NCBI GenBank assembly: GCA_965228875.1
Contig: OZ245843.1
Location: 2,772,616-2,836,615 of the forward strand
Length of the DNA stretch: 64,000 bases
Direction: 5' to 3'
DNA from: Thalassobaculaceae bacterium
Lineage (GTDB): Bacteria > Pseudomonadota > Alphaproteobacteria > Thalassobaculales > Thalassobaculaceae
The notes beneath the pieces were generated by a model. That model ran no database searches. It was not told where the DNA came from and saw nothing but the letters and a program-made list of their open reading frames with translations. Position 1 is the first letter of the stretch; every line of letters begins with the position of its first letter. Below are positions 1-64,000 of this stretch, piece after piece. The position numbers were made by a program, and so were the translations under genes.

Positions 1-950
1 CGTACGGCACGGCCTCCCGGCAGCCGGCGAGGGAACACTCGTGCACGGTGGTCATCGTCTCGTACCGGACCGGGCCCGTGCTCCTCGACAGCGTCGGTGC
101 GGCCCTCTCCCAGGAGGGGGTGAAGCAGGTCGTCCTGGTCGACAATGGCAACACCGCCGAAACGCGCACGGCGATCGACGAGCGAGCGGCCGAGGACGAC
201 CGGCTCGTCGTGGTGCGCGGCCAGGGGAATGTGGGCTTCGCGAAGGGATGCAATCTCGGCGTCCGCTATGCCAGATCGGCCTATGCCCTGCTGCTGAATC
301 CGGACTGCATTCTCCGGCCCGGCGTCGTCAATCGGGTGTTCGAGGTGTTCGACGACGCACCGGAAGCCGCCATGGTGACGGTGCGGATCGAGAACCTGGA
401 CGGATCGGAGCAGCGCGGCGGCCGGCGCAACCTGATGACGCCGTGGACCTGTTTGGTCGAGCTGTTCCGCCTCGACAAGTTGATGCCGGACCATCCGCAC
501 TTCCAGCGCCTGAACCTGAACGAGACCGAGCCGCTGGAGACGGTCACCGCGGTTCAGTGCATCTCCGGCGCCTTCATGATGATGCCGACCGAGGTCTACA
601 ACACGCTTGGCGGCATGGATGAGGACTACTTCCTGCACGTCGAGGACGTCGACCTTTGCATGCGCGTCGGCAAGTCCGGCCAGCAGATCCTGTTCGTTCC
701 GGACACCGCCGTCACCCACGTCAAGGGCACCAGCCGCGTCTCGCCCTTCACCGTGGAGTGGCACAAGTCGGTCAGCGCGACGAAGTATTTCCGTAAGCAT
801 TTCCGCCCGCAGTATCCGGACCTGATCCTGCGCATCATCAGCCTGGCGATCTTCGCCCGGCTCGCCTACAGGGCGATCCCGATTACCGTCGCCTGGATCG
901 CCGAGCGGCTGCGCAGCGGCCCTGGCCACACCCGGAGGATGCCGGACTGA
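1..950 (+). CDS. Glycosyltransferase family 2 (probably 5'-truncated by the window edge)
   Basis: GT2 motifs VIVSY, VDNG, NVGFAKGCNLG, LNPD, FLHVEDVDLC. The frame of ORF 48..950 stays open back to the window start. Confidence 0.85.
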   Translation, partial: YGTASRQPAREHSCTVVIVSYRTGPVLLDSVGAALSQEGVKQVVLVDNGNTAETRTAIDERAAEDDRLVVVRGQGNVGFAKGCNLGVRYARSAYALLLNPDCILRPGVVNRVFEVFDDAPEAAMVTVRIENLDGSEQRGGRRNLMTPWTCLVELFRLDKLMPDHPHFQRLNLNETEPLETVTAVQCISGAFMMMPTEVYNTLGGMDEDYFLHVEDVDLCMRVGKSGQQILFVPDTAVTHVKGTSRVSPFTVEWHKSVSATKYFRKHFRPQYPDLILRIISLAIFARLAYRAIPITVAWIAERLRSGPGHTRRMPD

Positions 951-999
951 CCGGTCGCCGGAGCACGGTCGCTTCGGATCGAACCGGTCGCGACCCGAT

Positions 1000-2901
1000 C
1001 TAATCCCGCCAGCCGTCCCGCAACCCACCGAGGATCGCCGACAGTTTCGCCCGCTTGTCGGTTTCGTAGGCCGCCGCCTTCCAGATGTCGTACAGCGCCG
1101 CGACCACATCCCAGGCGACCCAGGCGGGCACATCCCCCAGGTATCGCCGCCAGACCCTGACCCGGTTGCGGTGAATCATGCGCCGGCGCCAGGCAGCATG
1201 GGTGTTCAGGGCGACCCGCCGGCCCAGCACCTCGGTCTCGTGGAACTCGCCGAGGCGGTGATCGAGCACCGCATCGCCGATGCCGACGATCTCGAACCCC
1301 GCACGGCGCAGACGCAGACAGAATTCGATGTCGACGTAGTCGATGAAGAACGGTCCGGCCATCGGCCCCACCACGTCCAGCACCTCGCGACGGATCAGGC
1401 TGCCCGACGCGATGGCGAAGACGCCGTCGCGCACCACCGCGCCCGGCACCATCGACCCGCGCCGCAGGTCCCAGCCGTTCCGGCTGGCCAGCAGATACGG
1501 CTTCAGCGTGCCCTCGGCATCACTCAGTCTCGGCGACAGCAGGCCCACCCTGTCCCGATCGTCCAGTCCCGCCCAGCCGTCCAGCAGCCGGTCGACCATA
1601 TCCGGCGCCGGCACACTATCGTCGTCCAGCAGCAGGACCCAGTCGACCGCCGCGACGCGGGCGATCTCCAGCCCCCGGTTCTGCGCGGCGGCGAGTCCGA
1701 CATTCCCGTCGTTCTCGACCAGCGTCAGGGCCGGGTCGGCCGCCGCTCTGTCGCGGAGCCGGCGCCGTACCGGCTCGGAGCTCCCGTTGTCGATCAGGAT
1801 CACCCGCTCACACTGGCCGAGCGCCGAGTCCAGCACCGCATCGAGCGACGGATCGGGCTCGTGGCTGACGACCACGGCGGCGACACGGCGGTCCGTCGGC
1901 CCGGTCTCTCCGAGCCGCCAGACGAGGTCCGCGATCGGCCGGGCATCGATCCCACGACGCAGGTAGCGCAGCGGCGACCAGGTCATCGCCTTGAGCACCG
2001 GCGCGTCGTGGGCGACCCGCACCGCCGCCCGTTCCCGCAGCGATCTGGGCAGTCCGCGCACCGCCTCGCCAAGCGCGCGCACGCGGGCCGGCGCCCCGCC
2101 CCGGACCAGGGCCGCCAGCACCGCGGCCAGCGCCAGCGCCGCCATCACCGGCGCCAGCAGCAACGCCGCACCGCCCGGCATGCCGCGCGCGAAAGCCCAG
2201 ACCCGGTTGCGGGTCGCGTGCCGCAGCACGAAGCCGGACGGCGCCGAGCCGGAGCCGACATGGCGTACCAGCGCCCACGGGGTGACGATCGCGCTCCAGC
2301 CCGCCCGGCGAAGCCGCAGCGCCAGGTCCACGTCCTCGTAGTAGCAGAAGAACCGCTCGCAGAACCCGCCGACCTCCTCGAACGCCTCGCGCCGGTACAG
2401 GGCGGCCGCCGCGCAGGGGCCGAACACCCCGCTTTCCGCGACCGGCACCGCCAGACGGCCCCGGCCGCCGCGCCAGGCAGCGCCCCATGGGGCATAGGGG
2501 TCGCCGACGCCGTCGTAGCGGTCCGGATCGCCGTCGAGGAGCTGGACGGAGGCGACGCTGGCGGCCTCGGGGTGGCGCTCCGCGGCGGCGATCAGCGCGG
2601 CGAGCCATCCGGGGGCTGCGAAGGCGTCCGGGTTCAGCGTGACCAGGTAGCTCCCCCGCGCCGCGCGGGCGGCGAGGTTATTGGCGGCGGCGAAACCGAC
2701 ATTCTCGGGGCTGCGGATCACGGTCAGCCAGTCGCGCGGGGCGAGCGCCTCGACGGCGCCGTCGGTCGAGGCGTTGTCGACCAGGATCACCTCGAAGTCC
2801 CGACGGGTCTGGAGCTCCAGCGCATCGAGGCAGCGCCCGAGGTCCGGTCCCGACTGGAATGCGACAATGAGGATGGAGGCGGCAGGAGGCGCGGCGGGCA
2901 C
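1000..2901 (-). CDS. Two-domain GT2 glycosyltransferase (C-terminal domain rhamnosyltransferase-like)
   Basis: Two full GT2 motif sets: VDNASTD/NVGFAAANN/LNPD/YEDVDL and IDNGS/NVGLAAAQN/LLDDDS/FIDYVDIEFC. Confidence 0.85.
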   Translation of the reverse strand: MPAAPPAASILIVAFQSGPDLGRCLDALELQTRRDFEVILVDNASTDGAVEALAPRDWLTVIRSPENVGFAAANNLAARAARGSYLVTLNPDAFAAPGWLAALIAAAERHPEAASVASVQLLDGDPDRYDGVGDPYAPWGAAWRGGRGRLAVPVAESGVFGPCAAAALYRREAFEEVGGFCERFFCYYEDVDLALRLRRAGWSAIVTPWALVRHVGSGSAPSGFVLRHATRNRVWAFARGMPGGAALLLAPVMAALALAAVLAALVRGGAPARVRALGEAVRGLPRSLRERAAVRVAHDAPVLKAMTWSPLRYLRRGIDARPIADLVWRLGETGPTDRRVAAVVVSHEPDPSLDAVLDSALGQCERVILIDNGSSEPVRRRLRDRAAADPALTLVENDGNVGLAAAQNRGLEIARVAAVDWVLLLDDDSVPAPDMVDRLLDGWAGLDDRDRVGLLSPRLSDAEGTLKPYLLASRNGWDLRRGSMVPGAVVRDGVFAIASGSLIRREVLDVVGPMAGPFFIDYVDIEFCLRLRRAGFEIVGIGDAVLDHRLGEFHETEVLGRRVALNTHAAWRRRMIHRNRVRVWRRYLGDVPAWVAWDVVAALYDIWKAAAYETDKRAKLSAILGGLRDGWRD

Positions 2902-3103
2902 GTTCTCGATCGCTCGCTGGGACGACGGAGACCCACCCTAGTGCGTCAACGGCGATCTGGGAAACGCTTTGCCGCAGGGCGCCCGGATCGGCCGTGCGGT
3001 GCGACGAGGCCAGCCCACAGCGGTGCCGGCAGGCCGTCGCCCTTGACAGGCTCACCGCCGGGCGGGCCAATGCGCGAACCGCCCGAGCCACGCACAGGAC
3101 GCT

Positions 3104-4246
3104 ATGACCCGCTTCGTATCGCGTTTTCCGCTGCCGCCGATGAGCCTCGGAACCGAGCGCCACCTGGCCGTCCACACCTACGGCGACCCCGACGCCTCCC
3201 CGAAGGTCTACCTGCACGGCGGGCTGCATGCCGGCGAACTGCCGGGGCCGCTCGCCCTGCACCACCTCATCCGCAGGCTCGACGCCGCGGAGCACGAGAT
3301 CCTGGGCCACGTGATGATCGTGCCGATCGCCAACCCGATCGGCCAGTCCCAGGTGTCCCGCGGCGCCATGGCCGGCCGCTATGCCGAATCGGACGGCTCG
3401 AACTTCAACCGGGGCTTCGCCGATGTGTCGGACGAGATCGTCGAGGCCGTCCGCGGACAACTCGGCGCGGACGAGGACGCCAACCGCACCCTGGTGCGCG
3501 AGGCGATCGCCGACGCGCTCGCCGAACGGGCCGATGCGGCGACCACCGAGATCGACTATCTGCGGATCACGCTGCTGCGGCTGGCCTGCGACGCCGATGT
3601 CGTTCTCGACCTGCATTGCGAGGAGGAGGGACTTGTCCACCTCTATCTCGACGCGATGCACTGGCCCGCCGGACAGAATCTCGCGCGCGATCTCGACAGC
3701 CGGGTCACGCTGCTCAGTGAGGTGACGGGTGCGATGTCCTTCGACGAGGCGCTGGTCGCCCCCTGGCATCGGCTGCGGTCCGTCGGCAACGGCGCGCCGA
3801 TCCCGACCGGATGCCTCTCGGCGACGGTCGAGCTGCGCGGCGCCGCGGATGTCGGCGATGCCCTGGCCGAGGAGGATGCCGACCGGCTCTATCGGGTGCT
3901 GCAGCGGCAGGGCGTCGTCGCCGGCGGCGAGGATCTCGAGGCGGAGTCCGCCACCGTGCCACGCGCCGTACCGGTCGAAGGGATGGAGCGGGTGACGGCT
4001 CCCGTCCCCGGGATCGTCAGCTTCCGGGTGCAACTGGGAGCGGAGGTCGAACAGGGACAGCCGATCGCCGACCTGATCGATCCGACGGCCGACGATCCGG
4101 CCGAGGGGCGCGTCGAACTCACCGCCGGCACCGATGGCCTGCTGTTCGCCCGGCGGGCCCAACGCTTCGCCCATACCGGCGCCACCGTGGCGAAGATCGC
4201 GAGCGACCGCTCGGTCGCCACGTCGACCTCGCACCTGACGGACTGA
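3104..4246 (+). CDS. Succinylglutamate desuccinylase/aspartoacylase family (M14-type) hydrolase
   Basis: GGLHAGE, ANPIG, NFNR, DLHC and TVELRG motifs, plus a C-terminal biotinyl-like barrel. Confidence 0.85.
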   Translation: MTRFVSRFPLPPMSLGTERHLAVHTYGDPDASPKVYLHGGLHAGELPGPLALHHLIRRLDAAEHEILGHVMIVPIANPIGQSQVSRGAMAGRYAESDGSNFNRGFADVSDEIVEAVRGQLGADEDANRTLVREAIADALAERADAATTEIDYLRITLLRLACDADVVLDLHCEEEGLVHLYLDAMHWPAGQNLARDLDSRVTLLSEVTGAMSFDEALVAPWHRLRSVGNGAPIPTGCLSATVELRGAADVGDALAEEDADRLYRVLQRQGVVAGGEDLEAESATVPRAVPVEGMERVTAPVPGIVSFRVQLGAEVEQGQPIADLIDPTADDPAEGRVELTAGTDGLLFARRAQRFAHTGATVAKIASDRSVATSTSHLTD

Positions 4247-4250
4247 ACGG

Positions 4251-4274
4251 TCCGGCGGGCCGCGACCCGCCGGA
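4251..4274. terminator. GC-rich hairpin between convergent genes
   Basis: TCCGGCGGG-N6-CCCGCCGGA between the stops at 4246 and 4284; no U-tract. Confidence 0.45.
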
Positions 4275-4283
4275 ACCGGCCCG

Positions 4284-5128
<845 letters not shown>

Positions 5129-5132
<4 letters not shown>

Positions 5133-5635
5133 ACCACCATGCCCCGACGGTGGTCGCCGACATTGACGCGCTCCGGCTCGAAGGCGGCCTTCAGCACGTC
5201 GATCGCCTTGTGCGGCTGCGCGTCGCCGCACATGAACACGTCGAACGCGGCGTAGTCGCATTCCGGCCAGGTGTGGACGGAGATGTGGGACTCGGCGAGC
5301 ACGGCCACCCCCGACACCCCGCCGTTGGGCGAGAAGTGGTGCAGGTGGATGTGCAGCAGCGTCGCGCCGGCCTCGGTCACGCACTCCTTCAGCGCGGTCT
5401 CGATATGCTCGATGTCGTCGAGCCGGGACGCGCCCCAGAGGTCGATGATGAGGTGGGTACCCGCGAAGGTCAGACCGTCGCGCTTGACGAAATGGTCGAA
5501 CCGTTCGTCCGAACTGCTGAAACCCGTGGAGGGAAGCCGGATAACATTGTCGTCGTTGTGACGACGGGCGGATTCGTCTTGGAATTCGCTCGGCTGAGTG
5601 GCCGAGTCCATCCCCAATTCGGCGGTGAGTTTCAT
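5129..5635 (-). CDS. speD: S-adenosylmethionine decarboxylase proenzyme
   Basis: GTHLIIDL, GVSGVAVLAESHISVHTWPE (ESH pyruvoyl cleavage site) and DVFMCG; AGGAGG RBS upstream. Confidence 0.95.
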
Positions 5636-5732
5636 TTCTCACTCCTCCTAACCAGAAGATTGACCCAGCTACCCTTAGACCCTCCACCCCCATGGACCAC
5701 GCGGGGCCCTACGGGACGAGCGGAATGGGCAG

Positions 5733-5762
5733 ACAAGAAAACCCACCCCAAGGGGGCGGGCC
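5733..5762 (-). terminator. Intrinsic terminator-like hairpin in the speD leader
   Basis: Minus strand GGCCCGCCCC-CTT-GGGGTGGGTT running into TTTTCTT, about 100 nt upstream of the speD ATG. Confidence 0.55.
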
Positions 5763-5765
5763 ATA

Positions 5766-5867
5766 TCACGAGTCTTCGCCGTGTGGACCGGACGATCGTC
5801 GTGCAGGCAGTGCGTCGAGTTCACCTCCGTAGGGGGACTTACCCCTGACGCCAATTTCCCGATCCAT
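5766..5867 (-). CDS. Putative 33-aa leader peptide upstream of speD
   Basis: GGAGG-N5-ATG, then MDREIGVRGKSPYGGELDALPARRSSGPHGEDS*; the stop abuts the terminator hairpin. Codon usage is atypical, so it may not be translated. Confidence 0.3.
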   Translation of the reverse strand: MDREIGVRGKSPYGGELDALPARRSSGPHGEDS

Positions 5868-5974
5868 CTCCGCCTCCCAGAGGCGCGAGCCGCCGGAGGG
5901 TTTTCTGGACCAAAAAGAAAGGCCCGGATCCGAGGGGCGCTCAACCCCGCCGTTTCCCGGCCCTTCTGGCGCGG

Positions 5975-6003
5975 AAGATGAAGACGATTGCCCCGGGGGT
6001 CAA
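5975..6003 (-). promoter_or_regulatory. Putative sigma70 promoter for speD-speE
   Basis: Minus strand TTGACC-N17-CATCTT. Confidence 0.35.
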
Positions 6004-6098
6004 GGGGATTCGTGCGGGTTTTCGCGGCATATCCGGCTTGACCCTCGCGCATGGCTCGGGGCTAGCTCACCGGATCATTTCCGGTTGTGGAGACCGCC

Positions 6099-6740
6099 AT
6101 GCCTCTCGATCTCTGGATCGCCTTCGTCACCGCCTCGCTGGCCATCCTCCTGCTGCCCGGGCCGACCGTCCTGCTGGTGGTCGGCTACGCCATGGGATCC
6201 GGCCGGAGGGCCGCGTTCGGCGCGCTCGGCGGCGTGCTGGCAGGCGATCTCGTCGCCCTGATCGTCTCCGCGGTCGGGCTCGGCGCCATCCTGGCGAGCT
6301 CCGCCAACGTGTTCACGGTGATGAAGTTCGCCGGCGCCGCCTACCTGATCTGGCTCGGCATCAGGATGTGGCGCGCGCCGGTCGATCCGCACGCGGTCGA
6401 CGCCGCCGAGGCCGCCGCATCCGGCGCCCGGCGCGGCGAGGGCCGGCGGCGGGCCCTGCACGGCTTCATCGTCACCGCCCTGAACCCCAAGCTGATCGCC
6501 TTCTTCGTCGCCTTCCTGCCGCAGTTCATGACGCCGCACGCCCCGGTGCTGGACCAGTTGCTGGTGCTGGCGCCGACCTTCCTGGCGGTCTCGGTGGTGA
6601 CCAACGGGTTCTATGCCTTGGCCGCCAGCGCCGCCCGCGACCGCCTGCGCTCGCCCCGTGCGCTGAAGGCGATCAACCGGGTCGGGGCCGGCTGCCTGAT
6701 CGGCGCCGGGCTGATGACGGCGGCGCTGAGGCGGGCGTGA
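6099..6740 (+). CDS. LysE/RhtB family amino-acid exporter
   Basis: LPGP, KFAGAAYLIWLG and ALNPK motifs; hydrophobic; GGAG RBS before ATG 6099. Confidence 0.9.
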   Translation: MPLDLWIAFVTASLAILLLPGPTVLLVVGYAMGSGRRAAFGALGGVLAGDLVALIVSAVGLGAILASSANVFTVMKFAGAAYLIWLGIRMWRAPVDPHAVDAAEAAASGARRGEGRRRALHGFIVTALNPKLIAFFVAFLPQFMTPHAPVLDQLLVLAPTFLAVSVVTNGFYALAASAARDRLRSPRALKAINRVGAGCLIGAGLMTAALRRA

Positions 6741-7411
6741 GGGTCATCGCCGCCCTGGCCCTGATCGCCACCCTAGCCGCCTGCCAGACGACCACGGTGA
6801 CGGACGACCGGTTCGTCCGCTTCTTCGACGAGATGGCGTTCGGCGGCGGAACCGACGGCGCCGGCCGGAAATCGAACACACTGATGCGTTGGGATGGCGT
6901 CTGGACGTGGTCGGTCGAGGGATCCTCCGCCTTCGTCGAGATCGTTCAGGCGCGCATGTCCCGCATCCTCGATATCGCCGATATGGAGGGCGAGCGGGTC
7001 GAGACCGGCGCCAAGGTGCGCATCATCCAGGACCCTGAGGGCACAACCTACCCCCTGCATCGGAACCTGACGCACTGCAAGATCCAGTTCCAACAGCGCA
7101 GCGACCGAATTCTCAGTTCCGAGATCCGGATCGCGGTGAGCGATCCTGAGACCATCGGCCACTGCATCGACCATGAACTGATGCACGGCCTCGGGTTCCG
7201 GTTCCATTCGGCCGCGATCTCGTCGGTGATGAGCCCCTTTCACAGTCACAAGACCCTGAGCCGTTGGGACGTCATGGCGATCCGTGCGCTCATGTCACCC
7301 GAGATGTCCGCAGGCCACGCGCGGAACAGGGTTCTGGCCAAGGTCACGACAATGCTCCCGGCACTTCGTATCTATGCCGAGCGCGACATCCAGACATTCG
7401 AAAGCGAGTAG
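6737..7411 (+). CDS. Lipoprotein with HExxH zinc-metallopeptidase motif (DUF2927-like)
   Basis: GTGA overlap with the LysE stop; lipobox LAA-C; CIDHELMHGLG. Confidence 0.7.
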   Translation: MRVIAALALIATLAACQTTTVTDDRFVRFFDEMAFGGGTDGAGRKSNTLMRWDGVWTWSVEGSSAFVEIVQARMSRILDIADMEGERVETGAKVRIIQDPEGTTYPLHRNLTHCKIQFQQRSDRILSSEIRIAVSDPETIGHCIDHELMHGLGFRFHSAAISSVMSPFHSHKTLSRWDVMAIRALMSPEMSAGHARNRVLAKVTTMLPALRIYAERDIQTFESE

Positions 7412-7415
7412 ATCG

Positions 7416-7982
7416 ATGCTGAGAATCCCGACCTTTGTCGCCGTTGTCCTTGTGCTGCTGGCCCCTGCGGGCGCGGCTTGGGCCCAGGGAGCCGATTGGT
7501 CGTCCCTCGACGCCTCGCAGACAAAGGTTCTTCTCGACCTGCCGGAGGCCGAGGGCCAAGGACTCTATTTTCGGTCACAGTCAGAGAACTACTCGGCGAC
7601 GCGGTACCTGGCCCGCTATCCCACCGACATCCACAAGCTCGACGGCGCCTTGCTGATCTATATCGAGCTATCGCCGGGCTATCATTTCCGGACTCCCTTC
7701 GAAGCGGACAAGGTCATTGAGTGGACTCTGGATGCGGGCACAGTCGTCCCTGGTCGCGTGCTGACGGTCAGGACGCCACGGGGGCCATTGAGCGTTCGAC
7801 TGTTCTCCCTCGACGGAAAGATTCAGTGCGGCGCTTTCTCGCAGACCTGGGGCCAGGGCGGGACGATGACGACCTCGGAGGGCACCCGCAGGCTGATGGG
7901 GTACATGTGCGAAGAACCCGGCCAAGCGGTCACTCAGGAGCGGATCGAGACGGCCGCGTCCGCCATCGTCGTACGCGACTGA
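7416..7982 (+). CDS. Hypothetical secreted protein
   Basis: Signal peptide MLRIPTFVAVVLVLLAPAGAAWA; two Cys near the C-terminus; starts 4 bp after the upstream stop. Confidence 0.65.
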   Translation: MLRIPTFVAVVLVLLAPAGAAWAQGADWSSLDASQTKVLLDLPEAEGQGLYFRSQSENYSATRYLARYPTDIHKLDGALLIYIELSPGYHFRTPFEADKVIEWTLDAGTVVPGRVLTVRTPRGPLSVRLFSLDGKIQCGAFSQTWGQGGTMTTSEGTRRLMGYMCEEPGQAVTQERIETAASAIVVRD

Positions 7983-8069
7983 CGGACCCGCCACGACCGG
8001 CGGAAGCATTGTAGAGATCGGTTGTCGTCGCCATCTGCGGCTGGTCGGTCGGATTGGGGGACTCACCGG

Positions 8070-8894
8070 ATGCATTGGCTGCGGATCGTCACCTATTCGC
8101 TCGTGGTCGTGTTCTCGGTCTTCGCCTTCGCCGCCTCGGAGATCTGGCCGGAACACTCGGATCTCTTGCTCAACCTGTTCGCCGAGGCCATCGGCGTCGC
8201 CTTCATCGTCGTCGTCGTCGAGAACCTGATCCGCCTCGCCGACCAGCGGCGCTCGAAGCCCGCCCGCTATGCCGCGTTCAAGGAGACGCTGCTGGTCTAC
8301 AACCGGCTGGTAACCCTCTGGTTCCAGATGGTCCAGGCGGCGTTCAAGGCGGACCGGCACGGCGGTATCCTGGAGATTGAGGACATCCGCCTGCTCGACC
8401 CCCGGTTCGGCGAGATCGTGATGCGCCTGAACCTGGACGCCGAGGCGCCGGTGCGCCCGAAGCGCAATTGGCGCTACTTCCTCGCCCACCAGATCGACCA
8501 TATCGAGCGCAGCATCGACCGCTGCCTGCAGCGCTACTCCGCGTTTATGGAGCCGGAGCTGATCCAGTGCCTGCAGGAACTGGAGCAGACCAGCTTCTTC
8601 CAGTACGGCAAGCTGCAGACCTCGCTGCCGGCCATCGCCGAGGAGCTCGGCGTTCGCCAGAGCCCGTATTTCGGCTGGGGCGGGAAGTCGTCGGCGGGCG
8701 AACTGATCGGCCCGCTGAACCGGCTGGCCGTCCTGCTGGCACGCTACCGCCCCGGCTTCGACGGCATGCCGGGTATTCCCGCGGCCATCGACCACGAGCA
8801 CCGCTCCGAACTGGCGCTCCTGCGCAGGCCCGCCAGGGTCGGTGCGCCGGACATTCCGACCAGCGCGCGATCGGTTCAGATCGAATCGATCTGA
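8070..8894 (+). CDS. Hypothetical membrane protein (two N-terminal TM segments)
   Basis: Host-like codon bias; two hydrophobic stretches followed by a helical soluble domain. Confidence 0.7.
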   Translation: MHWLRIVTYSLVVVFSVFAFAASEIWPEHSDLLLNLFAEAIGVAFIVVVVENLIRLADQRRSKPARYAAFKETLLVYNRLVTLWFQMVQAAFKADRHGGILEIEDIRLLDPRFGEIVMRLNLDAEAPVRPKRNWRYFLAHQIDHIERSIDRCLQRYSAFMEPELIQCLQELEQTSFFQYGKLQTSLPAIAEELGVRQSPYFGWGGKSSAGELIGPLNRLAVLLARYRPGFDGMPGIPAAIDHEHRSELALLRRPARVGAPDIPTSARSVQIESI

Positions 8895-8975
8895 ACCGTG
8901 AATCGCTCTCTAAGCCAATAGAGATAGAGCAAATTCACACGATCAGATGGTTCCATCCGATCGTGATTTGCTCTA
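8861..8975. repeat. Tandem palindromic MITE/RIME-like element
   Basis: Palindrome CGGTTCAGATCGA-A-TCGATCTGAACCG (8872-8898), then TAGAGCAAAT...CACGATC...GATCGTG-ATTTGCTCTA (8925-8975). One arm recurs at 55621. Confidence 0.65.
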
Positions 8976-9371
8976 AGCCGGCCGCCTGACGACGAAATCG
9001 ATCTCCACCAGCGCGCCGCGCGCCAGGCCGGTCACGCCGATACAGGTGCGCGCCGGCCGGCGGTCCTCGGCGAAATAGCGGGCATAGACCGCGTTCATGG
9101 CGGCGTAGTCGCGCTCGAAATCGGTGATGAAGACGCGGGCCTGGACCACATGCTCGAAGCCGAGGCCGAGCCCCTCCAGCACCCGGCGCAGGTTGTCCAT
9201 GGTCTTGACGGTCTGCGCCTCGATGCCGTCGGGCAGCGGGGTCGAGTCGTCGTCCGGATCGGTGGCGAGCTGGCCGGTGACCAGGACCCAGCCGTCGACC
9301 TCGACCGCGTGGCTGTACGGCGCGACGGGAGCGGGAGCACCCGCCAGCATGTGAAAGACCGGTGCGCTCAT
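8973..9371 (-). CDS. RidA/YjgF/UK114 family protein
   Basis: APYSHAV, VTGQL, MNAVYARYF, PARTCIGV, LVEID. Confidence 0.9.
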   Translation of the reverse strand: MSAPVFHMLAGAPAPVAPYSHAVEVDGWVLVTGQLATDPDDDSTPLPDGIEAQTVKTMDNLRRVLEGLGLGFEHVVQARVFITDFERDYAAMNAVYARYFAEDRRPARTCIGVTGLARGALVEIDFVVRRPA

Positions 9372-9400
9372 TCCCTTCTCCTCAACGAAATCCGGTGCGG

Positions 9401-10444
9401 TCAGCCGGTCCGGCGACGACGCGCGCGGCGACGGCCGCCCTCACCCTCGATACTCTGCGGCGTGGCGTCGGTCAGGCGCCCGCCCTTCGCCCAGGGGGCG
9501 CCGAGTTCGGCGGTGACGCGCTCGATGGTCGGCCGCTCGCCCGGTACGTAGCCCTCGAGAGCCTCCGCGATGGCACGCACGTGGTCGGGCCTGGATCCGC
9601 AGCAGCCGCCGACGATCCGCGCTCCGGCGTCGCGCACGATCCGGGCGTACACCGCCATCGCCTCCGGCGTGCCGTCATAGACGATCGCACCGTCGACATA
9701 CTGGGGAATGCCGCAATTGCCCTTCGCGACCACGATGGCCTCGGGATCGGCGGCCGTGAGCCCGAGCACGGTCTCGGCCAGCTCCGACGGCCCGACGCCG
9801 CAATTGGCGCCGATCGCCGTCGGTCCGACTGGCAGGGCGCGGGCGAGAACGGCGAAATCGGCCGGCGTCAGCCCCATCATGGTCCGCGCATTGGTGTCGA
9901 AGGTCATGGTGGCGACGATCGGCAGACCTGTGCGCGCCGCGCCGGCCACGGCGGCCGACATCTCCTCGGCCGAGGAGATCGTCTCGATCCACAGCACGTC
10001 CGCCCCACCCTCGGCCAGCCCCTCTGCCTGGGCGGCGAAGGCGGCCTCCGCGGTCTCCGGCGTCAGCGCGCCGAGCGGCTCGAACAGCTCCCCGGTCGGC
10101 CCCATGGAGCCCGCGACCAGGCAGGTCCGACCGGTCTCATCGCGCCAGGCGTCGACCGCTCCGCGGCAGACGCGGGCGGCGGCGGCATTCAGCTCGGTCA
10201 CCCGATCCTGGGCGTCGTGCAGCTTCAGACGATGGGCGGTACCGCCGAAACTGTTGGTCAGCACGATGTCGGAGCCGGCCTCCAGGAAACCGCGATGGAC
10301 CTTCGCCACCTTGTCCGGGGCATCGACGTTCCAGAGCTCCGGCGAGTTGCCGGTCTCCAGGCCAAGTGGAAACAGGTTGGTGCCCATTGCCCCGTCGGCG
10401 ATCAGATGGCCCCGCTCTTCCAGAAGCCGCTCGAGAATGTTCAT
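9401..10444 (-). CDS. bmt: Betaine-homocysteine S-methyltransferase (homocysteine-binding domain)
   Basis: DGAMGT, TNSFG, GSMGP, GANCG and GGCCG Zn-binding motifs. Confidence 0.85.
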   Translation of the reverse strand: MNILERLLEERGHLIADGAMGTNLFPLGLETGNSPELWNVDAPDKVAKVHRGFLEAGSDIVLTNSFGGTAHRLKLHDAQDRVTELNAAAARVCRGAVDAWRDETGRTCLVAGSMGPTGELFEPLGALTPETAEAAFAAQAEGLAEGGADVLWIETISSAEEMSAAVAGAARTGLPIVATMTFDTNARTMMGLTPADFAVLARALPVGPTAIGANCGVGPSELAETVLGLTAADPEAIVVAKGNCGIPQYVDGAIVYDGTPEAMAVYARIVRDAGARIVGGCCGSRPDHVRAIAEALEGYVPGERPTIERVTAELGAPWAKGGRLTDATPQSIEGEGGRRRARRRRTG

Positions 10445-10466
10445 CGGTCCTGTCCTCTTCGGCCGC

Positions 10467-10715
10467 CTAGTCGGAGGTATCGGCCAGACGGCGGCGTCTG
10501 GTCACACGACGGCGGTTCACGCCGGCTTCGCTCTGGCGCTCACGCAGGGCCTCGAGCACCTCCAGGCGCCGGGGATCGTCGTAGCGCGACCAGTGGGCGA
10601 TCTCCTCCATGCTACGCCAGCAGCCGAGGCAGAACCGGGTCTCGCGGTCGATCGAGCAGACGCCGACGCAGGGGCTGGCGACGGTCGCGGGCGGGCGGGG
10701 AGCGTCACTTGTCAT
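10467..10715 (-). CDS. DUF1289 family small Cys-rich protein
   Basis: SPCVGVCSID...CLGCWRSMEEIAHW. Confidence 0.85.
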   Translation of the reverse strand: MTSDAPRPPATVASPCVGVCSIDRETRFCLGCWRSMEEIAHWSRYDDPRRLEVLEALRERQSEAGVNRRRVTRRRRLADTSD

Positions 10716-10841
10716 GGACGGCACTCTATCGGCTGGCGAAAGGGGCGCACAAAAGGAAAGCGACGCCGATGCATCCACCGGCGTCGCTTCCAGAAGAAAA
10801 TACGGTGGCCCGTCGGGTAACGGGCCGGCCAGTCCGCCGGA

Positions 10842-11411
10842 TCAGGCGGCCTTGGCGTCCTCGCCCTCATAGGCCTGGACGACGGCGACGAACGCATCCA
10901 TCGCGTCGCGCACGCCCTCGACACCGTTGGCGGTGACCAGCGCGCCCTCGACGACGAACGGGGTCGCCTCCCAGCTGGCGCCGGCAGCCTCGAGGTCGCC
11001 ACGAACGTCCTCGCTGGACGTCACGGTACGGCCCTTGACGGTCTCGGTCACGGCCAGCAGCTTGCCGGCGTCGCCAACGACGGCGACCGGCATCGAGGCG
11101 CGCATGAACGCCTTCAGCACACGCTGGCTGTGCGGGTCTTCCGCCAGCTTCTCGACAGCACGCAGGCCACCCGGGACGACCAGCCCGTCGTAATCGACCG
11201 CCAGCGTTTCGGCCAGATCGACGTCGACGGGGAAGAAGTGGCCCCAGGAACCCTCATACCAGCCGTTGACCAGGCCATTGGCGCGCGACACCACCTTGGT
11301 GGTCGCACCGGCCTCGATCAGCTTCTTCTGGGGCTCGGTGAACTCGATCTCGTCAAATCCGTTGGCGAGCATGATAGCGATGGTACGTCCGGCGAGCGGC
11401 TTATCTGCCAT
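10842..11411 (-). CDS. DJ-1/PfpI family protein lacking the catalytic Cys
   Basis: GFDEIEF, YDGLVVPGG, GRTVTS and LVTA; the expected ICHG elbow reads VGDA. Confidence 0.8.
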   Translation of the reverse strand: MADKPLAGRTIAIMLANGFDEIEFTEPQKKLIEAGATTKVVSRANGLVNGWYEGSWGHFFPVDVDLAETLAVDYDGLVVPGGLRAVEKLAEDPHSQRVLKAFMRASMPVAVVGDAGKLLAVTETVKGRTVTSSEDVRGDLEAAGASWEATPFVVEGALVTANGVEGVRDAMDAFVAVVQAYEGEDAKAA

Positions 11412-11646
11412 GCGGTCCTCCTCTCTGATGATAACGTGTCAGCCCGTCCGGCACCGGTCCTAGGGCGGCGCTCGGCGGGCGAAACGCGCGGCGTCCGAAA
11501 GTTCGGACCGCCGTTTGCGCGATGACGTTGTGGAAACTTGAACGCGTCACTTAGCGCCCCCCGTCGAAATTTTCAAGGGCGACGACAACGGCATTGTGCA
11601 TTGCAGCAGTAACGGATCCGTTAACGCCGCCGCTCCGTCCGCCGGA

Positions 11647-13305
11647 TTACGGCCGCGTCCACCGCCGCGCGCCCGCCCCCGCGAGAGCGAACGCCGCCAA
11701 TGGCAGGGCGACCTGAAGCAGTCCGTACGCGGCGATCACCCGACGATCGCCGCCCGACGAACGGGCCACCGCCTCGGTCGTCAGGGTCTCGACGCGACCG
11801 GCGCCGGCGAACAGGGTCGGCAGGTAGAGCGCGACCGAAACGGCGAATCCGACCGCCGCGGCGGTGAGAACCGGGCGGGCCAGCATCGGCAGCGTGACCC
11901 GGAACAGCGTCTCCGTCGGCCCGCGCCCCAGACTACGGGCGACGCAGACGTAGCGGGTGTCGAACCGCCGCCACGGTCCGGCCAACGACAGGAACACATA
12001 GGGCAGCACGAAGACGAGATGCGCCCACACCACCGCCGCCCAGCCGCCGTCGATCCGGCCAATCACCAGCAGCACCTGCACGCCGAACAGAAAGGCGACA
12101 TGCGGCACGATCAGCGGCGCATAGAGCAACCAGTCGACCGCCGGACCCGGTCGCCGGCCGAAACGGGTCTCGCGCTCAAGGCAGGCGATCACGAGGATCA
12201 GGGCCGTCGCGGTGGCGGCAAGGGCGACCGAGACGGTGGTCGCCGCCGCCGACAGCAGATCGCCACCGCCGCGCCGCCAACCGTCGAACGACAGGCCGGC
12301 CGGGAGCGCGTCCGGGAACCGCCAGGGACCGGCCACCGACCACAGCGCCAGCGCCGCGAGCGCCGCCATGGCCAGCGCGAGGGCCGTCGTCATCGAACCG
12401 AGCGCCACCACCCGCGCCACCGTCTCGCGCCGGCCACGGCCGCCGGCGCGAACCCAGAACCGGCCCAGGACACCGGCCGCCCGTTCCAGGACGATCCAGG
12501 AGGCAATCGCGGCGACGGCGACCGCCGCCTGCAGCAGGGCGCCGGCCGAGCCCACGAAACGGCGCGTCAGGTCCGGGTCGCCGACCCACTGCACCACCCG
12601 CACCGCCAGCGGCGCCGGTGTCGTCGGGCCCAGCACGATCGCCATGTCGACGGTCGACGTGGCGAAGGCGAGCACGGCAAAAACCGGCAGCCTGAGCCGC
12701 CCATAGAGCTGCGGCAGGACAGCCTTCAGCCAGGCGGTCATGGGCCGGTACCCCATGACCCGGGCGGTCGAGACGATCCGGTTCGCCGGCACGCTGTCGA
12801 GTGCGGCGAGCATCATCAGGAAGAGAAACGGCGTTTCCTTCAGAACCAGCGCCAGCGCCAGCGTCAGCCCGTGGGGATCGTGCACGATCAGCAGGTCCGG
12901 CGGCCGCTCCCAGCCGGTCGCCCAGGGCGAGACCAGGCGAACCGCCCAGCCGCTTGGGGCCACGAGAAAGGCAAGCCCGATAGCCAGGGTCACATGCGGC
13001 ACCGACAGCAGCGGCGATATCAGCCGCGTCCCGGCTGCAAACAGCCGCGTTCCCTGCCCGGCGGCGGCGAAACCGACGGCGAGCGCGAACGCTACGGCCG
13101 TCGACCCGAGGCCGACCGAGAACGACAGCCACACGCTGGCCGCCAGTCCCGGTTCCGCCAGCAGCGAGCGGAACGGCGCGAGCGACAGGGTATCGCCGCC
13201 CAGCACCGGCAGCCATCCCAGCGCCGGGAGCACCGTTCCCACGATCCCGGCCACCACCGGCCCGACCATCACCAGCAAGGCGAGGACGGGAGCAAAGCGG
13301 ATCAT
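11647..13305 (-). CDS. ABC transporter permease, YnjC-like
   Basis: Two permease halves; LSVPHVTLAIG, KETPFL, ARSLG, LYLPT. Confidence 0.85.
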   Translation of the reverse strand: MIRFAPVLALLVMVGPVVAGIVGTVLPALGWLPVLGGDTLSLAPFRSLLAEPGLAASVWLSFSVGLGSTAVAFALAVGFAAAGQGTRLFAAGTRLISPLLSVPHVTLAIGLAFLVAPSGWAVRLVSPWATGWERPPDLLIVHDPHGLTLALALVLKETPFLFLMMLAALDSVPANRIVSTARVMGYRPMTAWLKAVLPQLYGRLRLPVFAVLAFATSTVDMAIVLGPTTPAPLAVRVVQWVGDPDLTRRFVGSAGALLQAAVAVAAIASWIVLERAAGVLGRFWVRAGGRGRRETVARVVALGSMTTALALAMAALAALALWSVAGPWRFPDALPAGLSFDGWRRGGGDLLSAAATTVSVALAATATALILVIACLERETRFGRRPGPAVDWLLYAPLIVPHVAFLFGVQVLLVIGRIDGGWAAVVWAHLVFVLPYVFLSLAGPWRRFDTRYVCVARSLGRGPTETLFRVTLPMLARPVLTAAAVGFAVSVALYLPTLFAGAGRVETLTTEAVARSSGGDRRVIAAYGLLQVALPLAAFALAGAGARRWTRP

Positions 13306-13356
13306 CGCGGGAACCGTCGGATGCGCCCGACGGTCCGGACGGCCGGAACCACCCCG

Positions 13357-14583
13357 CTACCGGCCGCCGGCGTAGCGGCGCTGCCACTCCGCCTCGAGCC
13401 AGCCGACCCAGCTTGGATGCGGTTCCGGCAGCACCGGCCCAAGTTCGGCCGGAGACAGGGTCGCGACCCCGAGCGGCAGGGCGGCGAAGCCGTCGCGGTC
13501 GGCCGGCGGCAGGGCCTTCACGTCGAGCACGGTGAAGTCGCCCCAGACGCCGGGATCCTGTTTGCGAATCTGGGCTTCGGGCGACATGAGAAAATCGGCG
13601 ACGACCATCGCCGCCTCGCGGCCAGCGGCGTTGTAGGGCACGGCGACGAAGTGGGTGTTGCCGATGCTGCCGCTGTCGAACACGAAGGTGCGCACGCTGT
13701 CCGGCAACTCCCCGGCGGCGATCGCCAGGCTGGCCCGGGCCGGGTTGAAGGCGAGCGCGAAGCTGACCTCGCCGTCCGCGAGCAGGCGACGCAGCGCGCC
13801 CTCGTCCGCCGGATACGCCCGGCCCCCGCGCCACAGATGCGGGCGCAGCGCGTCCAGATACTCCCACAGCGCCAGCGTGACCGTCGCCGCCGTCGCCGGT
13901 TCGACCGGCTTCGACAGCGCGGCGCGGTCGGTCGCCGTCATCAGCAGGATCTGCTTGAGGAACGTGGTACCGAGAAAGTCCGGCGGCTGCGGATAGGCGA
14001 AGCGACCTGGATGGGCGCGCGCCCAGGCCAGCAGGGCATCGGCGGTGCGCGGCGGCGCATCGACATAGGCGGTGTCGTAGATCACCGTGAGCTGCGCCAT
14101 GCCCCAGGGCGCCTCCAGGCCGTCGGTCGGCACCGAGAAGTCCACGACGGTCGTCGGCTTGCCGACGGTGTCGACCAGGGCGAAGTTCGGCGCACGCTCC
14201 ACCCAGGGGCCGTGCAGCAGGCCGTTCTCCTTCATCGCCGCGAAATTCTCGCCGTTGATCCAGATCAGGTCGACCGACCCGCCGGAATCCCGACCGGCCG
14301 CCTTCTCCGCCAGGACGCGGCCGACGGCATCGGCGGTGTCGGACAGTCCGACATGCACCAGGTCGATGCCGTACAGCGTGTCGACCCTCCCGCCGACCCA
14401 GGCGATGTAGGCATTGATCCGGTCGTCACCGCCCCAGGCATTGAAGTGAACGCGCTGTCCCTTCGCCGCCTCGACGATGGCGGGCCAGGGTCGGTCCTCG
14501 CCGGCGTCGGCCGTCGCCGGCATCGCAAGGACGGCAGCTGCTACGGCAACGCAGACAAGGGCAAACCGGCGCCAGACGGCCAT
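13357..14583 (-). CDS. ABC transporter substrate-binding protein, YnjB-like
   Basis: Signal peptide; FNAWGG, DLIWINGENF, YPQPPDFLG, GNTHFVAVP. Confidence 0.85.
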   Translation of the reverse strand: MAVWRRFALVCVAVAAAVLAMPATADAGEDRPWPAIVEAAKGQRVHFNAWGGDDRINAYIAWVGGRVDTLYGIDLVHVGLSDTADAVGRVLAEKAAGRDSGGSVDLIWINGENFAAMKENGLLHGPWVERAPNFALVDTVGKPTTVVDFSVPTDGLEAPWGMAQLTVIYDTAYVDAPPRTADALLAWARAHPGRFAYPQPPDFLGTTFLKQILLMTATDRAALSKPVEPATAATVTLALWEYLDALRPHLWRGGRAYPADEGALRRLLADGEVSFALAFNPARASLAIAAGELPDSVRTFVFDSGSIGNTHFVAVPYNAAGREAAMVVADFLMSPEAQIRKQDPGVWGDFTVLDVKALPPADRDGFAALPLGVATLSPAELGPVLPEPHPSWVGWLEAEWQRRYAGGR

Positions 14584-14720
14584 GGTCGAACTCCCGCACG
14601 ATCGATCGGAGACGGGATCGTAACCGTGACGACGGGCTCACCGCAGATCAAATCTGGGTCAGCGTTGCACTTCTGCAACACGCGGAAAGGGGAACGCCCG
14701 TCCGGGCCGGAAGGGGCAGA

Positions 14721-14795
14721 TGGAGCGGGTGATGGGAATCGAACCCACGACATACAGCTTGGGAAGCTGTCGTTCTACCACTGAACTACACCCGC
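14721..14795 (-). tRNA. tRNA-Gly (anticodon CCC)
   Basis: GCGGGTGTAGTTCAGTGGTAGAACGACAGCTTCCCAAGCTGTATGTCGTGGGTTCGATTCCCATCACCCGCTCCA folds as a cloverleaf with encoded CCA. Confidence 0.97.
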
Positions 14796-14942
14796 GTTGG
14801 ATGGCGAACATGCGCCAAGACGCGGTTCGGCGCAAGCGTCTTCGCCGCAACTGGTGACAATGCAAGACAATTGTGATAAACGTTTGTTCTGAAAGACTCT
14901 TGGCTCGGCAAAACGCCTCTATCTCGCAGAAATGGGAAAGCC

Positions 14943-16163
14943 ATGGCAACGGTAAACACTTCGGTCAGCGGACTGGGCGGCGTCGCCGTGGGCGGCGGTT
15001 CCGACATCCTGAACATCACCTCCGGAACGCTCGTCACCGCCTCCCTGAACAGCATCGTCGGCTATTCGAACATCAACATCACGGCGAACGCGGCACACGT
15101 CATCACCCTGCCGTCGACCGCGCTCGCCGACACGACCGGCACCGTCACGGTGACCGTCACCAGCACGATCGGCGTCACCTTCGGCGCCGCCAGCTTCACC
15201 GGCACCCAGCTCAAGACCAACGCCACCCTGTCGGAGGGCGACGACGCGGCGACCGGCGGACCGGACGACGACCTGCTGAGCGGGGGCGTCGGCGACGACA
15301 CCCTGTCCGGCGGCGCCGGCAACGGCGACGACATCCTGGTCGGCGGCGCCGGCCTCGACTCCCTGTTCGGCGCCAACGGCAATGACAGTCTGACCGGCGG
15401 CGACGACCGCGACCTGATCTACGGCAATGTCGGCGACGACCTGATCCTCGGCGGCAGCGCAGGCGATTCCGTGTTCGGCGGCCGCGGCGCCGACGTCATC
15501 AGCGGCGGCGAAGGATCCGACAGCCTGGTCGGCAACTCCGACGCCGACACGATCTACGGCGGCGACGGCGACGACTATCTCTACGGCAACACGGGGATCG
15601 ACCAGCTGTTCGGCAATACCGGCGCCGACACCCTGTTCGGCGGCCAGGGCAACGACATCCTCTACGGCGGAGTCGGCGACGATGTGGTCTACGGCAATCT
15701 CGGCAACGACTCGATGCAGGGCGGAGTTGGCGCCGACACCCTGTTCGGCGGCCAGGACAACGACACGCTGAGCGGATCGGCCGGCGCGGATGTGGTGTAC
15801 GGCAATCTCGGCGTCGACCTGATCCTCGGCAACGCCGACGGCGACAGCCTGTTCGGCGGTCAGGGCAACGATGTCCTTTCCGGCGGGGACGGGGCCGACT
15901 ACATCGCCGGCAACCGTGGCGACGACCTGATGGTCGGCGGCTCCGCGGGCGACACCTTTGCCCTGTTCAGCGGTGCCGGTGCCGATACGATCGGCGACTT
16001 CTCCTATGCCGAGGGCGACCGGCTGTCGATCTCGTCGTCGGTAACCTACTCGACCGCCGACAGCGGGGCCGGCGCGGTGGTCACCCTGTCGAGCGGCGCC
16101 ACCGTCACCCTCACGGGCATCTCCGCCTCCGCGATCACCAGCGACTGGTTCTCGATTGGCTGA
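14943..16163 (+). CDS. RTX/hemolysin-type calcium-binding repeat protein
   Basis: Long run of GGxGxD/YGNxGxD nonapeptides; Thr/Ser-rich N-terminus; C-terminal DTIGDF...TLTGI segment typical of type I secretion substrates. Confidence 0.85.
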   Translation: MATVNTSVSGLGGVAVGGGSDILNITSGTLVTASLNSIVGYSNINITANAAHVITLPSTALADTTGTVTVTVTSTIGVTFGAASFTGTQLKTNATLSEGDDAATGGPDDDLLSGGVGDDTLSGGAGNGDDILVGGAGLDSLFGANGNDSLTGGDDRDLIYGNVGDDLILGGSAGDSVFGGRGADVISGGEGSDSLVGNSDADTIYGGDGDDYLYGNTGIDQLFGNTGADTLFGGQGNDILYGGVGDDVVYGNLGNDSMQGGVGADTLFGGQDNDTLSGSAGADVVYGNLGVDLILGNADGDSLFGGQGNDVLSGGDGADYIAGNRGDDLMVGGSAGDTFALFSGAGADTIGDFSYAEGDRLSISSSVTYSTADSGAGAVVTLSSGATVTLTGISASAITSDWFSIG

Positions 16164-16800
16164 TGGCGCCCTTGCACTGGAAGGCGTCGGGCTGTCGGTC
16201 GCCGGCCGCCGACTATTCGGCCCGCTGACACTCGACGTGGCGCCGGGGAGCGTCGCGACGGTCATGGGTCCCAGCGGATCCGGCAAGTCGTCGCTGTTGT
16301 CGCTGGTCGCCGGTCTGCTCGACCCCGCGATCGCGGCGACCGGCGCCGTGCGGATCGGCGGCGACCCGATCCTCCACCTGCCCCCGGAGCGGCGCGGCAT
16401 CGGCCTGCTTTTTCAGGACGATCTGCTTTTCCCGCATCTGAACGTCCGGGACAACCTGCTGTTCGGCGTGCCCGACCGCCTGCCGGCCGCCGACCGTCTC
16501 GCCCTGGTGACGGAAGCGCTCGAGGAGGCGGAACTGACCGGCTTCGAGGGTCGGGATCCGGCGACACTGTCGGGCGGCCAGCGCACGCGGGTGGCGCTGA
16601 TGCGCACGCTGCTGTCGCGACCCCGGGCGCTGCTGCTGGACGAGCCGTTCAGCCGGCTCGACCACGCCCTGCGCGACCGTATCCGCCGTTTCGTCTTCGA
16701 CCACGCCACCCGGCGCCGGCTGCCGGTGCTTCTGGTCACCCACGATCCGGACGACGCAGCCGCCGCCGGCGGCGTCCGCGTGGAACTGAGCCCGACCTGA
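16156..16800 (+). CDS. ABC transporter ATP-binding protein, YnjD-like
   Basis: [31 protein letters not shown]; the start codon is uncertain. Confidence 0.85.
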
Positions 16801-16815
16801 CGCCGGACCTCTCGT

Positions 16816-16852
16816 CGGGCCGTATTGCTCCGGGCCGTATTGCTCCGGGCCG
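16816..16852. repeat. 15-bp tandem direct repeat (about 2.5 copies)
   Basis: CGGGCCGTATTGCTC x2 plus CGGGCCG. Confidence 0.8.
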
Positions 16853-16894
16853 GTTCCGGCGGCACCCTGTACGGACTGCCACAGGAGACGGTCG

Positions 16895-17287
16895 ATGTAT
16901 TCCGAGACCACGCGCGACATCCGGGTCACCGTGACCCCGATCTATCTCGAGGGACAGTCCAATCCCGAGGATGACCACTACGTCTGGGCCTATCAGGTGC
17001 GGATCGAGAACACCGGGGCGGAGACCGTTCGCTTGCGCACCCGCCACTGGCGGATCACCGACGCCTTCGGGCGCACCCAGGAGGTCCGCGGCCCGGGCGT
17101 GGTCGGCGAGCAGCCTCTCCTGGGGCCGGGCGAGCAGTTCGAGTACACCAGCGGCTGCCCGCTGCCGACGCCATCGGGCCTGATGGTCGGCACCTATGCG
17201 ATGGAGGATGCCGGCGGGGCGCTGTTCGACGTCGCCATCCCCGCGTTCTCGCTCGACAGCCCCCACGGGGCCGTGCGGCCGAACTGA
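16895..17287 (+). CDS. apaG: ApaG protein
   Basis: [28 protein letters not shown]. Confidence 0.95.
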
Positions 17288-17487
17288 TGCCGCCACGCGC
17301 TCGCGCGGCGATCACGCACGCTTTATCGCCGGTTTCCGAGGCGCGCTTTGATCCGAACGCGCGCTTCGTCGTATAAGAACGAGACCGCACGCCGAAAGGC
17401 GCAATTCGGCAACTGGCTCTGTCCCCGTCACACCAAGCCCGGCGCGACGATCAGGGATACCCCCTCCCGAAGCAAAGGACCCCCCGA

Positions 17488-18120
17488 ATGACCCGCTATG
17501 ACCAAGCCCTCGCCGTGACCGAGGCCGGAACCGTCGCGTCCACCAGCAGTCGCCCGTCCCGCGAACAGGCGGAACGCGCGGTGCGGACGCTGATCGAGTT
17601 CGTCGGCGAAGATCCGGACCGCGAGGGACTGCAGGACACCCCCAAACGGGTGGTCAAGTCGTACGAGGAACTGTTCTCCGGCTACCTGTATGACCCGGCC
17701 GACATCCTGGCCCGCACCTTCGAGGAGGTGGAGGAGTACGACGAGATCGTGCTTCTGCGCGACGTCCGGTTCGAGTCCTTCTGCGAACACCACATGCTGC
17801 CGATCATCGGCACCGCCCATGTCGCCTACTTCCCGAACGACCGGGTGGTCGGCATCTCCAAGCTGGCCCGGGTGATCGACGCCTACGCCAAGCGGATGCA
17901 GATCCAGGAACGCCTCACGGCCCAGATCGCCCAGGCGATCGAGAGCGTCCTGCAACCGCGTGGCGTCGCGGTGTTCATCGAGTCCGAGCACCACTGCATG
18001 AGCACGCGCGGCGTCCACAAGCCCGGGGTGAGCATGATCACCACCCGAATGCTCGGCTGCTTCAAGGACGATGCCGATCGCCGGCGCGAGTTCTATCAGA
18101 TGATCGGCAGGTCCGCGTAG
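17488..18120 (+). CDS. folE: GTP cyclohydrolase I
   Basis: [37 protein letters not shown]. Confidence 0.95.
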
Positions 18121-18227
18121 CGACGACGCGGCAGGCCGTGGGCGGCGGGCGACCGCGTCCCGCCCTTGCGCCCACCTTCGGCGCCCCCATTTATACAAGA
18201 TAACTCTTGTTAAAAAGGGGCGTCGCC

Positions 18228-18686
18228 ATGGTCGTGCCGATCACCAGTCTTTACGAAGCACACCTGACGGTCCGGGACCTGGATCGCTCGATCGCGTTCT
18301 ACCGCGACGTACTCGGCCTGCCGCTGGCCCATGTGCTGCCGGCGCGAAACGTCGCCTTCTTCTGGGTCCCCAGGGCGGAGACGGCGATGCTTGGCCTGTG
18401 GGGCGTCGGAAGCGCGCCGATGGGCATGAACCTGCACATCGCCTTTTCGGTCGGGCTCGAGGATCTGGAGCGATCGGTCCAGGCGCTGCGGGACGCGGGT
18501 CTGAGGCCGCATTTCAACGGCACGCCGATCGACGAGCCGGTCGTCCTCGCCTGGATGCCCGCCGCAAGCGTGTATTTCCAGGACCCGGACGGGCATTCGC
18601 TGGAGTTCATCACCCTGCTGACGGACCAGCCCCGTCCGGGCACGCGGACCATGCCGCTGTCGGAGTGGCGGGCACAGGAAGGCTGA
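18228..18686 (+). CDS. VOC/glyoxalase family protein
   Basis: EAHLTVRDLDRSIAFY, HIAF, YFQDPDGHSLE. Confidence 0.9.
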   Translation: MVVPITSLYEAHLTVRDLDRSIAFYRDVLGLPLAHVLPARNVAFFWVPRAETAMLGLWGVGSAPMGMNLHIAFSVGLEDLERSVQALRDAGLRPHFNGTPIDEPVVLAWMPAASVYFQDPDGHSLEFITLLTDQPRPGTRTMPLSEWRAQEG

Positions 18687-18729
18687 CGTTCCCCCGCCAC
18701 CCGTCGGTAGTGTCTCAGTTTGAAATTGG

Positions 18730-19074
18730 CTATTCGTCAGTGCTCGTCATCTTTCCGGTCACGCGATCCACGGTGCGCGACAGAAGCTTCGCAATCTCCT
18801 CCATACCCATGCGCTGGGCGAGCGGGATCAATATGAGAAGCTCAAGCAAGACGAGGGCAATCGGCCCAGTAAACGTCGGCATTACCGAGAAGAACACGAC
18901 GTCCAGTAACAACACGATCATAACTAGGAAAACGAATCGCTCCTCCTTCCGAGCGTCGCTTTCATACGTAAGCTTCTTTTGAAGCTCTTCAATTTGCTGA
19001 TCTTTTTTCGTCGGTTGCTCAACAAGCAACTCGTCGAACCCATCATCCAGCTTGTCGTTGAGCCCGGAAGGCAT
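18730..19074 (-). CDS. Candidate membrane toxin (PanT-like): coiled-coil plus two TM segments
   Basis: Overlaps the 3' end of the upstream Panacea gene; charged helical N-terminus, then FVFLVMIVLLLDVVFFSV and IALVLLELLILIPLA. Toxin role is inferred. Confidence 0.6.
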   Translation of the reverse strand: MPSGLNDKLDDGFDELLVEQPTKKDQQIEELQKKLTYESDARKEERFVFLVMIVLLLDVVFFSVMPTFTGPIALVLLELLILIPLAQRMGMEEIAKLLSRTVDRVTGKMTSTDE

Positions 19075-19510
19075 CCTCTCTATCCCTAAATTCGTCGAGA
19101 ATGTCCTGGTTCGGGATGATGATCCCTCGTGCTCCCGGACGGTAGTTCTGCTCCCAGGCTCCGTTCGGACGATGTGTGATGGCTACGAGGCGGCCGGGCG
19201 ATAAGTGGGACAATTTCGCCACGGCATCGTCCAACAATTCAACAGCAGACTCATCGTCAATGTCCGGCTCACCATGGAACACGTTTCCAACCGGATCTGA
19301 CCCAAACACCTTAACCCGATGGTAGAGCTTCGGGTGAACAGGCCCATAGTCCCAAGCCTCAAAATGACCGCTTACAAGCGGCTGGCCGTTTGTGCGGCCA
19401 AGATGGAACATATGAGCCAGATAAAGCAGTTTTTGGAGTTCCAGGTTTGAAAGAGACCACCCGGAACACTCCGCTAGCCGCTTCGCAGCTGAGAGTACGG
19501 GAACGGTCAT
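19043..19510 (-). CDS. Panacea-domain (DUF4065/SocA-like) antitoxin
   Basis: LQKLLYLAH, FEAWDYGPV, LVAITH...W; GGGGAG RBS before ATG 19510. Confidence 0.88.
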   Translation of the reverse strand: MTVPVLSAAKRLAECSGWSLSNLELQKLLYLAHMFHLGRTNGQPLVSGHFEAWDYGPVHPKLYHRVKVFGSDPVGNVFHGEPDIDDESAVELLDDAVAKLSHLSPGRLVAITHRPNGAWEQNYRPGARGIIIPNQDILDEFRDREDAFRAQRQAG

Positions 19511-19575
19511 GCCGATCTCCCCGATCAATGTTCTTATTTACGTTCACTCAAGACGTGGCTTGAGTTTACCACAGT

Positions 19576-20460
19576 TCAAGCGTTGGCAGCGCGTTTCTTG
19601 TACGGCCCACGCGGTCCCGGCTTCGGTGCCCGTACATCGATCAGCGAAACGATCCACTCCACATCGCGCAGCGTGTCGGTCACGCCGGCGGCCATAGCCG
19701 GGGACATCTTCAGCGTCTTGTGGATGCGGCAGAAATTGTGGTGCAGGAAGTACAACGCGATCATGTGAAAGTGGTTGTCGAGCTTCTTGCTGAACCCGTT
19801 GGTCAACCGCGTGAACCGGCGCATGCCCATCCGCATAGAGAGGTTCTGACGCTCGACATATGATGTGCTGACGTGCGCCTTGTCGGCGTTGCCCGTCTTC
19901 TTCTCTTTGCGGGCGCCGATGCACTCAGCCGGGCTGTAGCGGCCCTTGGCGCTTTCCGGGGTCGTCCCGTACAGCTTCACCAGCTGGGCATAGTCCACAT
20001 CAGCACCAAACGCGCCTTCAATCGCGTCCAGATAAGCCCCGCGACCGTCCGTCGTCAGCTGCACCCGGTTCGCCAGCCGTTCGGCCACGTCGTCCATGAA
20101 CTCTTTCGCATAGTTGCTGTCGCGACCGCCGACCAGGTACGACACGATCAGCTTGCTATCGGCATCCAGCGCGGTCCACGTCCACACGTCACCAGCTTCC
20201 TCGGGAGCCGCCTTCGCGGTGCCTACGTTCTTCTGCTTGGCGTAGCAGAATGACCAGATTTCATCGCACTGCACCCGCTTCGCCTTCACGTCTCGGACTG
20301 TCTCATCGTGATAGGCGGCAGCGGCTTCACCAGCCTCCACCAGCAACTTGGTCACGGTGTTGATCGAGACCCCTACCACCCGCGAGATCGACCGCATGGA
20401 GGAACCTTCCACCAGCATGGCGATGATCTGTACGCGCTTGTGAAGGGGCAGCTTGTTCAT
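19576..20460 (-). CDS. IS1-family transposase (single ORF, HTH plus DDE)
   Basis: HTH EGSSMRSISRVVGVSINTV; VQCDEIWS, LTTDG and SYVERQN catalytic motifs; RRFTRLTNGFSKK; no frameshift seen. Confidence 0.92.
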   Translation of the reverse strand: MNKLPLHKRVQIIAMLVEGSSMRSISRVVGVSINTVTKLLVEAGEAAAAYHDETVRDVKAKRVQCDEIWSFCYAKQKNVGTAKAAPEEAGDVWTWTALDADSKLIVSYLVGGRDSNYAKEFMDDVAERLANRVQLTTDGRGAYLDAIEGAFGADVDYAQLVKLYGTTPESAKGRYSPAECIGARKEKKTGNADKAHVSTSYVERQNLSMRMGMRRFTRLTNGFSKKLDNHFHMIALYFLHHNFCRIHKTLKMSPAMAAGVTDTLRDVEWIVSLIDVRAPKPGPRGPYKKRAANA

Positions 20461-20503
20461 ACCCCTTAGATGGGGTGCCGCTGACCATTATCAAGCATTA
20501 TGT

Positions 20504-20899
20504 TCACTTACGAAACAGGCCAGTTGTGACAGCGAGTACCAGCCCGATAGCGCTGACGGCCGTGCTGCCAACCAGGTATTCTAGAACAGAGCTATCCAGG
20601 CTAAATCCACAAATATTTACAGCAGAGGCAACTAACACTAACCCAACGAAAACAGAATATGCGACCAAGTAGCAAAATACCCATCGCGCATATTTCCAGC
20701 GCAATTTGCGATTTATTTTTAGATCGCGGTTTGTTTCAATAATCGTTTGTGTTTCAGCGAGCTGCCGCCGACTTGCGGCGGCAGTCTCTTTCTTGTCCAT
20801 TTCGTCAGGGGCGGCTTTGAATTCGGCAGCTTCTAGACTCCTGCGCATCGCGCGCAGTGCAGCCTCTCGAACGAATGCGGTTTGGTTGCCGGGGCTCAC
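20504..20899 (-). CDS. Candidate membrane toxin (PanT-like): coiled-coil plus two C-terminal TM segments
   Basis: GTGA overlap with the Panacea stop; RKLRWKYARWVFCYLVAYSVFVGLVLVA and YLVGSTAVSAIGLVLAVTTGLF. Toxin role is inferred. Confidence 0.6.
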   Translation of the reverse strand: MSPGNQTAFVREAALRAMRRSLEAAEFKAAPDEMDKKETAAASRRQLAETQTIIETNRDLKINRKLRWKYARWVFCYLVAYSVFVGLVLVASAVNICGFSLDSSVLEYLVGSTAVSAIGLVLAVTTGLFRK

Positions 20900-21393
20900 A
20901 CTGCTTCTAGTAAGCTGTCGAAATGCTGTTTAATGGTCTTATCATCAATCGGACGATTTCTACCGTGCTCAAATGCCAGAGACCAAGGCGTTCCATCTTG
21001 ATGAGTCAATGCTGACAGCTTAAATGCTGGGTATTTCCCGTATGTATTCCAAACAAGGTCTAGAACCTCAGCCTCTTCCGGCGCTAACTCTTCAAAAGCT
21101 TCGCCGTCACTATCAAAGGAAAATGGTGTATCGTCGCCCCATTTTAGAGGGTGACTAATTGGGGAACGACCAAACTTACGAAGAGCACTATACAAATTTG
21201 GGATGACTGGCCCAAACTCCCATGCCTGAACTTGATCTTCCACTAGCCGTTTATTCAGAACAGCCAGCCCCCAGCCGTGGGCCAGGTAGACCAGCTTCTG
21301 CACCTGCATTTGGGTAATAGGATGCCCTCCCGGAGCTAGCGAGCGCCGGATAAATTCATTCGCAATCGCCAAAGATGAATAGGGAGCGGGCAT
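20896..21393 (-). CDS. Panacea-domain (DUF4065/SocA-like) antitoxin
   Basis: IANEFI, VQKLVYLAH, QAWEFGPVIPNLY, LSALTHQDGTPW; TGATG overlap with the upstream small gene. Confidence 0.9.
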   Translation of the reverse strand: MPAPYSSLAIANEFIRRSLAPGGHPITQMQVQKLVYLAHGWGLAVLNKRLVEDQVQAWEFGPVIPNLYSALRKFGRSPISHPLKWGDDTPFSFDSDGEAFEELAPEEAEVLDLVWNTYGKYPAFKLSALTHQDGTPWSLAFEHGRNRPIDDKTIKQHFDSLLEAV

Positions 21394-21611
21394 CAACCCC
21401 ACCTCGCCGCAGCCGCCTTTTTCGCAATCTCTTTCCGCTCTGCCGGCGACAGAGAATCGGCACGCGCCTTCGCACCAGCCAAACCGCTCTTGCGCTTCGC
21501 AGGCTGTTCGTAACGCGTGTCTTCGATCTCTCCGGTGGCGATCTTGGCGACCATGACCGCAGTGCCGATCACGTCCGCCGGGCGGGTCTCGCCCCTAGGT
21601 CCCTTCGGCAT
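21393..21611 (-). CDS. Small basic IS-associated protein (72 aa)
   Basis: MPKGPRGETRPADVIG...VAKIATGE...GAKARADSLSPAERKEIAKKAAAARW; GGGAG RBS. Resembles small ORFs that accompany IS1/IS1595-type transposases. Confidence 0.75.
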   Translation of the reverse strand: MPKGPRGETRPADVIGTAVMVAKIATGEIEDTRYEQPAKRKSGLAGAKARADSLSPAERKEIAKKAAAARWG

Positions 21612-21868
21612 GGCTTTCTCCCGATCCGGCTTCATTGAGCCGTTCTTCCCGTTAGATGCACCATAGCATGTGCAGGAACTCTGTGGAACGTCCCGGCCCC
21701 TAGTGGTGCGTCTAGGGAATATATGGGGCGATGTGGGAAATTTGCGACCGCGGGGTCAGCCCCGCGAAATTTCAAACTGAGACACTACCCACCCGTCGGC
21801 CCGGTGGACAGCCCGGCGCCGATGACCGATCATCGCGCCGGGTCGACCATCCTGGCGGCGGGACACGC

Positions 21869-23320
21869 GTGATCGATTTCGGACCGGTCTTCTTCATCGT
21901 CGGGCTTCTGTTGACGCTGCTCGCCACGGCCATGTGCATTCCGGCCGCGGTCGATCTCGCGACCGGACACCCCGATTGGCAGGTGTTCCTCGGCGCCGCC
22001 GGAATCACTCTGTTCATCGGCGTCTCGCTGATGCTGTCGACGCCGACGGTGCGCGGGGCCAAGCTCGGGCTGCGCCAGGCGTTCGTTCTGACCACCATGA
22101 GCTGGGTGGCGATCGCCGCGTTCGGCGCCCTGCCCTTCGCCTTCTCCGAACTCGACATGACCCTGGCCGACGCCTTCTTCGAGTCGATGTCGGGCGTGAC
22201 GACGACGGGCTCGACGGTGATCGACAACCTCGACGCCGCTCCTCCGGGCATCCTGCTCTGGCGCGCCCTGCTGCAATGGCTCGGCGGCATCGGCATCATC
22301 GTCATGGCACTTGCCGTTCTGCCGATGCTCAGCGTCGGCGGCATGCAGCTCTTCCAGACCGAGGCGTTCGACGCCCCCGACAAGGTGCTGCCGCGCGCGG
22401 CCCAGCTCGCCGGCGGTATCGGCGGCATCTACCTGGTGCTGACCTTCGCCTGGGCGGTGGCGTTGTGGTTTGCCGGCATGGAGGGGTTCGATGCCGTCGC
22501 CCACGCGATGACGACGATCGCCACCGGCGGCTATTCGACCAAGGACGCCTCGGTCGGCTACTTCAACACGCCGGCAATCGACTGGATCGTCACCGGCGGC
22601 ATGATCGTCGGTAGCCTGCCGTTCGTTCACTACCTGCGCATCGCGCGCGGCGACCTGCGCGGTCTGTTCCGCGACAGCCAGGTGCGGTGGTTCCTGAGCA
22701 TCGTGCTGGCCGCCGTCGCCCTGGTGACGCTGTGGATCCTCAGCCAGGTCGGCCTCGGCACCGAGGACGCGCTGCGGTACGCCGCCTTCAACGTGATCTC
22801 GGTCATCACCGGTACCGGCTACGCCACGACCGATTTCGGCGCATGGGGCGGCTTCGTCGCCACCATGATGTTCGTCCTGATGTTCGTCGGCGGCTGTGCC
22901 GGATCGACCACCTGCGGGATCAAGATCTTCCGTTTCCAGGTGCTTTACGCCACCGCCCAGGTCCAGCTCGCCCGGCTGCTGCGCCCGCACGGGGTGTTCA
23001 TTCCCTACTACAACCGCAAGCCTATTCCCGAGACCGTGTCGGAAGCGGTGATGGGCTTCTTCTTCCTCTACATTCTCTGCTTCGGGCTGGTCGCCATGGC
23101 GCTAGCGGCGATGGGCCTCGATTTCATCACCGCGTTCTCCGGTGCGGCCACGGCGATCAGCAATGTGGGCCCCGGCCTCGGTCCGATCATCGGTCCGGCC
23201 GGGAATTTCGACCCGCTGCCCGAGGCGGCGAAGTGGCTCCTGTGCTTCGCCATGCTCCTCGGCCGCCTGGAACTGTTCACCGTCCTGGTGCTGATAACGC
23301 CGACCTTCTGGCGGAAGTGA
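21869..23320 (+). CDS. trkH: Trk system potassium uptake protein
   Basis: FESMSGVTTTG, QWLGGIG, IATGGYS, GGCAGST, SNVGPG, GRLE; likely GTG start at 21869. Confidence 0.93.
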   Translation: MIDFGPVFFIVGLLLTLLATAMCIPAAVDLATGHPDWQVFLGAAGITLFIGVSLMLSTPTVRGAKLGLRQAFVLTTMSWVAIAAFGALPFAFSELDMTLADAFFESMSGVTTTGSTVIDNLDAAPPGILLWRALLQWLGGIGIIVMALAVLPMLSVGGMQLFQTEAFDAPDKVLPRAAQLAGGIGGIYLVLTFAWAVALWFAGMEGFDAVAHAMTTIATGGYSTKDASVGYFNTPAIDWIVTGGMIVGSLPFVHYLRIARGDLRGLFRDSQVRWFLSIVLAAVALVTLWILSQVGLGTEDALRYAAFNVISVITGTGYATTDFGAWGGFVATMMFVLMFVGGCAGSTTCGIKIFRFQVLYATAQVQLARLLRPHGVFIPYYNRKPIPETVSEAVMGFFFLYILCFGLVAMALAAMGLDFITAFSGAATAISNVGPGLGPIIGPAGNFDPLPEAAKWLLCFAMLLGRLELFTVLVLITPTFWRK

Positions 23321-25151
23321 CCGTCGCAGGCCCGGCCTCCTCCTGAACCGCCGTCGGCGCCGGCCCGAACTGCAGCTCGGCCAGGCGACGGTAGAGCGGG
23401 CTGGTCTCCATGAGCGCACCGTGCCGGCCCTCGGCGACGATGCGCCCCGCCTCCATCACGCAGATCCGGTCGGCCTCGACCACCGTGGCCAGCCGGTGAG
23501 CGATCACCAGGGTCGTGCGCCCGCGCATCAACCGCGACAGGGCGTCCTGCACCAGCCGCTCGTTCTCCGCGTCGAGCGCGCTGGTCGCCTCGTCGAGAAG
23601 CAGGATCGCCGGATCGCGCAGCAGGGCGCGGGCGATCGAGATTCGCTGACGCTCGCCGCCGGAGAGCCGCACCCCCTTCTCCCCGAGGAAGCTGTCGTAG
23701 CCGTCGGGCAGGGCGGCGATGAAGTCGTGGGCGGCGGCATCCCTCGCGGCGGCGACGACCTCGGCGTCGCTGGCGTCCGGCCGGCCGTAGCGGATATTCT
23801 CCATCGCGCTGGCGGCGAACACCACCGGGTCCTGCGACACCAGGGCGATGCCCCGGCGCAGGTCCGACGGCGCGACGCGCCGTGCGTCGACGCCGTCGAC
23901 CCTCACCCGGCCGGCAGCCGGATCGTAGAAGCGCAGCAGCAGTTGGAACACCGTGGTCTTTCCGGCGCCGGACGGCCCGACCAGCGCCACCGTCTCCCCC
24001 GGATCCACGGCGAGCGACAGGCCATCCAGCGCCGAGGACTCAGGCCTTGACGGGTAGTGGAAAGTCACCGCCTCGAAGTCGATCCGGCCTTCCCGCGGCG
24101 ACGGCAGGGCGACGGGATGCGACGGCGCGGCGATCTCAGGCTCGGCCTCCAGCAGTTCGACCAGCCGCTCCGTGGCACCGGCCGCGCGCAGCAGTTCGCC
24201 GTAGACCTCGGAGATGATGCCGACGGAGAACGCGACGGTGATCCCGTAGAAGATGAAGGCCGCCAGTTCGCCCGCCGTCATCCGGCCGGCCATGACGTCG
24301 TTGCCGCCGATCCACAGGACGAACCCGACCGACACGAACACCAGCACGATCACCACCGAGGACAGCAGCCCGCGCAGCCGGATCCGGCGGACCGCCGTGG
24401 CGAAGGCGTCGGCCACCTCGGCGCCGAACCGCCGCCGGTCCTCGTCCTCGTGGGTGAAGGCCTGCACCGTGCGGATCGCCGCCAGGCTCTCTTCCGCGAA
24501 GGCACCGATATCGGCCACACGGTCCTGGGATTCCCGCCCCAGCCGCCGCACCCGCCGACCGATTATCAGGATCGGCACGACGATCACCGGCACCACCAGA
24601 AGCAGCATCGCCGCAAGCTTGGCATTGGTGATGAACAGCATGATCATCCCGCCGATCAGGGCGAGCAGGTTCCGCAACGCCATCGATGCGCTCGAACCGA
24701 TGATCGACTGCAGCAGCGTCGTGTCCGTGGTCAGCCGCGACAGCACCTCGCCGGTGCGAGTGACCTCGAAGAACCCCGGATGCAGGTCGATCACCCGCTC
24801 GAACACCGCGTTGCGGATGTCGGCGACGATCCGCTCGCCAAGCCACGACACCAGATAGAATCGGGCATAGGTGCCGGCGGCGAGCACGACGGACAGGCCG
24901 AGCAGGGCGGCGAGCGCCAAGTCGAGTTGCCCCGGATCGCCGCCGGCGAACCCGTCGTCGACCAGGATGCGCAGCCCCTGTCCCACCGCGAGGGTTGCCG
25001 CCGCCGTGGTCACCAGCGCCACCGCCGCCAGGGCGACACGCCCGCGGTACGGCGCCACGAATGCGAGGACGCGACGGAATATTGTCAGATCGCGGCCTCT
25101 TGGCCGGTCGTCGGGAAGGGTCCGGGTGTCCGGCTTCTGGGGATCGCTCAC
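23277..25151 (-). CDS. ABC exporter, fused TM and ATPase domains (MsbA/ExsA-like)
   Basis: Six-TM domain; GPSGAGKT, LSGGERQR, LDEATSALD. Confidence 0.9.
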   Translation of the reverse strand: MSDPQKPDTRTLPDDRPRGRDLTIFRRVLAFVAPYRGRVALAAVALVTTAAATLAVGQGLRILVDDGFAGGDPGQLDLALAALLGLSVVLAAGTYARFYLVSWLGERIVADIRNAVFERVIDLHPGFFEVTRTGEVLSRLTTDTTLLQSIIGSSASMALRNLLALIGGMIMLFITNAKLAAMLLLVVPVIVVPILIIGRRVRRLGRESQDRVADIGAFAEESLAAIRTVQAFTHEDEDRRRFGAEVADAFATAVRRIRLRGLLSSVVIVLVFVSVGFVLWIGGNDVMAGRMTAGELAAFIFYGITVAFSVGIISEVYGELLRAAGATERLVELLEAEPEIAAPSHPVALPSPREGRIDFEAVTFHYPSRPESSALDGLSLAVDPGETVALVGPSGAGKTTVFQLLLRFYDPAAGRVRVDGVDARRVAPSDLRRGIALVSQDPVVFAASAMENIRYGRPDASDAEVVAAARDAAAHDFIAALPDGYDSFLGEKGVRLSGGERQRISIARALLRDPAILLLDEATSALDAENERLVQDALSRLMRGRTTLVIAHRLATVVEADRICVMEAGRIVAEGRHGALMETSPLYRRLAELQFGPAPTAVQEEAGPATVTSARRSALSAPGR

Positions 25152-25229
25152 GGGGGCCTGCGCGGTTCGGACTCGGTCACCGGAAGATGGGGTGCGATGG
25201 CGGACGGCGGAAGACCGCGCCGGCGATGG

Positions 25230-25667
25230 TCAGCCGGCGCTCCGCTCGACGAAGTCGCGGAATACCGACAGGGTCGCCTCGCTGACATGGTGCTCGATAC
25301 CCTCGGCATCGGCCTCCGCCACCTCGCGGTCGACCCCGATGGCGATCAGAAAGTCGCACACCAGACGGTGACGCTCCTTGCACAGGTCGGCGAGCGCCCG
25401 GCCCTCGTCGGTCAGGAAGATCGCGCGGTAGGGCTTGCTGGTGACGTACCCGTCCCGCTCCAGCCGTTTGACCGTGTTGTTGACTGTCGCGGCTGTGACG
25501 CCGAACCGCTCGGCCAGGGCCACTGCGCGCGCCTCGCCGTCCTGGTCGATCAGATCGGCGATCATCTCGACGTAGTCCTCCGTCACCTCGCGGGCATGCT
25601 CGTCCCGCAGGCGCTTGAAGGTCTGGGCGTGATCCTCCGCCGACCGAATGCTCTCGTCTTCCGCCAT
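25230..25667 (-). CDS. mntR: Manganese-binding transcriptional regulator (DtxR/MntR family)
   Basis: EDYVEMI, HTH GVTAATV, ERH, DAEGIEHHVS; divergent from a metal ABC operon. Confidence 0.88.
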   Translation of the reverse strand: MAEDESIRSAEDHAQTFKRLRDEHAREVTEDYVEMIADLIDQDGEARAVALAERFGVTAATVNNTVKRLERDGYVTSKPYRAIFLTDEGRALADLCKERHRLVCDFLIAIGVDREVAEADAEGIEHHVSEATLSVFRDFVERSAG

Positions 25668-25722
25668 CCTCTCCTCGGCGCCGATATCCGGCCGGACAGT
25701 ACGCCGGGAAGAAAATTCTGGC

Positions 25723-25742
25723 AATTTAGGCTTGACTAACTT
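25723..25742. promoter_or_regulatory. Putative MntR/DtxR-type operator overlapping a -35 element
   Basis: Imperfect palindrome AATTTAG-GCTTGA-CTAACTT containing TTGACT, in the AT-rich gap between mntR and the transporter operon. Confidence 0.5.
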
Positions 25743-25807
25743 TTACAGGTCACCCAACTATTCTCAGACTTCGCTGCAACCAGCTTTGCTGGATGAGGGA
25801 GACCTAC

Positions 25808-26812
25808 ATGGCGCAATACCGCCGCAAACTCCTGAAATCGTTCTGCGCTCTGGCTCTGGGCACCAGTCTCTCGCTGTGCGCCGGCCTCTCGCTGGTCGCC
25901 GGCCGTGCCGATCCGGTATCGGCCGCGCCGGTCGTGACCGTGGTCGCCACCACATCGATGATCGCCGACGCCGCCCGTCAGATCGGCGGCGACCGAGTCG
26001 CGGTGACCGCCCTCATGGGACCGGGCGTCGATCCGCACAGCTACCGCCAGACCCGAAGCGACATCGCCGCCATGCTGCGCGCCGACGCCGTCCTGTGGCA
26101 CGGCCTCTACCTGGAGGCGCAGCTCGAGGAATTTCTGCACGATCTCGCCAAGCGCCGGCCGGTCTTCGCCGTCGGCGAAGCGGTACCCGCGGACCGCCTG
26201 ATCGCCCATGACGACTACGCCGACCGGTTCGATCCGCATGTCTGGATGGACCCGGAGCTATGGCGGCACGTCGTGACCGGCGTGCGCGACGCGCTGACCG
26301 CCGCCGACCCGGATGGCCGAGACGTCTATGCCGCCGGCGCCGCCCGCCATCTGGAGGAGATCGGCGCGCTCGCGGACTACGCCGCAAAGCGCCTGGCCTC
26401 CGTGCCCGAGGCGCGCCGGGTGCTGGTCACCGCCCACGACGCGTTCAACTACTTCGGCCGCGCCTACGGGTTCGAGGTGCTCGGCATCCAGGGAATCTCC
26501 ACGGAGTCCGAGGCCGGTCTGCGCCGTATCGAGGAACTGGTCGACACGCTCGTCTCGCGCGGTGTCTCCGCCGTGTTCGTCGAAAGCTCGGTGCCGGAAC
26601 GCAATGTGCGCGCCCTGATCGAGGGAGCGGCGGCACGGGGCCACGCCGTCGTCATCGGCGGTGAACTGTTTTCCGACGCCATGGGGCGGTCCGGAACCTA
26701 TGAAGGCACGTATATCGGCATGATCGACCACAACGTCACCGGCATCGCCCGGGCGCTCGGCGGCGACGCCCCGGCGGAGGGAATGCAGGGACGGCTGTCG
26801 GCCGGATCGTGA
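25808..26812 (+). CDS. Mn/Zn ABC transporter substrate-binding protein (TroA-like)
   Basis: GVDPHSY, DPHVW, TAHDAFNYF, LFSDAMG. Confidence 0.9.
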   Translation: MAQYRRKLLKSFCALALGTSLSLCAGLSLVAGRADPVSAAPVVTVVATTSMIADAARQIGGDRVAVTALMGPGVDPHSYRQTRSDIAAMLRADAVLWHGLYLEAQLEEFLHDLAKRRPVFAVGEAVPADRLIAHDDYADRFDPHVWMDPELWRHVVTGVRDALTAADPDGRDVYAAGAARHLEEIGALADYAAKRLASVPEARRVLVTAHDAFNYFGRAYGFEVLGIQGISTESEAGLRRIEELVDTLVSRGVSAVFVESSVPERNVRALIEGAAARGHAVVIGGELFSDAMGRSGTYEGTYIGMIDHNVTGIARALGGDAPAEGMQGRLSAGS

Positions 26813-27645
26813 TGGCAGCGAGGACCCCGATGAGCCCCGACGCGTTGCTCGAACTGGTCGCTTCCGACGGCAGGCGGGTGGAGGCGGAGACCGAAAGCTG
26901 CCCGCTGGAGGCGCGCGGCCTGACCGTGTCCTATGGCGAGAAGCCGGCGGTGTTCTCCGTCGATGCCCGGTTCCCCGCCGGCAGCATGACCGCCATCGTC
27001 GGCCCCAACGGGGCCGGCAAGTCCACCTTCCTGAAGGGCGTGCTCGGCATTGTGCCGCGCCTTGCCGGCGAGGTCCGGTTCTTCGGCCGCCGCTTCGACC
27101 AGGTCCGCCGCGACGTCGCCTACGTGCCGCAGCGCGCGTCGGTCGATTGGGATTTCCCGGCCCGGGTGATCGACGTCGTCATGATGGGTCTGTACCGCGA
27201 GGTCGGGCTGTTCCGCTTCGCCGGCGCGCGGCATCGCGCGCGGGCCTTGGCGTGTCTAGAACGGGTCGGCATGCAGGATTTCGCCGACCGGCAGATCGGC
27301 CAGCTCTCCGGCGGCCAGCAGCAGCGCGTCTTCCTCGCCCGCGCCCTGGCCCAGGATGCGGAGCTCTACCTGCTGGACGAGCCGCTGGCCGGCGTCGACG
27401 CCGCCACCGAACACGCCATCATCAGCGTGCTCAAGGATCTGAAGGCCACGGGCAGGACGGTGGTGGCGGTGCATCACGACCTGTCGACCGTCGTCGACTA
27501 TTTCGACCGCGTGCTTCTCGTCAACGTGCGCAAGCAGGCCGAGGGCCCTGTGGCCGAGGCCTTCACCCTGGAGACCCTGCAGGCGACCTATGGCGGCCGA
27601 CTGGCCGAGAGCCAGATCGAGGAGCTCCGGCTCGGGGCCGGGTGA
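26812..27645 (+). CDS. Mn/Zn ABC transporter ATP-binding protein (TroB-like)
   Basis: GPNGAGKST, YVPQR, LSGGQQQR, VHHDL. Confidence 0.9.
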   Translation: MAARTPMSPDALLELVASDGRRVEAETESCPLEARGLTVSYGEKPAVFSVDARFPAGSMTAIVGPNGAGKSTFLKGVLGIVPRLAGEVRFFGRRFDQVRRDVAYVPQRASVDWDFPARVIDVVMMGLYREVGLFRFAGARHRARALACLERVGMQDFADRQIGQLSGGQQQRVFLARALAQDAELYLLDEPLAGVDAATEHAIISVLKDLKATGRTVVAVHHDLSTVVDYFDRVLLVNVRKQAEGPVAEAFTLETLQATYGGRLAESQIEELRLGAG

Positions 27646-27750
27646 CCGCCGGGGCGGCGGCGCGAGACTGTCCGACCCGCGCCGCCCTGCGCACGCCCCA
27701 GGACAGGGCCTGGAACGAACCGGGAAGCCACGATGTGGGAGACCGAGCCC

Positions 27751-28968
27751 GTGAGCACCCTTGATCTCTTCCTTCGGGCCCTCGCGCTTCAGGCCGGGTA
27801 CAACTCGGCACTGGTGGCCGTCGGCGCCGGTCTGCTCGGCATAGCGGGCGGTGGCGCCGGCGCCTTCGTGTTCCTGCGCAAGCGCGCCCTGGTCTCCGAC
27901 GCGATCACCCACGCCACCCTGCCGGGGGTGGCAATCGCCTTCATTCTCATGGTGCTGCTCGGCGGCGACGGACGCTGGCTGCCCGGCCTCGTCCTCGGCT
28001 CCGCCGCCTCGGCCGCCGTCGGCCTGCTCCTGGTCGAATGGATGACCTCCCGCACCCGGCTCGGGGAGGATGCGGCGATCGGCGCCGTGCTGTCGGTCTT
28101 CTTCGGCTTCGGCGTCGTGCTGCTCACCGTGATCCAGGCCATGGATCGGGGCCGCCAGGCCGGGCTCGACACCTTCCTCCTCGGCTCGACCGCCGGCATG
28201 CTGATCGGCGAGGCGGCGATGATCGCGGCCGGCGGCGCCGTGGCCGTCGCCCTGGTGGTGGCCCTCCGGCGGCCGATGACACTGGTCGCCTTCGATCCGG
28301 ACTACGCCGCCACCCTTGGCATCGACGTGCGCCGCACCGACCTGGCGATGATGGGGCTCGCCCTGGTGGTGACGGTGATCGGACTCAAGGTGGTGGGGCT
28401 GATTCTGATCGTCGCCCTGCTGATCATTCCCCCCGTCGCCGCCCGGTTCTGGACCGACCGGGTCGACCGGCTGATCCTCATCGCCGCGATCCTCGGCGGC
28501 GCGTCGGGCTATCTCGGCGCCGCCCTCTCCGCCGCCGCCACCGGCCTCCCGACCGGACCGATCATCGTTCTTGTGGCCTTCGCCCTGTTCGCCCTGTCCC
28601 TGGCGTTGTCGCCGCTGCGCGGCGTCCTGGCCTCGGCCCTGCGCCACCGCCGTTTCCAGCACAGGGTGCATCTTCGCCAGGGGCTGCTGGCCCTGGCCCG
28701 GGGCGAGGCGATCTTCGACCGGCTCACCCTCCGCATCCTGCGCCGAGGCCGCCTGATCCGCGCCGACGGCGTGGCGACGGAGGCCGGCCGGGCCGCCGCC
28801 GGCCGGGCGCTGCTGGACGAGGCCCGCTGGACCACCGCCCGTCGCCAGCGCGCCGACGATCCGGTGCTGGAGCGCTACGACGGCCTCACCCCGATCGACG
28901 AGGTGCTGACCGCCGACCAGGTGAGCCACCTGGACAGCCTGCTGCCGAAACCGGAGGAGGCGCGGTGA
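27751..28968 (+). CDS. Mn/Zn ABC transporter permease (TroC-like, with C-terminal extension)
   Basis: DAITHATLPG, FDPDYA; start at 27733 or 27751. Confidence 0.88.
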   Translation: MSTLDLFLRALALQAGYNSALVAVGAGLLGIAGGGAGAFVFLRKRALVSDAITHATLPGVAIAFILMVLLGGDGRWLPGLVLGSAASAAVGLLLVEWMTSRTRLGEDAAIGAVLSVFFGFGVVLLTVIQAMDRGRQAGLDTFLLGSTAGMLIGEAAMIAAGGAVAVALVVALRRPMTLVAFDPDYAATLGIDVRRTDLAMMGLALVVTVIGLKVVGLILIVALLIIPPVAARFWTDRVDRLILIAAILGGASGYLGAALSAAATGLPTGPIIVLVAFALFALSLALSPLRGVLASALRHRRFQHRVHLRQGLLALARGEAIFDRLTLRILRRGRLIRADGVATEAGRAAAGRALLDEARWTTARRQRADDPVLERYDGLTPIDEVLTADQVSHLDSLLPKPEEAR

Positions 28969-29897
28969 TGGGCGCGGAGTTCGTCCAGCTCAGCCTGGCG
29001 CCAATCGCGATCGGCACGCTTGCCGCCATCGCCTGCGCCTTGCCCGGCAACTTCCTGCTGCTGCGCCGCCAGGCGCTGATCGGCGACGCGATCAGCCATG
29101 TCGCCCTGCCCGGCATCGTCGCCGCCTTCCTCGTCACCGGCACCATCGCCGCCTGGCCGATGATGCTCGGCGCCGCCGGCGCGGCGGTCGTCGCGGTCGC
29201 CCTGATCGAGGCGATCAGGCGGCTCGGCCGGGTGGAGCCGGGAGCCGCCATGGGCGTCGTCTTCACCACGCTGTTCGCCGCCGGGGTGCTGCTGCTCGAG
29301 CAGTCGGACACCAGCGCCGTGCATATCGACGTCGAACATGCGCTGTACGGCAACCTGGAGAGCCTGATCTGGTTCGACGCCACCGGCTGGGGCTCGCTGC
29401 TCGATCCCGCCGCGCTGGCCGGACTGCCGCCGCAATTGCCCCGCCTCGCCCTGGTGCTGACGGTCGTTGCGGCGTTCATGGCGATGTTCTGGCGGGAGCT
29501 GGCGATCTCGACCTTCGATCCCGGCTTCGCCCAGGCGCTCGGGATCCGTACCGGCGCCGTCGGCTTCGCTCTGGTGGTCGCCGCGGCCGTGGCCGCCGTG
29601 GCCGCCTTCGACGCCGTCGGCTCGATCATCGTCATCGCGATGTTCGTGTGTCCGCCGGCGACCGCCCGGCTGATGACCGAGCGGCTGGGCCGACAGGTCG
29701 CCTGGAGCGTCCTGTTCTCCACGACCGCCGCCGTCGCAGGCTACGTCCTTGCCGGCTACGGCCCCGGCTGGTTCGGGGCGCCGCACGCGGTCAGCGCCGC
29801 CGGCATGATCGCCACCGTCGCCGGGATCCAGCTCGGTCTAGCCTGCCTGATCGGCCCACACCGCAAGCGGGTGGGGCAAGCCTCCGCGCCCCACTGA
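28968..29897 (+). CDS. Mn/Zn ABC transporter permease (TroD-like)
   Basis: TGATG overlap; DAISHVALPG, VHIDVEHALYG, TFDPGFA. Confidence 0.88.
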   Translation: MGAEFVQLSLAPIAIGTLAAIACALPGNFLLLRRQALIGDAISHVALPGIVAAFLVTGTIAAWPMMLGAAGAAVVAVALIEAIRRLGRVEPGAAMGVVFTTLFAAGVLLLEQSDTSAVHIDVEHALYGNLESLIWFDATGWGSLLDPAALAGLPPQLPRLALVLTVVAAFMAMFWRELAISTFDPGFAQALGIRTGAVGFALVVAAAVAAVAAFDAVGSIIVIAMFVCPPATARLMTERLGRQVAWSVLFSTTAAVAGYVLAGYGPGWFGAPHAVSAAGMIATVAGIQLGLACLIGPHRKRVGQASAPH

Positions 29898-29972
29898 GGA
29901 AGGGTCGTAAAAGAGTCGCCCCGCCGGCGGGATCGCGTGTATCTGTGGGTCGAACCACAGCAAGGACCGCGC

Positions 29973-31151
29973 ATGCCCAGCCCGCAGGAGCGCCTCGAGA
30001 GCGCCATCGCCATGACCGAACGTCTTGTCGCGTTCGACACCACGTCGCGCAACTCCAACCTGGCGCTGATCGAGGACGTGAAGGGCTATCTCGCCGACCT
30101 CGGCATCGAGACCCGGCTGACCTACGACGACGACGGCGCCAAGGCCAACCTATGGTGCACGTTCGGGCCGACCGGACGCGGCGGCGTCGTTCTGTCCGGT
30201 CATACCGACGTGGTTCCGGTCGACGGCCAGGAATGGACGACCGATCCTTTCGCCCTGACCCGAAAGGACGGGCGGCTCTACGGCCGCGGCGCATGCGACA
30301 TGAAGGCCTTCGTCGCCACCGCGCTCTCGCTGGCGCCGGAACTGGCGGCCGCCGACCTGACGGTGCCGATCCACTTCGCCTTCTCCTACGACGAGGAAGT
30401 GGGTTGCGCCGGCGTCCAGGGGATCATCGACGACGTGGTCGCCAACCTGCCGCTACCGCGTGCCGTGATCGTCGGCGAGCCCACCGGCATGAAGCTGATC
30501 GGCGGCAACAAGGGGACGCGGATCTACCGGACGCGGGTGACCGGCGTCCCCGGACATTCCAGCGACCCGCGGCACGGTGCCAACGCGGTGACGGCCGCCG
30601 CGCGCATGGTCTCCTTCATCGAGGACCTCGGCGACGAGATCGCCGCCAACCCGCGACGGGACGGTCCGTTCGACCCGCCCTACACCACGCTCACCGTCGG
30701 CGTGATCGAGGGCGGCACCGCCCACAACATCATTCCCGAATTTTGCGACGTCACCTGGGGTATGCGGGTGCTGCCGGACGACGACGGCGACGTCTACGAG
30801 CGTCGGATCCGGGACTATTGCTCCGAAGCCCTGGAGCCGAAGCTCAAGGCCGTGGCCGACCATGCCGGTTTCGAACACCGCAAGATGGTCGACGTCGCCG
30901 GCCTGCGCCCGGACCAAGAATCCGCCGCCGAAACCCTGGTCCGCCAGCTCACCGGGCTCAATCAGTCCGGCGTGGTGTCCTTCGGCACCGAGGCCGGAAC
31001 CTTTCAGCGCGCCGGCATGCCCGCGGTGATCTTCGGCCCCGGCAGCATCGACCAGGCCCACAAGGCCGACGAGTTCATCGAGATCGATCAGGTCGCGCAA
31101 TGCGTCGGGTTCATGGTCGACCTGATGGACTGGGCGAAGAACGCGTCCTGA
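29973..31151 (+). CDS. argE: Acetylornithine deacetylase (M20 family)
   Basis: LSGHTDVVP, GRGACDMK, YDEEVG, GEPT, AHKADE. Confidence 0.88.
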   Translation: MPSPQERLESAIAMTERLVAFDTTSRNSNLALIEDVKGYLADLGIETRLTYDDDGAKANLWCTFGPTGRGGVVLSGHTDVVPVDGQEWTTDPFALTRKDGRLYGRGACDMKAFVATALSLAPELAAADLTVPIHFAFSYDEEVGCAGVQGIIDDVVANLPLPRAVIVGEPTGMKLIGGNKGTRIYRTRVTGVPGHSSDPRHGANAVTAAARMVSFIEDLGDEIAANPRRDGPFDPPYTTLTVGVIEGGTAHNIIPEFCDVTWGMRVLPDDDGDVYERRIRDYCSEALEPKLKAVADHAGFEHRKMVDVAGLRPDQESAAETLVRQLTGLNQSGVVSFGTEAGTFQRAGMPAVIFGPGSIDQAHKADEFIEIDQVAQCVGFMVDLMDWAKNAS

Positions 31152-31153
31152 CG

Positions 31154-33142
31154 ATGGCGCGCGGCCACTCCGTTCTTGAGACCGAATGGATCGTCCTCTC
31201 GGACGGCACCCGGCTCGCGGCGCGGATCTGGATGCCGAACGGCGCCGACGCCCACCCGGTGCCGGCGGTGCTGGAATACCTGCCCTACCGCAAGCGAAAC
31301 GGTACGGCGCCGCGCGACGAGTCGACCTACCCGGTCTTCGCCGCCGCCGGAATCGCAGGGGTGCGGGTGGACATCCGCGGGTCCGGCGAGTCCGACGGTG
31401 TGATCGACGGCGAGTACACCGAACGGGAGCTTTCCGACGCCTGCGAGGTGATCGACTGGATCGCCCGGCAGCCCTGGTCGAACGGCAGTGTCGGGATGAT
31501 GGGCATCTCCTGGGGCGGCTTTAACTGCCTGCAGATCGCGGCCCTCAAGCCCCCGGCGCTGAAGGCGGTGATCTCCATCGCCTCTAGCGTCGACCGGTTC
31601 TCGGACGACATCCATTACAAGGGCGGTTGCCACCTGTCGGCGCAGCTTTCCTGGGCGGCCACCATGCACGCCTACCAGTCGCGGCCGCCGGACCCGACGC
31701 TGGTCGGCGCGCGCTGGCGGGACATGTGGCTGGAGCGGCTGGCGGGCGAGCCGTTCATGATGGAGGAGTGGCTGACCCACCAGCGCCGCGACGCCTTCTG
31801 GCGGCACGGCTCGATCTGCGAGGACTTCGCCGGCTTCCCGATCCCGGCCCTGATGATCTCCGGCTGGGCCGACGGCTACCGAAACACGCCATTCAAGACG
31901 GTGGAAGGCATGCCGGATCGGGCCAAGGCGCTGGTCGGACCCTGGATCCACAAGTACCCGCATTTCGCCTGGCCGAAGCCGCGCGCGGATTTCCACGGCG
32001 AGGCGATCCGCTGGTGGAACCGCTGGCTGCGCGACGAGCCGAACGGGGCGGAGGACACGCCGCAGATGCGCGCCTTCATCCAGGACGGCCCGAAGCCGGC
32101 GCGCTGGCGCGACCGCGATCCCGGTTTCTGGGTCGCCAAACAGGAGTGGGCCGAGCCGGAAAGCCGGGTGCTGGGGGTCGATGCGAGCGGCCGGCTGAGC
32201 GACACGCCCGCCGCCGCGGCGCGGCCGCTGACCCTGCGCTCGCCGCTCGATACCGGCACCGGCTCGGGCGAATGGTTCACGCTGAAGCCGGATGCCGAGA
32301 TGGCCGGCGACCAGCGCGGCGACGACATGGGGTCGCTGGTCTTCGACACGGTGGAACTGGAGGACGAGATTCTGCTGCTCGGCCGGGCCTCGGTCTCCCT
32401 TACCCTGTCGTGCGACGCGCCGCTGGCCAACCTCTGCGCCCGACTGGCCGACATCCATCCCGACGGGACGGCGATGCGGATCGCCTTCGGGGTCCTCAAC
32501 CTCGCCCATCGCGACGGCAGCACGGCACCGGCGCCGCTCACGCCGGGCGAGGCGACGCAGATTACCCTGACCCTGGACGCCTGCGGCTACCGGTTGGCGC
32601 CGGGCCACCGGCTGCGGCTGTCGCTCTCCAGCGCCTACTGGCCGACGGTCCTGCCGCCACCCTATGACGCGACCCTGACCATCGAGCCCGCCTCGCTGCG
32701 CCTCGCCCTGCCGCTGCTCGGTGAGCATGAACGTATCGACGTGGCGGAACCGGAGAATCCGGATCCTCTGCCGCGTTACGAGGCGATCACCGAGGGTCGG
32801 TCCGGGCGCGAGTTGCGGCGCGACCTGACGACGGGAACGACCGAATACCGCATCGCCGAGGATACCGGACTGACGCGGCATCCGGACAACGGCCTGATCG
32901 CCGGCGAGACCCGGGACGAGGTCTGGCGCATCCGCGACGGCGACCCGCTGTCGGCCACCGGCCGGATCGAGCGGGTCTGCATCACCCGCCGCGAGGGCTG
33001 GGAGACCCGGACGGTGAGCACCTGCGCCCTGTCCTGCACGGCGCAGGACTGGAAGGTCGAGGCGCGGGTGGAGGCCTTCGAGAACGGCGAGCCGGTGTTC
33101 GATAAGACCTTCGCCCAGACCATCCCGCGGGACATGATGTGA
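31154..33142 (+). CDS. CocE/NonD family serine hydrolase (peptidase S15)
   Basis: EYLPYRK, DIRGSGESDG, GISWGG, GWADGY, GPWIH. Confidence 0.9.
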   Translation: MARGHSVLETEWIVLSDGTRLAARIWMPNGADAHPVPAVLEYLPYRKRNGTAPRDESTYPVFAAAGIAGVRVDIRGSGESDGVIDGEYTERELSDACEVIDWIARQPWSNGSVGMMGISWGGFNCLQIAALKPPALKAVISIASSVDRFSDDIHYKGGCHLSAQLSWAATMHAYQSRPPDPTLVGARWRDMWLERLAGEPFMMEEWLTHQRRDAFWRHGSICEDFAGFPIPALMISGWADGYRNTPFKTVEGMPDRAKALVGPWIHKYPHFAWPKPRADFHGEAIRWWNRWLRDEPNGAEDTPQMRAFIQDGPKPARWRDRDPGFWVAKQEWAEPESRVLGVDASGRLSDTPAAAARPLTLRSPLDTGTGSGEWFTLKPDAEMAGDQRGDDMGSLVFDTVELEDEILLLGRASVSLTLSCDAPLANLCARLADIHPDGTAMRIAFGVLNLAHRDGSTAPAPLTPGEATQITLTLDACGYRLAPGHRLRLSLSSAYWPTVLPPPYDATLTIEPASLRLALPLLGEHERIDVAEPENPDPLPRYEAITEGRSGRELRRDLTTGTTEYRIAEDTGLTRHPDNGLIAGETRDEVWRIRDGDPLSATGRIERVCITRREGWETRTVSTCALSCTAQDWKVEARVEAFENGEPVFDKTFAQTIPRDMM

Positions 33143-33155
33143 ACTCCAAACGGCC

Positions 33156-33581
33156 GTGAGCACAACGATGAGCGCAGGCGTCCCGCCCCCCGTCAGAACA
33201 GCAGCCTGTTCCTGCGGCGCGCTGTCCGTTGCCTGCACGGGGGAGCCGTCCCTGGTCGCCCTGTGCCACTGCCTCGAATGCCAGAAACGCACCGGCGGCC
33301 CGTTCGGCGTGGCGGCGTTCTACCCGGAAGACCGGGTCGCGATAACCGGGCCGTCGACCGAGTACCGCCGCACCGGCGAGAGCGGGCACGAGATCCTCTT
33401 CCGCTTCTGCCCGACCTGCGGATCGACGGTGTTCTGGTACCCGAAGGTCAAGCCGGGCGTGGTGGCGGTTGCCCTGGGAGCCTTCGCCGATGGCGCGTTC
33501 CCGGCGCCGGCGAAACAGGTCTACACCGAGCACCGCCACCCCTGGGTGACCCTGGAAATCGCCCCGGAGCCGAAGGTCTAG
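33156..33581 (+). CDS. GFA (CENP-V/Mss4-like) family protein
   Basis: CSCG, CHCLECQK and FCPTCGS Zn motifs. Confidence 0.9.
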   Translation: MSTTMSAGVPPPVRTAACSCGALSVACTGEPSLVALCHCLECQKRTGGPFGVAAFYPEDRVAITGPSTEYRRTGESGHEILFRFCPTCGSTVFWYPKVKPGVVAVALGAFADGAFPAPAKQVYTEHRHPWVTLEIAPEPKV

Positions 33582-34030
33582 GCGACCCGGATCGCGTCCA
33601 TCGCCGCCCTGGCCTTGTCGGGGATCGGCGCGGACTTGTTGGTCGCCCGATCGACATAGACATGGACGAAATGGCCGAAGGCGCAGATCGCCTCCTGGCC
33701 TCGTCTGAACAACCCGACCTCGTAGGTCACCGACGACGTCCCGATCCGCGCCACCCGGATGCCGGCCTCGACCACGTCGGGAAAGGCGATCGGCCGCCTG
33801 TAGGAGCATTTCGTTTCGACCACGAAGCCGACCGTGTCGCCCCCCAGATAGTCGAGCCCGCCGTTCTCGATCAGGTACTGGTTCACCACCGTGTCGAAAT
33901 ACGAGTAGTACTCGACATTGTTCACATGCCCGTAGACGTCGTTGTCCATCCAGCGGGTCGGGATCTCCAGGAAATGCCGGTAATCGGCGCGGGTGAGTTC
34001 CGGTGGCTTTTCATCGGGTTGGCCACTCAT
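33578..34030 (-). CDS. Acyl-CoA thioesterase (4HBT family)
   Basis: RWMDNDVYGHVNN, FVHVYVD. Confidence 0.9.
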   Translation of the reverse strand: MSGQPDEKPPELTRADYRHFLEIPTRWMDNDVYGHVNNVEYYSYFDTVVNQYLIENGGLDYLGGDTVGFVVETKCSYRRPIAFPDVVEAGIRVARIGTSSVTYEVGLFRRGQEAICAFGHFVHVYVDRATNKSAPIPDKARAAMDAIRVA

Positions 34031-34830
34031 GCCGCGATCCCCTTGAGGAAGTCACGCAGGGTGTCGAGCACCTCGTCCGGCCGTTCGATCGACATCATGT
34101 GGCCGGTCGCCGGCAGCACCGCGAGTCTGGCGTCGGAGAACGATCCGGCCAGGGCCTTCGCCCCCTTCAGCGGGGTCATGCGGTCGTCGTCGCCGGCGAC
34201 GATCAGCACCGGGCAGGACACCTTGCCGGCTGCTTCGGTGGCACCCGCATAGCCGTTGGACGCCTTAAGATCGACGCCGAGCGGTCCCTTCAGCCCACGC
34301 TCCAGGGTCCGCAGTCCGGCCCCCGGCATCCAGGCGCCCGGCGCGCGGTTGCCGCCGATCTGCGCCGGACGGCCGAAGCCCCAGCCGATCATCGCCTCGA
34401 CCGCGCCGTGCTCGCCGCCATCGGCGGCCCCCTGCAGCGCCGGATTCACCGGCATCGCCGCCGCCGCCCCCAGCATCATCAGCCCGAGCGCGGCATCGCC
34501 CGCCCGGCTCGCCGCCTCCAGCGCGATCAGCGCACCCAGCGAGTGGCCGGCCAGCGCGAACCTCTCCGCGCCCGTCGCCTGGACCGCCTTCAGCACCCAG
34601 GCGGCCATGGCCGGCACATCCTCCAGCGCCGGTCCGGCGCTGCCACCGTGACCCGGCAGGTCGAGCGCCAGCACCGACCAGCCGTGATGGGCGAAGTAGC
34701 GGGTCTGCAGGGTCCAGACCGTGTGGTCCATCCCGGCCCCGTGAATGAAGACCAGGGCGGGGCGTGCGGGATCGAACGGGCGCCCGCCGGTGGCGGCGAA
34801 GGCCTCGGTCCCCTCGACAGTCAGCTTCAT
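34027..34830 (-). CDS. Alpha/beta hydrolase
   Basis: IHGAG, DLPGHG, GHSLG, GH; ATGA overlaps on both sides. Confidence 0.88.
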   Translation of the reverse strand: MKLTVEGTEAFAATGGRPFDPARPALVFIHGAGMDHTVWTLQTRYFAHHGWSVLALDLPGHGGSAGPALEDVPAMAAWVLKAVQATGAERFALAGHSLGALIALEAASRAGDAALGLMMLGAAAAMPVNPALQGAADGGEHGAVEAMIGWGFGRPAQIGGNRAPGAWMPGAGLRTLERGLKGPLGVDLKASNGYAGATEAAGKVSCPVLIVAGDDDRMTPLKGAKALAGSFSDARLAVLPATGHMMSIERPDEVLDTLRDFLKGIAA

Positions 34831-36170
34831 GCGCCGGCGGCTCCAGCGAGTTTCACGGGGGATTTGGGCTGGGTCGCCCGGGCAGCGGCGCGCAACGCCT
34901 GCTTCAGGTCGTCGACGATGTCCTTGGGGTCCTCCAGGCCAACCGACAGACGCACCAGATCCTCGCTCAACCCGGCCGCCTTCATGGTCTCGGCGTCGAG
35001 CTGCTGGTGGGTGGTGCTGGCGGGGTGCAGGACCAGGGACTTGGCGTCGCCGACATTGGCCAGATGCGACCACAGGCGCAGGGATTCGATGAACACCCGC
35101 CCGGCTTCGCGCCCGCCCTTGATGCCGAAGGCGATCATCGAGCCGGCCCCCTTCGGCAGCAGCTTGGTCGCCACCGCGTGGTCGGGGTGGTCCTCCAGCT
35201 CCGGATAGGCGACCCATTCCACCTCGTCCGCACCCTTCAGGAAGGCGACGACGGCGCGGGCATTGGCCACGTGGCGGTCCATGCGCAGCGGCAGGGTCTC
35301 GATCCCCTGCAGGATGTGGAAGGCGTTGGCCGGGCTCATGCAGGCGCCGAAATCGCGCAGGCCCTCGGCCCGGGCGCGCATCAGCAGCGCCTGGGGACCG
35401 TACTCCTCGGCGAAGTCGAGGCCGTGATAGCCGGCATAGGGCTCGGTCAGGGTCGGGAACTTGCCGGACGCCTCCCAGTCGAAGGTGCCGCCGTCGACCA
35501 GGATACCGCCCAGCGCGACACCGTGGCCGCCGAGCCACTTGGTCGCCGAGTGCATGACCAGATCCGCACCGTGGTCGATCGGCCGGCACAGATGCGGGGT
35601 GGCGAAGGTGCTGTCGACCATCAGCGGGATGCCCGCCTCGTGGGCGATCTCGGCCATGGCGGCGATGTCCATCACCTCCAGGCCCGGATTGCCGATGGTC
35701 TCGCCGAAGATCAGCCGGGTCTCCGGCCGGATCGCCTTGCGGAAACCGTCCAGGTCGCGCGGGTGGACCTTCGTGGTCTCGATCCCGAACCGCGGCAGGG
35801 TATGGCTGAACAGGTTGTGGCTGCCGCCGTACAGGGCGGAGGAGGCGACGATGTGCCCGCCCTGACCCATCAGAGTGCTGATCGCCAGGAACAGGGCGGC
35901 ATGGCCGCTCGCCGTCGCGATCGCACCGACGCCGCCCTCCAGGGCCGCCACCCGCTCCTCCAGGACCGCCACGGTGGGATTGGAGATGCGCGAGTAGATG
36001 TGGCCGGCGCGCTCCAGATTGAACAGCGAGGCGGCGTGGTCGACATCTTTGAAGACGTAGGAGGTGGTCTGGTAGATCGGCACCGCGCGGGCACCCGTGG
36101 CGGGGTCCGGTTGCTGCCCCGCGTGCAGGCTGAGCGTGTCGAATCCGAAGACGTTTCCGTCGGAGCTCAT
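34827..36170 (-). CDS. metY: O-acetylhomoserine aminocarboxypropyltransferase (MetY family)
   Basis: PIYQTTSY, YSRISNPT, HSATKW (PLP Lys), LANVGDAKSL, HPASTTH. Confidence 0.85.
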   Translation of the reverse strand: MSSDGNVFGFDTLSLHAGQQPDPATGARAVPIYQTTSYVFKDVDHAASLFNLERAGHIYSRISNPTVAVLEERVAALEGGVGAIATASGHAALFLAISTLMGQGGHIVASSALYGGSHNLFSHTLPRFGIETTKVHPRDLDGFRKAIRPETRLIFGETIGNPGLEVMDIAAMAEIAHEAGIPLMVDSTFATPHLCRPIDHGADLVMHSATKWLGGHGVALGGILVDGGTFDWEASGKFPTLTEPYAGYHGLDFAEEYGPQALLMRARAEGLRDFGACMSPANAFHILQGIETLPLRMDRHVANARAVVAFLKGADEVEWVAYPELEDHPDHAVATKLLPKGAGSMIAFGIKGGREAGRVFIESLRLWSHLANVGDAKSLVLHPASTTHQQLDAETMKAAGLSEDLVRLSVGLEDPKDIVDDLKQALRAAARATQPKSPVKLAGAAGA

Positions 36171-36377
36171 CGCATCCCTCCGATGACGGTAGAATAACCC
36201 ATTTCCGACATTTCGCGCGCCGGCGACAGCGTCGGACGGCCTGCAGTCTAGCCGACCCGACCGGTCGCCGTCCCCATCCGCGAAAACCCATACTCCAGAT
36301 ACGGTTACGGGGCCGCGCACGCGCGGCCCCGCCCGATTTCTTCGCTGTGAGCTCCCTGCCCAACTTGTATCGGCCAG

Positions 36378-36406
36378 ACGCTATCGACGCCGTGCCCTCC
36401 CGTCAA
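36378..36406 (-). promoter_or_regulatory. Putative sigma70 promoter upstream of metY
   Basis: Minus strand TTGACG-N17-TAGCGT. Confidence 0.4.
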
Positions 36407-36464
36407 GCACGTTGAGGCGAAGAAAATCACATGCGCGAGAAGTGTTCCCGTTGCGACATTGGAG

Positions 36465-36650
36465 TCACGATTTGAATAAGGCGTTCGCGGCGTCGGCGAC
36501 CCCTTTTTTCCGGCCAATCATTTCCCGCGCGCGAATGATCTCGGCTTCCATCGCCTGGATGTAGTCTTCCAGGTCCTCAATATTCCATGTCGAGAGATCA
36601 CGCGGCTTCTTGGGGCGCTTGCCCGGTTCGAGCTCTTCCAGATCGATCAT
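36465..36650 (-). CDS. DUF1192 family protein
   Basis: DLSTWNIEDLEDYIQAMEAEIIR...AANALFK; GGAGG RBS. Confidence 0.85.
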   Translation of the reverse strand: MIDLEELEPGKRPKKPRDLSTWNIEDLEDYIQAMEAEIIRAREMIGRKKGVADAANALFKS

Positions 36651-36790
36651 CGCCACCTCCTCGGGACGGGCCGCACCACATTGCGTTTGCCTGTCGCGCC
36701 AGCGTCTCTATATAACGACCGGAATCCGTAATAACCGACGCCATGCACCTTCTTACGCGGGTCCGACCCGACGGCAAGGGAGAGACTACC

Positions 36791-37357
36791 ATGACGCAGC
36801 CGCTGATGCCCAAGGCCACCGCCGTCTGGCTGATCGACAACACCGCCCTCACCTTCGAGCAGATTGCAGACTTCTGCCAACTGCACGCGCTTGAGGTTCA
36901 GGCCATCGCCGACGGCGAGGTGAGCGCCGGGATCCAGGGATTCGACCCGGTCCTGAACGGTCAGGTCACCCGCGAGGAACTGGAGCGGTGCGAGAAGGAC
37001 CCGAAGACGCGGCTGGCGATGGCGAAGTCGACGCTGCCGAAGCCGGTCGACCGCACCAAGGGTCCGAAATACGTGCCCGTCGCCAAGCGCGGCGACAAGC
37101 CGGACGCCATCGCCTGGCTGCTGAAGCACCACGAGGAACTGAAGGACTCGCAGGTCGCCAAGCTGGTCGGCACCACCAAGGACACGATCAACAAGGTCCG
37201 CGAGCGCACCCACTGGAACTCCCAGAACATCCAGGCGCGCCACCCGGTCCTCCTCGGCCTGTGCACCCAGCGCGACCTCGACGCCGCCATCGAGAAGGCC
37301 GGCGGCACCAGGGTCCCGCCGGAAGAGCAGCTCGAGTCGATCAGCGAACTCCCCTGA
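36791..37357 (+). CDS. trcR: Cell-cycle transcriptional regulator TrcR (DUF1013)
   Basis: PLMPKATAVWLIDNTALTFEQIA, DKPDAIAWL, GTTK, THWN. Confidence 0.85.
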   Translation: MTQPLMPKATAVWLIDNTALTFEQIADFCQLHALEVQAIADGEVSAGIQGFDPVLNGQVTREELERCEKDPKTRLAMAKSTLPKPVDRTKGPKYVPVAKRGDKPDAIAWLLKHHEELKDSQVAKLVGTTKDTINKVRERTHWNSQNIQARHPVLLGLCTQRDLDAAIEKAGGTRVPPEEQLESISELP

Positions 37358-37444
37358 CCGCGCAGGCGGCCGACCTCCCCGGGAGCGCTTCGGCGCCTTC
37401 CGGAGGTCGGATCGGACGCCACTCAGCCCCTCGCCTTGCGCCGC

Positions 37445-38170
37445 TCATCCGGAATTGCGGTGCGCGGAAACGAGCGATGACAGCGACCGCTTCTGTCGCC
37501 CCTGCGCGTCGAAGTTCGCCGGGTCCAGCCAGGCCTGGAACGCCGTCCTGATCGCCGGCCATTCGCTGTCGAGGATCGAGAACCAGGCGGTGTCGCGGTT
37601 GCGGCCCTTGTACATCACCGCCTGACGGAACAGCCCCTCGTAGGTGAAGCCCAGCCGTTCGGCCGCCGCCTTGGACGGAGCGTTGAGATTGTCGCACTTC
37701 CACTCGTAGCGCCTGTAGCCGAGTTCGTCGAACACCCGCGCCATCATCAGGTACATCGCCTCGGTCGAGCCGGTCGTGCGTTGCAGGAGCGGCGAGAAGG
37801 TGATGAAGCCGACCTCGATCACGCCGTTCGCCGGATCGATCCGCAGATAGGTGCAGAAACCGACCGCCCTGCCGGTGGCCAGGTCGATCACCGTGAAGAA
37901 CAGCGGATCCTCGCTCTTCGCATTGGCGGATAGGGCCGCGTCGAACGCCTCACGGTCGGTGTACGGCCCCACCGGCAGATAGGTCCACATCCGGCCGGTT
38001 TCGTCCGTCTGATACGCGCTCCAGAGATCATCGCCGTGCGCCGCTGGATCCAAGGGTTCGAGGCGGACCGACATCCCCTCCATCGCCGTTCGAGAGGGAC
38101 GCTCCCGAGCGGTCCAGTCCGGGACGGCCCAGCCGATCGGCTGGCCGAGTTCGTTAATACGGGTGGTCAT
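37445..38170 (-). CDS. GNAT acetyltransferase (RimJ/RimL type)
   Basis: IEVG, YRRYEWKC, AAERLGFTYEG, GRNRDTAW. Confidence 0.9.
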   Translation of the reverse strand: MTTRINELGQPIGWAVPDWTARERPSRTAMEGMSVRLEPLDPAAHGDDLWSAYQTDETGRMWTYLPVGPYTDREAFDAALSANAKSEDPLFFTVIDLATGRAVGFCTYLRIDPANGVIEVGFITFSPLLQRTTGSTEAMYLMMARVFDELGYRRYEWKCDNLNAPSKAAAERLGFTYEGLFRQAVMYKGRNRDTAWFSILDSEWPAIRTAFQAWLDPANFDAQGRQKRSLSSLVSAHRNSG

Positions 38171-38375
38171 GGCGTGCTCCGGCGGATGGTTTGGACCTTC
38201 TCAATGCGCCACCAATCCCGGCTGCCGTAGATCCAATGCCGCACCGCCCGACGGTCCAACCTCCAACCAAGCCATGAGCGAGCATTTGGCCCCAAGGACA
38301 CCGGACGAACGACGGTAAGCAGAAGGACATTCGTCCGACTCTGCCTCACAGCAACCGAACCTGGGAACCGAGAAC

Positions 38376-38837
38376 ATGTCCGACACGCTCATCGTCCGGG
38401 AGGTGCTACCCGACGATTTCGACCGCTGGCTGCCCCTGTGGGCGGGATATAACGCCTTCTACGAGCGAGTCGGCCCGACGGCGGTTCCCGAGGCGGTGAC
38501 CCGGCTGACATGGAGCCGTTTCTTCGACGCCTACGAACCCATGCACGCCCTGGTCGCCGAGCGGGACGGCACGTTGCTGGGCATGGCCCACATCATCTAC
38601 CACCGAAACACGACGATGACGGGCCCGATCTGCTATCTGCAGGATCTGTTCACCGCCGGCCCGGCACGTGGCCAGGGCGTCGGGCGGGCCCTTATCGAGG
38701 CGGTCTACGCCCATGCCCGAGCCGGCGGCAGCGAACGGGTCTACTGGCTCACCCACGAGACCAATGGGACGGCACGGCGGCTGTACGACACCGTCGCCGA
38801 CCGCTCCGGCTTCATCCAGTACCGCAAGGGCGTCTGA
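38376..38837 (+). CDS. GNAT acetyltransferase
   Basis: YLQDLF, RGQGVGRALI, YWLTHETN. Confidence 0.9.
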   Translation: MSDTLIVREVLPDDFDRWLPLWAGYNAFYERVGPTAVPEAVTRLTWSRFFDAYEPMHALVAERDGTLLGMAHIIYHRNTTMTGPICYLQDLFTAGPARGQGVGRALIEAVYAHARAGGSERVYWLTHETNGTARRLYDTVADRSGFIQYRKGV

Positions 38838-38839
38838 CC

Positions 38840-40732
38840 CTACGCCCTGGGCATGCCTTTCGGGCGCATGAGCCGGTGTTGCGCGGCGATGCGGAACGGC
38901 GCGTTTGCGGCGCCGTAACCGCGATAGCCGCCGCGCCGTTCGACCACCTCGAAGAAGAACCCGTCGCCAAAGGTGCGGCTGTAGAGCTGGAAGAACTCAC
39001 CCCCGTCGTCGCGGTCGTACAGGATGTTGCGGGACTGCAGGGCGGCGACGGTCTCGGGGTCGAGGCCGAACCGGGCCGCGACGTCGCCGTAGTAGTTGGC
39101 CGGGATCTCCAGCGCCTGGAAGCCGTTGCCGGACAGGGCTTCGGCGGCGGCGAGAATGTCGTCGCACCCGAAGGCGATGTGCTGCACCGAAGAGCCGAAG
39201 CTCTCGGCCACGAACCGTCCCGCCAGGGTCCGCCGGTTCTCCGCCCCGTTCAGCGTAAGGCGCAGGGCCATGTCCGGGCTCTCGATCGCCTGGCTTCGGA
39301 CCACGCCGGCTGGGTCGATCACGTCCACCACCGGTGCCTTCGCGGTGTCGAATATGGCGGTGTAGAACAGCAGCCAGGTCAGCATCTCCTCGTAGTTCAT
39401 GGTCTGGGCCAGATGGTCGATCCGGGTCAGCCCGACCGGCGCCGGCGCGTCCTGCCCCGCGACCGGTTCGAACTCGATCTCCCAGACCCGCGAGAGCTCG
39501 GTCCGGTCGTCGATGAAATGCATCACGCCGCCGCCCACGCCCCGGATCGCCGGGATCTTGAGCTCGCCCGGTCCGGTCGGCTGCTCGAACGGGACGGCCA
39601 ACAGAGCCCGCGCGCGCTCCACCGTGGCCGCCGCGTCGTCGACCTTCAGGCCGATGTCACAGACCGAGGTGCCGTGCATCAGATAGGCGGAATGGGCGAA
39701 CCCCTCCTTCTCGGTGTTGATGACCAGGTTGATCTCGCCCTGACGCCAGACCTCCACATCCTTGGCCACATGCCGCCCGGCTCGCGCGAAACCGAGACTG
39801 CGGAACAGGACGGCAAGGTCCTCCGCCTCGCGCTCGTCGGCGGTGAACTCGACGAACTCGATGCCGGAGACCGCGATCCGATCCGGCATGACCGGCGGCG
39901 CGATCGCCCCTTCCGGTTCGACCCGCGCCACCGCATCCACCAGAGTCAGCAGCGAGCGTCGCCCGTCGACCGAGATCGATTTCGGCGAGCCTCCCCGGAA
40001 CTGGTCGTTGAAGATTTCCAGCGACAGCGCACCGTCGTAGCCGGTCGCCGCGACCGCCCGCATGAAACCGGTCACGTCCAGATCGCCCTGCCCGGGCATG
40101 GTGCGGAAATGCCGGCTCCAGTACAGCAGGTCCATGTCGATCAGCGGCGCGTCGGCGAGCTGGACGATGAAAATCCGGTCGCCCGGAATCGATCGGATCG
40201 TGTCGACGTCGATCTTGCGCGCCAGCGTGTGGAAACTGTCGAGGATCAGGCCGACGCTCTGATGGTCGGCCCGGCGCACGATCTCCCAGGCGTCGCGATG
40301 GTCGTGGACGTGCCGTCCCCAGGCCAACGCCTCGTAGCCGACCCTGAGCCCACGCTTCGCCGCCCGTTCGCCGAGCTCGCGCAGATCGTCGGCCGCCCGG
40401 TCGATACCGCCGAGGGCCGCCGGCGACGTGTTCGAGCAGATCAGGATCAGGTCGGTCCCGAGTTCCTGCATCACGTCGAACTTCCGCTCGGCCCGGTCGA
40501 AGGCGCGGGATCGGTGCGGCTCCGGCAGCCCCTCGAAGTCGCGGAACGGCTGAAACAGCGTGATCTCCAGGCCGGCGTCCCGGATCATCCGCCCGACCTC
40601 GCGTGGCCCGCCATCGAAGGCGAGGAAGTCGTTCTCGAAAATCTCCAGCCCGTCGAATCCGGCGGCGGCGATCGAGGTCAGCTTCTCCTGGAAGTCGCCG
40701 CTGATGGAAACGGTCGCGATCGACGTTTTCAT
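38840..40732 (-). CDS. quiC: 3-dehydroshikimate dehydratase (TIM-barrel/HPPD-like fusion)
   Basis: SIATVS, QPFRDFEG, YEALAWG, DSFH, LEIFND, then an HPPD-like half with IDH, QHIA and GYGAANA. Confidence 0.85.
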   Translation of the reverse strand: MKTSIATVSISGDFQEKLTSIAAAGFDGLEIFENDFLAFDGGPREVGRMIRDAGLEITLFQPFRDFEGLPEPHRSRAFDRAERKFDVMQELGTDLILICSNTSPAALGGIDRAADDLRELGERAAKRGLRVGYEALAWGRHVHDHRDAWEIVRRADHQSVGLILDSFHTLARKIDVDTIRSIPGDRIFIVQLADAPLIDMDLLYWSRHFRTMPGQGDLDVTGFMRAVAATGYDGALSLEIFNDQFRGGSPKSISVDGRRSLLTLVDAVARVEPEGAIAPPVMPDRIAVSGIEFVEFTADEREAEDLAVLFRSLGFARAGRHVAKDVEVWRQGEINLVINTEKEGFAHSAYLMHGTSVCDIGLKVDDAAATVERARALLAVPFEQPTGPGELKIPAIRGVGGGVMHFIDDRTELSRVWEIEFEPVAGQDAPAPVGLTRIDHLAQTMNYEEMLTWLLFYTAIFDTAKAPVVDVIDPAGVVRSQAIESPDMALRLTLNGAENRRTLAGRFVAESFGSSVQHIAFGCDDILAAAEALSGNGFQALEIPANYYGDVAARFGLDPETVAALQSRNILYDRDDGGEFFQLYSRTFGDGFFFEVVERRGGYRGYGAANAPFRIAAQHRLMRPKGMPRA

Positions 40733-41616
40733 CCGTTCTCTCCCCGGCCGTTCTCGAAACTGTCGAAGGTTGCCCGCATGGACTCCGGATCCGCCGGCAG
40801 GCCGCTGAACAGTTCGAACGCCCGGACCGCCTGATACAACGCCATTCCGGCCCCGGTCTCGACCCGGCAGCCGATGGCCCGCGCCGACCGCACCAGTTCC
40901 GTCTCCATCGGAAAGTAGATGATATCGATCAGCCAGTGGCGAGGCTCAAGCAACGCGACAGGGATCGGCGTGCCCGGATGGTCGGCCATGCCGATCGGCG
41001 TCGCGTTGACGAGCCCGTCGATCGCCTGGTCGGCACTTCCGAACGCCGCCTCGGCGCTTTCCGCGACGGCGACGCGCCCGGGACCGAACCGTGCCGCCAG
41101 CGACCCGGCCAGATCGGCGGCGCCCTGACGGTTGGTGTCGGCGATCAGCAGCGTTCCGACGCCATTGTCCAGCAGCGCGTTCGCCACCGCCGCCCCGGCA
41201 CCGCCGGCGCCGATCAGCAGAACCCTGCGCTTCGGGACGTCGCCCATGGCGCGCCGGAAACTCTCGGCGAAGCCCCAGAGGTCGGTGTTGTGTCCGATCC
41301 GCCGCCCGTCCTTCAGCACGATCGTATTGACCGCGCCGACCGCCCCGGCCTCCTGCGACACCTCGTCGAGGCTCGCCACCGCCTCACGCTTGTACGGATG
41401 GGTCACGTTGACGCCCGCGAACCCGCAGAGTTCCGCTGCACGGAGCATCTCCTCGAACGCCGGCGCCGCGGCCATCTCCGCCGGGTCAATACGCCGATAG
41501 ACGTATCGCAAGCCCTGGCGGGCGCCCTCGGCCTCGTGCATGCGCGGCGTGCGCGACAGTGCGGTACCCCGGCCGATCAGGCCGACCAGCACCGAGCGTC
41601 CAAGCCCGTCGGCCAT
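40729..41616 (-). CDS. Shikimate/quinate dehydrogenase
   Basis: SRTPRMH, NVTHPYK, GAVNT, HNTD, GAGGAG, NATPIG. Confidence 0.88.
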   Translation of the reverse strand: MADGLGRSVLVGLIGRGTALSRTPRMHEAEGARQGLRYVYRRIDPAEMAAAPAFEEMLRAAELCGFAGVNVTHPYKREAVASLDEVSQEAGAVGAVNTIVLKDGRRIGHNTDLWGFAESFRRAMGDVPKRRVLLIGAGGAGAAVANALLDNGVGTLLIADTNRQGAADLAGSLAARFGPGRVAVAESAEAAFGSADQAIDGLVNATPIGMADHPGTPIPVALLEPRHWLIDIIYFPMETELVRSARAIGCRVETGAGMALYQAVRAFELFSGLPADPESMRATFDSFENGRGENG

Positions 41617-41624
41617 TCCATCCT

Positions 41625-41690
41625 CCCCAACGCCCAGGCCGCCCAACACACTGGCCGCCCCAACACTCTGGCCGCCTCAACACCCTGGCG
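41625..41690. repeat. Four degenerate 16-17-bp tandem repeats
   Basis: CCCCAACGCCCAGGCCG / CCCAACACACTGGCCG / CCCCAACACTCTGGCCG / CCTCAACACCCTGGCG. Confidence 0.75.
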
Positions 41691-41742
41691 TCCTTCGCTC
41701 AGAGTGTCGGAACGACACACGGCCTTCAAGGGCGCCGGACCA

Positions 41743-42300
41743 TCAGTGCGGCACGTGGACCTCGCCCAGAACCACGAGATCGCCGTCGGGCGTGACGTCG
41801 ACGACGACGAACTCTCCCGATGCCGTCCCGCGCCCGGTCAGCGCGCTGATGTTCACCTGGTGCGTGACCAGCACCATCCGCTGGTCCCCCGGCTGGCGCC
41901 GCAGGAACTCCAGCGTCTCCCGGGTCTGCGCGTCGCGCCGGTGGCGGGCGTCGAAGAACGAATTCAGCGAAGGCAACGCCTCGACCGCCCCCAGGCCGAG
42001 CAGTTCCGCCGTCTCGAAGGAACGGCACCACTGGCTCGACAGCACCCGGTCGACCGCCACGCCCTCGGCGCGGAATACGGCGCCGATCTCGCGGGCCTGG
42101 GCGCGCCCCTCGTCGTTCAGGTTGCGCTGGGTCGAGCAGTCGCCCAGGCGGAAGGCGGCCGGATCGCTGGTGCCCGGCGCGTAGGCATGGCGCATCAGCG
42201 CGATCGCGCCCGGTTGCCGCATCGCCTCCCAGCCGTCGCTGGCGACGGCAGGCGTGGCGAGAAGAACGGAAAGGAGAACGGTGAATATCGGCGCGATCAT
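41743..42300 (-). CDS. Secreted histidine phosphatase family protein
   Basis: Signal peptide; MRHA, QRNL, SSQWCR, VTH. Confidence 0.85.
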   Translation of the reverse strand: MIAPIFTVLLSVLLATPAVASDGWEAMRQPGAIALMRHAYAPGTSDPAAFRLGDCSTQRNLNDEGRAQAREIGAVFRAEGVAVDRVLSSQWCRSFETAELLGLGAVEALPSLNSFFDARHRRDAQTRETLEFLRRQPGDQRMVLVTHQVNISALTGRGTASGEFVVVDVTPDGDLVVLGEVHVPH

Positions 42301-42404
42301 GGATAGCCCTTCCGGCTGCAAGTCCCCCCGGCGCTCGACATAGATCCCGTGGGCCCGGCGTCCAGCCGTCGCGCGCGCCCTGCACGCCATGATAAAGATA
42401 GTGC

Positions 42405-43124
42405 ATGGCACCGATGTTCGAGGAACTGGACTACCGCGTGACGCCGATCGGCGCGCTGAGCCTGCGCCGTCGCCGGGACCTACGGCTCGATGAGGACGTG
42501 CTGGAGATCAAGCTCGGCGACGCCTTCCTCATGTCGAGCCGCTTCACCGCGTCGGAGATCGCGCTGGCGACGCTCGGCCTGGCGGATGTCACGGCAACTG
42601 CCCCGGAGGTCGTGGTCGGCGGTCTCGGCCTCGGCTACACCGCCGCCGCCGTGCTCGAGGAAGACCGCGTCGCCTCGCTGGTCGTGGTCGACGCGCTGGA
42701 AGCGGTGATCGACTGGCACCGCGACGGCCTGCTCCCGCTGGGCGCGCGCCTCACCGGCGACCCGCGCTGCCGGCTTGTGCACGGCGATTTCTTTGCCCTG
42801 GCGGCCGGCGAGGACGGCTTCGATCCGGATCGGCCGCGACACAGGGTCGACGCCATCCTGGTCGACATCGATCATGCCCCGGACGACCTGCTGGACGGGT
42901 CCAGCGCGGGATTCTACACGCCGGGCGGCCTGACGGCCCTGACGCGGCATCTGCGGCCAGGGGGTGTCTTCGGCCTTTGGTCGAACGCGCCACCGGACAC
43001 CGCCTTCACCGACCGTCTGTCCCAAACCTTCGCGGACGCCAGGGCCGAGCCGGTGATCTTCGACAACCCCTATCAGGGCGGCACCGTCACCCAGACCGTC
43101 TACCTCGCGAGGACGGCAGCGTGA
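42405..43124 (+). CDS. Spermidine-synthase-like SAM-dependent methyltransferase
   Basis: LMSS, VGGLGLGYT, ILVDIDH, GLWS. Confidence 0.8.
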   Translation: MAPMFEELDYRVTPIGALSLRRRRDLRLDEDVLEIKLGDAFLMSSRFTASEIALATLGLADVTATAPEVVVGGLGLGYTAAAVLEEDRVASLVVVDALEAVIDWHRDGLLPLGARLTGDPRCRLVHGDFFALAAGEDGFDPDRPRHRVDAILVDIDHAPDDLLDGSSAGFYTPGGLTALTRHLRPGGVFGLWSNAPPDTAFTDRLSQTFADARAEPVIFDNPYQGGTVTQTVYLARTAA

Positions 43125-43825
43125 CCGACTGCCCGGTCTGCCGCGCTCAAGACACCCGGCCCTTCCAGTCGGTGGGCGGACGGGACTACCACCGCTGCGG
43201 CACCTGCGGCGCGACCTTTCTCGACCGCGGTCAACTCCCGAGCCTGGGGGAGGCGGTGACGCATTATGCGCATCATCGAAACGATGCCGGCGACCCGGCC
43301 TACCGGCGATTCCTGTCGCGTGTGGCGACGCCGCTGAAGGCAGTCCTGGCGCCGGGCTCGCGCGGCCTGGACTACGGCTGCGGCCCGGGTCCGGCGCTGG
43401 CGGCGATGCTGGAGGAGGCGGGGCACACCATGGCCCTGTATGACCCGATCTTCCAGCCGAACCAGAGCGTTTTCGAGACGACCTACGACTTCATCACCTG
43501 CACCGAGGTGGCCGAGCATTTCCACCGGCCGGCGGAGGAGTTCGCCCGGCTCGGGCGGCTGCTGAACCCCGGGGGCTGGCTCGCCGTCATGACCTGCTTC
43601 CAGACCGACGATACGCGGTTCGCCACCTGGCACTACCGCCGCGATCCGACCCACGTGGTGTTCTATAGCGAGGTGACCCTGCGCCACGTGGCCGGAATGC
43701 ATGGCTGGAGCTGCACGGTGCCGGCCAGGGACGTCGTCCTGATGCGCCGCGACGGCGGCGGACGGCCGGACAACCTGGCGGCGGAGACGGAGATGGGGGA
43801 TGGCGGAACAAGGCCGACGAATTGA
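43121..43825 (+). CDS. Class I SAM-dependent methyltransferase with N-terminal Zn ribbon
   Basis: GTGA overlap; CPVC/CGTC, LDYGCGPG, TEVAEH, DPTHV. Confidence 0.88.
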   Translation: MTDCPVCRAQDTRPFQSVGGRDYHRCGTCGATFLDRGQLPSLGEAVTHYAHHRNDAGDPAYRRFLSRVATPLKAVLAPGSRGLDYGCGPGPALAAMLEEAGHTMALYDPIFQPNQSVFETTYDFITCTEVAEHFHRPAEEFARLGRLLNPGGWLAVMTCFQTDDTRFATWHYRRDPTHVVFYSEVTLRHVAGMHGWSCTVPARDVVLMRRDGGGRPDNLAAETEMGDGGTRPTN

Positions 43826-44048
43826 CGTGCCTCGGCTCGGGTGTTTCCATGCCCGTCGGGGCGTTGGGGTCGTGCGGCAGGGGGCCGCACCTGCGCCCGT
43901 TGCACGCGCCCATGGGCTCCGATCCTGTCACGCCGCCACACCCGCCGCTGTCGTCTAGACGGTATCTCACTGCGGACTCCAACCCGCTACGGCAGGTGGG
44001 CGTCATCGATCTACCCGCCTCGACCATCGGCACCGCGGTACCTGGACC

Positions 44049-44768
44049 ATGATCCGCTCCTCCCGTCATTCCGGTTTTGACTTCCGCGACATCCACGTCC
44101 TGGTCGTCGAGGACGAGGAGTTCGCCCGTACGCTGACCAGCCAGGTTCTGCGCGGCTACGGCTGCGCCGGCGTTCAGTCGGTCGAGGACGGAAATCAGGC
44201 GCTCGACCACCTCACCGCCGCCACCCGGTCCTTCGACCTGATCGTCTGCGATTTCCGCATGCCGAAGATGAACGGCATCGAACTGCTCAAGGCGATCCGC
44301 AAGGGCGCCCCCGGCGTGGCCCGCGACATTCCCTTCGCCATGCTCACAAGCCACGCCGACAAGCCGGTGGTCGGCCTGGCCTTCGAACTCGACGTCGACT
44401 GCTTCCTGATAAAGCCGATCACGGCAGCGACCATGCGCGAACGCCTGACCCGGGTGATGTCCACCGACCGGCCGATCAAGGCACCGTTCGACTATCACGA
44501 GGTCAACACCGACCGGGTGGCCGACGACGCCGACCTTCAGCATCCGCCACCGCCCGTTCAACGGCCCGCAATGACGTTACGCCCCGGGACGCGCGTGGTC
44601 AGCCTGTCGAAGGTCAGGCCCGGCTCGGTCCTTGTCGATGCCATGACCACCAGCAACGGCCAGATGCTGCTGCCGGCCGGGGTCAGCCTCGACGCCCGCA
44701 CCATCGCCCGTCTGCGCGATCTGGCCGAGATGGACGCCAACGTCCGCGAGGTTCACATCGAGGATTAG
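44049..44768 (+). CDS. Response regulator (REC plus small C-terminal domain)
   Basis: VVEDE, CDFRMP, LTS, KP; Pro-rich linker, then a VRPGSVL...GQMLLPAGVSL domain. Confidence 0.85.
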   Translation: MIRSSRHSGFDFRDIHVLVVEDEEFARTLTSQVLRGYGCAGVQSVEDGNQALDHLTAATRSFDLIVCDFRMPKMNGIELLKAIRKGAPGVARDIPFAMLTSHADKPVVGLAFELDVDCFLIKPITAATMRERLTRVMSTDRPIKAPFDYHEVNTDRVADDADLQHPPPPVQRPAMTLRPGTRVVSLSKVRPGSVLVDAMTTSNGQMLLPAGVSLDARTIARLRDLAEMDANVREVHIED

Positions 44769-44770
44769 GT

Positions 44771-46003
44771 TCAGGCGCAGGCGGTTCCGGCCGATCTGCT
44801 CTCCACGAACGCGACGAACTCCTGCGACGGCAGGGCGCGGGAGTACAGGAACCCCTGGGCCACGTCGCAGCCGAGCGCGCGCAGGGCCTCCGCCTCCGCC
44901 TCGGTCTCCACCCCCTCGGCGACGACCCGAAGATCCAGTGCCCGGGCCATGGCGATGGTGTTGGCGACGATCGCCCGATTGTCGGCATCGCTGTCGAGAC
45001 CGACGACAAAGGCCCGGTCGATCTTCAGCTCGGTGAACGGCAGGCGGCGCAGTTGGCCGAGGGTGGCGTGCCCCTGGCCGTAGTCGTCGATCGCCAGCCC
45101 GAAACCGCGCAGGCGGAGGCGCGCCGCGCTCTCGGTGAAGCGCATCTGATCGCCACTGACGGCGGTCTCGACGACCTCGAAGATCAGCCGGTCGCGCGGC
45201 ACCCCCGCCCGATCGATCCGCGCCATCAGCTCACCCATGATGGCGAGGTCGTCGAACAGCAACGGCGTCAGGTTGATCGATACGTTGATCGCCGGCATGC
45301 GATCCGGCCAGTTGCGGATCGCAGCCAGGGTGCGGTCGAGGATCTCGACCGTGAAGTCGGCCATCATCCCGCGCTCGTCCAGACGCCGCAGGAACACCGC
45401 CGGCATGTCGACGGTGCCATCCGGCTGCACCAGGCGGGCGAGCGCCTCTGCCCCATGCACGGCCCTGCCGGAGAGGGCGACCTGTGGCTGGAACCAGGGC
45501 TCGAACCGGCCGCCGTCGATCAGCGCGTCCACCATGGCGGTATCGGCCTGCGCCATGGCCGGAGCCGTCGGCAGGGCGCTGGCAAGCCGGCCAAGCACCT
45601 CCTCCAGCGCGTCTCGGGTCAGCGGTTTGCGGACACTGCCCATCATGCGCAGGCCATAGGCCTTACCCATGCGCTCGACACTGTCGAGCAGCGCCGGATC
45701 GTGGCCGCTGAGAATCATCAGCGCCGGCGGCGCGTCGAGATCGGCGGCGCGGCGGATGAACTCCATGCCGTCCATCTCCGGCATGTCGAGGTCGCAGACC
45801 ACAAGGTCCGTGCCCCGATCCCGGCCGGAGAGTGCGTCCAGCGCCGCCTGGCCGGACTCGAAGGCCGCCGCCTCCGGAAGGCCGAGCGTCCGGCACATCA
45901 GGGAAACCGCGAGCCGCTGCGTCGGCTCGTCGTCGACAACCATCACCTTGAGCGCGCCCGTAGCGCCGCCAACCGTCACATTCCAGCCCTCCCCACCGTC
46001 CAT
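44771..46003 (-). CDS. REC-EAL c-di-GMP phosphodiesterase response regulator
   Basis: VVDD, CDLDMP; FQPQ, EAL, FEVVE, IDDYGQG, ELKID, VAEGVE, QG. Start uncertain (46003 or 46033). Confidence 0.88.
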   Translation of the reverse strand: MDGGEGWNVTVGGATGALKVMVVDDEPTQRLAVSLMCRTLGLPEAAAFESGQAALDALSGRDRGTDLVVCDLDMPEMDGMEFIRRAADLDAPPALMILSGHDPALLDSVERMGKAYGLRMMGSVRKPLTRDALEEVLGRLASALPTAPAMAQADTAMVDALIDGGRFEPWFQPQVALSGRAVHGAEALARLVQPDGTVDMPAVFLRRLDERGMMADFTVEILDRTLAAIRNWPDRMPAINVSINLTPLLFDDLAIMGELMARIDRAGVPRDRLIFEVVETAVSGDQMRFTESAARLRLRGFGLAIDDYGQGHATLGQLRRLPFTELKIDRAFVVGLDSDADNRAIVANTIAMARALDLRVVAEGVETEAEAEALRALGCDVAQGFLYSRALPSQEFVAFVESRSAGTACA

Positions 46004-46033
46004 GATAGTGAATCCGGAGCCGAAACTCCGCAA

Positions 46034-49000
46034 TCATGAAGCCGGCAGCGTTTCAATGTATTCCAGTACCTCCTCGCCAAGCCCCTGCACCCGTGCCCAG
46101 ATCGCCGGCACCTGGTCGAGCGCGTCGGTCGCGGCGGCGCGTTCCAACTCCTCCAGCGCGTCCCGCAGGGCACCGGCGCAGGCGTTGGCCGAGGCCCCCT
46201 TGGCGGCGTGGGCCGCCTCGCGCAGGTCCGCGGCATCGCCCCGGTCGATCGCCTCCCGCATGCGCAGATCGAGCTTTCCGTAGGAGTCCCGGAACAGGGC
46301 AAGCATCGCCGAGACGAACTCGGGATCGGCGCTGCCGAGGATCTGTTCGAGCTGAGCGAAATCGATGGGGCCGTCACGGGGCATCGCAACCGCCGCCGGC
46401 CCCGGGTCGGGCTCCGAGCCTGCCTTGTTCTTCTCGGCCGGTCCGCCCCGCTCCAGCCAGCGTTTCAGCGTCTCGCCGATCACCTCGAGGGTCACAGGCT
46501 TGGCGAGGTAGTCGTCCATCCCGGCCTTCAGGCAACGCTCGGCCTCGCCGACCAGGGCGTTGGCGGTCAATGCCACGATCGGTACCCGCCGTCCGCTACC
46601 GGCCTCGGTCTCTCGGATCGCCGCGGTGAGCTGGTAGCCGTCCATGTTCGGCATATGACAGTCGGTCAGCACCAGGCCGTAGGTCCTGCGGTGCCACATC
46701 CGCAGGGCCTCGACGCCGTCGACGGCGGTCTCGGCCGCAAGCCCTAGGATCGCCAACTGATGCTCGACCACCATGCGGTTGGTGGCATTGTCCTCGACCA
46801 CCAGGATCAGACGACCGGCCCGCGCCGCCTCTTCCACGCTCGGCACCTGGAGTTGACCATCCACGTCCGGCTGCGGGTCGGCGACGCAGGGCACATCCGG
46901 GCTGGCCCGGCCGAGAATCGCCGCCACCGCCCGCAGAAGCGCGTCGCGCCGGACCGGGCGATGCACCGGGATCGCCGCCATGTCGGGGTAGGTCGGGTTC
47001 GCCACCCAAAGCGACCGCCCTTCGCCTCCCGAGGCACCGGTCAGGCCGGGGATCAGTCGGCGCCGCACGTCCGGTCCGAGACGTCCATCGACAACGACGA
47101 CGGCCCCGCCGGTATCGACCGACGCCGCCTCGCCATCCATCCGGCGCACCGGCATGCCGCGCTCGGCCAGGGTCGCGGCCACCTGATCGCCCATCGGGCC
47201 GGGACGGGCCGCAAGCAGCACCGGAACGCCCACCAGGTCAATGCCGTCGACCTCCGACGCGCCGACCAGGATCGACGGCTCGACCGGGATCTCGAACCAG
47301 AAGGCGGATCCCACGCCCGGCGTACTCTCGACGCCGATCTCCCCATGCATCATGTCCACCAGCCGGCGGCAGATCGACAGGCCGAGCCCGGTGCCGCCGA
47401 AACGCCGCGTGGTCGAGGCCTCGGCCTGGCGGAACGGCTGGAACAGCTGGCTGAGGCCGTCGGGATCGATGCCGACGCCGGTATCCGTCACCTCGAAACG
47501 CAGGCGCACGCCCGACGGGAAGTCCGCGTCCGGCCGGGCGGTCGCGCGAACCGACACCGAGCCGGCATCGGTGAACTTGACCGCGTTCCCGACCAGATTG
47601 AGCAGCACCTGGTGCAGCCGGACCGGGTCGCCGACGAACACCTCGGGCGCTGACGGATACATCTCCAGCACGAGATCCAGGTCCTTGGCGTCGGCCGCCG
47701 GCGCCACGCTGTCGAGCACCGATTCCGAGATCGCCCTCAGATCGACCGGTTCCGCCTCCAGTTCCATGCGGCCAGCCTCGATCTTGGAGAAATCGAGGAT
47801 GTCGTCGATGATCCGGAGCAGAACCTGCCCCGACTCGCGGATCGTGCCGGTGATCGACCGCTGGTCGTCGTCCAGTTCGGTCTGCTCCAGCACTTCCGCC
47901 ATGCCGATGACGCCGTTCATCGGCGTGCGGATCTCATGGCTCATGGCGGCGAGGAAGGCCGACTTCGCCCGTGTCGCCTCCTCCGCCGCGTCACGCGCCT
48001 CCAGCGCGGTGCGCTCGGCCTGCTTCTGCTGCGAGATGTCGACGATGACGTTGACCCGCCCGCCGTCCGGCAGCGATGTGACGATGTACTGCACGTCGAG
48101 GCCGGTCATGTCGAAGAAGAACTCGGCGACGGACTTTTCGCCGGAATCGTAGACCCGGTGCCGGTACTCCATGAACCTCTGCAGGCTCATGTCCTTGCCG
48201 CGGTTGTGGGCGTCGAAGATGAAACGCGAATACTCGATGAAGTGCGGCCGGTGGCGCAGCGCCGCCTCCGTAAACCCGGTGTAGCGGCAGTAAGCGTCGT
48301 TCCAGAACTCCACATGCATGCTCGGGTCGTAGACCAGCACACCTACCGGGATCGACTGAAGGATCGCGCGGATCCGCTCGCGGGTTTCCTCGGCATCCTT
48401 GAGGGCGGCACTGATCCGGGCCGACTGGGCGGCGATCTCGCGCTCGGCCTCGATCCGGTCGCTCATGTCGATGTAGACGCAGACCCATCCACCGGCCGGG
48501 ATCGGATTCACCCGCAGTTCGATGTGCTTGTCCACGCTCTGCCAGTACTCGGTCAGGGAGGCCGGCGCGTCGCGGCGGTACAGCCGCCGCCGGCGCTCGA
48601 GATAGGCCTCGAACGTGTCGCCGGAGCTGCGCTCGACCTCCTCGCGCTTGTGGAGCGCGAGAGCCTCCAACCCTCGGGCCTCGCGGATCTGCTCCTCGCT
48701 GACCCGGGCCAGGGCCTTGTAGGTCTCGTTCCAGGTCTGGAAGTTCATGTCGGCATCGAGGATCACAACGCCGGCCGGCATCGCGTCCATGGCCGTGCGG
48801 AGGCGCTCGCGCGCCCGCTCCGCCTCTTCGCGGGCGGCAATCGCCTCGGCCTCGTCGCGCTTGCGTTCGGTGATGTCGGTCAGGGTGCGAACGGTGCCGC
48901 CTTCCGGGAGCTTGCGGCCGAAGACGAGCATCCATCGACCGTTGGTCAGTTCCCGCTCATGGGTGAAGATTTCGGTCGTATCGCTGTCCAGCCAAGCCTT

Positions 49001-51055
49001 CCAGCGCATGACATAGTCGGCGACATCCGGCCTGGTCATGTCGAAGTCGCCGATCTCCTGCTGGGCCGCGCGCAACTGATCGGTGGTCGGCGCCGTCTTC
49101 AGGGCCGTCGTCGGAACGTCCAGGATCTCGCACGCGCGATCGTTCCAGAGAGTGATCCGACCCTCGGCGTCGGTCACCAGCACCCCCTGCTCCATCGAGG
49201 CCAGCACCGCCTCCAGGAACGTGGTCTTCTCGATCAGTTCCTCCTGCGCGCGGCGGGTCTCCGTCATGTCGCTGAAGGTGCGGATCTCCCGGCCGTCCGC
49301 CAGGGGCCGGAACACGGCATGGATCCAGGTGCCGTTCGGCCCCGGCCGCTCGTATTCGAGCCGTTCCACCGGAAGGCCTTCGCGCCGGCGCCGGGACCAG
49401 TCGTTGATCCGGCGGTTCAGGTCGGGAGGCAGTTGCTCGTGCTTGCGGACCTCGTGATACGCATAGAGGTCCGGTGAGGGGGTGTTGCCGTCGTACATCT
49501 CGCGCGGCACGTTCAACAACTCCGAGAGCCGATCGTTGAACACCAGGATGTTGTCGTCGGCATCGCGCATGATGACGCCCTGGTCGATGCTGGCCAGGGT
49601 GGTCTCCAGCAGTTCCCGGCGTTCCGCGGCGGAGATCTCCGCGCGCTTGCGGTTGGTGATGTCGGTGAAGGTGCGCACATGCCCACCCTCCGGCAGCCGG
49701 TTGGCCGCGACCAGCAGCCAGGAACCGTTGGCCTGGCGCCTCTCGTAGACGATCCGGGGCGACGGGTCCTCGCCGCTCTCCCACCGGTCGAGCATCGCCG
49801 TCGTTTCCGGCGTCAGGTCGTCGAGCTCGCCGCGGGCGGTCAGCTCGGCCACGACCTCGTCGAGCGGAACCGTGCGCCGCATGTATTCCTCCGGCAGGCC
49901 GAGCATCTCGCAGTAGCGCCGGTTGGCCAGAACCTGATCGCCGTTGGCGTCGATGAACGACAGGCCCTGGTCGATATGGTCGAGGGTGAGTTGCAGCAGC
50001 CGGCTCCAGCGGGCGGTCTCGCGCTCGGCCGCCCGCTCTTCCGAGACGTCCTTCCAGGAGCGGACCCACCCGCCGTCGGGCATCGGGTGGTTGTCGACCC
50101 GCAGGATCCGTCCGTCGCCCAGCGCGCGCTCATAGCCGAACGCCTCCCCGGCCCGCTCCAGGCGCTCCCAATAGGCGCGTTGCTCGCTCATCGCCGCCTG
50201 ATCCAGGTGGTCGAAATCACCCCTGGCCTGGCGGAAGGTGTTGAACGTCCGGTTGGTGAGCGTGGCGTTCAGGACATCGGCCGGCAGATCGAACATGCGC
50301 CGGAAGCGGTCGTTGTGGTAGACGACCCGCCCGCCGTCCTCGATGACCGCGATGGCGTCGGGGATGGCCTGCATGATCGACCGCAGGACGGCCCCCTGAT
50401 GGGTCATGCGCTCGGCGAGATCGACATTCTCCAGCCGGCCCTTGATCTGGTTCACCAGCGCGCGCTCGAAGCGCCGCGAGAACCGCATGAAGAACCCGCC
50501 CAGAAGGGCGAACAGAAACGCGACGACGCCGAGATCGAATTGCCAGCACGAGAACAGCACCACGACCAGCGGTCCGACCGACGCGACGATGTACAAGGCA
50601 AAGGCACGCGAGTACGCCGACAGGGTGCCCAGCGCCCCGCCGGAGAGTCCGGCCATGATCAGCAGGATCCAGGCGGTGATCTCGAAGTTCGACGCGTCGA
50701 GAAACAGCACAGGCAACATGCCGAAGGTACCGCCGGAGACGAGGGAAAGCGCGTCGAACCTCCGGCTCCAGCGGCGCACGTCGGCCGGCGCGGCGCCCTG
50801 AAGGGGAAAACCGCGATACGCCACCAGACGCAGGCCTGCAACGGCCAGGGCGAACGCCGCCCAGATCAGCAGCCAGCTCTGCTCCACCGGCTGACTGATG
50901 AGCAGAGCGACCACCGCCAGGGACACGGCGGTATGACCGAAGACGGCATCCTTGGTCTGCTCGAAGAAGAACCGGAGCTGCTCGCCGAGCACGCGGTCAT
51001 CCATCAACTCGCCAGCCGCGTCATGCGTCTCCGCGACGTTCTCGACCACCGCCAT
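46034..51055 (-). CDS. Hybrid sensor histidine kinase (TM - multiple PAS - HisKA - HATPase - degenerate REC - REC - Hpt)
   Basis: AAGGAGG RBS before ATG 51055; repeated P-x-GG-x-V-R-T-F-x-D-I-T PAS ends; MSHEIRTP, NAVKFT, GGTGLGL, DCHMP, AHAAKG. Confidence 0.9.
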   Translation of the reverse strand: MAVVENVAETHDAAGELMDDRVLGEQLRFFFEQTKDAVFGHTAVSLAVVALLISQPVEQSWLLIWAAFALAVAGLRLVAYRGFPLQGAAPADVRRWSRRFDALSLVSGGTFGMLPVLFLDASNFEITAWILLIMAGLSGGALGTLSAYSRAFALYIVASVGPLVVVLFSCWQFDLGVVAFLFALLGGFFMRFSRRFERALVNQIKGRLENVDLAERMTHQGAVLRSIMQAIPDAIAVIEDGGRVVYHNDRFRRMFDLPADVLNATLTNRTFNTFRQARGDFDHLDQAAMSEQRAYWERLERAGEAFGYERALGDGRILRVDNHPMPDGGWVRSWKDVSEERAAERETARWSRLLQLTLDHIDQGLSFIDANGDQVLANRRYCEMLGLPEEYMRRTVPLDEVVAELTARGELDDLTPETTAMLDRWESGEDPSPRIVYERRQANGSWLLVAANRLPEGGHVRTFTDITNRKRAEISAAERRELLETTLASIDQGVIMRDADDNILVFNDRLSELLNVPREMYDGNTPSPDLYAYHEVRKHEQLPPDLNRRINDWSRRRREGLPVERLEYERPGPNGTWIHAVFRPLADGREIRTFSDMTETRRAQEELIEKTTFLEAVLASMEQGVLVTDAEGRITLWNDRACEILDVPTTALKTAPTTDQLRAAQQEIGDFDMTRPDVADYVMRWKAWLDSDTTEIFTHERELTNGRWMLVFGRKLPEGGTVRTLTDITERKRDEAEAIAAREEAERARERLRTAMDAMPAGVVILDADMNFQTWNETYKALARVSEEQIREARGLEALALHKREEVERSSGDTFEAYLERRRRLYRRDAPASLTEYWQSVDKHIELRVNPIPAGGWVCVYIDMSDRIEAEREIAAQSARISAALKDAEETRERIRAILQSIPVGVLVYDPSMHVEFWNDAYCRYTGFTEAALRHRPHFIEYSRFIFDAHNRGKDMSLQRFMEYRHRVYDSGEKSVAEFFFDMTGLDVQYIVTSLPDGGRVNVIVDISQQKQAERTALEARDAAEEATRAKSAFLAAMSHEIRTPMNGVIGMAEVLEQTELDDDQRSITGTIRESGQVLLRIIDDILDFSKIEAGRMELEAEPVDLRAISESVLDSVAPAADAKDLDLVLEMYPSAPEVFVGDPVRLHQVLLNLVGNAVKFTDAGSVSVRATARPDADFPSGVRLRFEVTDTGVGIDPDGLSQLFQPFRQAEASTTRRFGGTGLGLSICRRLVDMMHGEIGVESTPGVGSAFWFEIPVEPSILVGASEVDGIDLVGVPVLLAARPGPMGDQVAATLAERGMPVRRMDGEAASVDTGGAVVVVDGRLGPDVRRRLIPGLTGASGGEGRSLWVANPTYPDMAAIPVHRPVRRDALLRAVAAILGRASPDVPCVADPQPDVDGQLQVPSVEEAARAGRLILVVEDNATNRMVVEHQLAILGLAAETAVDGVEALRMWHRRTYGLVLTDCHMPNMDGYQLTAAIRETEAGSGRRVPIVALTANALVGEAERCLKAGMDDYLAKPVTLEVIGETLKRWLERGGPAEKNKAGSEPDPGPAAVAMPRDGPIDFAQLEQILGSADPEFVSAMLALFRDSYGKLDLRMREAIDRGDAADLREAAHAAKGASANACAGALRDALEELERAAATDALDQVPAIWARVQGLGEEVLEYIETLPAS

Positions 51056-51363
51056 CGCGCCCCTCCTTCCGGTCCAGACACCGGACATGCCCCGTTGTCC
51101 TCGCCGCACAATACGCCAATCGCGAGTCCTCGACACCGCGGCTGGGACAACCGGCGGCCCGAGCCGTCGCCGGCCTGGCGTCAGCACGGTGCGAGGTGGA
51201 GCGTCGACTTGCCGCCTCCGGCCCGCTACGCTTCGTCCGTGAAACGAGGCGCGCAAAATACAAGAGGCGCGGAAGGGAAAGGCACGGGCGGGACCCGGGG
51301 CGTCGCCACGGACCCCACCACCCGAAAGCCGGCCGCCGGAACGCCGATGGGGAGGGCGTGCGC

Positions 51364-53310
51364 ATGACGCCGATTGCCTGGGCGATGGTCGCGGTGCTCG
51401 GCCTCCTGACCGGCGTGTGTGCCTGGATCGCCCGGCAGAGGACCGCGCGGGCCGCGACGTTTCAGGCGGAGGTCGAGCGGATCCGCGAGCATGCCCCGGA
51501 CGCCATCCTGGCCGCCCTGCCCTACCCCGCGTGGCGCCGCGACGAGACCGGCGGAATCGTTTATGCCAACACTGCGGCCAGGCCACTGGTGGAGGAGTTG
51601 GCCAGGGCCAGCGGGCTGGCGTCCAGGGCGCGGGAGACCGGCCGGCCGCAGAGCGAGAGCCGCAACCTGGTCATCGGCGGCAACCGCCGCCTGTTCGAGA
51701 TCACCGAGAGCCCTCGATCCGGCGACACCGGTACCGTCGGTACCGGCCGCGACGTCACGGCGCTGGAGCAGCTCCAGGCAGACCTCGCCCGTCACGTGGA
51801 CGCCCATGCCGAGGTGCTGGAGAAGCTGAACAGCGCCATCGCCGTCTTCGGCCCCGATCGCCGTGTCGTGTTCGCCAACACCGCCTTCGCCCTGATGTGG
51901 GAGATCGACCCGGACAGGCTGGAGGCCGGGCCGACCCTGTCGGAGGTGCTGGACATGGCGCGCGCCAGCCGCCGCCTTCCCGAGCAGTCGGACTTCCGCG
52001 CCTGGCGGGAGGACTTCAACCGGCTGTTCACGACCCTGATCGACGCCCATGAGGAACTGTTGTTCCTGCCCGACGACAGCACCATCCGCATGGTCGTGAC
52101 GCCCCATCCGTTCGGCGGCCTGCTCATGACCTTCGAGGACGTGACCGACCGACTGACGCTCGAGCGTTCCTACAACACGCTCACGGCGGTCCAGCAGGAG
52201 ACCCTCGACAACCTCTACGAGGGCATCGTCGTGTTCGGCGTGGACAGCCGCATGAAGCTCTCGAACCCCACCTTCCGGCGGCTTTGGGGGCTGACCGACG
52301 AGCCGGGCGCGCCGTTCTTCGCCGAGCCGGAACCGCCGGCCGAGGCGGTGTTCGAGGCGATGCGGCCGAAGTTCCCCGCGACCCCGCCGTGGCCGGAAAT
52401 AAAAGCCGAGTGGATGAGTTGGCTGGCCGGCCGCGAGGTCACCAGCGGCACCATCGATCTGACCGACGGACAGGCTCTGGACTACACCGTCGTTCCGCTG
52501 CCCGACGGCGCGACCCTGCTGAATTTCCGTGACGTGACCGATACGCTCGCCGTTCAGAACGCGCTGCAGGAGCGTACCGAGGCGCTGGAGACAGCCGACC
52601 GGCTGAAGAGCGAGTTCCTGGCCAACGTCTCCTACGAGCTGCGCACGCCGCTGAACGCCATCATCGGTTTCTCCGAGGTGCTCGAGCAGGAGTACGCCGG
52701 TCCGATGAACGAGCGGCAGAAGGAGTATGCAAACGCGATCCTCGGCTCGTCCAACCGGCTGGTACGGCTGGTCAACGACATTCTCGACCTCGCCTCGATC
52801 GAAGCCGGCTATCTGGAACTGGAGCGGACGAGCGTCGTTCCGGCCACGCTCTGCGGCGCGGTCGAGGGACTGGCGCGGGAGCGCGCGCGGGCGCGCGGCG
52901 TGGGCCTCGCGATCGACTGTTCGCCGGATATCGAGCCGATCGAGGTCGATGACCGCCGCCTGACCCAGGCGCTCTACAACGTGGTGTCCAACGCCATCTC
53001 CTTCACGCCGGAAGGGGGCGACGTCGTCGTGTCGGTGGAGGACCTCGGAGAGACCATCGCCTTCCGGGTGAAGGATACCGGCGTCGGCATCGCGCTCGAC
53101 GACCAGAGCCGGGTGTTCGAGCGCTTCGAGCGCCGTGGCCGCTCGAGCGGCGCCGGTCTTGGCCTGGCCCTGGTCAAGTCTCTGGTGGAGCTGCACGAAG
53201 GCACGGTGACGCTGACCTCTGCGCCGGGGGTCGGCACCGAGGTCGTGTGCACGATTCCTCGCCACCCCGAGCGCGCCGATCCGGCGGAGCGCGAGGTTCC
53301 GACGGGCTGA
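51364..53310 (+). CDS. divL: DivL-like PAS pseudo-histidine kinase
   Basis: H-box reads FLANVSYELRTPL (Tyr in place of His); N-terminal TM; PAS repeats; directly upstream of tsaE. Confidence 0.75.
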   Translation: MTPIAWAMVAVLGLLTGVCAWIARQRTARAATFQAEVERIREHAPDAILAALPYPAWRRDETGGIVYANTAARPLVEELARASGLASRARETGRPQSESRNLVIGGNRRLFEITESPRSGDTGTVGTGRDVTALEQLQADLARHVDAHAEVLEKLNSAIAVFGPDRRVVFANTAFALMWEIDPDRLEAGPTLSEVLDMARASRRLPEQSDFRAWREDFNRLFTTLIDAHEELLFLPDDSTIRMVVTPHPFGGLLMTFEDVTDRLTLERSYNTLTAVQQETLDNLYEGIVVFGVDSRMKLSNPTFRRLWGLTDEPGAPFFAEPEPPAEAVFEAMRPKFPATPPWPEIKAEWMSWLAGREVTSGTIDLTDGQALDYTVVPLPDGATLLNFRDVTDTLAVQNALQERTEALETADRLKSEFLANVSYELRTPLNAIIGFSEVLEQEYAGPMNERQKEYANAILGSSNRLVRLVNDILDLASIEAGYLELERTSVVPATLCGAVEGLARERARARGVGLAIDCSPDIEPIEVDDRRLTQALYNVVSNAISFTPEGGDVVVSVEDLGETIAFRVKDTGVGIALDDQSRVFERFERRGRSSGAGLGLALVKSLVELHEGTVTLTSAPGVGTEVVCTIPRHPERADPAEREVPTG

Positions 53311-53786
53311 TGCGGATCGAACTGGAGAACCTGGACGCCACGCTCCGCCTGGCCGCGGCGCTGGCCCGTTCCGCCGAGCCGGGCCTGGCGATCCTGCTGT
53401 CGGGCCCGCTCGGGGCCGGCAAGAGCGAGTTGGCCCGCGCCTTCGTTCGTACCTGGCTCGCCGATCCCGAGACCGAGGTGCCGAGCCCGACCTTCACCCT
53501 TGTCCAGCCGTACGACGGGCCGCGCGGCGCCGTCTGGCACTGCGACCTGTACCGCCTGGGCGATCCGGGCGAGGTCGAGGAGCTCGGCCTGCCCGAGGCG
53601 TTCGCCGAAGCCGTCGTCCTGGTCGAGTGGCCGGACCGGCTCGGCGACGCGGTGCCCCTCGACCGGCTCGAACTCGCGCTCGAAATATGCCATGGAAGTG
53701 ACCGGCGGATCGCGCATCTGACGCCCCATGGGCGCTGGGTCGACCGCCTGGGTGAGATCGAGACGGGACCCCTGCCGGGTGAGTGA
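53310..53786 (+). CDS. tsaE: tRNA threonylcarbamoyladenosine biosynthesis ATPase
   Basis: GPLGAGKS, VPSPTFTLVQ, HCDLYRL, VEWP. Confidence 0.93.
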   Translation: MRIELENLDATLRLAAALARSAEPGLAILLSGPLGAGKSELARAFVRTWLADPETEVPSPTFTLVQPYDGPRGAVWHCDLYRLGDPGEVEELGLPEAFAEAVVLVEWPDRLGDAVPLDRLELALEICHGSDRRIAHLTPHGRWVDRLGEIETGPLPGE

Positions 53787-54828
53787 CCGCAACGCCGAGA
53801 TCGAGGCTTTTCTGAAAACCGCGGGCTGGAGCGGCGCTTCTGTCGCGCTGCTGGCCAAGGACGCGTCCTACCGGGTGTATCACCGGGTGGACCGGGCCGG
53901 GTCGCGGGCCGTCCTGATGGATGCGCCACCGGGTCTTGAAGACGTGCGCCCCTTCCTCGACATCGCCGCGCAGCTGCGCCGATTCGGCTATTCGGCGCCG
54001 GCGGTCCTGGCCGCCGACGTGCCATCGGGCCTGCTGCTGCTGGAGGATTTCGGCGACCGGACCTTCACCCGCATTCTCGCCGACGACACCGAGCGCGACT
54101 GGGATGAGGAGGCGCTGTACAGCCTCGCCGTCGACCTGCTCGCCGACCTGCACCAACGCGCGCCCGCTGTCGGCTACACCGCCCCGCCCTACGATGCCGC
54201 CCGGCTCGTCGAGGAGGCCGAGCGGATGCTGCGCTGGTACGCCCCGCTGGTGCTCGGCACCCTGGTCGAAGAGGCAGACGCGGCGGCCTACCGAACCGCC
54301 TGGCAGGCGGCGGCGTCCCTCATGACCGACGGCGCCGAAACCCTGGTGCTGCGCGACTTCCATGTCGACAACCTGATGATTCTGGAAGGCCGCGAGGGGC
54401 TGGCCCGCTGCGGGTTGCTGGACTTCCAGGACGCGCTGTCCGGCAGTCCTGCCTACGATCTGGTATCGCTCCTCCAAGACGCCCGCCGCGACCTGGCGCC
54501 CGGCCTCGAGGCGGCGATGCTGGCGCGCTACCGCGCGCGCCGCGACATCGCCGACTGGGATGCCTTCCTGCGCACCTACCACGCGCTCGGCGCCCAGCGG
54601 TCGATCAAGATCCTGGGACAGTTCGGCCGCCAGCAGGGATTCTTCGGCCGAACCGGCTACATGGAGCACATCCCGCGGTGCTGGGCCCACGCCGAGGCCG
54701 ACCTGGCGCGCGCCGGTCTCGACCCGGTTCTGGACTGGCTGGAGCGCGCGCTGCCCGCCGATCTGCGGCGGATCCCGGACCCGGACGCCCGTCTGCCCGC
54801 GAGCGTAAGCCCCGAGATCAAACGATGA
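53779..54828 (+). CDS. amgK: Aminoglycoside phosphotransferase family protein (anomeric MurNAc/GlcNAc kinase-like)
   Basis: DASYR, LEDFGD, RDFHVDNL, LDFQDA, YDLVSLL; upstream of a MurU-like gene. Confidence 0.75.
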   Translation: MSDRNAEIEAFLKTAGWSGASVALLAKDASYRVYHRVDRAGSRAVLMDAPPGLEDVRPFLDIAAQLRRFGYSAPAVLAADVPSGLLLLEDFGDRTFTRILADDTERDWDEEALYSLAVDLLADLHQRAPAVGYTAPPYDAARLVEEAERMLRWYAPLVLGTLVEEADAAAYRTAWQAAASLMTDGAETLVLRDFHVDNLMILEGREGLARCGLLDFQDALSGSPAYDLVSLLQDARRDLAPGLEAAMLARYRARRDIADWDAFLRTYHALGAQRSIKILGQFGRQQGFFGRTGYMEHIPRCWAHAEADLARAGLDPVLDWLERALPADLRRIPDPDARLPASVSPEIKR

Positions 54829-54850
54829 CCGACCGCCTGAGGACCCCGAT

Positions 54851-55615
54851 ATGCTGCTGCCCGGACTGAGCCGCCGCCCGGACTGGCTGCCCGACACCGC
54901 CATGGTGCTGTGCGCCGGCCGCGGTTCGCGCCTGGCGCCGCTGACCGACACCGTGCCGAAACCGCTGGTTCCGGTCGGCGGGGCCCCCATTCTCGACCGC
55001 ACCCTGGATCATCTGGCCCGAGCCGGGGTGCGCCGGGTGGTGCTGAACGCCCACTATCTCGGCGACCGGATCGCCGAGCACCTCCAGGGCCGCGACGACC
55101 TCGACATCACCCTCGTTCGCGAGGACGAGGCGCTGGAGACCGGCGGCGGCGTGAGGAACGCGCTCCCCCATCTCGGAGACGACCCGTTCTTCGTCATCAA
55201 CGGCGACAGCGTCTGGCTCGACGGCATGCGCAACGCCCTGCATCGCTTCGCCGATACCTGGGACGCGGCGGCGATGGACATCCAGCTCCTGCTCTATCCC
55301 TTCGCGCGGGTGCTGGGCTGGCACGGCTACGGCGACTACACGATGGACGAGACCGGCCGGCTGGCCCGGCGGGAGGAGGGGCGGATCGCGCCCTACGCCT
55401 ATATGGGCGTGTCGATCATCCATCCCCGCGCCTTCGCGGACGCTCCGGACGGCGCGTTCTCGCTGAACCTGCTGTACGACCGGGCGGAGGAGCAGGAACG
55501 TCTCTACGGCGCGCTGCATGACGGGCTCTGGTATCATATCTCCACGCCGCAGGATCTGGATGCCGCCAACCAGCGCTTCGCCTGCGGCCATGTCGCCGAC
55601 GTCCCGTTCTTCTGA
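54851..55615 (+). CDS. murU: Nucleotidyltransferase (MurNAc-1-P uridylyltransferase-like)
   Basis: AMVLCAGRGSRL, PKPL, LETGGG, INGD; GAGGA RBS. Confidence 0.75.
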   Translation: MLLPGLSRRPDWLPDTAMVLCAGRGSRLAPLTDTVPKPLVPVGGAPILDRTLDHLARAGVRRVVLNAHYLGDRIAEHLQGRDDLDITLVREDEALETGGGVRNALPHLGDDPFFVINGDSVWLDGMRNALHRFADTWDAAAMDIQLLLYPFARVLGWHGYGDYTMDETGRLARREEGRIAPYAYMGVSIIHPRAFADAPDGAFSLNLLYDRAEEQERLYGALHDGLWYHISTPQDLDAANQRFACGHVADVPFF

Positions 55616-55620
55616 CGACC

Positions 55621-55641
55621 AGAGCAAATCACGATCGGATG
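55621..55641. repeat. Half copy of the 8925-8975 palindromic repeat
   Basis: AGAGCAAATCACGATCGGATG is the exact reverse complement of 8954-8974. Confidence 0.7.
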
Positions 55642-58600
55642 ACCGACCGCGTCTACACCATCCCGATCGGCACGCCCTTCCTCGACAGGTTGGCCGCCGG
55701 CGTCTGGGACCGGGTCGCCGGCGATCCGGTCGCGCTGACCGATGTCCGTCTGCTGCTGCCGACCCGCCGCGCCGTCCGGTCGGCGGCGGACGCATTCCTG
55801 CGGTTCGGCGATGGCCGGCCGATGCTTCTGCCCAAGCTCTCGACCATCTCCGATGTCGACGAGGACCTGCTGGATGTCGAGGCCGGCGAGGAGGCGGGCA
55901 TCGCCGGCGCCATCGACATTCCGCCCGCCGTGCCGGATCTGCAGCGCCAGCTCGAGCTGATGCGGCTGGTGACCGCCTATCTGCGGGCCGATCCCGACAG
56001 CGCCACGCCGGACACGCCGGAGCACGCCTACAGGCTGGCCGCCGCCCTCGCCCGGCTGATCGACGAGGTGCAGATGCACGGCCGGGATTTCGCCGCGCTG
56101 CACGCCCTGGCGCCGGACGCCTACGCCGCCCATTGGGAGCGGACCGTCGCCTTCCTGAAGATCGTCACCGAAGTCTGGCCGGGTCGGCTCGAGGAGCTCG
56201 GCGCGATCGACCCGATGGCGCGCCGCGACGCGCTGATGCGGGCCGAGGCGGCGGCCCTGCGCGCCAACCCGCCCCAGAGCCCCGTGATCGTTGCCGGCTC
56301 GACCGGGTCCATCCCAGCCACGGCCGAGCTGATGCGCGCGGTGCTGACCCTGCCGGAAGGGGCCATCGTCCTGCCCGGTCTGGACCTGGACAGCGATCCG
56401 GCGAGCTGGCAGGCGATCGGAGAGGATCCGACCCACCCGCAGCACGGTCTGCACAGCCTGCTGCAGACGCTTGGCGTCGAGCGCGCCGCGGTGCGGCTCT
56501 GGTCGCCGGCCGTCACCGCCGGACGCGACCGGCTGATCCGTGAGACGATGCGGCCGGCGGCGACGACGGAAGCATGGCGTGGTCTGTCCACCGCCGCCGA
56601 CGCGCCGACTCCCGCCGCCTTCGACGGCATCACCCGGATCGACGCCGCCTCGCCGCGGGAGGAAGCGGGCGTGATCGCCCTGCTGATGCGCGAGGTCCTG
56701 GACGAACCGGGCAAGACCGCCGCCCTGGTCACGCCCGACCGTCGCCTTGCCCGGCGGGTCGCGGTCGAGCTCCGACGCTGGCGGATCGACCGCGGCGACG
56801 GCGAGCGGCTGGACGTGAACGATTCCGGCGGCTCCCCCCTGACCAACAGCCCGGTCGCCGTATTCCTGCGCCTGCTGGCGACCGCCATGACGGACTGCGC
56901 GCCCGTCGCCCTGCTGTCGCTGCTCAAACACCCGCTTGCCGCCGCCGGCCTCGATCCGGACCGTTTCCGCCGGCTGACCGATCGCCTGGACCGCGACGTG
57001 CTGCGCGGTCCGCGCCCGGCGCCCGGTCTCGCCGGTCTGCGCCGGGCGGTCGAGGCCGCGGCGCTCGAGACGGAACGGATGGCGGAGCTGCTCGACTTCT
57101 GCGACCGGCTCGCCGCGCGCCTGGCACCGCTGGAGACGGCGCTCTCGGGACGGTCGGTGGAGGTTCCGCTCCTCCTTGACGCGCATCTGCGCGCCGCCGA
57201 GGCGCTGGCGACCAGCCACGAGACGGACGGCAGCCTGCGGCTCTGGGTCGGCGAGGCCGGCGAGGCGATGGCCCGGCTTTCCAATGAGTTCGCCGACGGC
57301 GCCGAGGGCATGGAGCCGATCGCCGGCGCCGACTGGCCCGGCCTGTTCGATGCCCTGCTGGAGGGGCGGGTCGTACGCCCCCGGTTCGGCAGTCACCCGC
57401 GCCTGCACATCCTGGGCGTGCTCGAGGCCCGTCTGCTGGCCTTTGACCGGGTGATCCTGGGCGGCTTGAACGAGGGTTCGTGGCCCGCCGAGGCACGACC
57501 CGATCCCTGGATGAGCCGGCCGATGCGTCGGGATTTCGGCCTGCCGTCCATCGACCTGGCCATCGGCAAGGCAGCCCACGACGTGGCCATGGCGCTGGGC
57601 GGGCGCGAGGTGTTCCTGACCCGCTCCCAGCGCGTGGACGGCAGCCCGACCATCGCGTCGCGCTGGCTGCTGCGCCTCGACACCGTCGCCCGCGCTCTGC
57701 AGTGCCAGGAGCGCCTGAGGTCCTGGGCCGCTCCCGCCGCATGGCATGCCCAGCTCGACGCCCCGACCGCCGCCGATCCCGGCCGCCCGCCGGAGCCGCG
57801 TCCCAAACTGCATCAACGCCCACGCAGGCTCTCGGTCACGCGGATCGACACCTGGCTGCGCGATCCCTATTCGATCTACGCCCGCTACATCCTGAATCTG
57901 AAAGCGCTCGACCCGTTGGACATGGAGGTCGGCGCCATCGAACGCGGCAACGCCATCCACGAGGCGCTCGACGCCTTCGTGCGCGACCATCCCCGCGACC
58001 TGCCGCCGAACGCCGACCAGGTCCTGATCGAGTACGGCAGACGGAGTTTCGACACGCACATGGACCGGCCCGGCGTCTGGGCCTTCTGGTGGCCGCGTTT
58101 CGAGCGGGTGGCCCGCTGGTTCGTCGAGGTCGAGCGCGACCGGCGGCGCTCCCTCGACGACTCGGTCACGGAGCGCAAGGGGACGCTGGAACTGCCCGGT
58201 CCTGCGGGGCCGTTCGTTCTGGAAGGCACCGCCGACCGCATCGACCGTCGCGGCGACGGCACCTATGCGCTCGTCGACTACAAGACCGGTTCCAACCCGA
58301 CCCTCGGCGACCTGAAGTCCGGCCGCGCACCGCAGCTGCCATTGGAGGCGATGATCCTGATGGCCGGCGGGTTCCCGGACCTGGCGGCGGCGGAAGTGGC
58401 GTCGCTTGAGTACTGGCGGGTCGGCGGCGGCACGCCGCCGGGACGGGTCGATGCGGTCGACGCCATCGTCCCGCAACTGGTCGAGGAGGCCCGCGCCGGC
58501 CTGGAGGCGCTGATCGCCGCCTTCGACGACGAGACGACACCCTATCACGCCGCGCCCGATCCGCGCCGAAGCCTGCGCTTCAACGACTACGACCACCTGG

Positions 58601-58644
58601 CGCGGACCGGAGACTGGTCGACAGGCGACGAGGCGGAGGCGTGA
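55639..58644 (+). CDS. addB: Double-strand break repair protein AddB
   Basis: LPTRRA, AGSTGSIPATA, HPQ, RDPYSIYA, ADRID, DYKTG. Confidence 0.93.
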   Translation: MTDRVYTIPIGTPFLDRLAAGVWDRVAGDPVALTDVRLLLPTRRAVRSAADAFLRFGDGRPMLLPKLSTISDVDEDLLDVEAGEEAGIAGAIDIPPAVPDLQRQLELMRLVTAYLRADPDSATPDTPEHAYRLAAALARLIDEVQMHGRDFAALHALAPDAYAAHWERTVAFLKIVTEVWPGRLEELGAIDPMARRDALMRAEAAALRANPPQSPVIVAGSTGSIPATAELMRAVLTLPEGAIVLPGLDLDSDPASWQAIGEDPTHPQHGLHSLLQTLGVERAAVRLWSPAVTAGRDRLIRETMRPAATTEAWRGLSTAADAPTPAAFDGITRIDAASPREEAGVIALLMREVLDEPGKTAALVTPDRRLARRVAVELRRWRIDRGDGERLDVNDSGGSPLTNSPVAVFLRLLATAMTDCAPVALLSLLKHPLAAAGLDPDRFRRLTDRLDRDVLRGPRPAPGLAGLRRAVEAAALETERMAELLDFCDRLAARLAPLETALSGRSVEVPLLLDAHLRAAEALATSHETDGSLRLWVGEAGEAMARLSNEFADGAEGMEPIAGADWPGLFDALLEGRVVRPRFGSHPRLHILGVLEARLLAFDRVILGGLNEGSWPAEARPDPWMSRPMRRDFGLPSIDLAIGKAAHDVAMALGGREVFLTRSQRVDGSPTIASRWLLRLDTVARALQCQERLRSWAAPAAWHAQLDAPTAADPGRPPEPRPKLHQRPRRLSVTRIDTWLRDPYSIYARYILNLKALDPLDMEVGAIERGNAIHEALDAFVRDHPRDLPPNADQVLIEYGRRSFDTHMDRPGVWAFWWPRFERVARWFVEVERDRRRSLDDSVTERKGTLELPGPAGPFVLEGTADRIDRRGDGTYALVDYKTGSNPTLGDLKSGRAPQLPLEAMILMAGGFPDLAAAEVASLEYWRVGGGTPPGRVDAVDAIVPQLVEEARAGLEALIAAFDDETTPYHAAPDPRRSLRFNDYDHLARTGDWSTGDEAEA

Positions 58645-58645
58645 G

Positions 58646-61600
58646 GTGAGCCTGATCGAAGCCCGAAGCGCCGTCGAGGAGGCGACCCGCAACCAGCGTG
58701 ACGCGGCCGACCCCGCCGTCTCCGCCTGGGTCGCGGCGTCCGCCGGCTCCGGCAAGACCAAGGTGCTGACCGACCGGTTGCTGAACCTGCTGCTGGCCGG
58801 GACCCGTCCGCAGCGTCTCCTCTGCCTGACCTTCACCAAGGCGGCGGCCGCGGAGATGGCCAACCGCCTGTCGCGGACCCTGGCGTCGTGGACGGTGCTG
58901 GACGCCGAGACGCTGGGCGAACAGCTGGAGGCGCTGGACGGCCGTGTCGCCAGCCAGGAGCGCATGGCCAAGGCACGGCGGCTGTTCGCCGAAGTGCTGG
59001 ACGCGCCGGGCGGGCTGAAGATCCAGACCATCCACGCCTTCGCCCAGTCCCTGCTCGGCCGCTTTCCGCTGGAAGCCGGGGTGCCGCCGAACTTCCGGCT
59101 GGCCGACGACCGGGCGGCGGCCACGCTGCTGGAGGATGCCGAGCGCAGGGTTCTCGAACGGGCCCGCGACGGCGACGACGACGCGCTCGCCGACGCCCTC
59201 GCCGCCGTCACCGAACGGGCCGCCGAGCAGACGGTGCGCGACCTGCTGCGGGGTATGCTGGTCCGACGCACCCGCCTGGTCCGCGCCATCGACGGCGCCG
59301 GCGGTATCGAGGGCATCGCCGCCGCCATCCACGCCACCCTCGGCACCGACCCGGCGGAAACCGATTGGGGGCTGCGCCGGACGGCGAGCGACGACGACGC
59401 CTTCGCGCGCGATGCGCTGCACGACGCCGCCAGCGCGCTTGCCGCCGGCGGCAAGACCGACGCCAGGCGGGCCGACGTGCTGTTCGCCTGGCTCGGCCTG
59501 CCGAATGCGGACGCCCGGGCGCAGGCCTGGGACGACTACAAGCGCGCGCTGCTGACCCAGGACGGGGCGATCCAGGCGCGCCTCGCCACCAAGGGCGTGC
59601 AGGAGCGCGCGCCCGCCCTGATCGACGACCTGACCCGCGAGGCCCGGCGCATCGTCGCCGTCGAGGAGCGGCGCAAGGCGCTCGACATCGCCATCCGCAG
59701 CGCCGCCCTCACCCGCCTGTCCGCCGCGATCATCGACGCCTACGCCGCCGCCAAATCGCGGCGCGCCCTACTCGATTTCGAGGACCTGGTGGAACGCGCC
59801 CGACGCCTCCTGGCCGCACCGGGGACAGCCGCCTGGGTGCTGTTCAAGCTGGACGAGGGGCTGGAGCACATCCTGATCGACGAGGCCCAGGACACCAGCC
59901 CGGCCCAGTGGGAGATCGTCCGCGCGCTCGCCGAGGAGTTCTTCGCCGGCCTCGGCGCGGCGGCAGAGCGCGATCCGCAGCGGCCCCGCACCATCTTCGC
60001 GGTCGGCGACGTCAAGCAGTCGATCTACAGTTTCCAGGGCGCCGATCCGGCCGGCTTCACCGCGGCGCGCGCGTATTTCGCCGACCGGGTCGCTGCCGCC
60101 GGGCAGACGTTCCGCGACGTTCAGATGCAGGTCTCCTTCCGCTCGACCTCGGCGGTGCTGCGCGCGGTCGATGCCGTCTTCGCCCGCGAGGAGGCCCGCC
60201 AGGGGGTGGCCGAGATCGTGTCCGGCGTCACCCGCGAAATCGCCCACAGAGCCAGCCGCGAGGGCCAGGCCGGTCGGGTCGAGCTTTGGCCGGTGATCGA
60301 GCCGGAGGAAGAGGAGGCCGGCGACCCCTGGTCCCCGCCGCTCACCCGTTCCTCCATAGATGCGCCGGTCACCCGCCTCGCTCAGCTGATCGCCGCGAGA
60401 ATCGCGCACTGGATCGGATCGCCGGAGACCCTGGAGGCGAAGAACAGACCGATCCGACCCGGCGACGTGATGGTTCTGGTGCGCCGGCGCGGTGCCTTCG
60501 TCGCCGAACTGGTGCGCGCGCTGAAGGCGGCCGGCGTGCCGGTGGCCGGGGTCGACCGGATGGTGCTGACCGAGCAGATGGCGGTGCGCGACCTGATCGC
60601 CCTGGGCCAGGCGCTGCTGCTGCCGGACGACGACCTGACCCTGGCCACGGTGCTGAAGAGCCCGCTGGTGGGGCTGAGCGAGGACGCGTTGCTCGACCTG
60701 TGCCACGACCGTCGGGAGCGACGGGTCTGGGCCGAGCTGCGGCGGCGGGCGGACGAGACGGACGCCTTCGCCCGGGCCGAGGCGCGCCTGGCGCGGTGGC
60801 GGGGGATGGCCGACCGCCTGCCGCCCCACGCCTTCTACCAGCAGATCCTGTCGGCCGACCGCGGGCGCGAGCGGCTGATCGCCCGCCTCGGTCCGGACTG
60901 CGAGGACGCGATCGACGAGTTCCTGGCCCAGGCGCTCGACCACGAACGGGAGAACCCGCCGACCCTGCAGGGCTTCCTCCACGCCGTCACCGCGAGCGAG
61001 CAGGAGGTCAAGCGCGAGCTTGAGGGCGGCGAGGTCGATCAGGTGCGCGTGATGACGGTGCACGGCGCCAAGGGCCTGCAGGCGCCCATCGTCATCCTGC
61101 CGGACACGGTGCGCCCGCCGCAGTTGCGCGATCCGGTGGTCTGGCACCGCGACGGCGGCGACCTGCCGCTGTGGGCGCCATCCAGTGCCGGCGCCGACGC
61201 GGTCTCCGCCGCCGTGCGCGCCGAGGCGCGACAGGCCATGGAGGAGGAATACCGCCGACTGCTCTACGTCGCCATGACCCGGGCGGAGGACCGGCTGATC
61301 GTTTGCGGCTGGAAGGGCAAGCGCGACCCGGTCGACAAGGGCTGGTTCGGTCACGCCCGCGCCGGCCTTCCGGAGATCGCCGAGCCGTCGCACTTGCCGG
61401 GCGTGACCGCGGAGGGTGACGATGGCGCGCTGGTTCTCGCCACCGCCCAGGATGTCCCCCCGCCGGCGCCGGGCGACCAGCCGGAAACCGCCGCCGTCGC
61501 GCCGCTGCCTGCCTGGGCGCGGACCGCCGCCCCGCGGGAACCGACCCCGCCGCGTCCGCTCGCCCCGTCCCGGCCGGCCGCTGACGAACCACCGGTCCGC

Positions 61601-62137
61601 TCGCCGCTACAGCGCGACGGCGCAGACCCGTTCCGCCGCGGCGTTCTCCTGCACCGTCTGCTGCAGCTGCTGCCCGACATCGCGCCGCAGAGGCGATGGG
61701 AGGCCGGCCGCACGCTGCTGCAACGACCGGTTCACGGTCTGACGCCGGATCAGGTCGACGCCTGGCTTGGCGAGGTCCTGGCGGTGCTCCACGATCCGGC
61801 CTTCGCGCCGGTCTTCGCTCCCGGGTCCCGGGCCGAGGTGCCGATCGTCGGCCAGGTGCAGGGACCGGACGGGCCGCAGATCGTCTCCGGCCGCATCGAC
61901 CGGCTGGCGGTGGGTGCGCAGGAGGTGCTGATCGTCGACTACAAGACCAACCGGCCGCCCCCGGTGTCGATCGATGCCGTATCGGAGATGTACCTGCGCC
62001 AGATGGCAACCTATCGGTCGCTCGTGGCCTCCCTATATCCCGGCCGATCGGTGCGATGCGCCCTGCTCTGGACCGACGGACCGTCGTTGATGGCCATCCC
62101 CGACGTGCTGTTGCAGGGGTTTGGCGCATTGCCTTGA
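58646..62137 (+). CDS. addA: Double-strand break repair helicase/nuclease AddA
   Basis: [55 protein letters not shown]. Confidence 0.95.
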
Positions 62138-62192
62138 CCATGGAAGGCGGCGTTCATACTCTCCGCCTGAGGAACCGCGAAAGGATGATTCG

Positions 62193-62513
62193 ATGACGAC
62201 AAGCCCGGTTTCCGACGCCACGTTCGATGAGGACGTCCTGAAGTCCGATACCCCGGTGGTGGTCGACTTCTGGGCGGAGTGGTGCGGTCCCTGCAAGATG
62301 ATCGGCCCGTCCCTGGAGAAGATCTCCGACGAGCTCGGCTCGCAGGTGAAGGTCGTGAAGCTGAACATCGACGACAACCCGAAGACCCCCGCCGCCTACG
62401 GCGTGCGCGGCATTCCGACGCTGATGGTCTTCAAGGACGGTCAGGTGCACGCGCAGAAGATCGGCGCCCTGCCCGAGAACCAGCTGAAGAACTGGATCGA
62501 GTCGTCGATCTGA
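62193..62513 (+). CDS. trxA: Thioredoxin
   Basis: [22 protein letters not shown]. Confidence 0.96.
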
Positions 62514-62547
62514 CCGACGCCCCGACCGGCCGAACGATCGGTTTTGC

Positions 62548-62573
62548 AACGGCCCCGCTTCGGTGGGGCCGTT
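62548..62573. terminator. Hairpin between convergent trxA and folC
   Basis: AACGGCCCCGC-TTCG-GTGGGGCCGTT with a UUCG tetraloop. Confidence 0.65.
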
Positions 62574-62583
62574 CGCGTTCGGC

Positions 62584-63918
62584 CTACCCGTTCTCCGCTA
62601 GTACGCGCCCGGCGAGGTAGAGCGAGCCGGCGATCAGCACCCGACCGCGCGGACCGCATCCCGCGACGACATCGGACAGAGCCTCGGCCACGCCCGCCCG
62701 GGCGGCCGCGGCCACGCCGGCTGTGCTCGCCATCGCGGCCACCGCCTCCGCCGACAGGCTGGCGGTCTCGCCCGGAATGGCCACGGTCGACACGCTCGCC
62801 GGCAGTCCGGCAAAGGGGCGAAGGTAGTCGTCGGCCGCCTTGGTGTTCAGCATGCCGACGATCAGGTGAACCGGCTCGTCCGGCCTCTCACGTTTCCAGG
62901 CGGCGACCTGGGCCGCCACCGCGCGGCCGGCATCGGCGTTGTGCCCGCCGTCGAGCCATAGCGTCCAGCCGTCGGGCAGCGCGTCGACCAGCGGCCCCCG
63001 CACCAAGTTCTGCATGCGCGCCGGCCAGGACGCCTGGCGCAGGCCCTGTCGACGATGCTCGACCGTGTTGGCCAGCGTTCCCGCCACCGTGCGGGCTATG
63101 ATGACGGCGATCGCGGCATTCTCGACCTGGTGCTCGCCCGCCAGCGCCGGCAGCGGCAGACCCTCCGCCGTGGCGTCCAGGGAGACCGTCATCCCATCGG
63201 CATCCGCGGCAACGGAGAAATCGCGGGCGAACACCCGCGCCGGGGCGTCCAGCGCGGCCGCCCGCTCGAGAATGACCTCCAGCGCCGTCGGCGTCTGCGG
63301 GCCGACGACCAACGGCACGCCCGGTTTGATGATGCCCGCCTTCTCGAAGGCGATCTTCTCGATCGTACCGCCGAGGAACTGGACGTGGTCGATGGAGACC
63401 GGGGTGATCGCCGTGGCCAGCGGCCGATCGATCACGTTGGTCGCGTCGAACCGCCCGCCGAGACCGACCTCGAGCAGGAGCACGTCCGCCGGCACCCGCG
63501 AGAAGGCCAGGAACGCGGCGGCCGTGGTGATCTCGAACAGGGTGATCGGCGCGCCGCCATTCGCCGCCTCGCACTCCTCCAGCACCGCGGAGAATGTTCC
63601 GTCGTCGATCAGGGCGCCGGCAAGCCGGATCCGCTCGTTAAAGCGCACCAGATGCGGGGAGGTGTAGGCGTGCACCCGGTGCCCCGCCGCCTCCAGGATC
63701 GACCGGGTATAGGCGACCACCGAGCCCTTGCCGTTGGTGCCCGCCACATGGATGACCGGCGGCACCGCCCGTTCCGGGTTGCCAAGCCGATCCAGCAGGG
63801 CCTGAAGCCGGCCGAGCGACAGGTCGATCGCCTTCGGGTGCAGGGTCTGCAGCCGCACCAGAATGGCGTCCGGCGCGGGCGCGCCCGGAGGAGCCGAGGG
63901 ATTGGCGGGGATGGACAT
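62584..63918 (-). CDS. folC: Folylpolyglutamate synthase/dihydrofolate synthase
   Basis: IDLSL, AGTNGKGS, TSPHL, EVGLGGRFDATN, DGGHN, GSLYLAG. Confidence 0.95.
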   Translation of the reverse strand: MSIPANPSAPPGAPAPDAILVRLQTLHPKAIDLSLGRLQALLDRLGNPERAVPPVIHVAGTNGKGSVVAYTRSILEAAGHRVHAYTSPHLVRFNERIRLAGALIDDGTFSAVLEECEAANGGAPITLFEITTAAAFLAFSRVPADVLLLEVGLGGRFDATNVIDRPLATAITPVSIDHVQFLGGTIEKIAFEKAGIIKPGVPLVVGPQTPTALEVILERAAALDAPARVFARDFSVAADADGMTVSLDATAEGLPLPALAGEHQVENAAIAVIIARTVAGTLANTVEHRRQGLRQASWPARMQNLVRGPLVDALPDGWTLWLDGGHNADAGRAVAAQVAAWKRERPDEPVHLIVGMLNTKAADDYLRPFAGLPASVSTVAIPGETASLSAEAVAAMASTAGVAAAARAGVAEALSDVVAGCGPRGRVLIAGSLYLAGRVLAENG

Positions 63919-63937
63919 GGCCTTGGGACGCGGCGGC

Positions 63938-64000
63938 TCAGGGTTTGGGCGGTTCGGCCGCCTCCGTCTCGCCAGCCGGCTTCGGCTCCGCCAGCTTGGC
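63938..64000 (-). CDS. C-terminal fragment of an upstream gene (possibly accD, by synteny only)
   Basis: Open frame AKLAEPKPAGETEAAEPPKP* ending 19 bp before the folC start. Confidence 0.35.
   Translation of the reverse strand, partial: AKLAEPKPAGETEAAEPPKP

Follow-up and report, generated by a model that had tools for sequence, protein, structure and literature searches.

An IS1-type passenger-carrying insertion sequence with two putative Panacea toxin-antitoxin pairs in a Thalassobaculaceae bacterium

P2-like phages and P4-like satellites carry defence hotspots in which conserved flanking genes enclose rapidly swapped anti-phage cargo. Among insertion sequences (IS), the ISMhu11 group of the IS1 family has a single ORF whose N-terminal helix-turn-helix (HTH) lacks a zinc finger, with passenger genes on either side of the transposase. 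The element described here, found in the window (the whole stretch of 64,000 nucleotides that was analysed), presumably matches these ISMhu11-group features of IS1-family transporter IS (tIS). The tIS concept is described in PMC9330008, and IS1-family ends are tabulated by ISfinder as GGnnnTG with terminal inverted repeats (TIRs; PMC10425158). Tn3-family transposons that carry toxin-antitoxin (TA) genes at their res sites, along with a resolvase, were reported by Lima-Mendez et al. 2020 (via PMC8832971 and PMC9330008). Panacea antitoxin-toxin pairs (PanATs) with membrane toxins have been presented by Kurata et al. 2022 (PMC8832971) and Ernits et al. 2023 (PMC10440598). The former noted PanATs near transposases, and its Dataset S1 includes an IS1-family transposase in one case among the accessory genes.

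The locus contains a genuine, intact jumping gene of 3.1 kb, spanning positions 18706-21789 (3,084 bp). The same 22 bp, opening GGTAGTG, begin both ends of the element, and this TIR pair ranks top among 50 inverted repeats in a 4.5-kb region. An 8-bp target-site duplication (TSD), CACCCGTC, flanks the repeats. Six minus-strand ORFs lie inside, in the order orfX, PanA1, TM1, transposase, PanA2 and TM2 (Table 1). Repeats, duplication and gene order all agree with a preliminary description of the locus. TIRs, TSD and empty sites together show that the whole element inserted as a single unit, with a glyoxalase gene on one side and trkH on the other. Empty sites were found in 8/10 same-genus genomes, where the host flanks are adjacent (junctions displayed for three) and the spacers are too diverged for a single copy of the 8-mer to be seen. 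In keeping with the earlier proposal, the insertion looks recent. The genome holds one full copy, whose cargo has a GC content of 0.49-0.55 vs 0.68 for the genome. Contigs from public runs bridge both junctions, leaving misassembly unsupported; these contigs do not count as independent support because the runs may include the assembly's own source. A composite or nested transposon is ruled out by the single transposase and by just two TIR matches at the locus.

Table 1. Features of the element and its insertion site (positions in the window)
Feature	Position	Strand	Basis or remark
Target-site duplication copy 1, 8 bp	18698..18705	.	sequence
Terminal inverted repeat, transposase-downstream side, 22 bp, perfect	18706..18727	.	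inverted-repeat search
TM2, putative PanT membrane toxin, slot 2	18730..19074	-	architecture and pairing with panA
PanA2, single-domain Panacea antitoxin, slot 2	19043..19510	-	ORF-finder start 19528, likely ATG 19510
Single-ORF IS1-type DDE transposase, 294 aa	19576..20460	-	N-terminal HTH, D66/D138/E203
Conserved block ahead of transposase	20461..20512	-	TGCTTGA motif
TM1, putative PanT membrane toxin, slot 1	20504..20899	-	remote homolog of E. coli prophage PanT
PanA1, single-domain Panacea antitoxin, slot 1	20896..21393	-	ORF-finder start 21402, likely ATG 21393
orfX, small basic gene	21393..21635, likely start 21614	-	conserved in lineage
Terminal inverted repeat, orfX-upstream side, 22 bp, perfect	21768..21789	.	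inverted-repeat search
Target-site duplication copy 2	21790..21797	.	sequence

Assignment to the IS1 type, also made in the preliminary description, is borne out by the transposase, the GGnnnTG ends with TIRs and the 8-bp duplication, features shared with the ISMhu11-type tIS. The transposase scores 28.2 bits against PF03400 (cut-off 24.1), and its D66, D138 and E203 are kept in 99-100% of 69 aligned relatives. Relatives are annotated in RefSeq as 'IS1 family transposase'. Its best NCBIfam match is NF033558 (E 4e-18), at 66 bits below the IS1 cut-off of 100. HTH matches fall at residues 4-41, and the N-terminus has no cysteine pair. Members of the classical IS1 group measure 740-1180 bp and encode insA and insB as two ORFs joined by a frameshift, whereas the present element is far longer and has one transposase ORF. 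What separates its lineage from the tIS and ISMhu11 elements is a fixed orfX, three slots and a cargo pool in which TA and defence genes abound, a combination of which no description was found in the literature searched.

Two further parts of the backbone accompany the transposase. The TGCTTGA motif, with at most 1 mismatch, precedes the transposase in 64/71 TIR-paired relatives, and the spacing of the block suggests that the transposase probably has a promoter of its own here, followed by a leader that is short or missing altogether. A sigma-70 consensus scan of the element called no minus-strand promoter, this block included. The small basic orfX had been counted among the passengers, but is better regarded as a fixed backbone gene because 70/71 relatives have it. 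It matches no Pfam family; ESM Atlas hits bear the automatic name 'RNA-binding protein' and likewise lack a Pfam family. Between the window element and its relative L001, orfX retains 60% amino-acid identity and the transposase 96%.

Judged from its best 80 transposase relatives, the element belongs to a large, widespread IS1-type lineage that carries passengers. Paired TIRs were found in 71/80 of these relatives and an exact 8-9-bp TSD in 60/71, and the TIR pattern occurs in 62/401 genomes of the element's class. Some genomes contain two elements of the lineage. The shared layout runs TIR, slot 0, orfX, slot 1, transposase, slot 2, TIR; the proposal of a two-slot vehicle for TA or defence cassettes thus stands as to the vehicle and fails as to the number, slot 0 being empty in the window. 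In a literature search that left most subscription papers outside its reach, neither this lineage nor any IS carrying two PanAT pairs was found described.

Comparison within the lineage shows that cargo sits at these three fixed positions and is replaced more rapidly than the transposase. In 29 pairwise alignments, elements with unlike cargo share DNA similarity only at the left end, orfX, the promoter-transposase block and the right end. Among the 25 transposase pairs that are closest (87-96% amino-acid identity; window-L001 cargo compared), no two partners have a main slot-1 cargo family in common. L001 itself matches the window element at 91.5% identity in the transposase only and carries RosmerTA and another gene. 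RosmerTA and P63C cargo recurs throughout the transposase tree, a quick tree without bootstrap. The wider cargo includes Panacea pairs, MazF, Fic, TIR-domain, methylase and NYN genes, and many of its families have no Pfam match. Cargo ORFs were called mechanically (312 candidates in 227 clusters; one per cluster, 130 were compared with Pfam and 70 with PADLOC). PADLOC matches at E<=1e-10 were obtained for 13/70 cargo representatives vs 7/118 flanking ORFs, a crude control in that the flanking ORFs are longer, mechanically picked and perhaps not all genes. The whole left arm of the window element is matched by L082 and the right arm by L052, at about 67%. Elsewhere, the module 1 type sits in slot 1 (L082, L084-88 and L105/106) and the module 2 type in slot 2 (L052). 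The modules were therefore probably not freshly captured, since each occupies the same slot in other members; this sharing is consistent with reassortment from a common pool.

The two antitoxin candidates are Panacea proteins, as first read: PanA1 and PanA2 score 77.3 and 64.9 bits against PF13274 (SocA_Panacea; cut-off 25.7). For PanA1 the most likely start is the ATG that overlaps the orfX stop, and for PanA2 the ATG preceded by a Shine-Dalgarno-like GGAG. The panA1 and TM1 genes share a GTGA overlap, while TM2 overlaps panA2 by 32 nt and stops 2 bp from the TIR. Both partners have a charged N-terminus followed by two hydrophobic segments at the C-terminus, in line with their earlier reading as membrane-toxin-like. 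The operon is conserved as well: panA lies immediately upstream of TM1 homologs at 52/55 informative loci (42/45 de-duplicated; missing at three loci that have upstream sequence) and of TM2 homologs at 3/3 genome and 2/2 viral loci (5/5). These features resemble published PanATs, in which a single-domain Panacea antitoxin precedes a small protein with a charged N-terminus and C-terminal membrane helices. They do not match the Caulobacter type VI system SocAB, whose toxin SocB binds the clamp: the two antitoxins score 91 and 110 bits against the SocA equivalog model NF047745 (cut-off 190), and their partners are membrane proteins.

TM1 appears to be a remote homolog of PanT cluster T3 (E. coli type) and a putative membrane toxin. 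Its profile aligns with the E. coli prophage PanT over 87 columns (HHalign 95.9%, E 6e-9), a remote similarity confined to the membrane half, a region whose hydrophobic helices may push such scores up. The matched locus comprises the validated antitoxin WP_000287252.1 and the toxin allele WP_000019187.1, the validated allele being WP_000019185.1. Against cluster T12 (Bartonella type; YP_003344835.1, first 103 residues) the probability was 0.1%. The PanA1-TM1 co-fold was a weak pass at 0.33 vs 0.01 for the best control, with at least 68% of contacts agreeing between runs and partner pLDDT of at least 62; scores of 0.60 or less are a range that held only 18/157 solved complexes, plus both passing mismatches. 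For TM2, the putative toxin role is suggested by architecture and gene pairing. Its family has no match in Pfam, NCBIfam, PADLOC or PHROG, and neither of the validated membrane-toxin clusters compared, T3 and T12, matched it (0.4% for T12). Hence, the element differs from published PanATs in holding two pairs within one bounded IS and in having one toxin candidate outside T3 and T12. An ESM Atlas search with TM1 returned unnamed clusters only, a Foldseek search of both TM models against viral structures gave nothing at E<=0.001, and neither protein matched plasmids. PADLOC gave no meaningful match and has no model for the element's genes.

The pairs have separate origins. PanA1 and PanA2 are 28% identical across 130 aa, the panA products of L052 and L002 resemble PanA2 much more closely than PanA1 does, and TM1 and TM2 are mutually unrelated, with no BLAST alignment and a profile-profile probability of 0.9%. 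Duplication of one module is thereby ruled out. The idea of separate captures holds for origin, but the recurrence of each module in its slot elsewhere speaks against fresh capture. Across the lineage, panA has at least five partner types, namely T3-like, T12-like and TM2-like membrane proteins and two soluble types. By eye and weak matches only, the soluble types look RelE-like and MazF/PemK-like.

We consider it fairly probable that the element is a passenger-carrying IS with refilled slots that hold two independently drawn PanA-PanT pairs. Comparison among relatives shows a retained backbone and slots refilled from a common stock in which TA and defence modules are enriched. The refilling most likely proceeds by recombination, at conserved blocks or close to them, when two elements reside in one cell. 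The window copy would have drawn a PanA-PanT membrane-toxin pair independently in both slots. By analogy with the validated PanATs of E. coli and Bartonella, each pair is most likely a type II TA. The single-domain PanA would bind the charged N-terminal region of its own toxin, or the helix preceding the membrane segments; a released toxin would depolarise the inner membrane and arrest the cell. The likeliest selective role, at about even odds, is abortive defence against phages, a benefit that would repay the cost of maintaining the element; stabilisation of the element comes second. The parts of PMC8832971 and PMC10440598 consulted describe no anti-phage activity of PanAT pairs. A broader proposal, which we hold tentatively and think somewhat doubtful, is that the lineage forms an undescribed, class-wide miniature defence-hotspot transposon whose three slots draw on a pool of anti-phage modules, with orfX helping in control or exchange, so that most unannotated passengers, the TM2 pair among them, would be new phage-defence systems recognisable from their position. 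Unlike the P2/P4 hotspots, the platform here is an insertion sequence of 2-5 kb rather than a phage or satellite.

A purely addictive function is the strongest competitor, if still unlikely: the TA pairs would protect the element, or host plasmids and prophages, from loss and give no phage defence. Tn3-family transposons, which resemble the element in having TA passengers at a fixed position, carry such pairs as integral passengers (PMC9330008), and Kurata et al. propose addiction for transposon-linked PanATs (PMC8832971). L156, a derivative without transposase, retains orfX, panA and its partner inside TIRs and TSD. However, the same slots hold single-gene cargo that could not addict through TA (TIR PDC-S35, HEC-04, HEC-09/NYN and PD-T4-5-like genes), frequent swapping suits a changing external pressure, and the L002 panA is intact although its TM partner has an internal stop. 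The element also differs from the Tn3-family transposons in having no resolvase, and its lineage carries defence genes besides TA.

Improbable, too, is a dedicated exchange in which orfX, the transposase or both act cassette-like at a palindrome by the slot borders in place of ordinary recombination. The near-universal orfX drifts in DNA independently of the transposase, and homology breaks recur at three places, close to the end of orfX, 0-65 bp ahead of the transposase start and around the transposase stop; yet purifying selection on coding blocks also yields breaks at gene borders. In 33/71 elements a CTT-N6-AAG(C/G)A palindrome lies ahead of the transposase, and some orfX genes have a similar one before them. 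Nevertheless, the palindrome lies across the -35 box and is naturally taken for an operator, the window element has just a half-site, and cargo can face either way, with no repeat of a cassette type observed. A test for crossovers inside the transposase told against the preferred reading. Amino-acid Mantel correlations of orfX with the N-terminal and C-terminal thirds of the transposase (0.43 and 0.08) are suggestive, but the nucleotide decay test was negative, its slope being reached by 41/200 shuffles.

Still less probable is that the TM proteins are PanA-regulated membrane sensors or exclusion proteins. Neither has a Pfam family, TM2 is unlinked to any validated toxin and Panacea has been proposed as a sensor in some systems (PMC10440598), but TM1 has remote homology to a PanT validated as disrupting membranes, and the slot-2 partner of L051 shares 34% identity with a protein of cluster T12, itself validated. 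The least credible suggestion, that the double load was selected through PanA cross-talk or as one two-input system of toxins sensing different phage triggers, can point to co-oriented and intact genes, to the evolvability of Panacea towards non-cognate toxins (PMC8832971) and to a third panA in the genome, with a non-membrane partner, in the truncated relative L081, but each module also occurs singly in other elements and outside this IS lineage, and no second double was found among 115 cases (71 elements from genomes, 28 TIR pairs from viruses and 16 regions from the class), where single-slot Panacea rates of 3/69 for either slot lead one to expect doubles in about 0.2% by chance. The double load is thus rare but no rarer than chance and not in itself a special system; the two pairs are probably a chance draw rather than a design.

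Passenger IS1 elements and membrane PanATs are already known kinds. Kurata et al. left the driver of PanAT partner swapping open and speculated about transposons (PMC8832971). The present element offers a clean, bounded example of Panacea modules moving and meeting, and with two pairs on one 3-kb fragment it constitutes a natural 2x2 test of their specificity. Across the lineage, the slots may serve as a positional filter for the discovery of new defence genes.

The element is a passenger-carrying insertion sequence of the IS1 type, 3,084 bp long, with perfect 22-bp terminal inverted repeats (TIRs) at both ends and an 8-bp target duplication, CACCCGTC. Its six ORFs, all on the minus strand, follow the order orfX > panA1 > TM1 > transposase > panA2 > TM2, in which orfX is a small basic ORF, panA1 and panA2 are Panacea antitoxin genes, and TM1 and TM2 are their putative membrane-toxin partners. 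Sequence re-analysis thereby bears out the architecture given in the preliminary description. The transposase scores above the PF03400 cut-off and retains the conserved DDE triad. Passenger genes have a GC content of 49-55%, against 68% for the genome. The element occurs once in the source genome, between a glyoxalase gene and trkH, and the empty site that had been proposed as a check exists: in 8 of 10 genomes of the same genus, these flanks adjoin with no element between them. The element is real and well supported as such, and it inserted as a single unit. trkH probably starts at a GTG some 70 bp from the element, and the insertion could therefore influence its expression.

Coordinates of the element, its flanks and features of related loci
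Locus	Position	Feature
Window	17949-18654	left host flank, 18 differences in one public sequencing run; zero in covered parts of element or right flank
Window	18706-21789	element
Window	21731-23320	trkH as placed by ORF finder, running into TIR
Window	near 21869	GTG, probable trkH start
L002	1255-1619	internal stop in TM2-like partner behind intact panA; toxin decay or sequencing error
L051	3849-4247	slot-2 partner 34% identical to member of validated Bartonella-type T12 toxin cluster
L072	1569-2156	dCTP deaminase-like gene, slot 0 of one element
L081 (G000:C1:2565980-2567200)	3981-5200	truncated relative in same genome
L156	298-1722	1.4-kb non-autonomous derivative, TIR-orfX-divergent panA-partner-TIR; exact 8-bp duplication, without transposase
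L157, L159		divergent panA and MazF/PemK-like partner (by eye), slot 1 of complete elements
L171		0.8-kb TIR pair with target duplication; no backbone gene detected
L328 (viral contig)	1616-3797	left TIR, orfX, long reverse ORF, panA2-TM2 homologs; without transposase between
L008, L009, L023, L031, L033, L052, L054, L067, L071, L072, L079		P63C cargo with orfX-like segment, slot 1

A scan of GTDB contigs for transposase relatives returned at least 476 stretches, of which the best 80 (L001-L080) were analyzed. Among these 80, 71 carry paired TIRs nearly identical to those of the element, at lengths of 2.1-4.8 kb; two repeat-copy pairs reduce them to 69 distinct elements. An exact 8-9-bp duplication flanks 60 of these 71 best-ranked relatives. 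A search with a degenerate TIR pattern gave matches in 62 of 401 genomes of the class (reversed control, 0); among viral contigs, at least 146 stretches contain it. The preliminary description had listed the small basic ORF among the genes accompanying the transposase. Its presence in 70 of the 71 TIR-paired relatives among the best 80 identifies orfX as a backbone gene. The slot-1 P63C cargo proteins tabulated above contain a segment that resembles orfX in its basic C-terminal half (phmmer E-values 4e-5 to 5e-3). Across 29 chosen pairwise alignments, elements with unlike cargo share DNA similarity only at the left end, orfX, the promoter-transposase block, and the right end, which defines three variable slots. 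The proposed two-slot vehicle thus holds for its variable cargo, enriched in toxin-antitoxin (TA) and defence genes, with the number of slots corrected to three. Slot 0 is empty in the window element, and slot 2 is longer than 200 bp in 32 of the 71 relatives from the best 80. Across L001-L080, the 60-bp stretch preceding the transposase contains, in about half of the elements, a TGCTT-N6-AAGCA-type palindrome that overlaps the -35 box; several elements have it ahead of orfX as well. A putative -10 sits 5-7 bp before the transposase ATG, suggesting a leaderless transcript.

Tabulated on each side of the transposase, as had been suggested, the cargo comprises varied TA and defence families on a fixed backbone. 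Cargo ORFs were clustered and one representative per cluster was scanned. The families include P63C (16 ORFs), RmrA of the RosmerTA system (10 ORFs; three partner clusters match RmrT), Panacea (6), an HTH protein resembling PD-Lambda-2_B (4), methylase-endonuclease fusions (3), and MazF (3 elements), together with NYN/HEC-09, Fic, TIR-domain PDC-S35, PD-T4-5-like, HEC-04, PDC-M66B, and PDC-S13. Many clusters had no match in the scans, and four elements contain a nested IS. PADLOC matches at E<=1e-10 were obtained for 13 of 70 cargo representatives versus 7 of 118 flanking ORFs, a crude control.

In the 25 closest pairs by transposase, the two members never have a main slot-1 family in common; one pair shares only an overlapping minor ORF and a slot-2 MazF. 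Identical cargo families reappear across a quick transposase tree. L001, the nearest relative, reaches 91.5% identity, limited to the transposase; its cargo is RosmerTA plus an unrelated slot-2 gene. Locus L082 matches the entire left arm of the window element at ~67% and L052 its right arm at ~67%; both modules therefore existed in other elements, each in the slot that it occupies here. A test for crossovers inside the transposase was not significant.

Both Panacea proteins score above the PF13274 cut-off, as anticipated, with a mutual identity of 28%. TM1 and TM2 each combine a charged N-terminus, a long helix, and two hydrophobic segments, yet BLAST gives no alignment between them and their profiles (66 and 96 homologs) match with a probability of 0.9%. 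The panA1-TM1 and panA2-TM2 pairs are two operons of separate origin, which upholds the earlier reading. TM1 belongs to a broad family (2,203 representatives at E<=0.001). Of 62 metagenome loci with TM1 homologs, 55 have 300 bp or more of upstream sequence, and in 52 of these, most of them outside this IS family, panA comes directly before the homolog (42 of 45 de-duplicated); the 7 shorter loci were dropped. TM2 homologs sit behind panA in 3/3 genomes and 2/2 viral loci.

The TM1 profile matches the PanT toxin of Escherichia phage PhiR47_1 (95.9%, E 6e-9), whose locus is 100% identical to an E. coli locus encoding antitoxin WP_000287252.1 and toxin WP_000019187.1. Table 1 of PMC8832971 lists this antitoxin as validated; the validated toxin is WP_000019185.1, WP_000019187.1 being a neighbouring allele, and the E. 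coli toxin is reported there to depolarise and permeabilise membranes. The TM2 profile matched neither E. coli-type PanT nor a T12 member. For the Bartonella pair, mutagenesis supports contacts of Panacea with the N-terminal region and with the helix that precedes the membrane segment (PMC10440598), and a like arrangement would be the natural model for the element's pairs. Co-folding of PanA1 with TM1 lent this weak support (0.33 versus 0.01 for the best control).

The double Panacea load is less remarkable than the preliminary description, which overstated it, had held. panA occurs in 6 of the 71 genome elements from the best 80 of at least 476 stretches (three in slot 1, three in slot 2), in 4 of 28 viral TIR pairs, and in 4 of 16 class regions, those four selected for having it. 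No second double-panA element appeared in these three sets; divergent panA could escape detection, and a second profile turned up none new. A rate of 3/69 per slot predicts ~0.2% doubles, so a few would arise among thousands of elements without selection. All three panA genes of the source genome lie within this IS lineage. The third belongs to L081, which retains a transposase 3' fragment (89% nucleotide identity), a soluble non-membrane partner (PHROG 8366, judged RelE-like by eye), and a single TIR, its left part being absent.

In the proposed mechanism, panA1-TM1 would be translationally coupled to orfX, and panA2-TM2 would be transcribed from the transposase promoter or its own short promoter. 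Each PanA may restrain its cognate toxin until a trigger, and freed toxin would collapse the membrane. RosmerTA has validated anti-phage activity (PMC10440598). Because the slots also hold RosmerTA and single-gene defence candidates, phage defence is the likeliest payoff of the cargo; addiction in its place is the main rival.

The IS1-family ISMhu11 group has passengers on both sides of the transposase. Passenger-carrying IS are already known (PMC9330008), as are membrane PanATs, and PMC8832971 notes PanATs near transposases, with one IS1 case in its Dataset S1. A literature search found no paper describing the orfX lineage or its slots, nor one on an IS with two PanATs. The transferable value lies in the slot architecture and in two pairs that lend themselves to testing.
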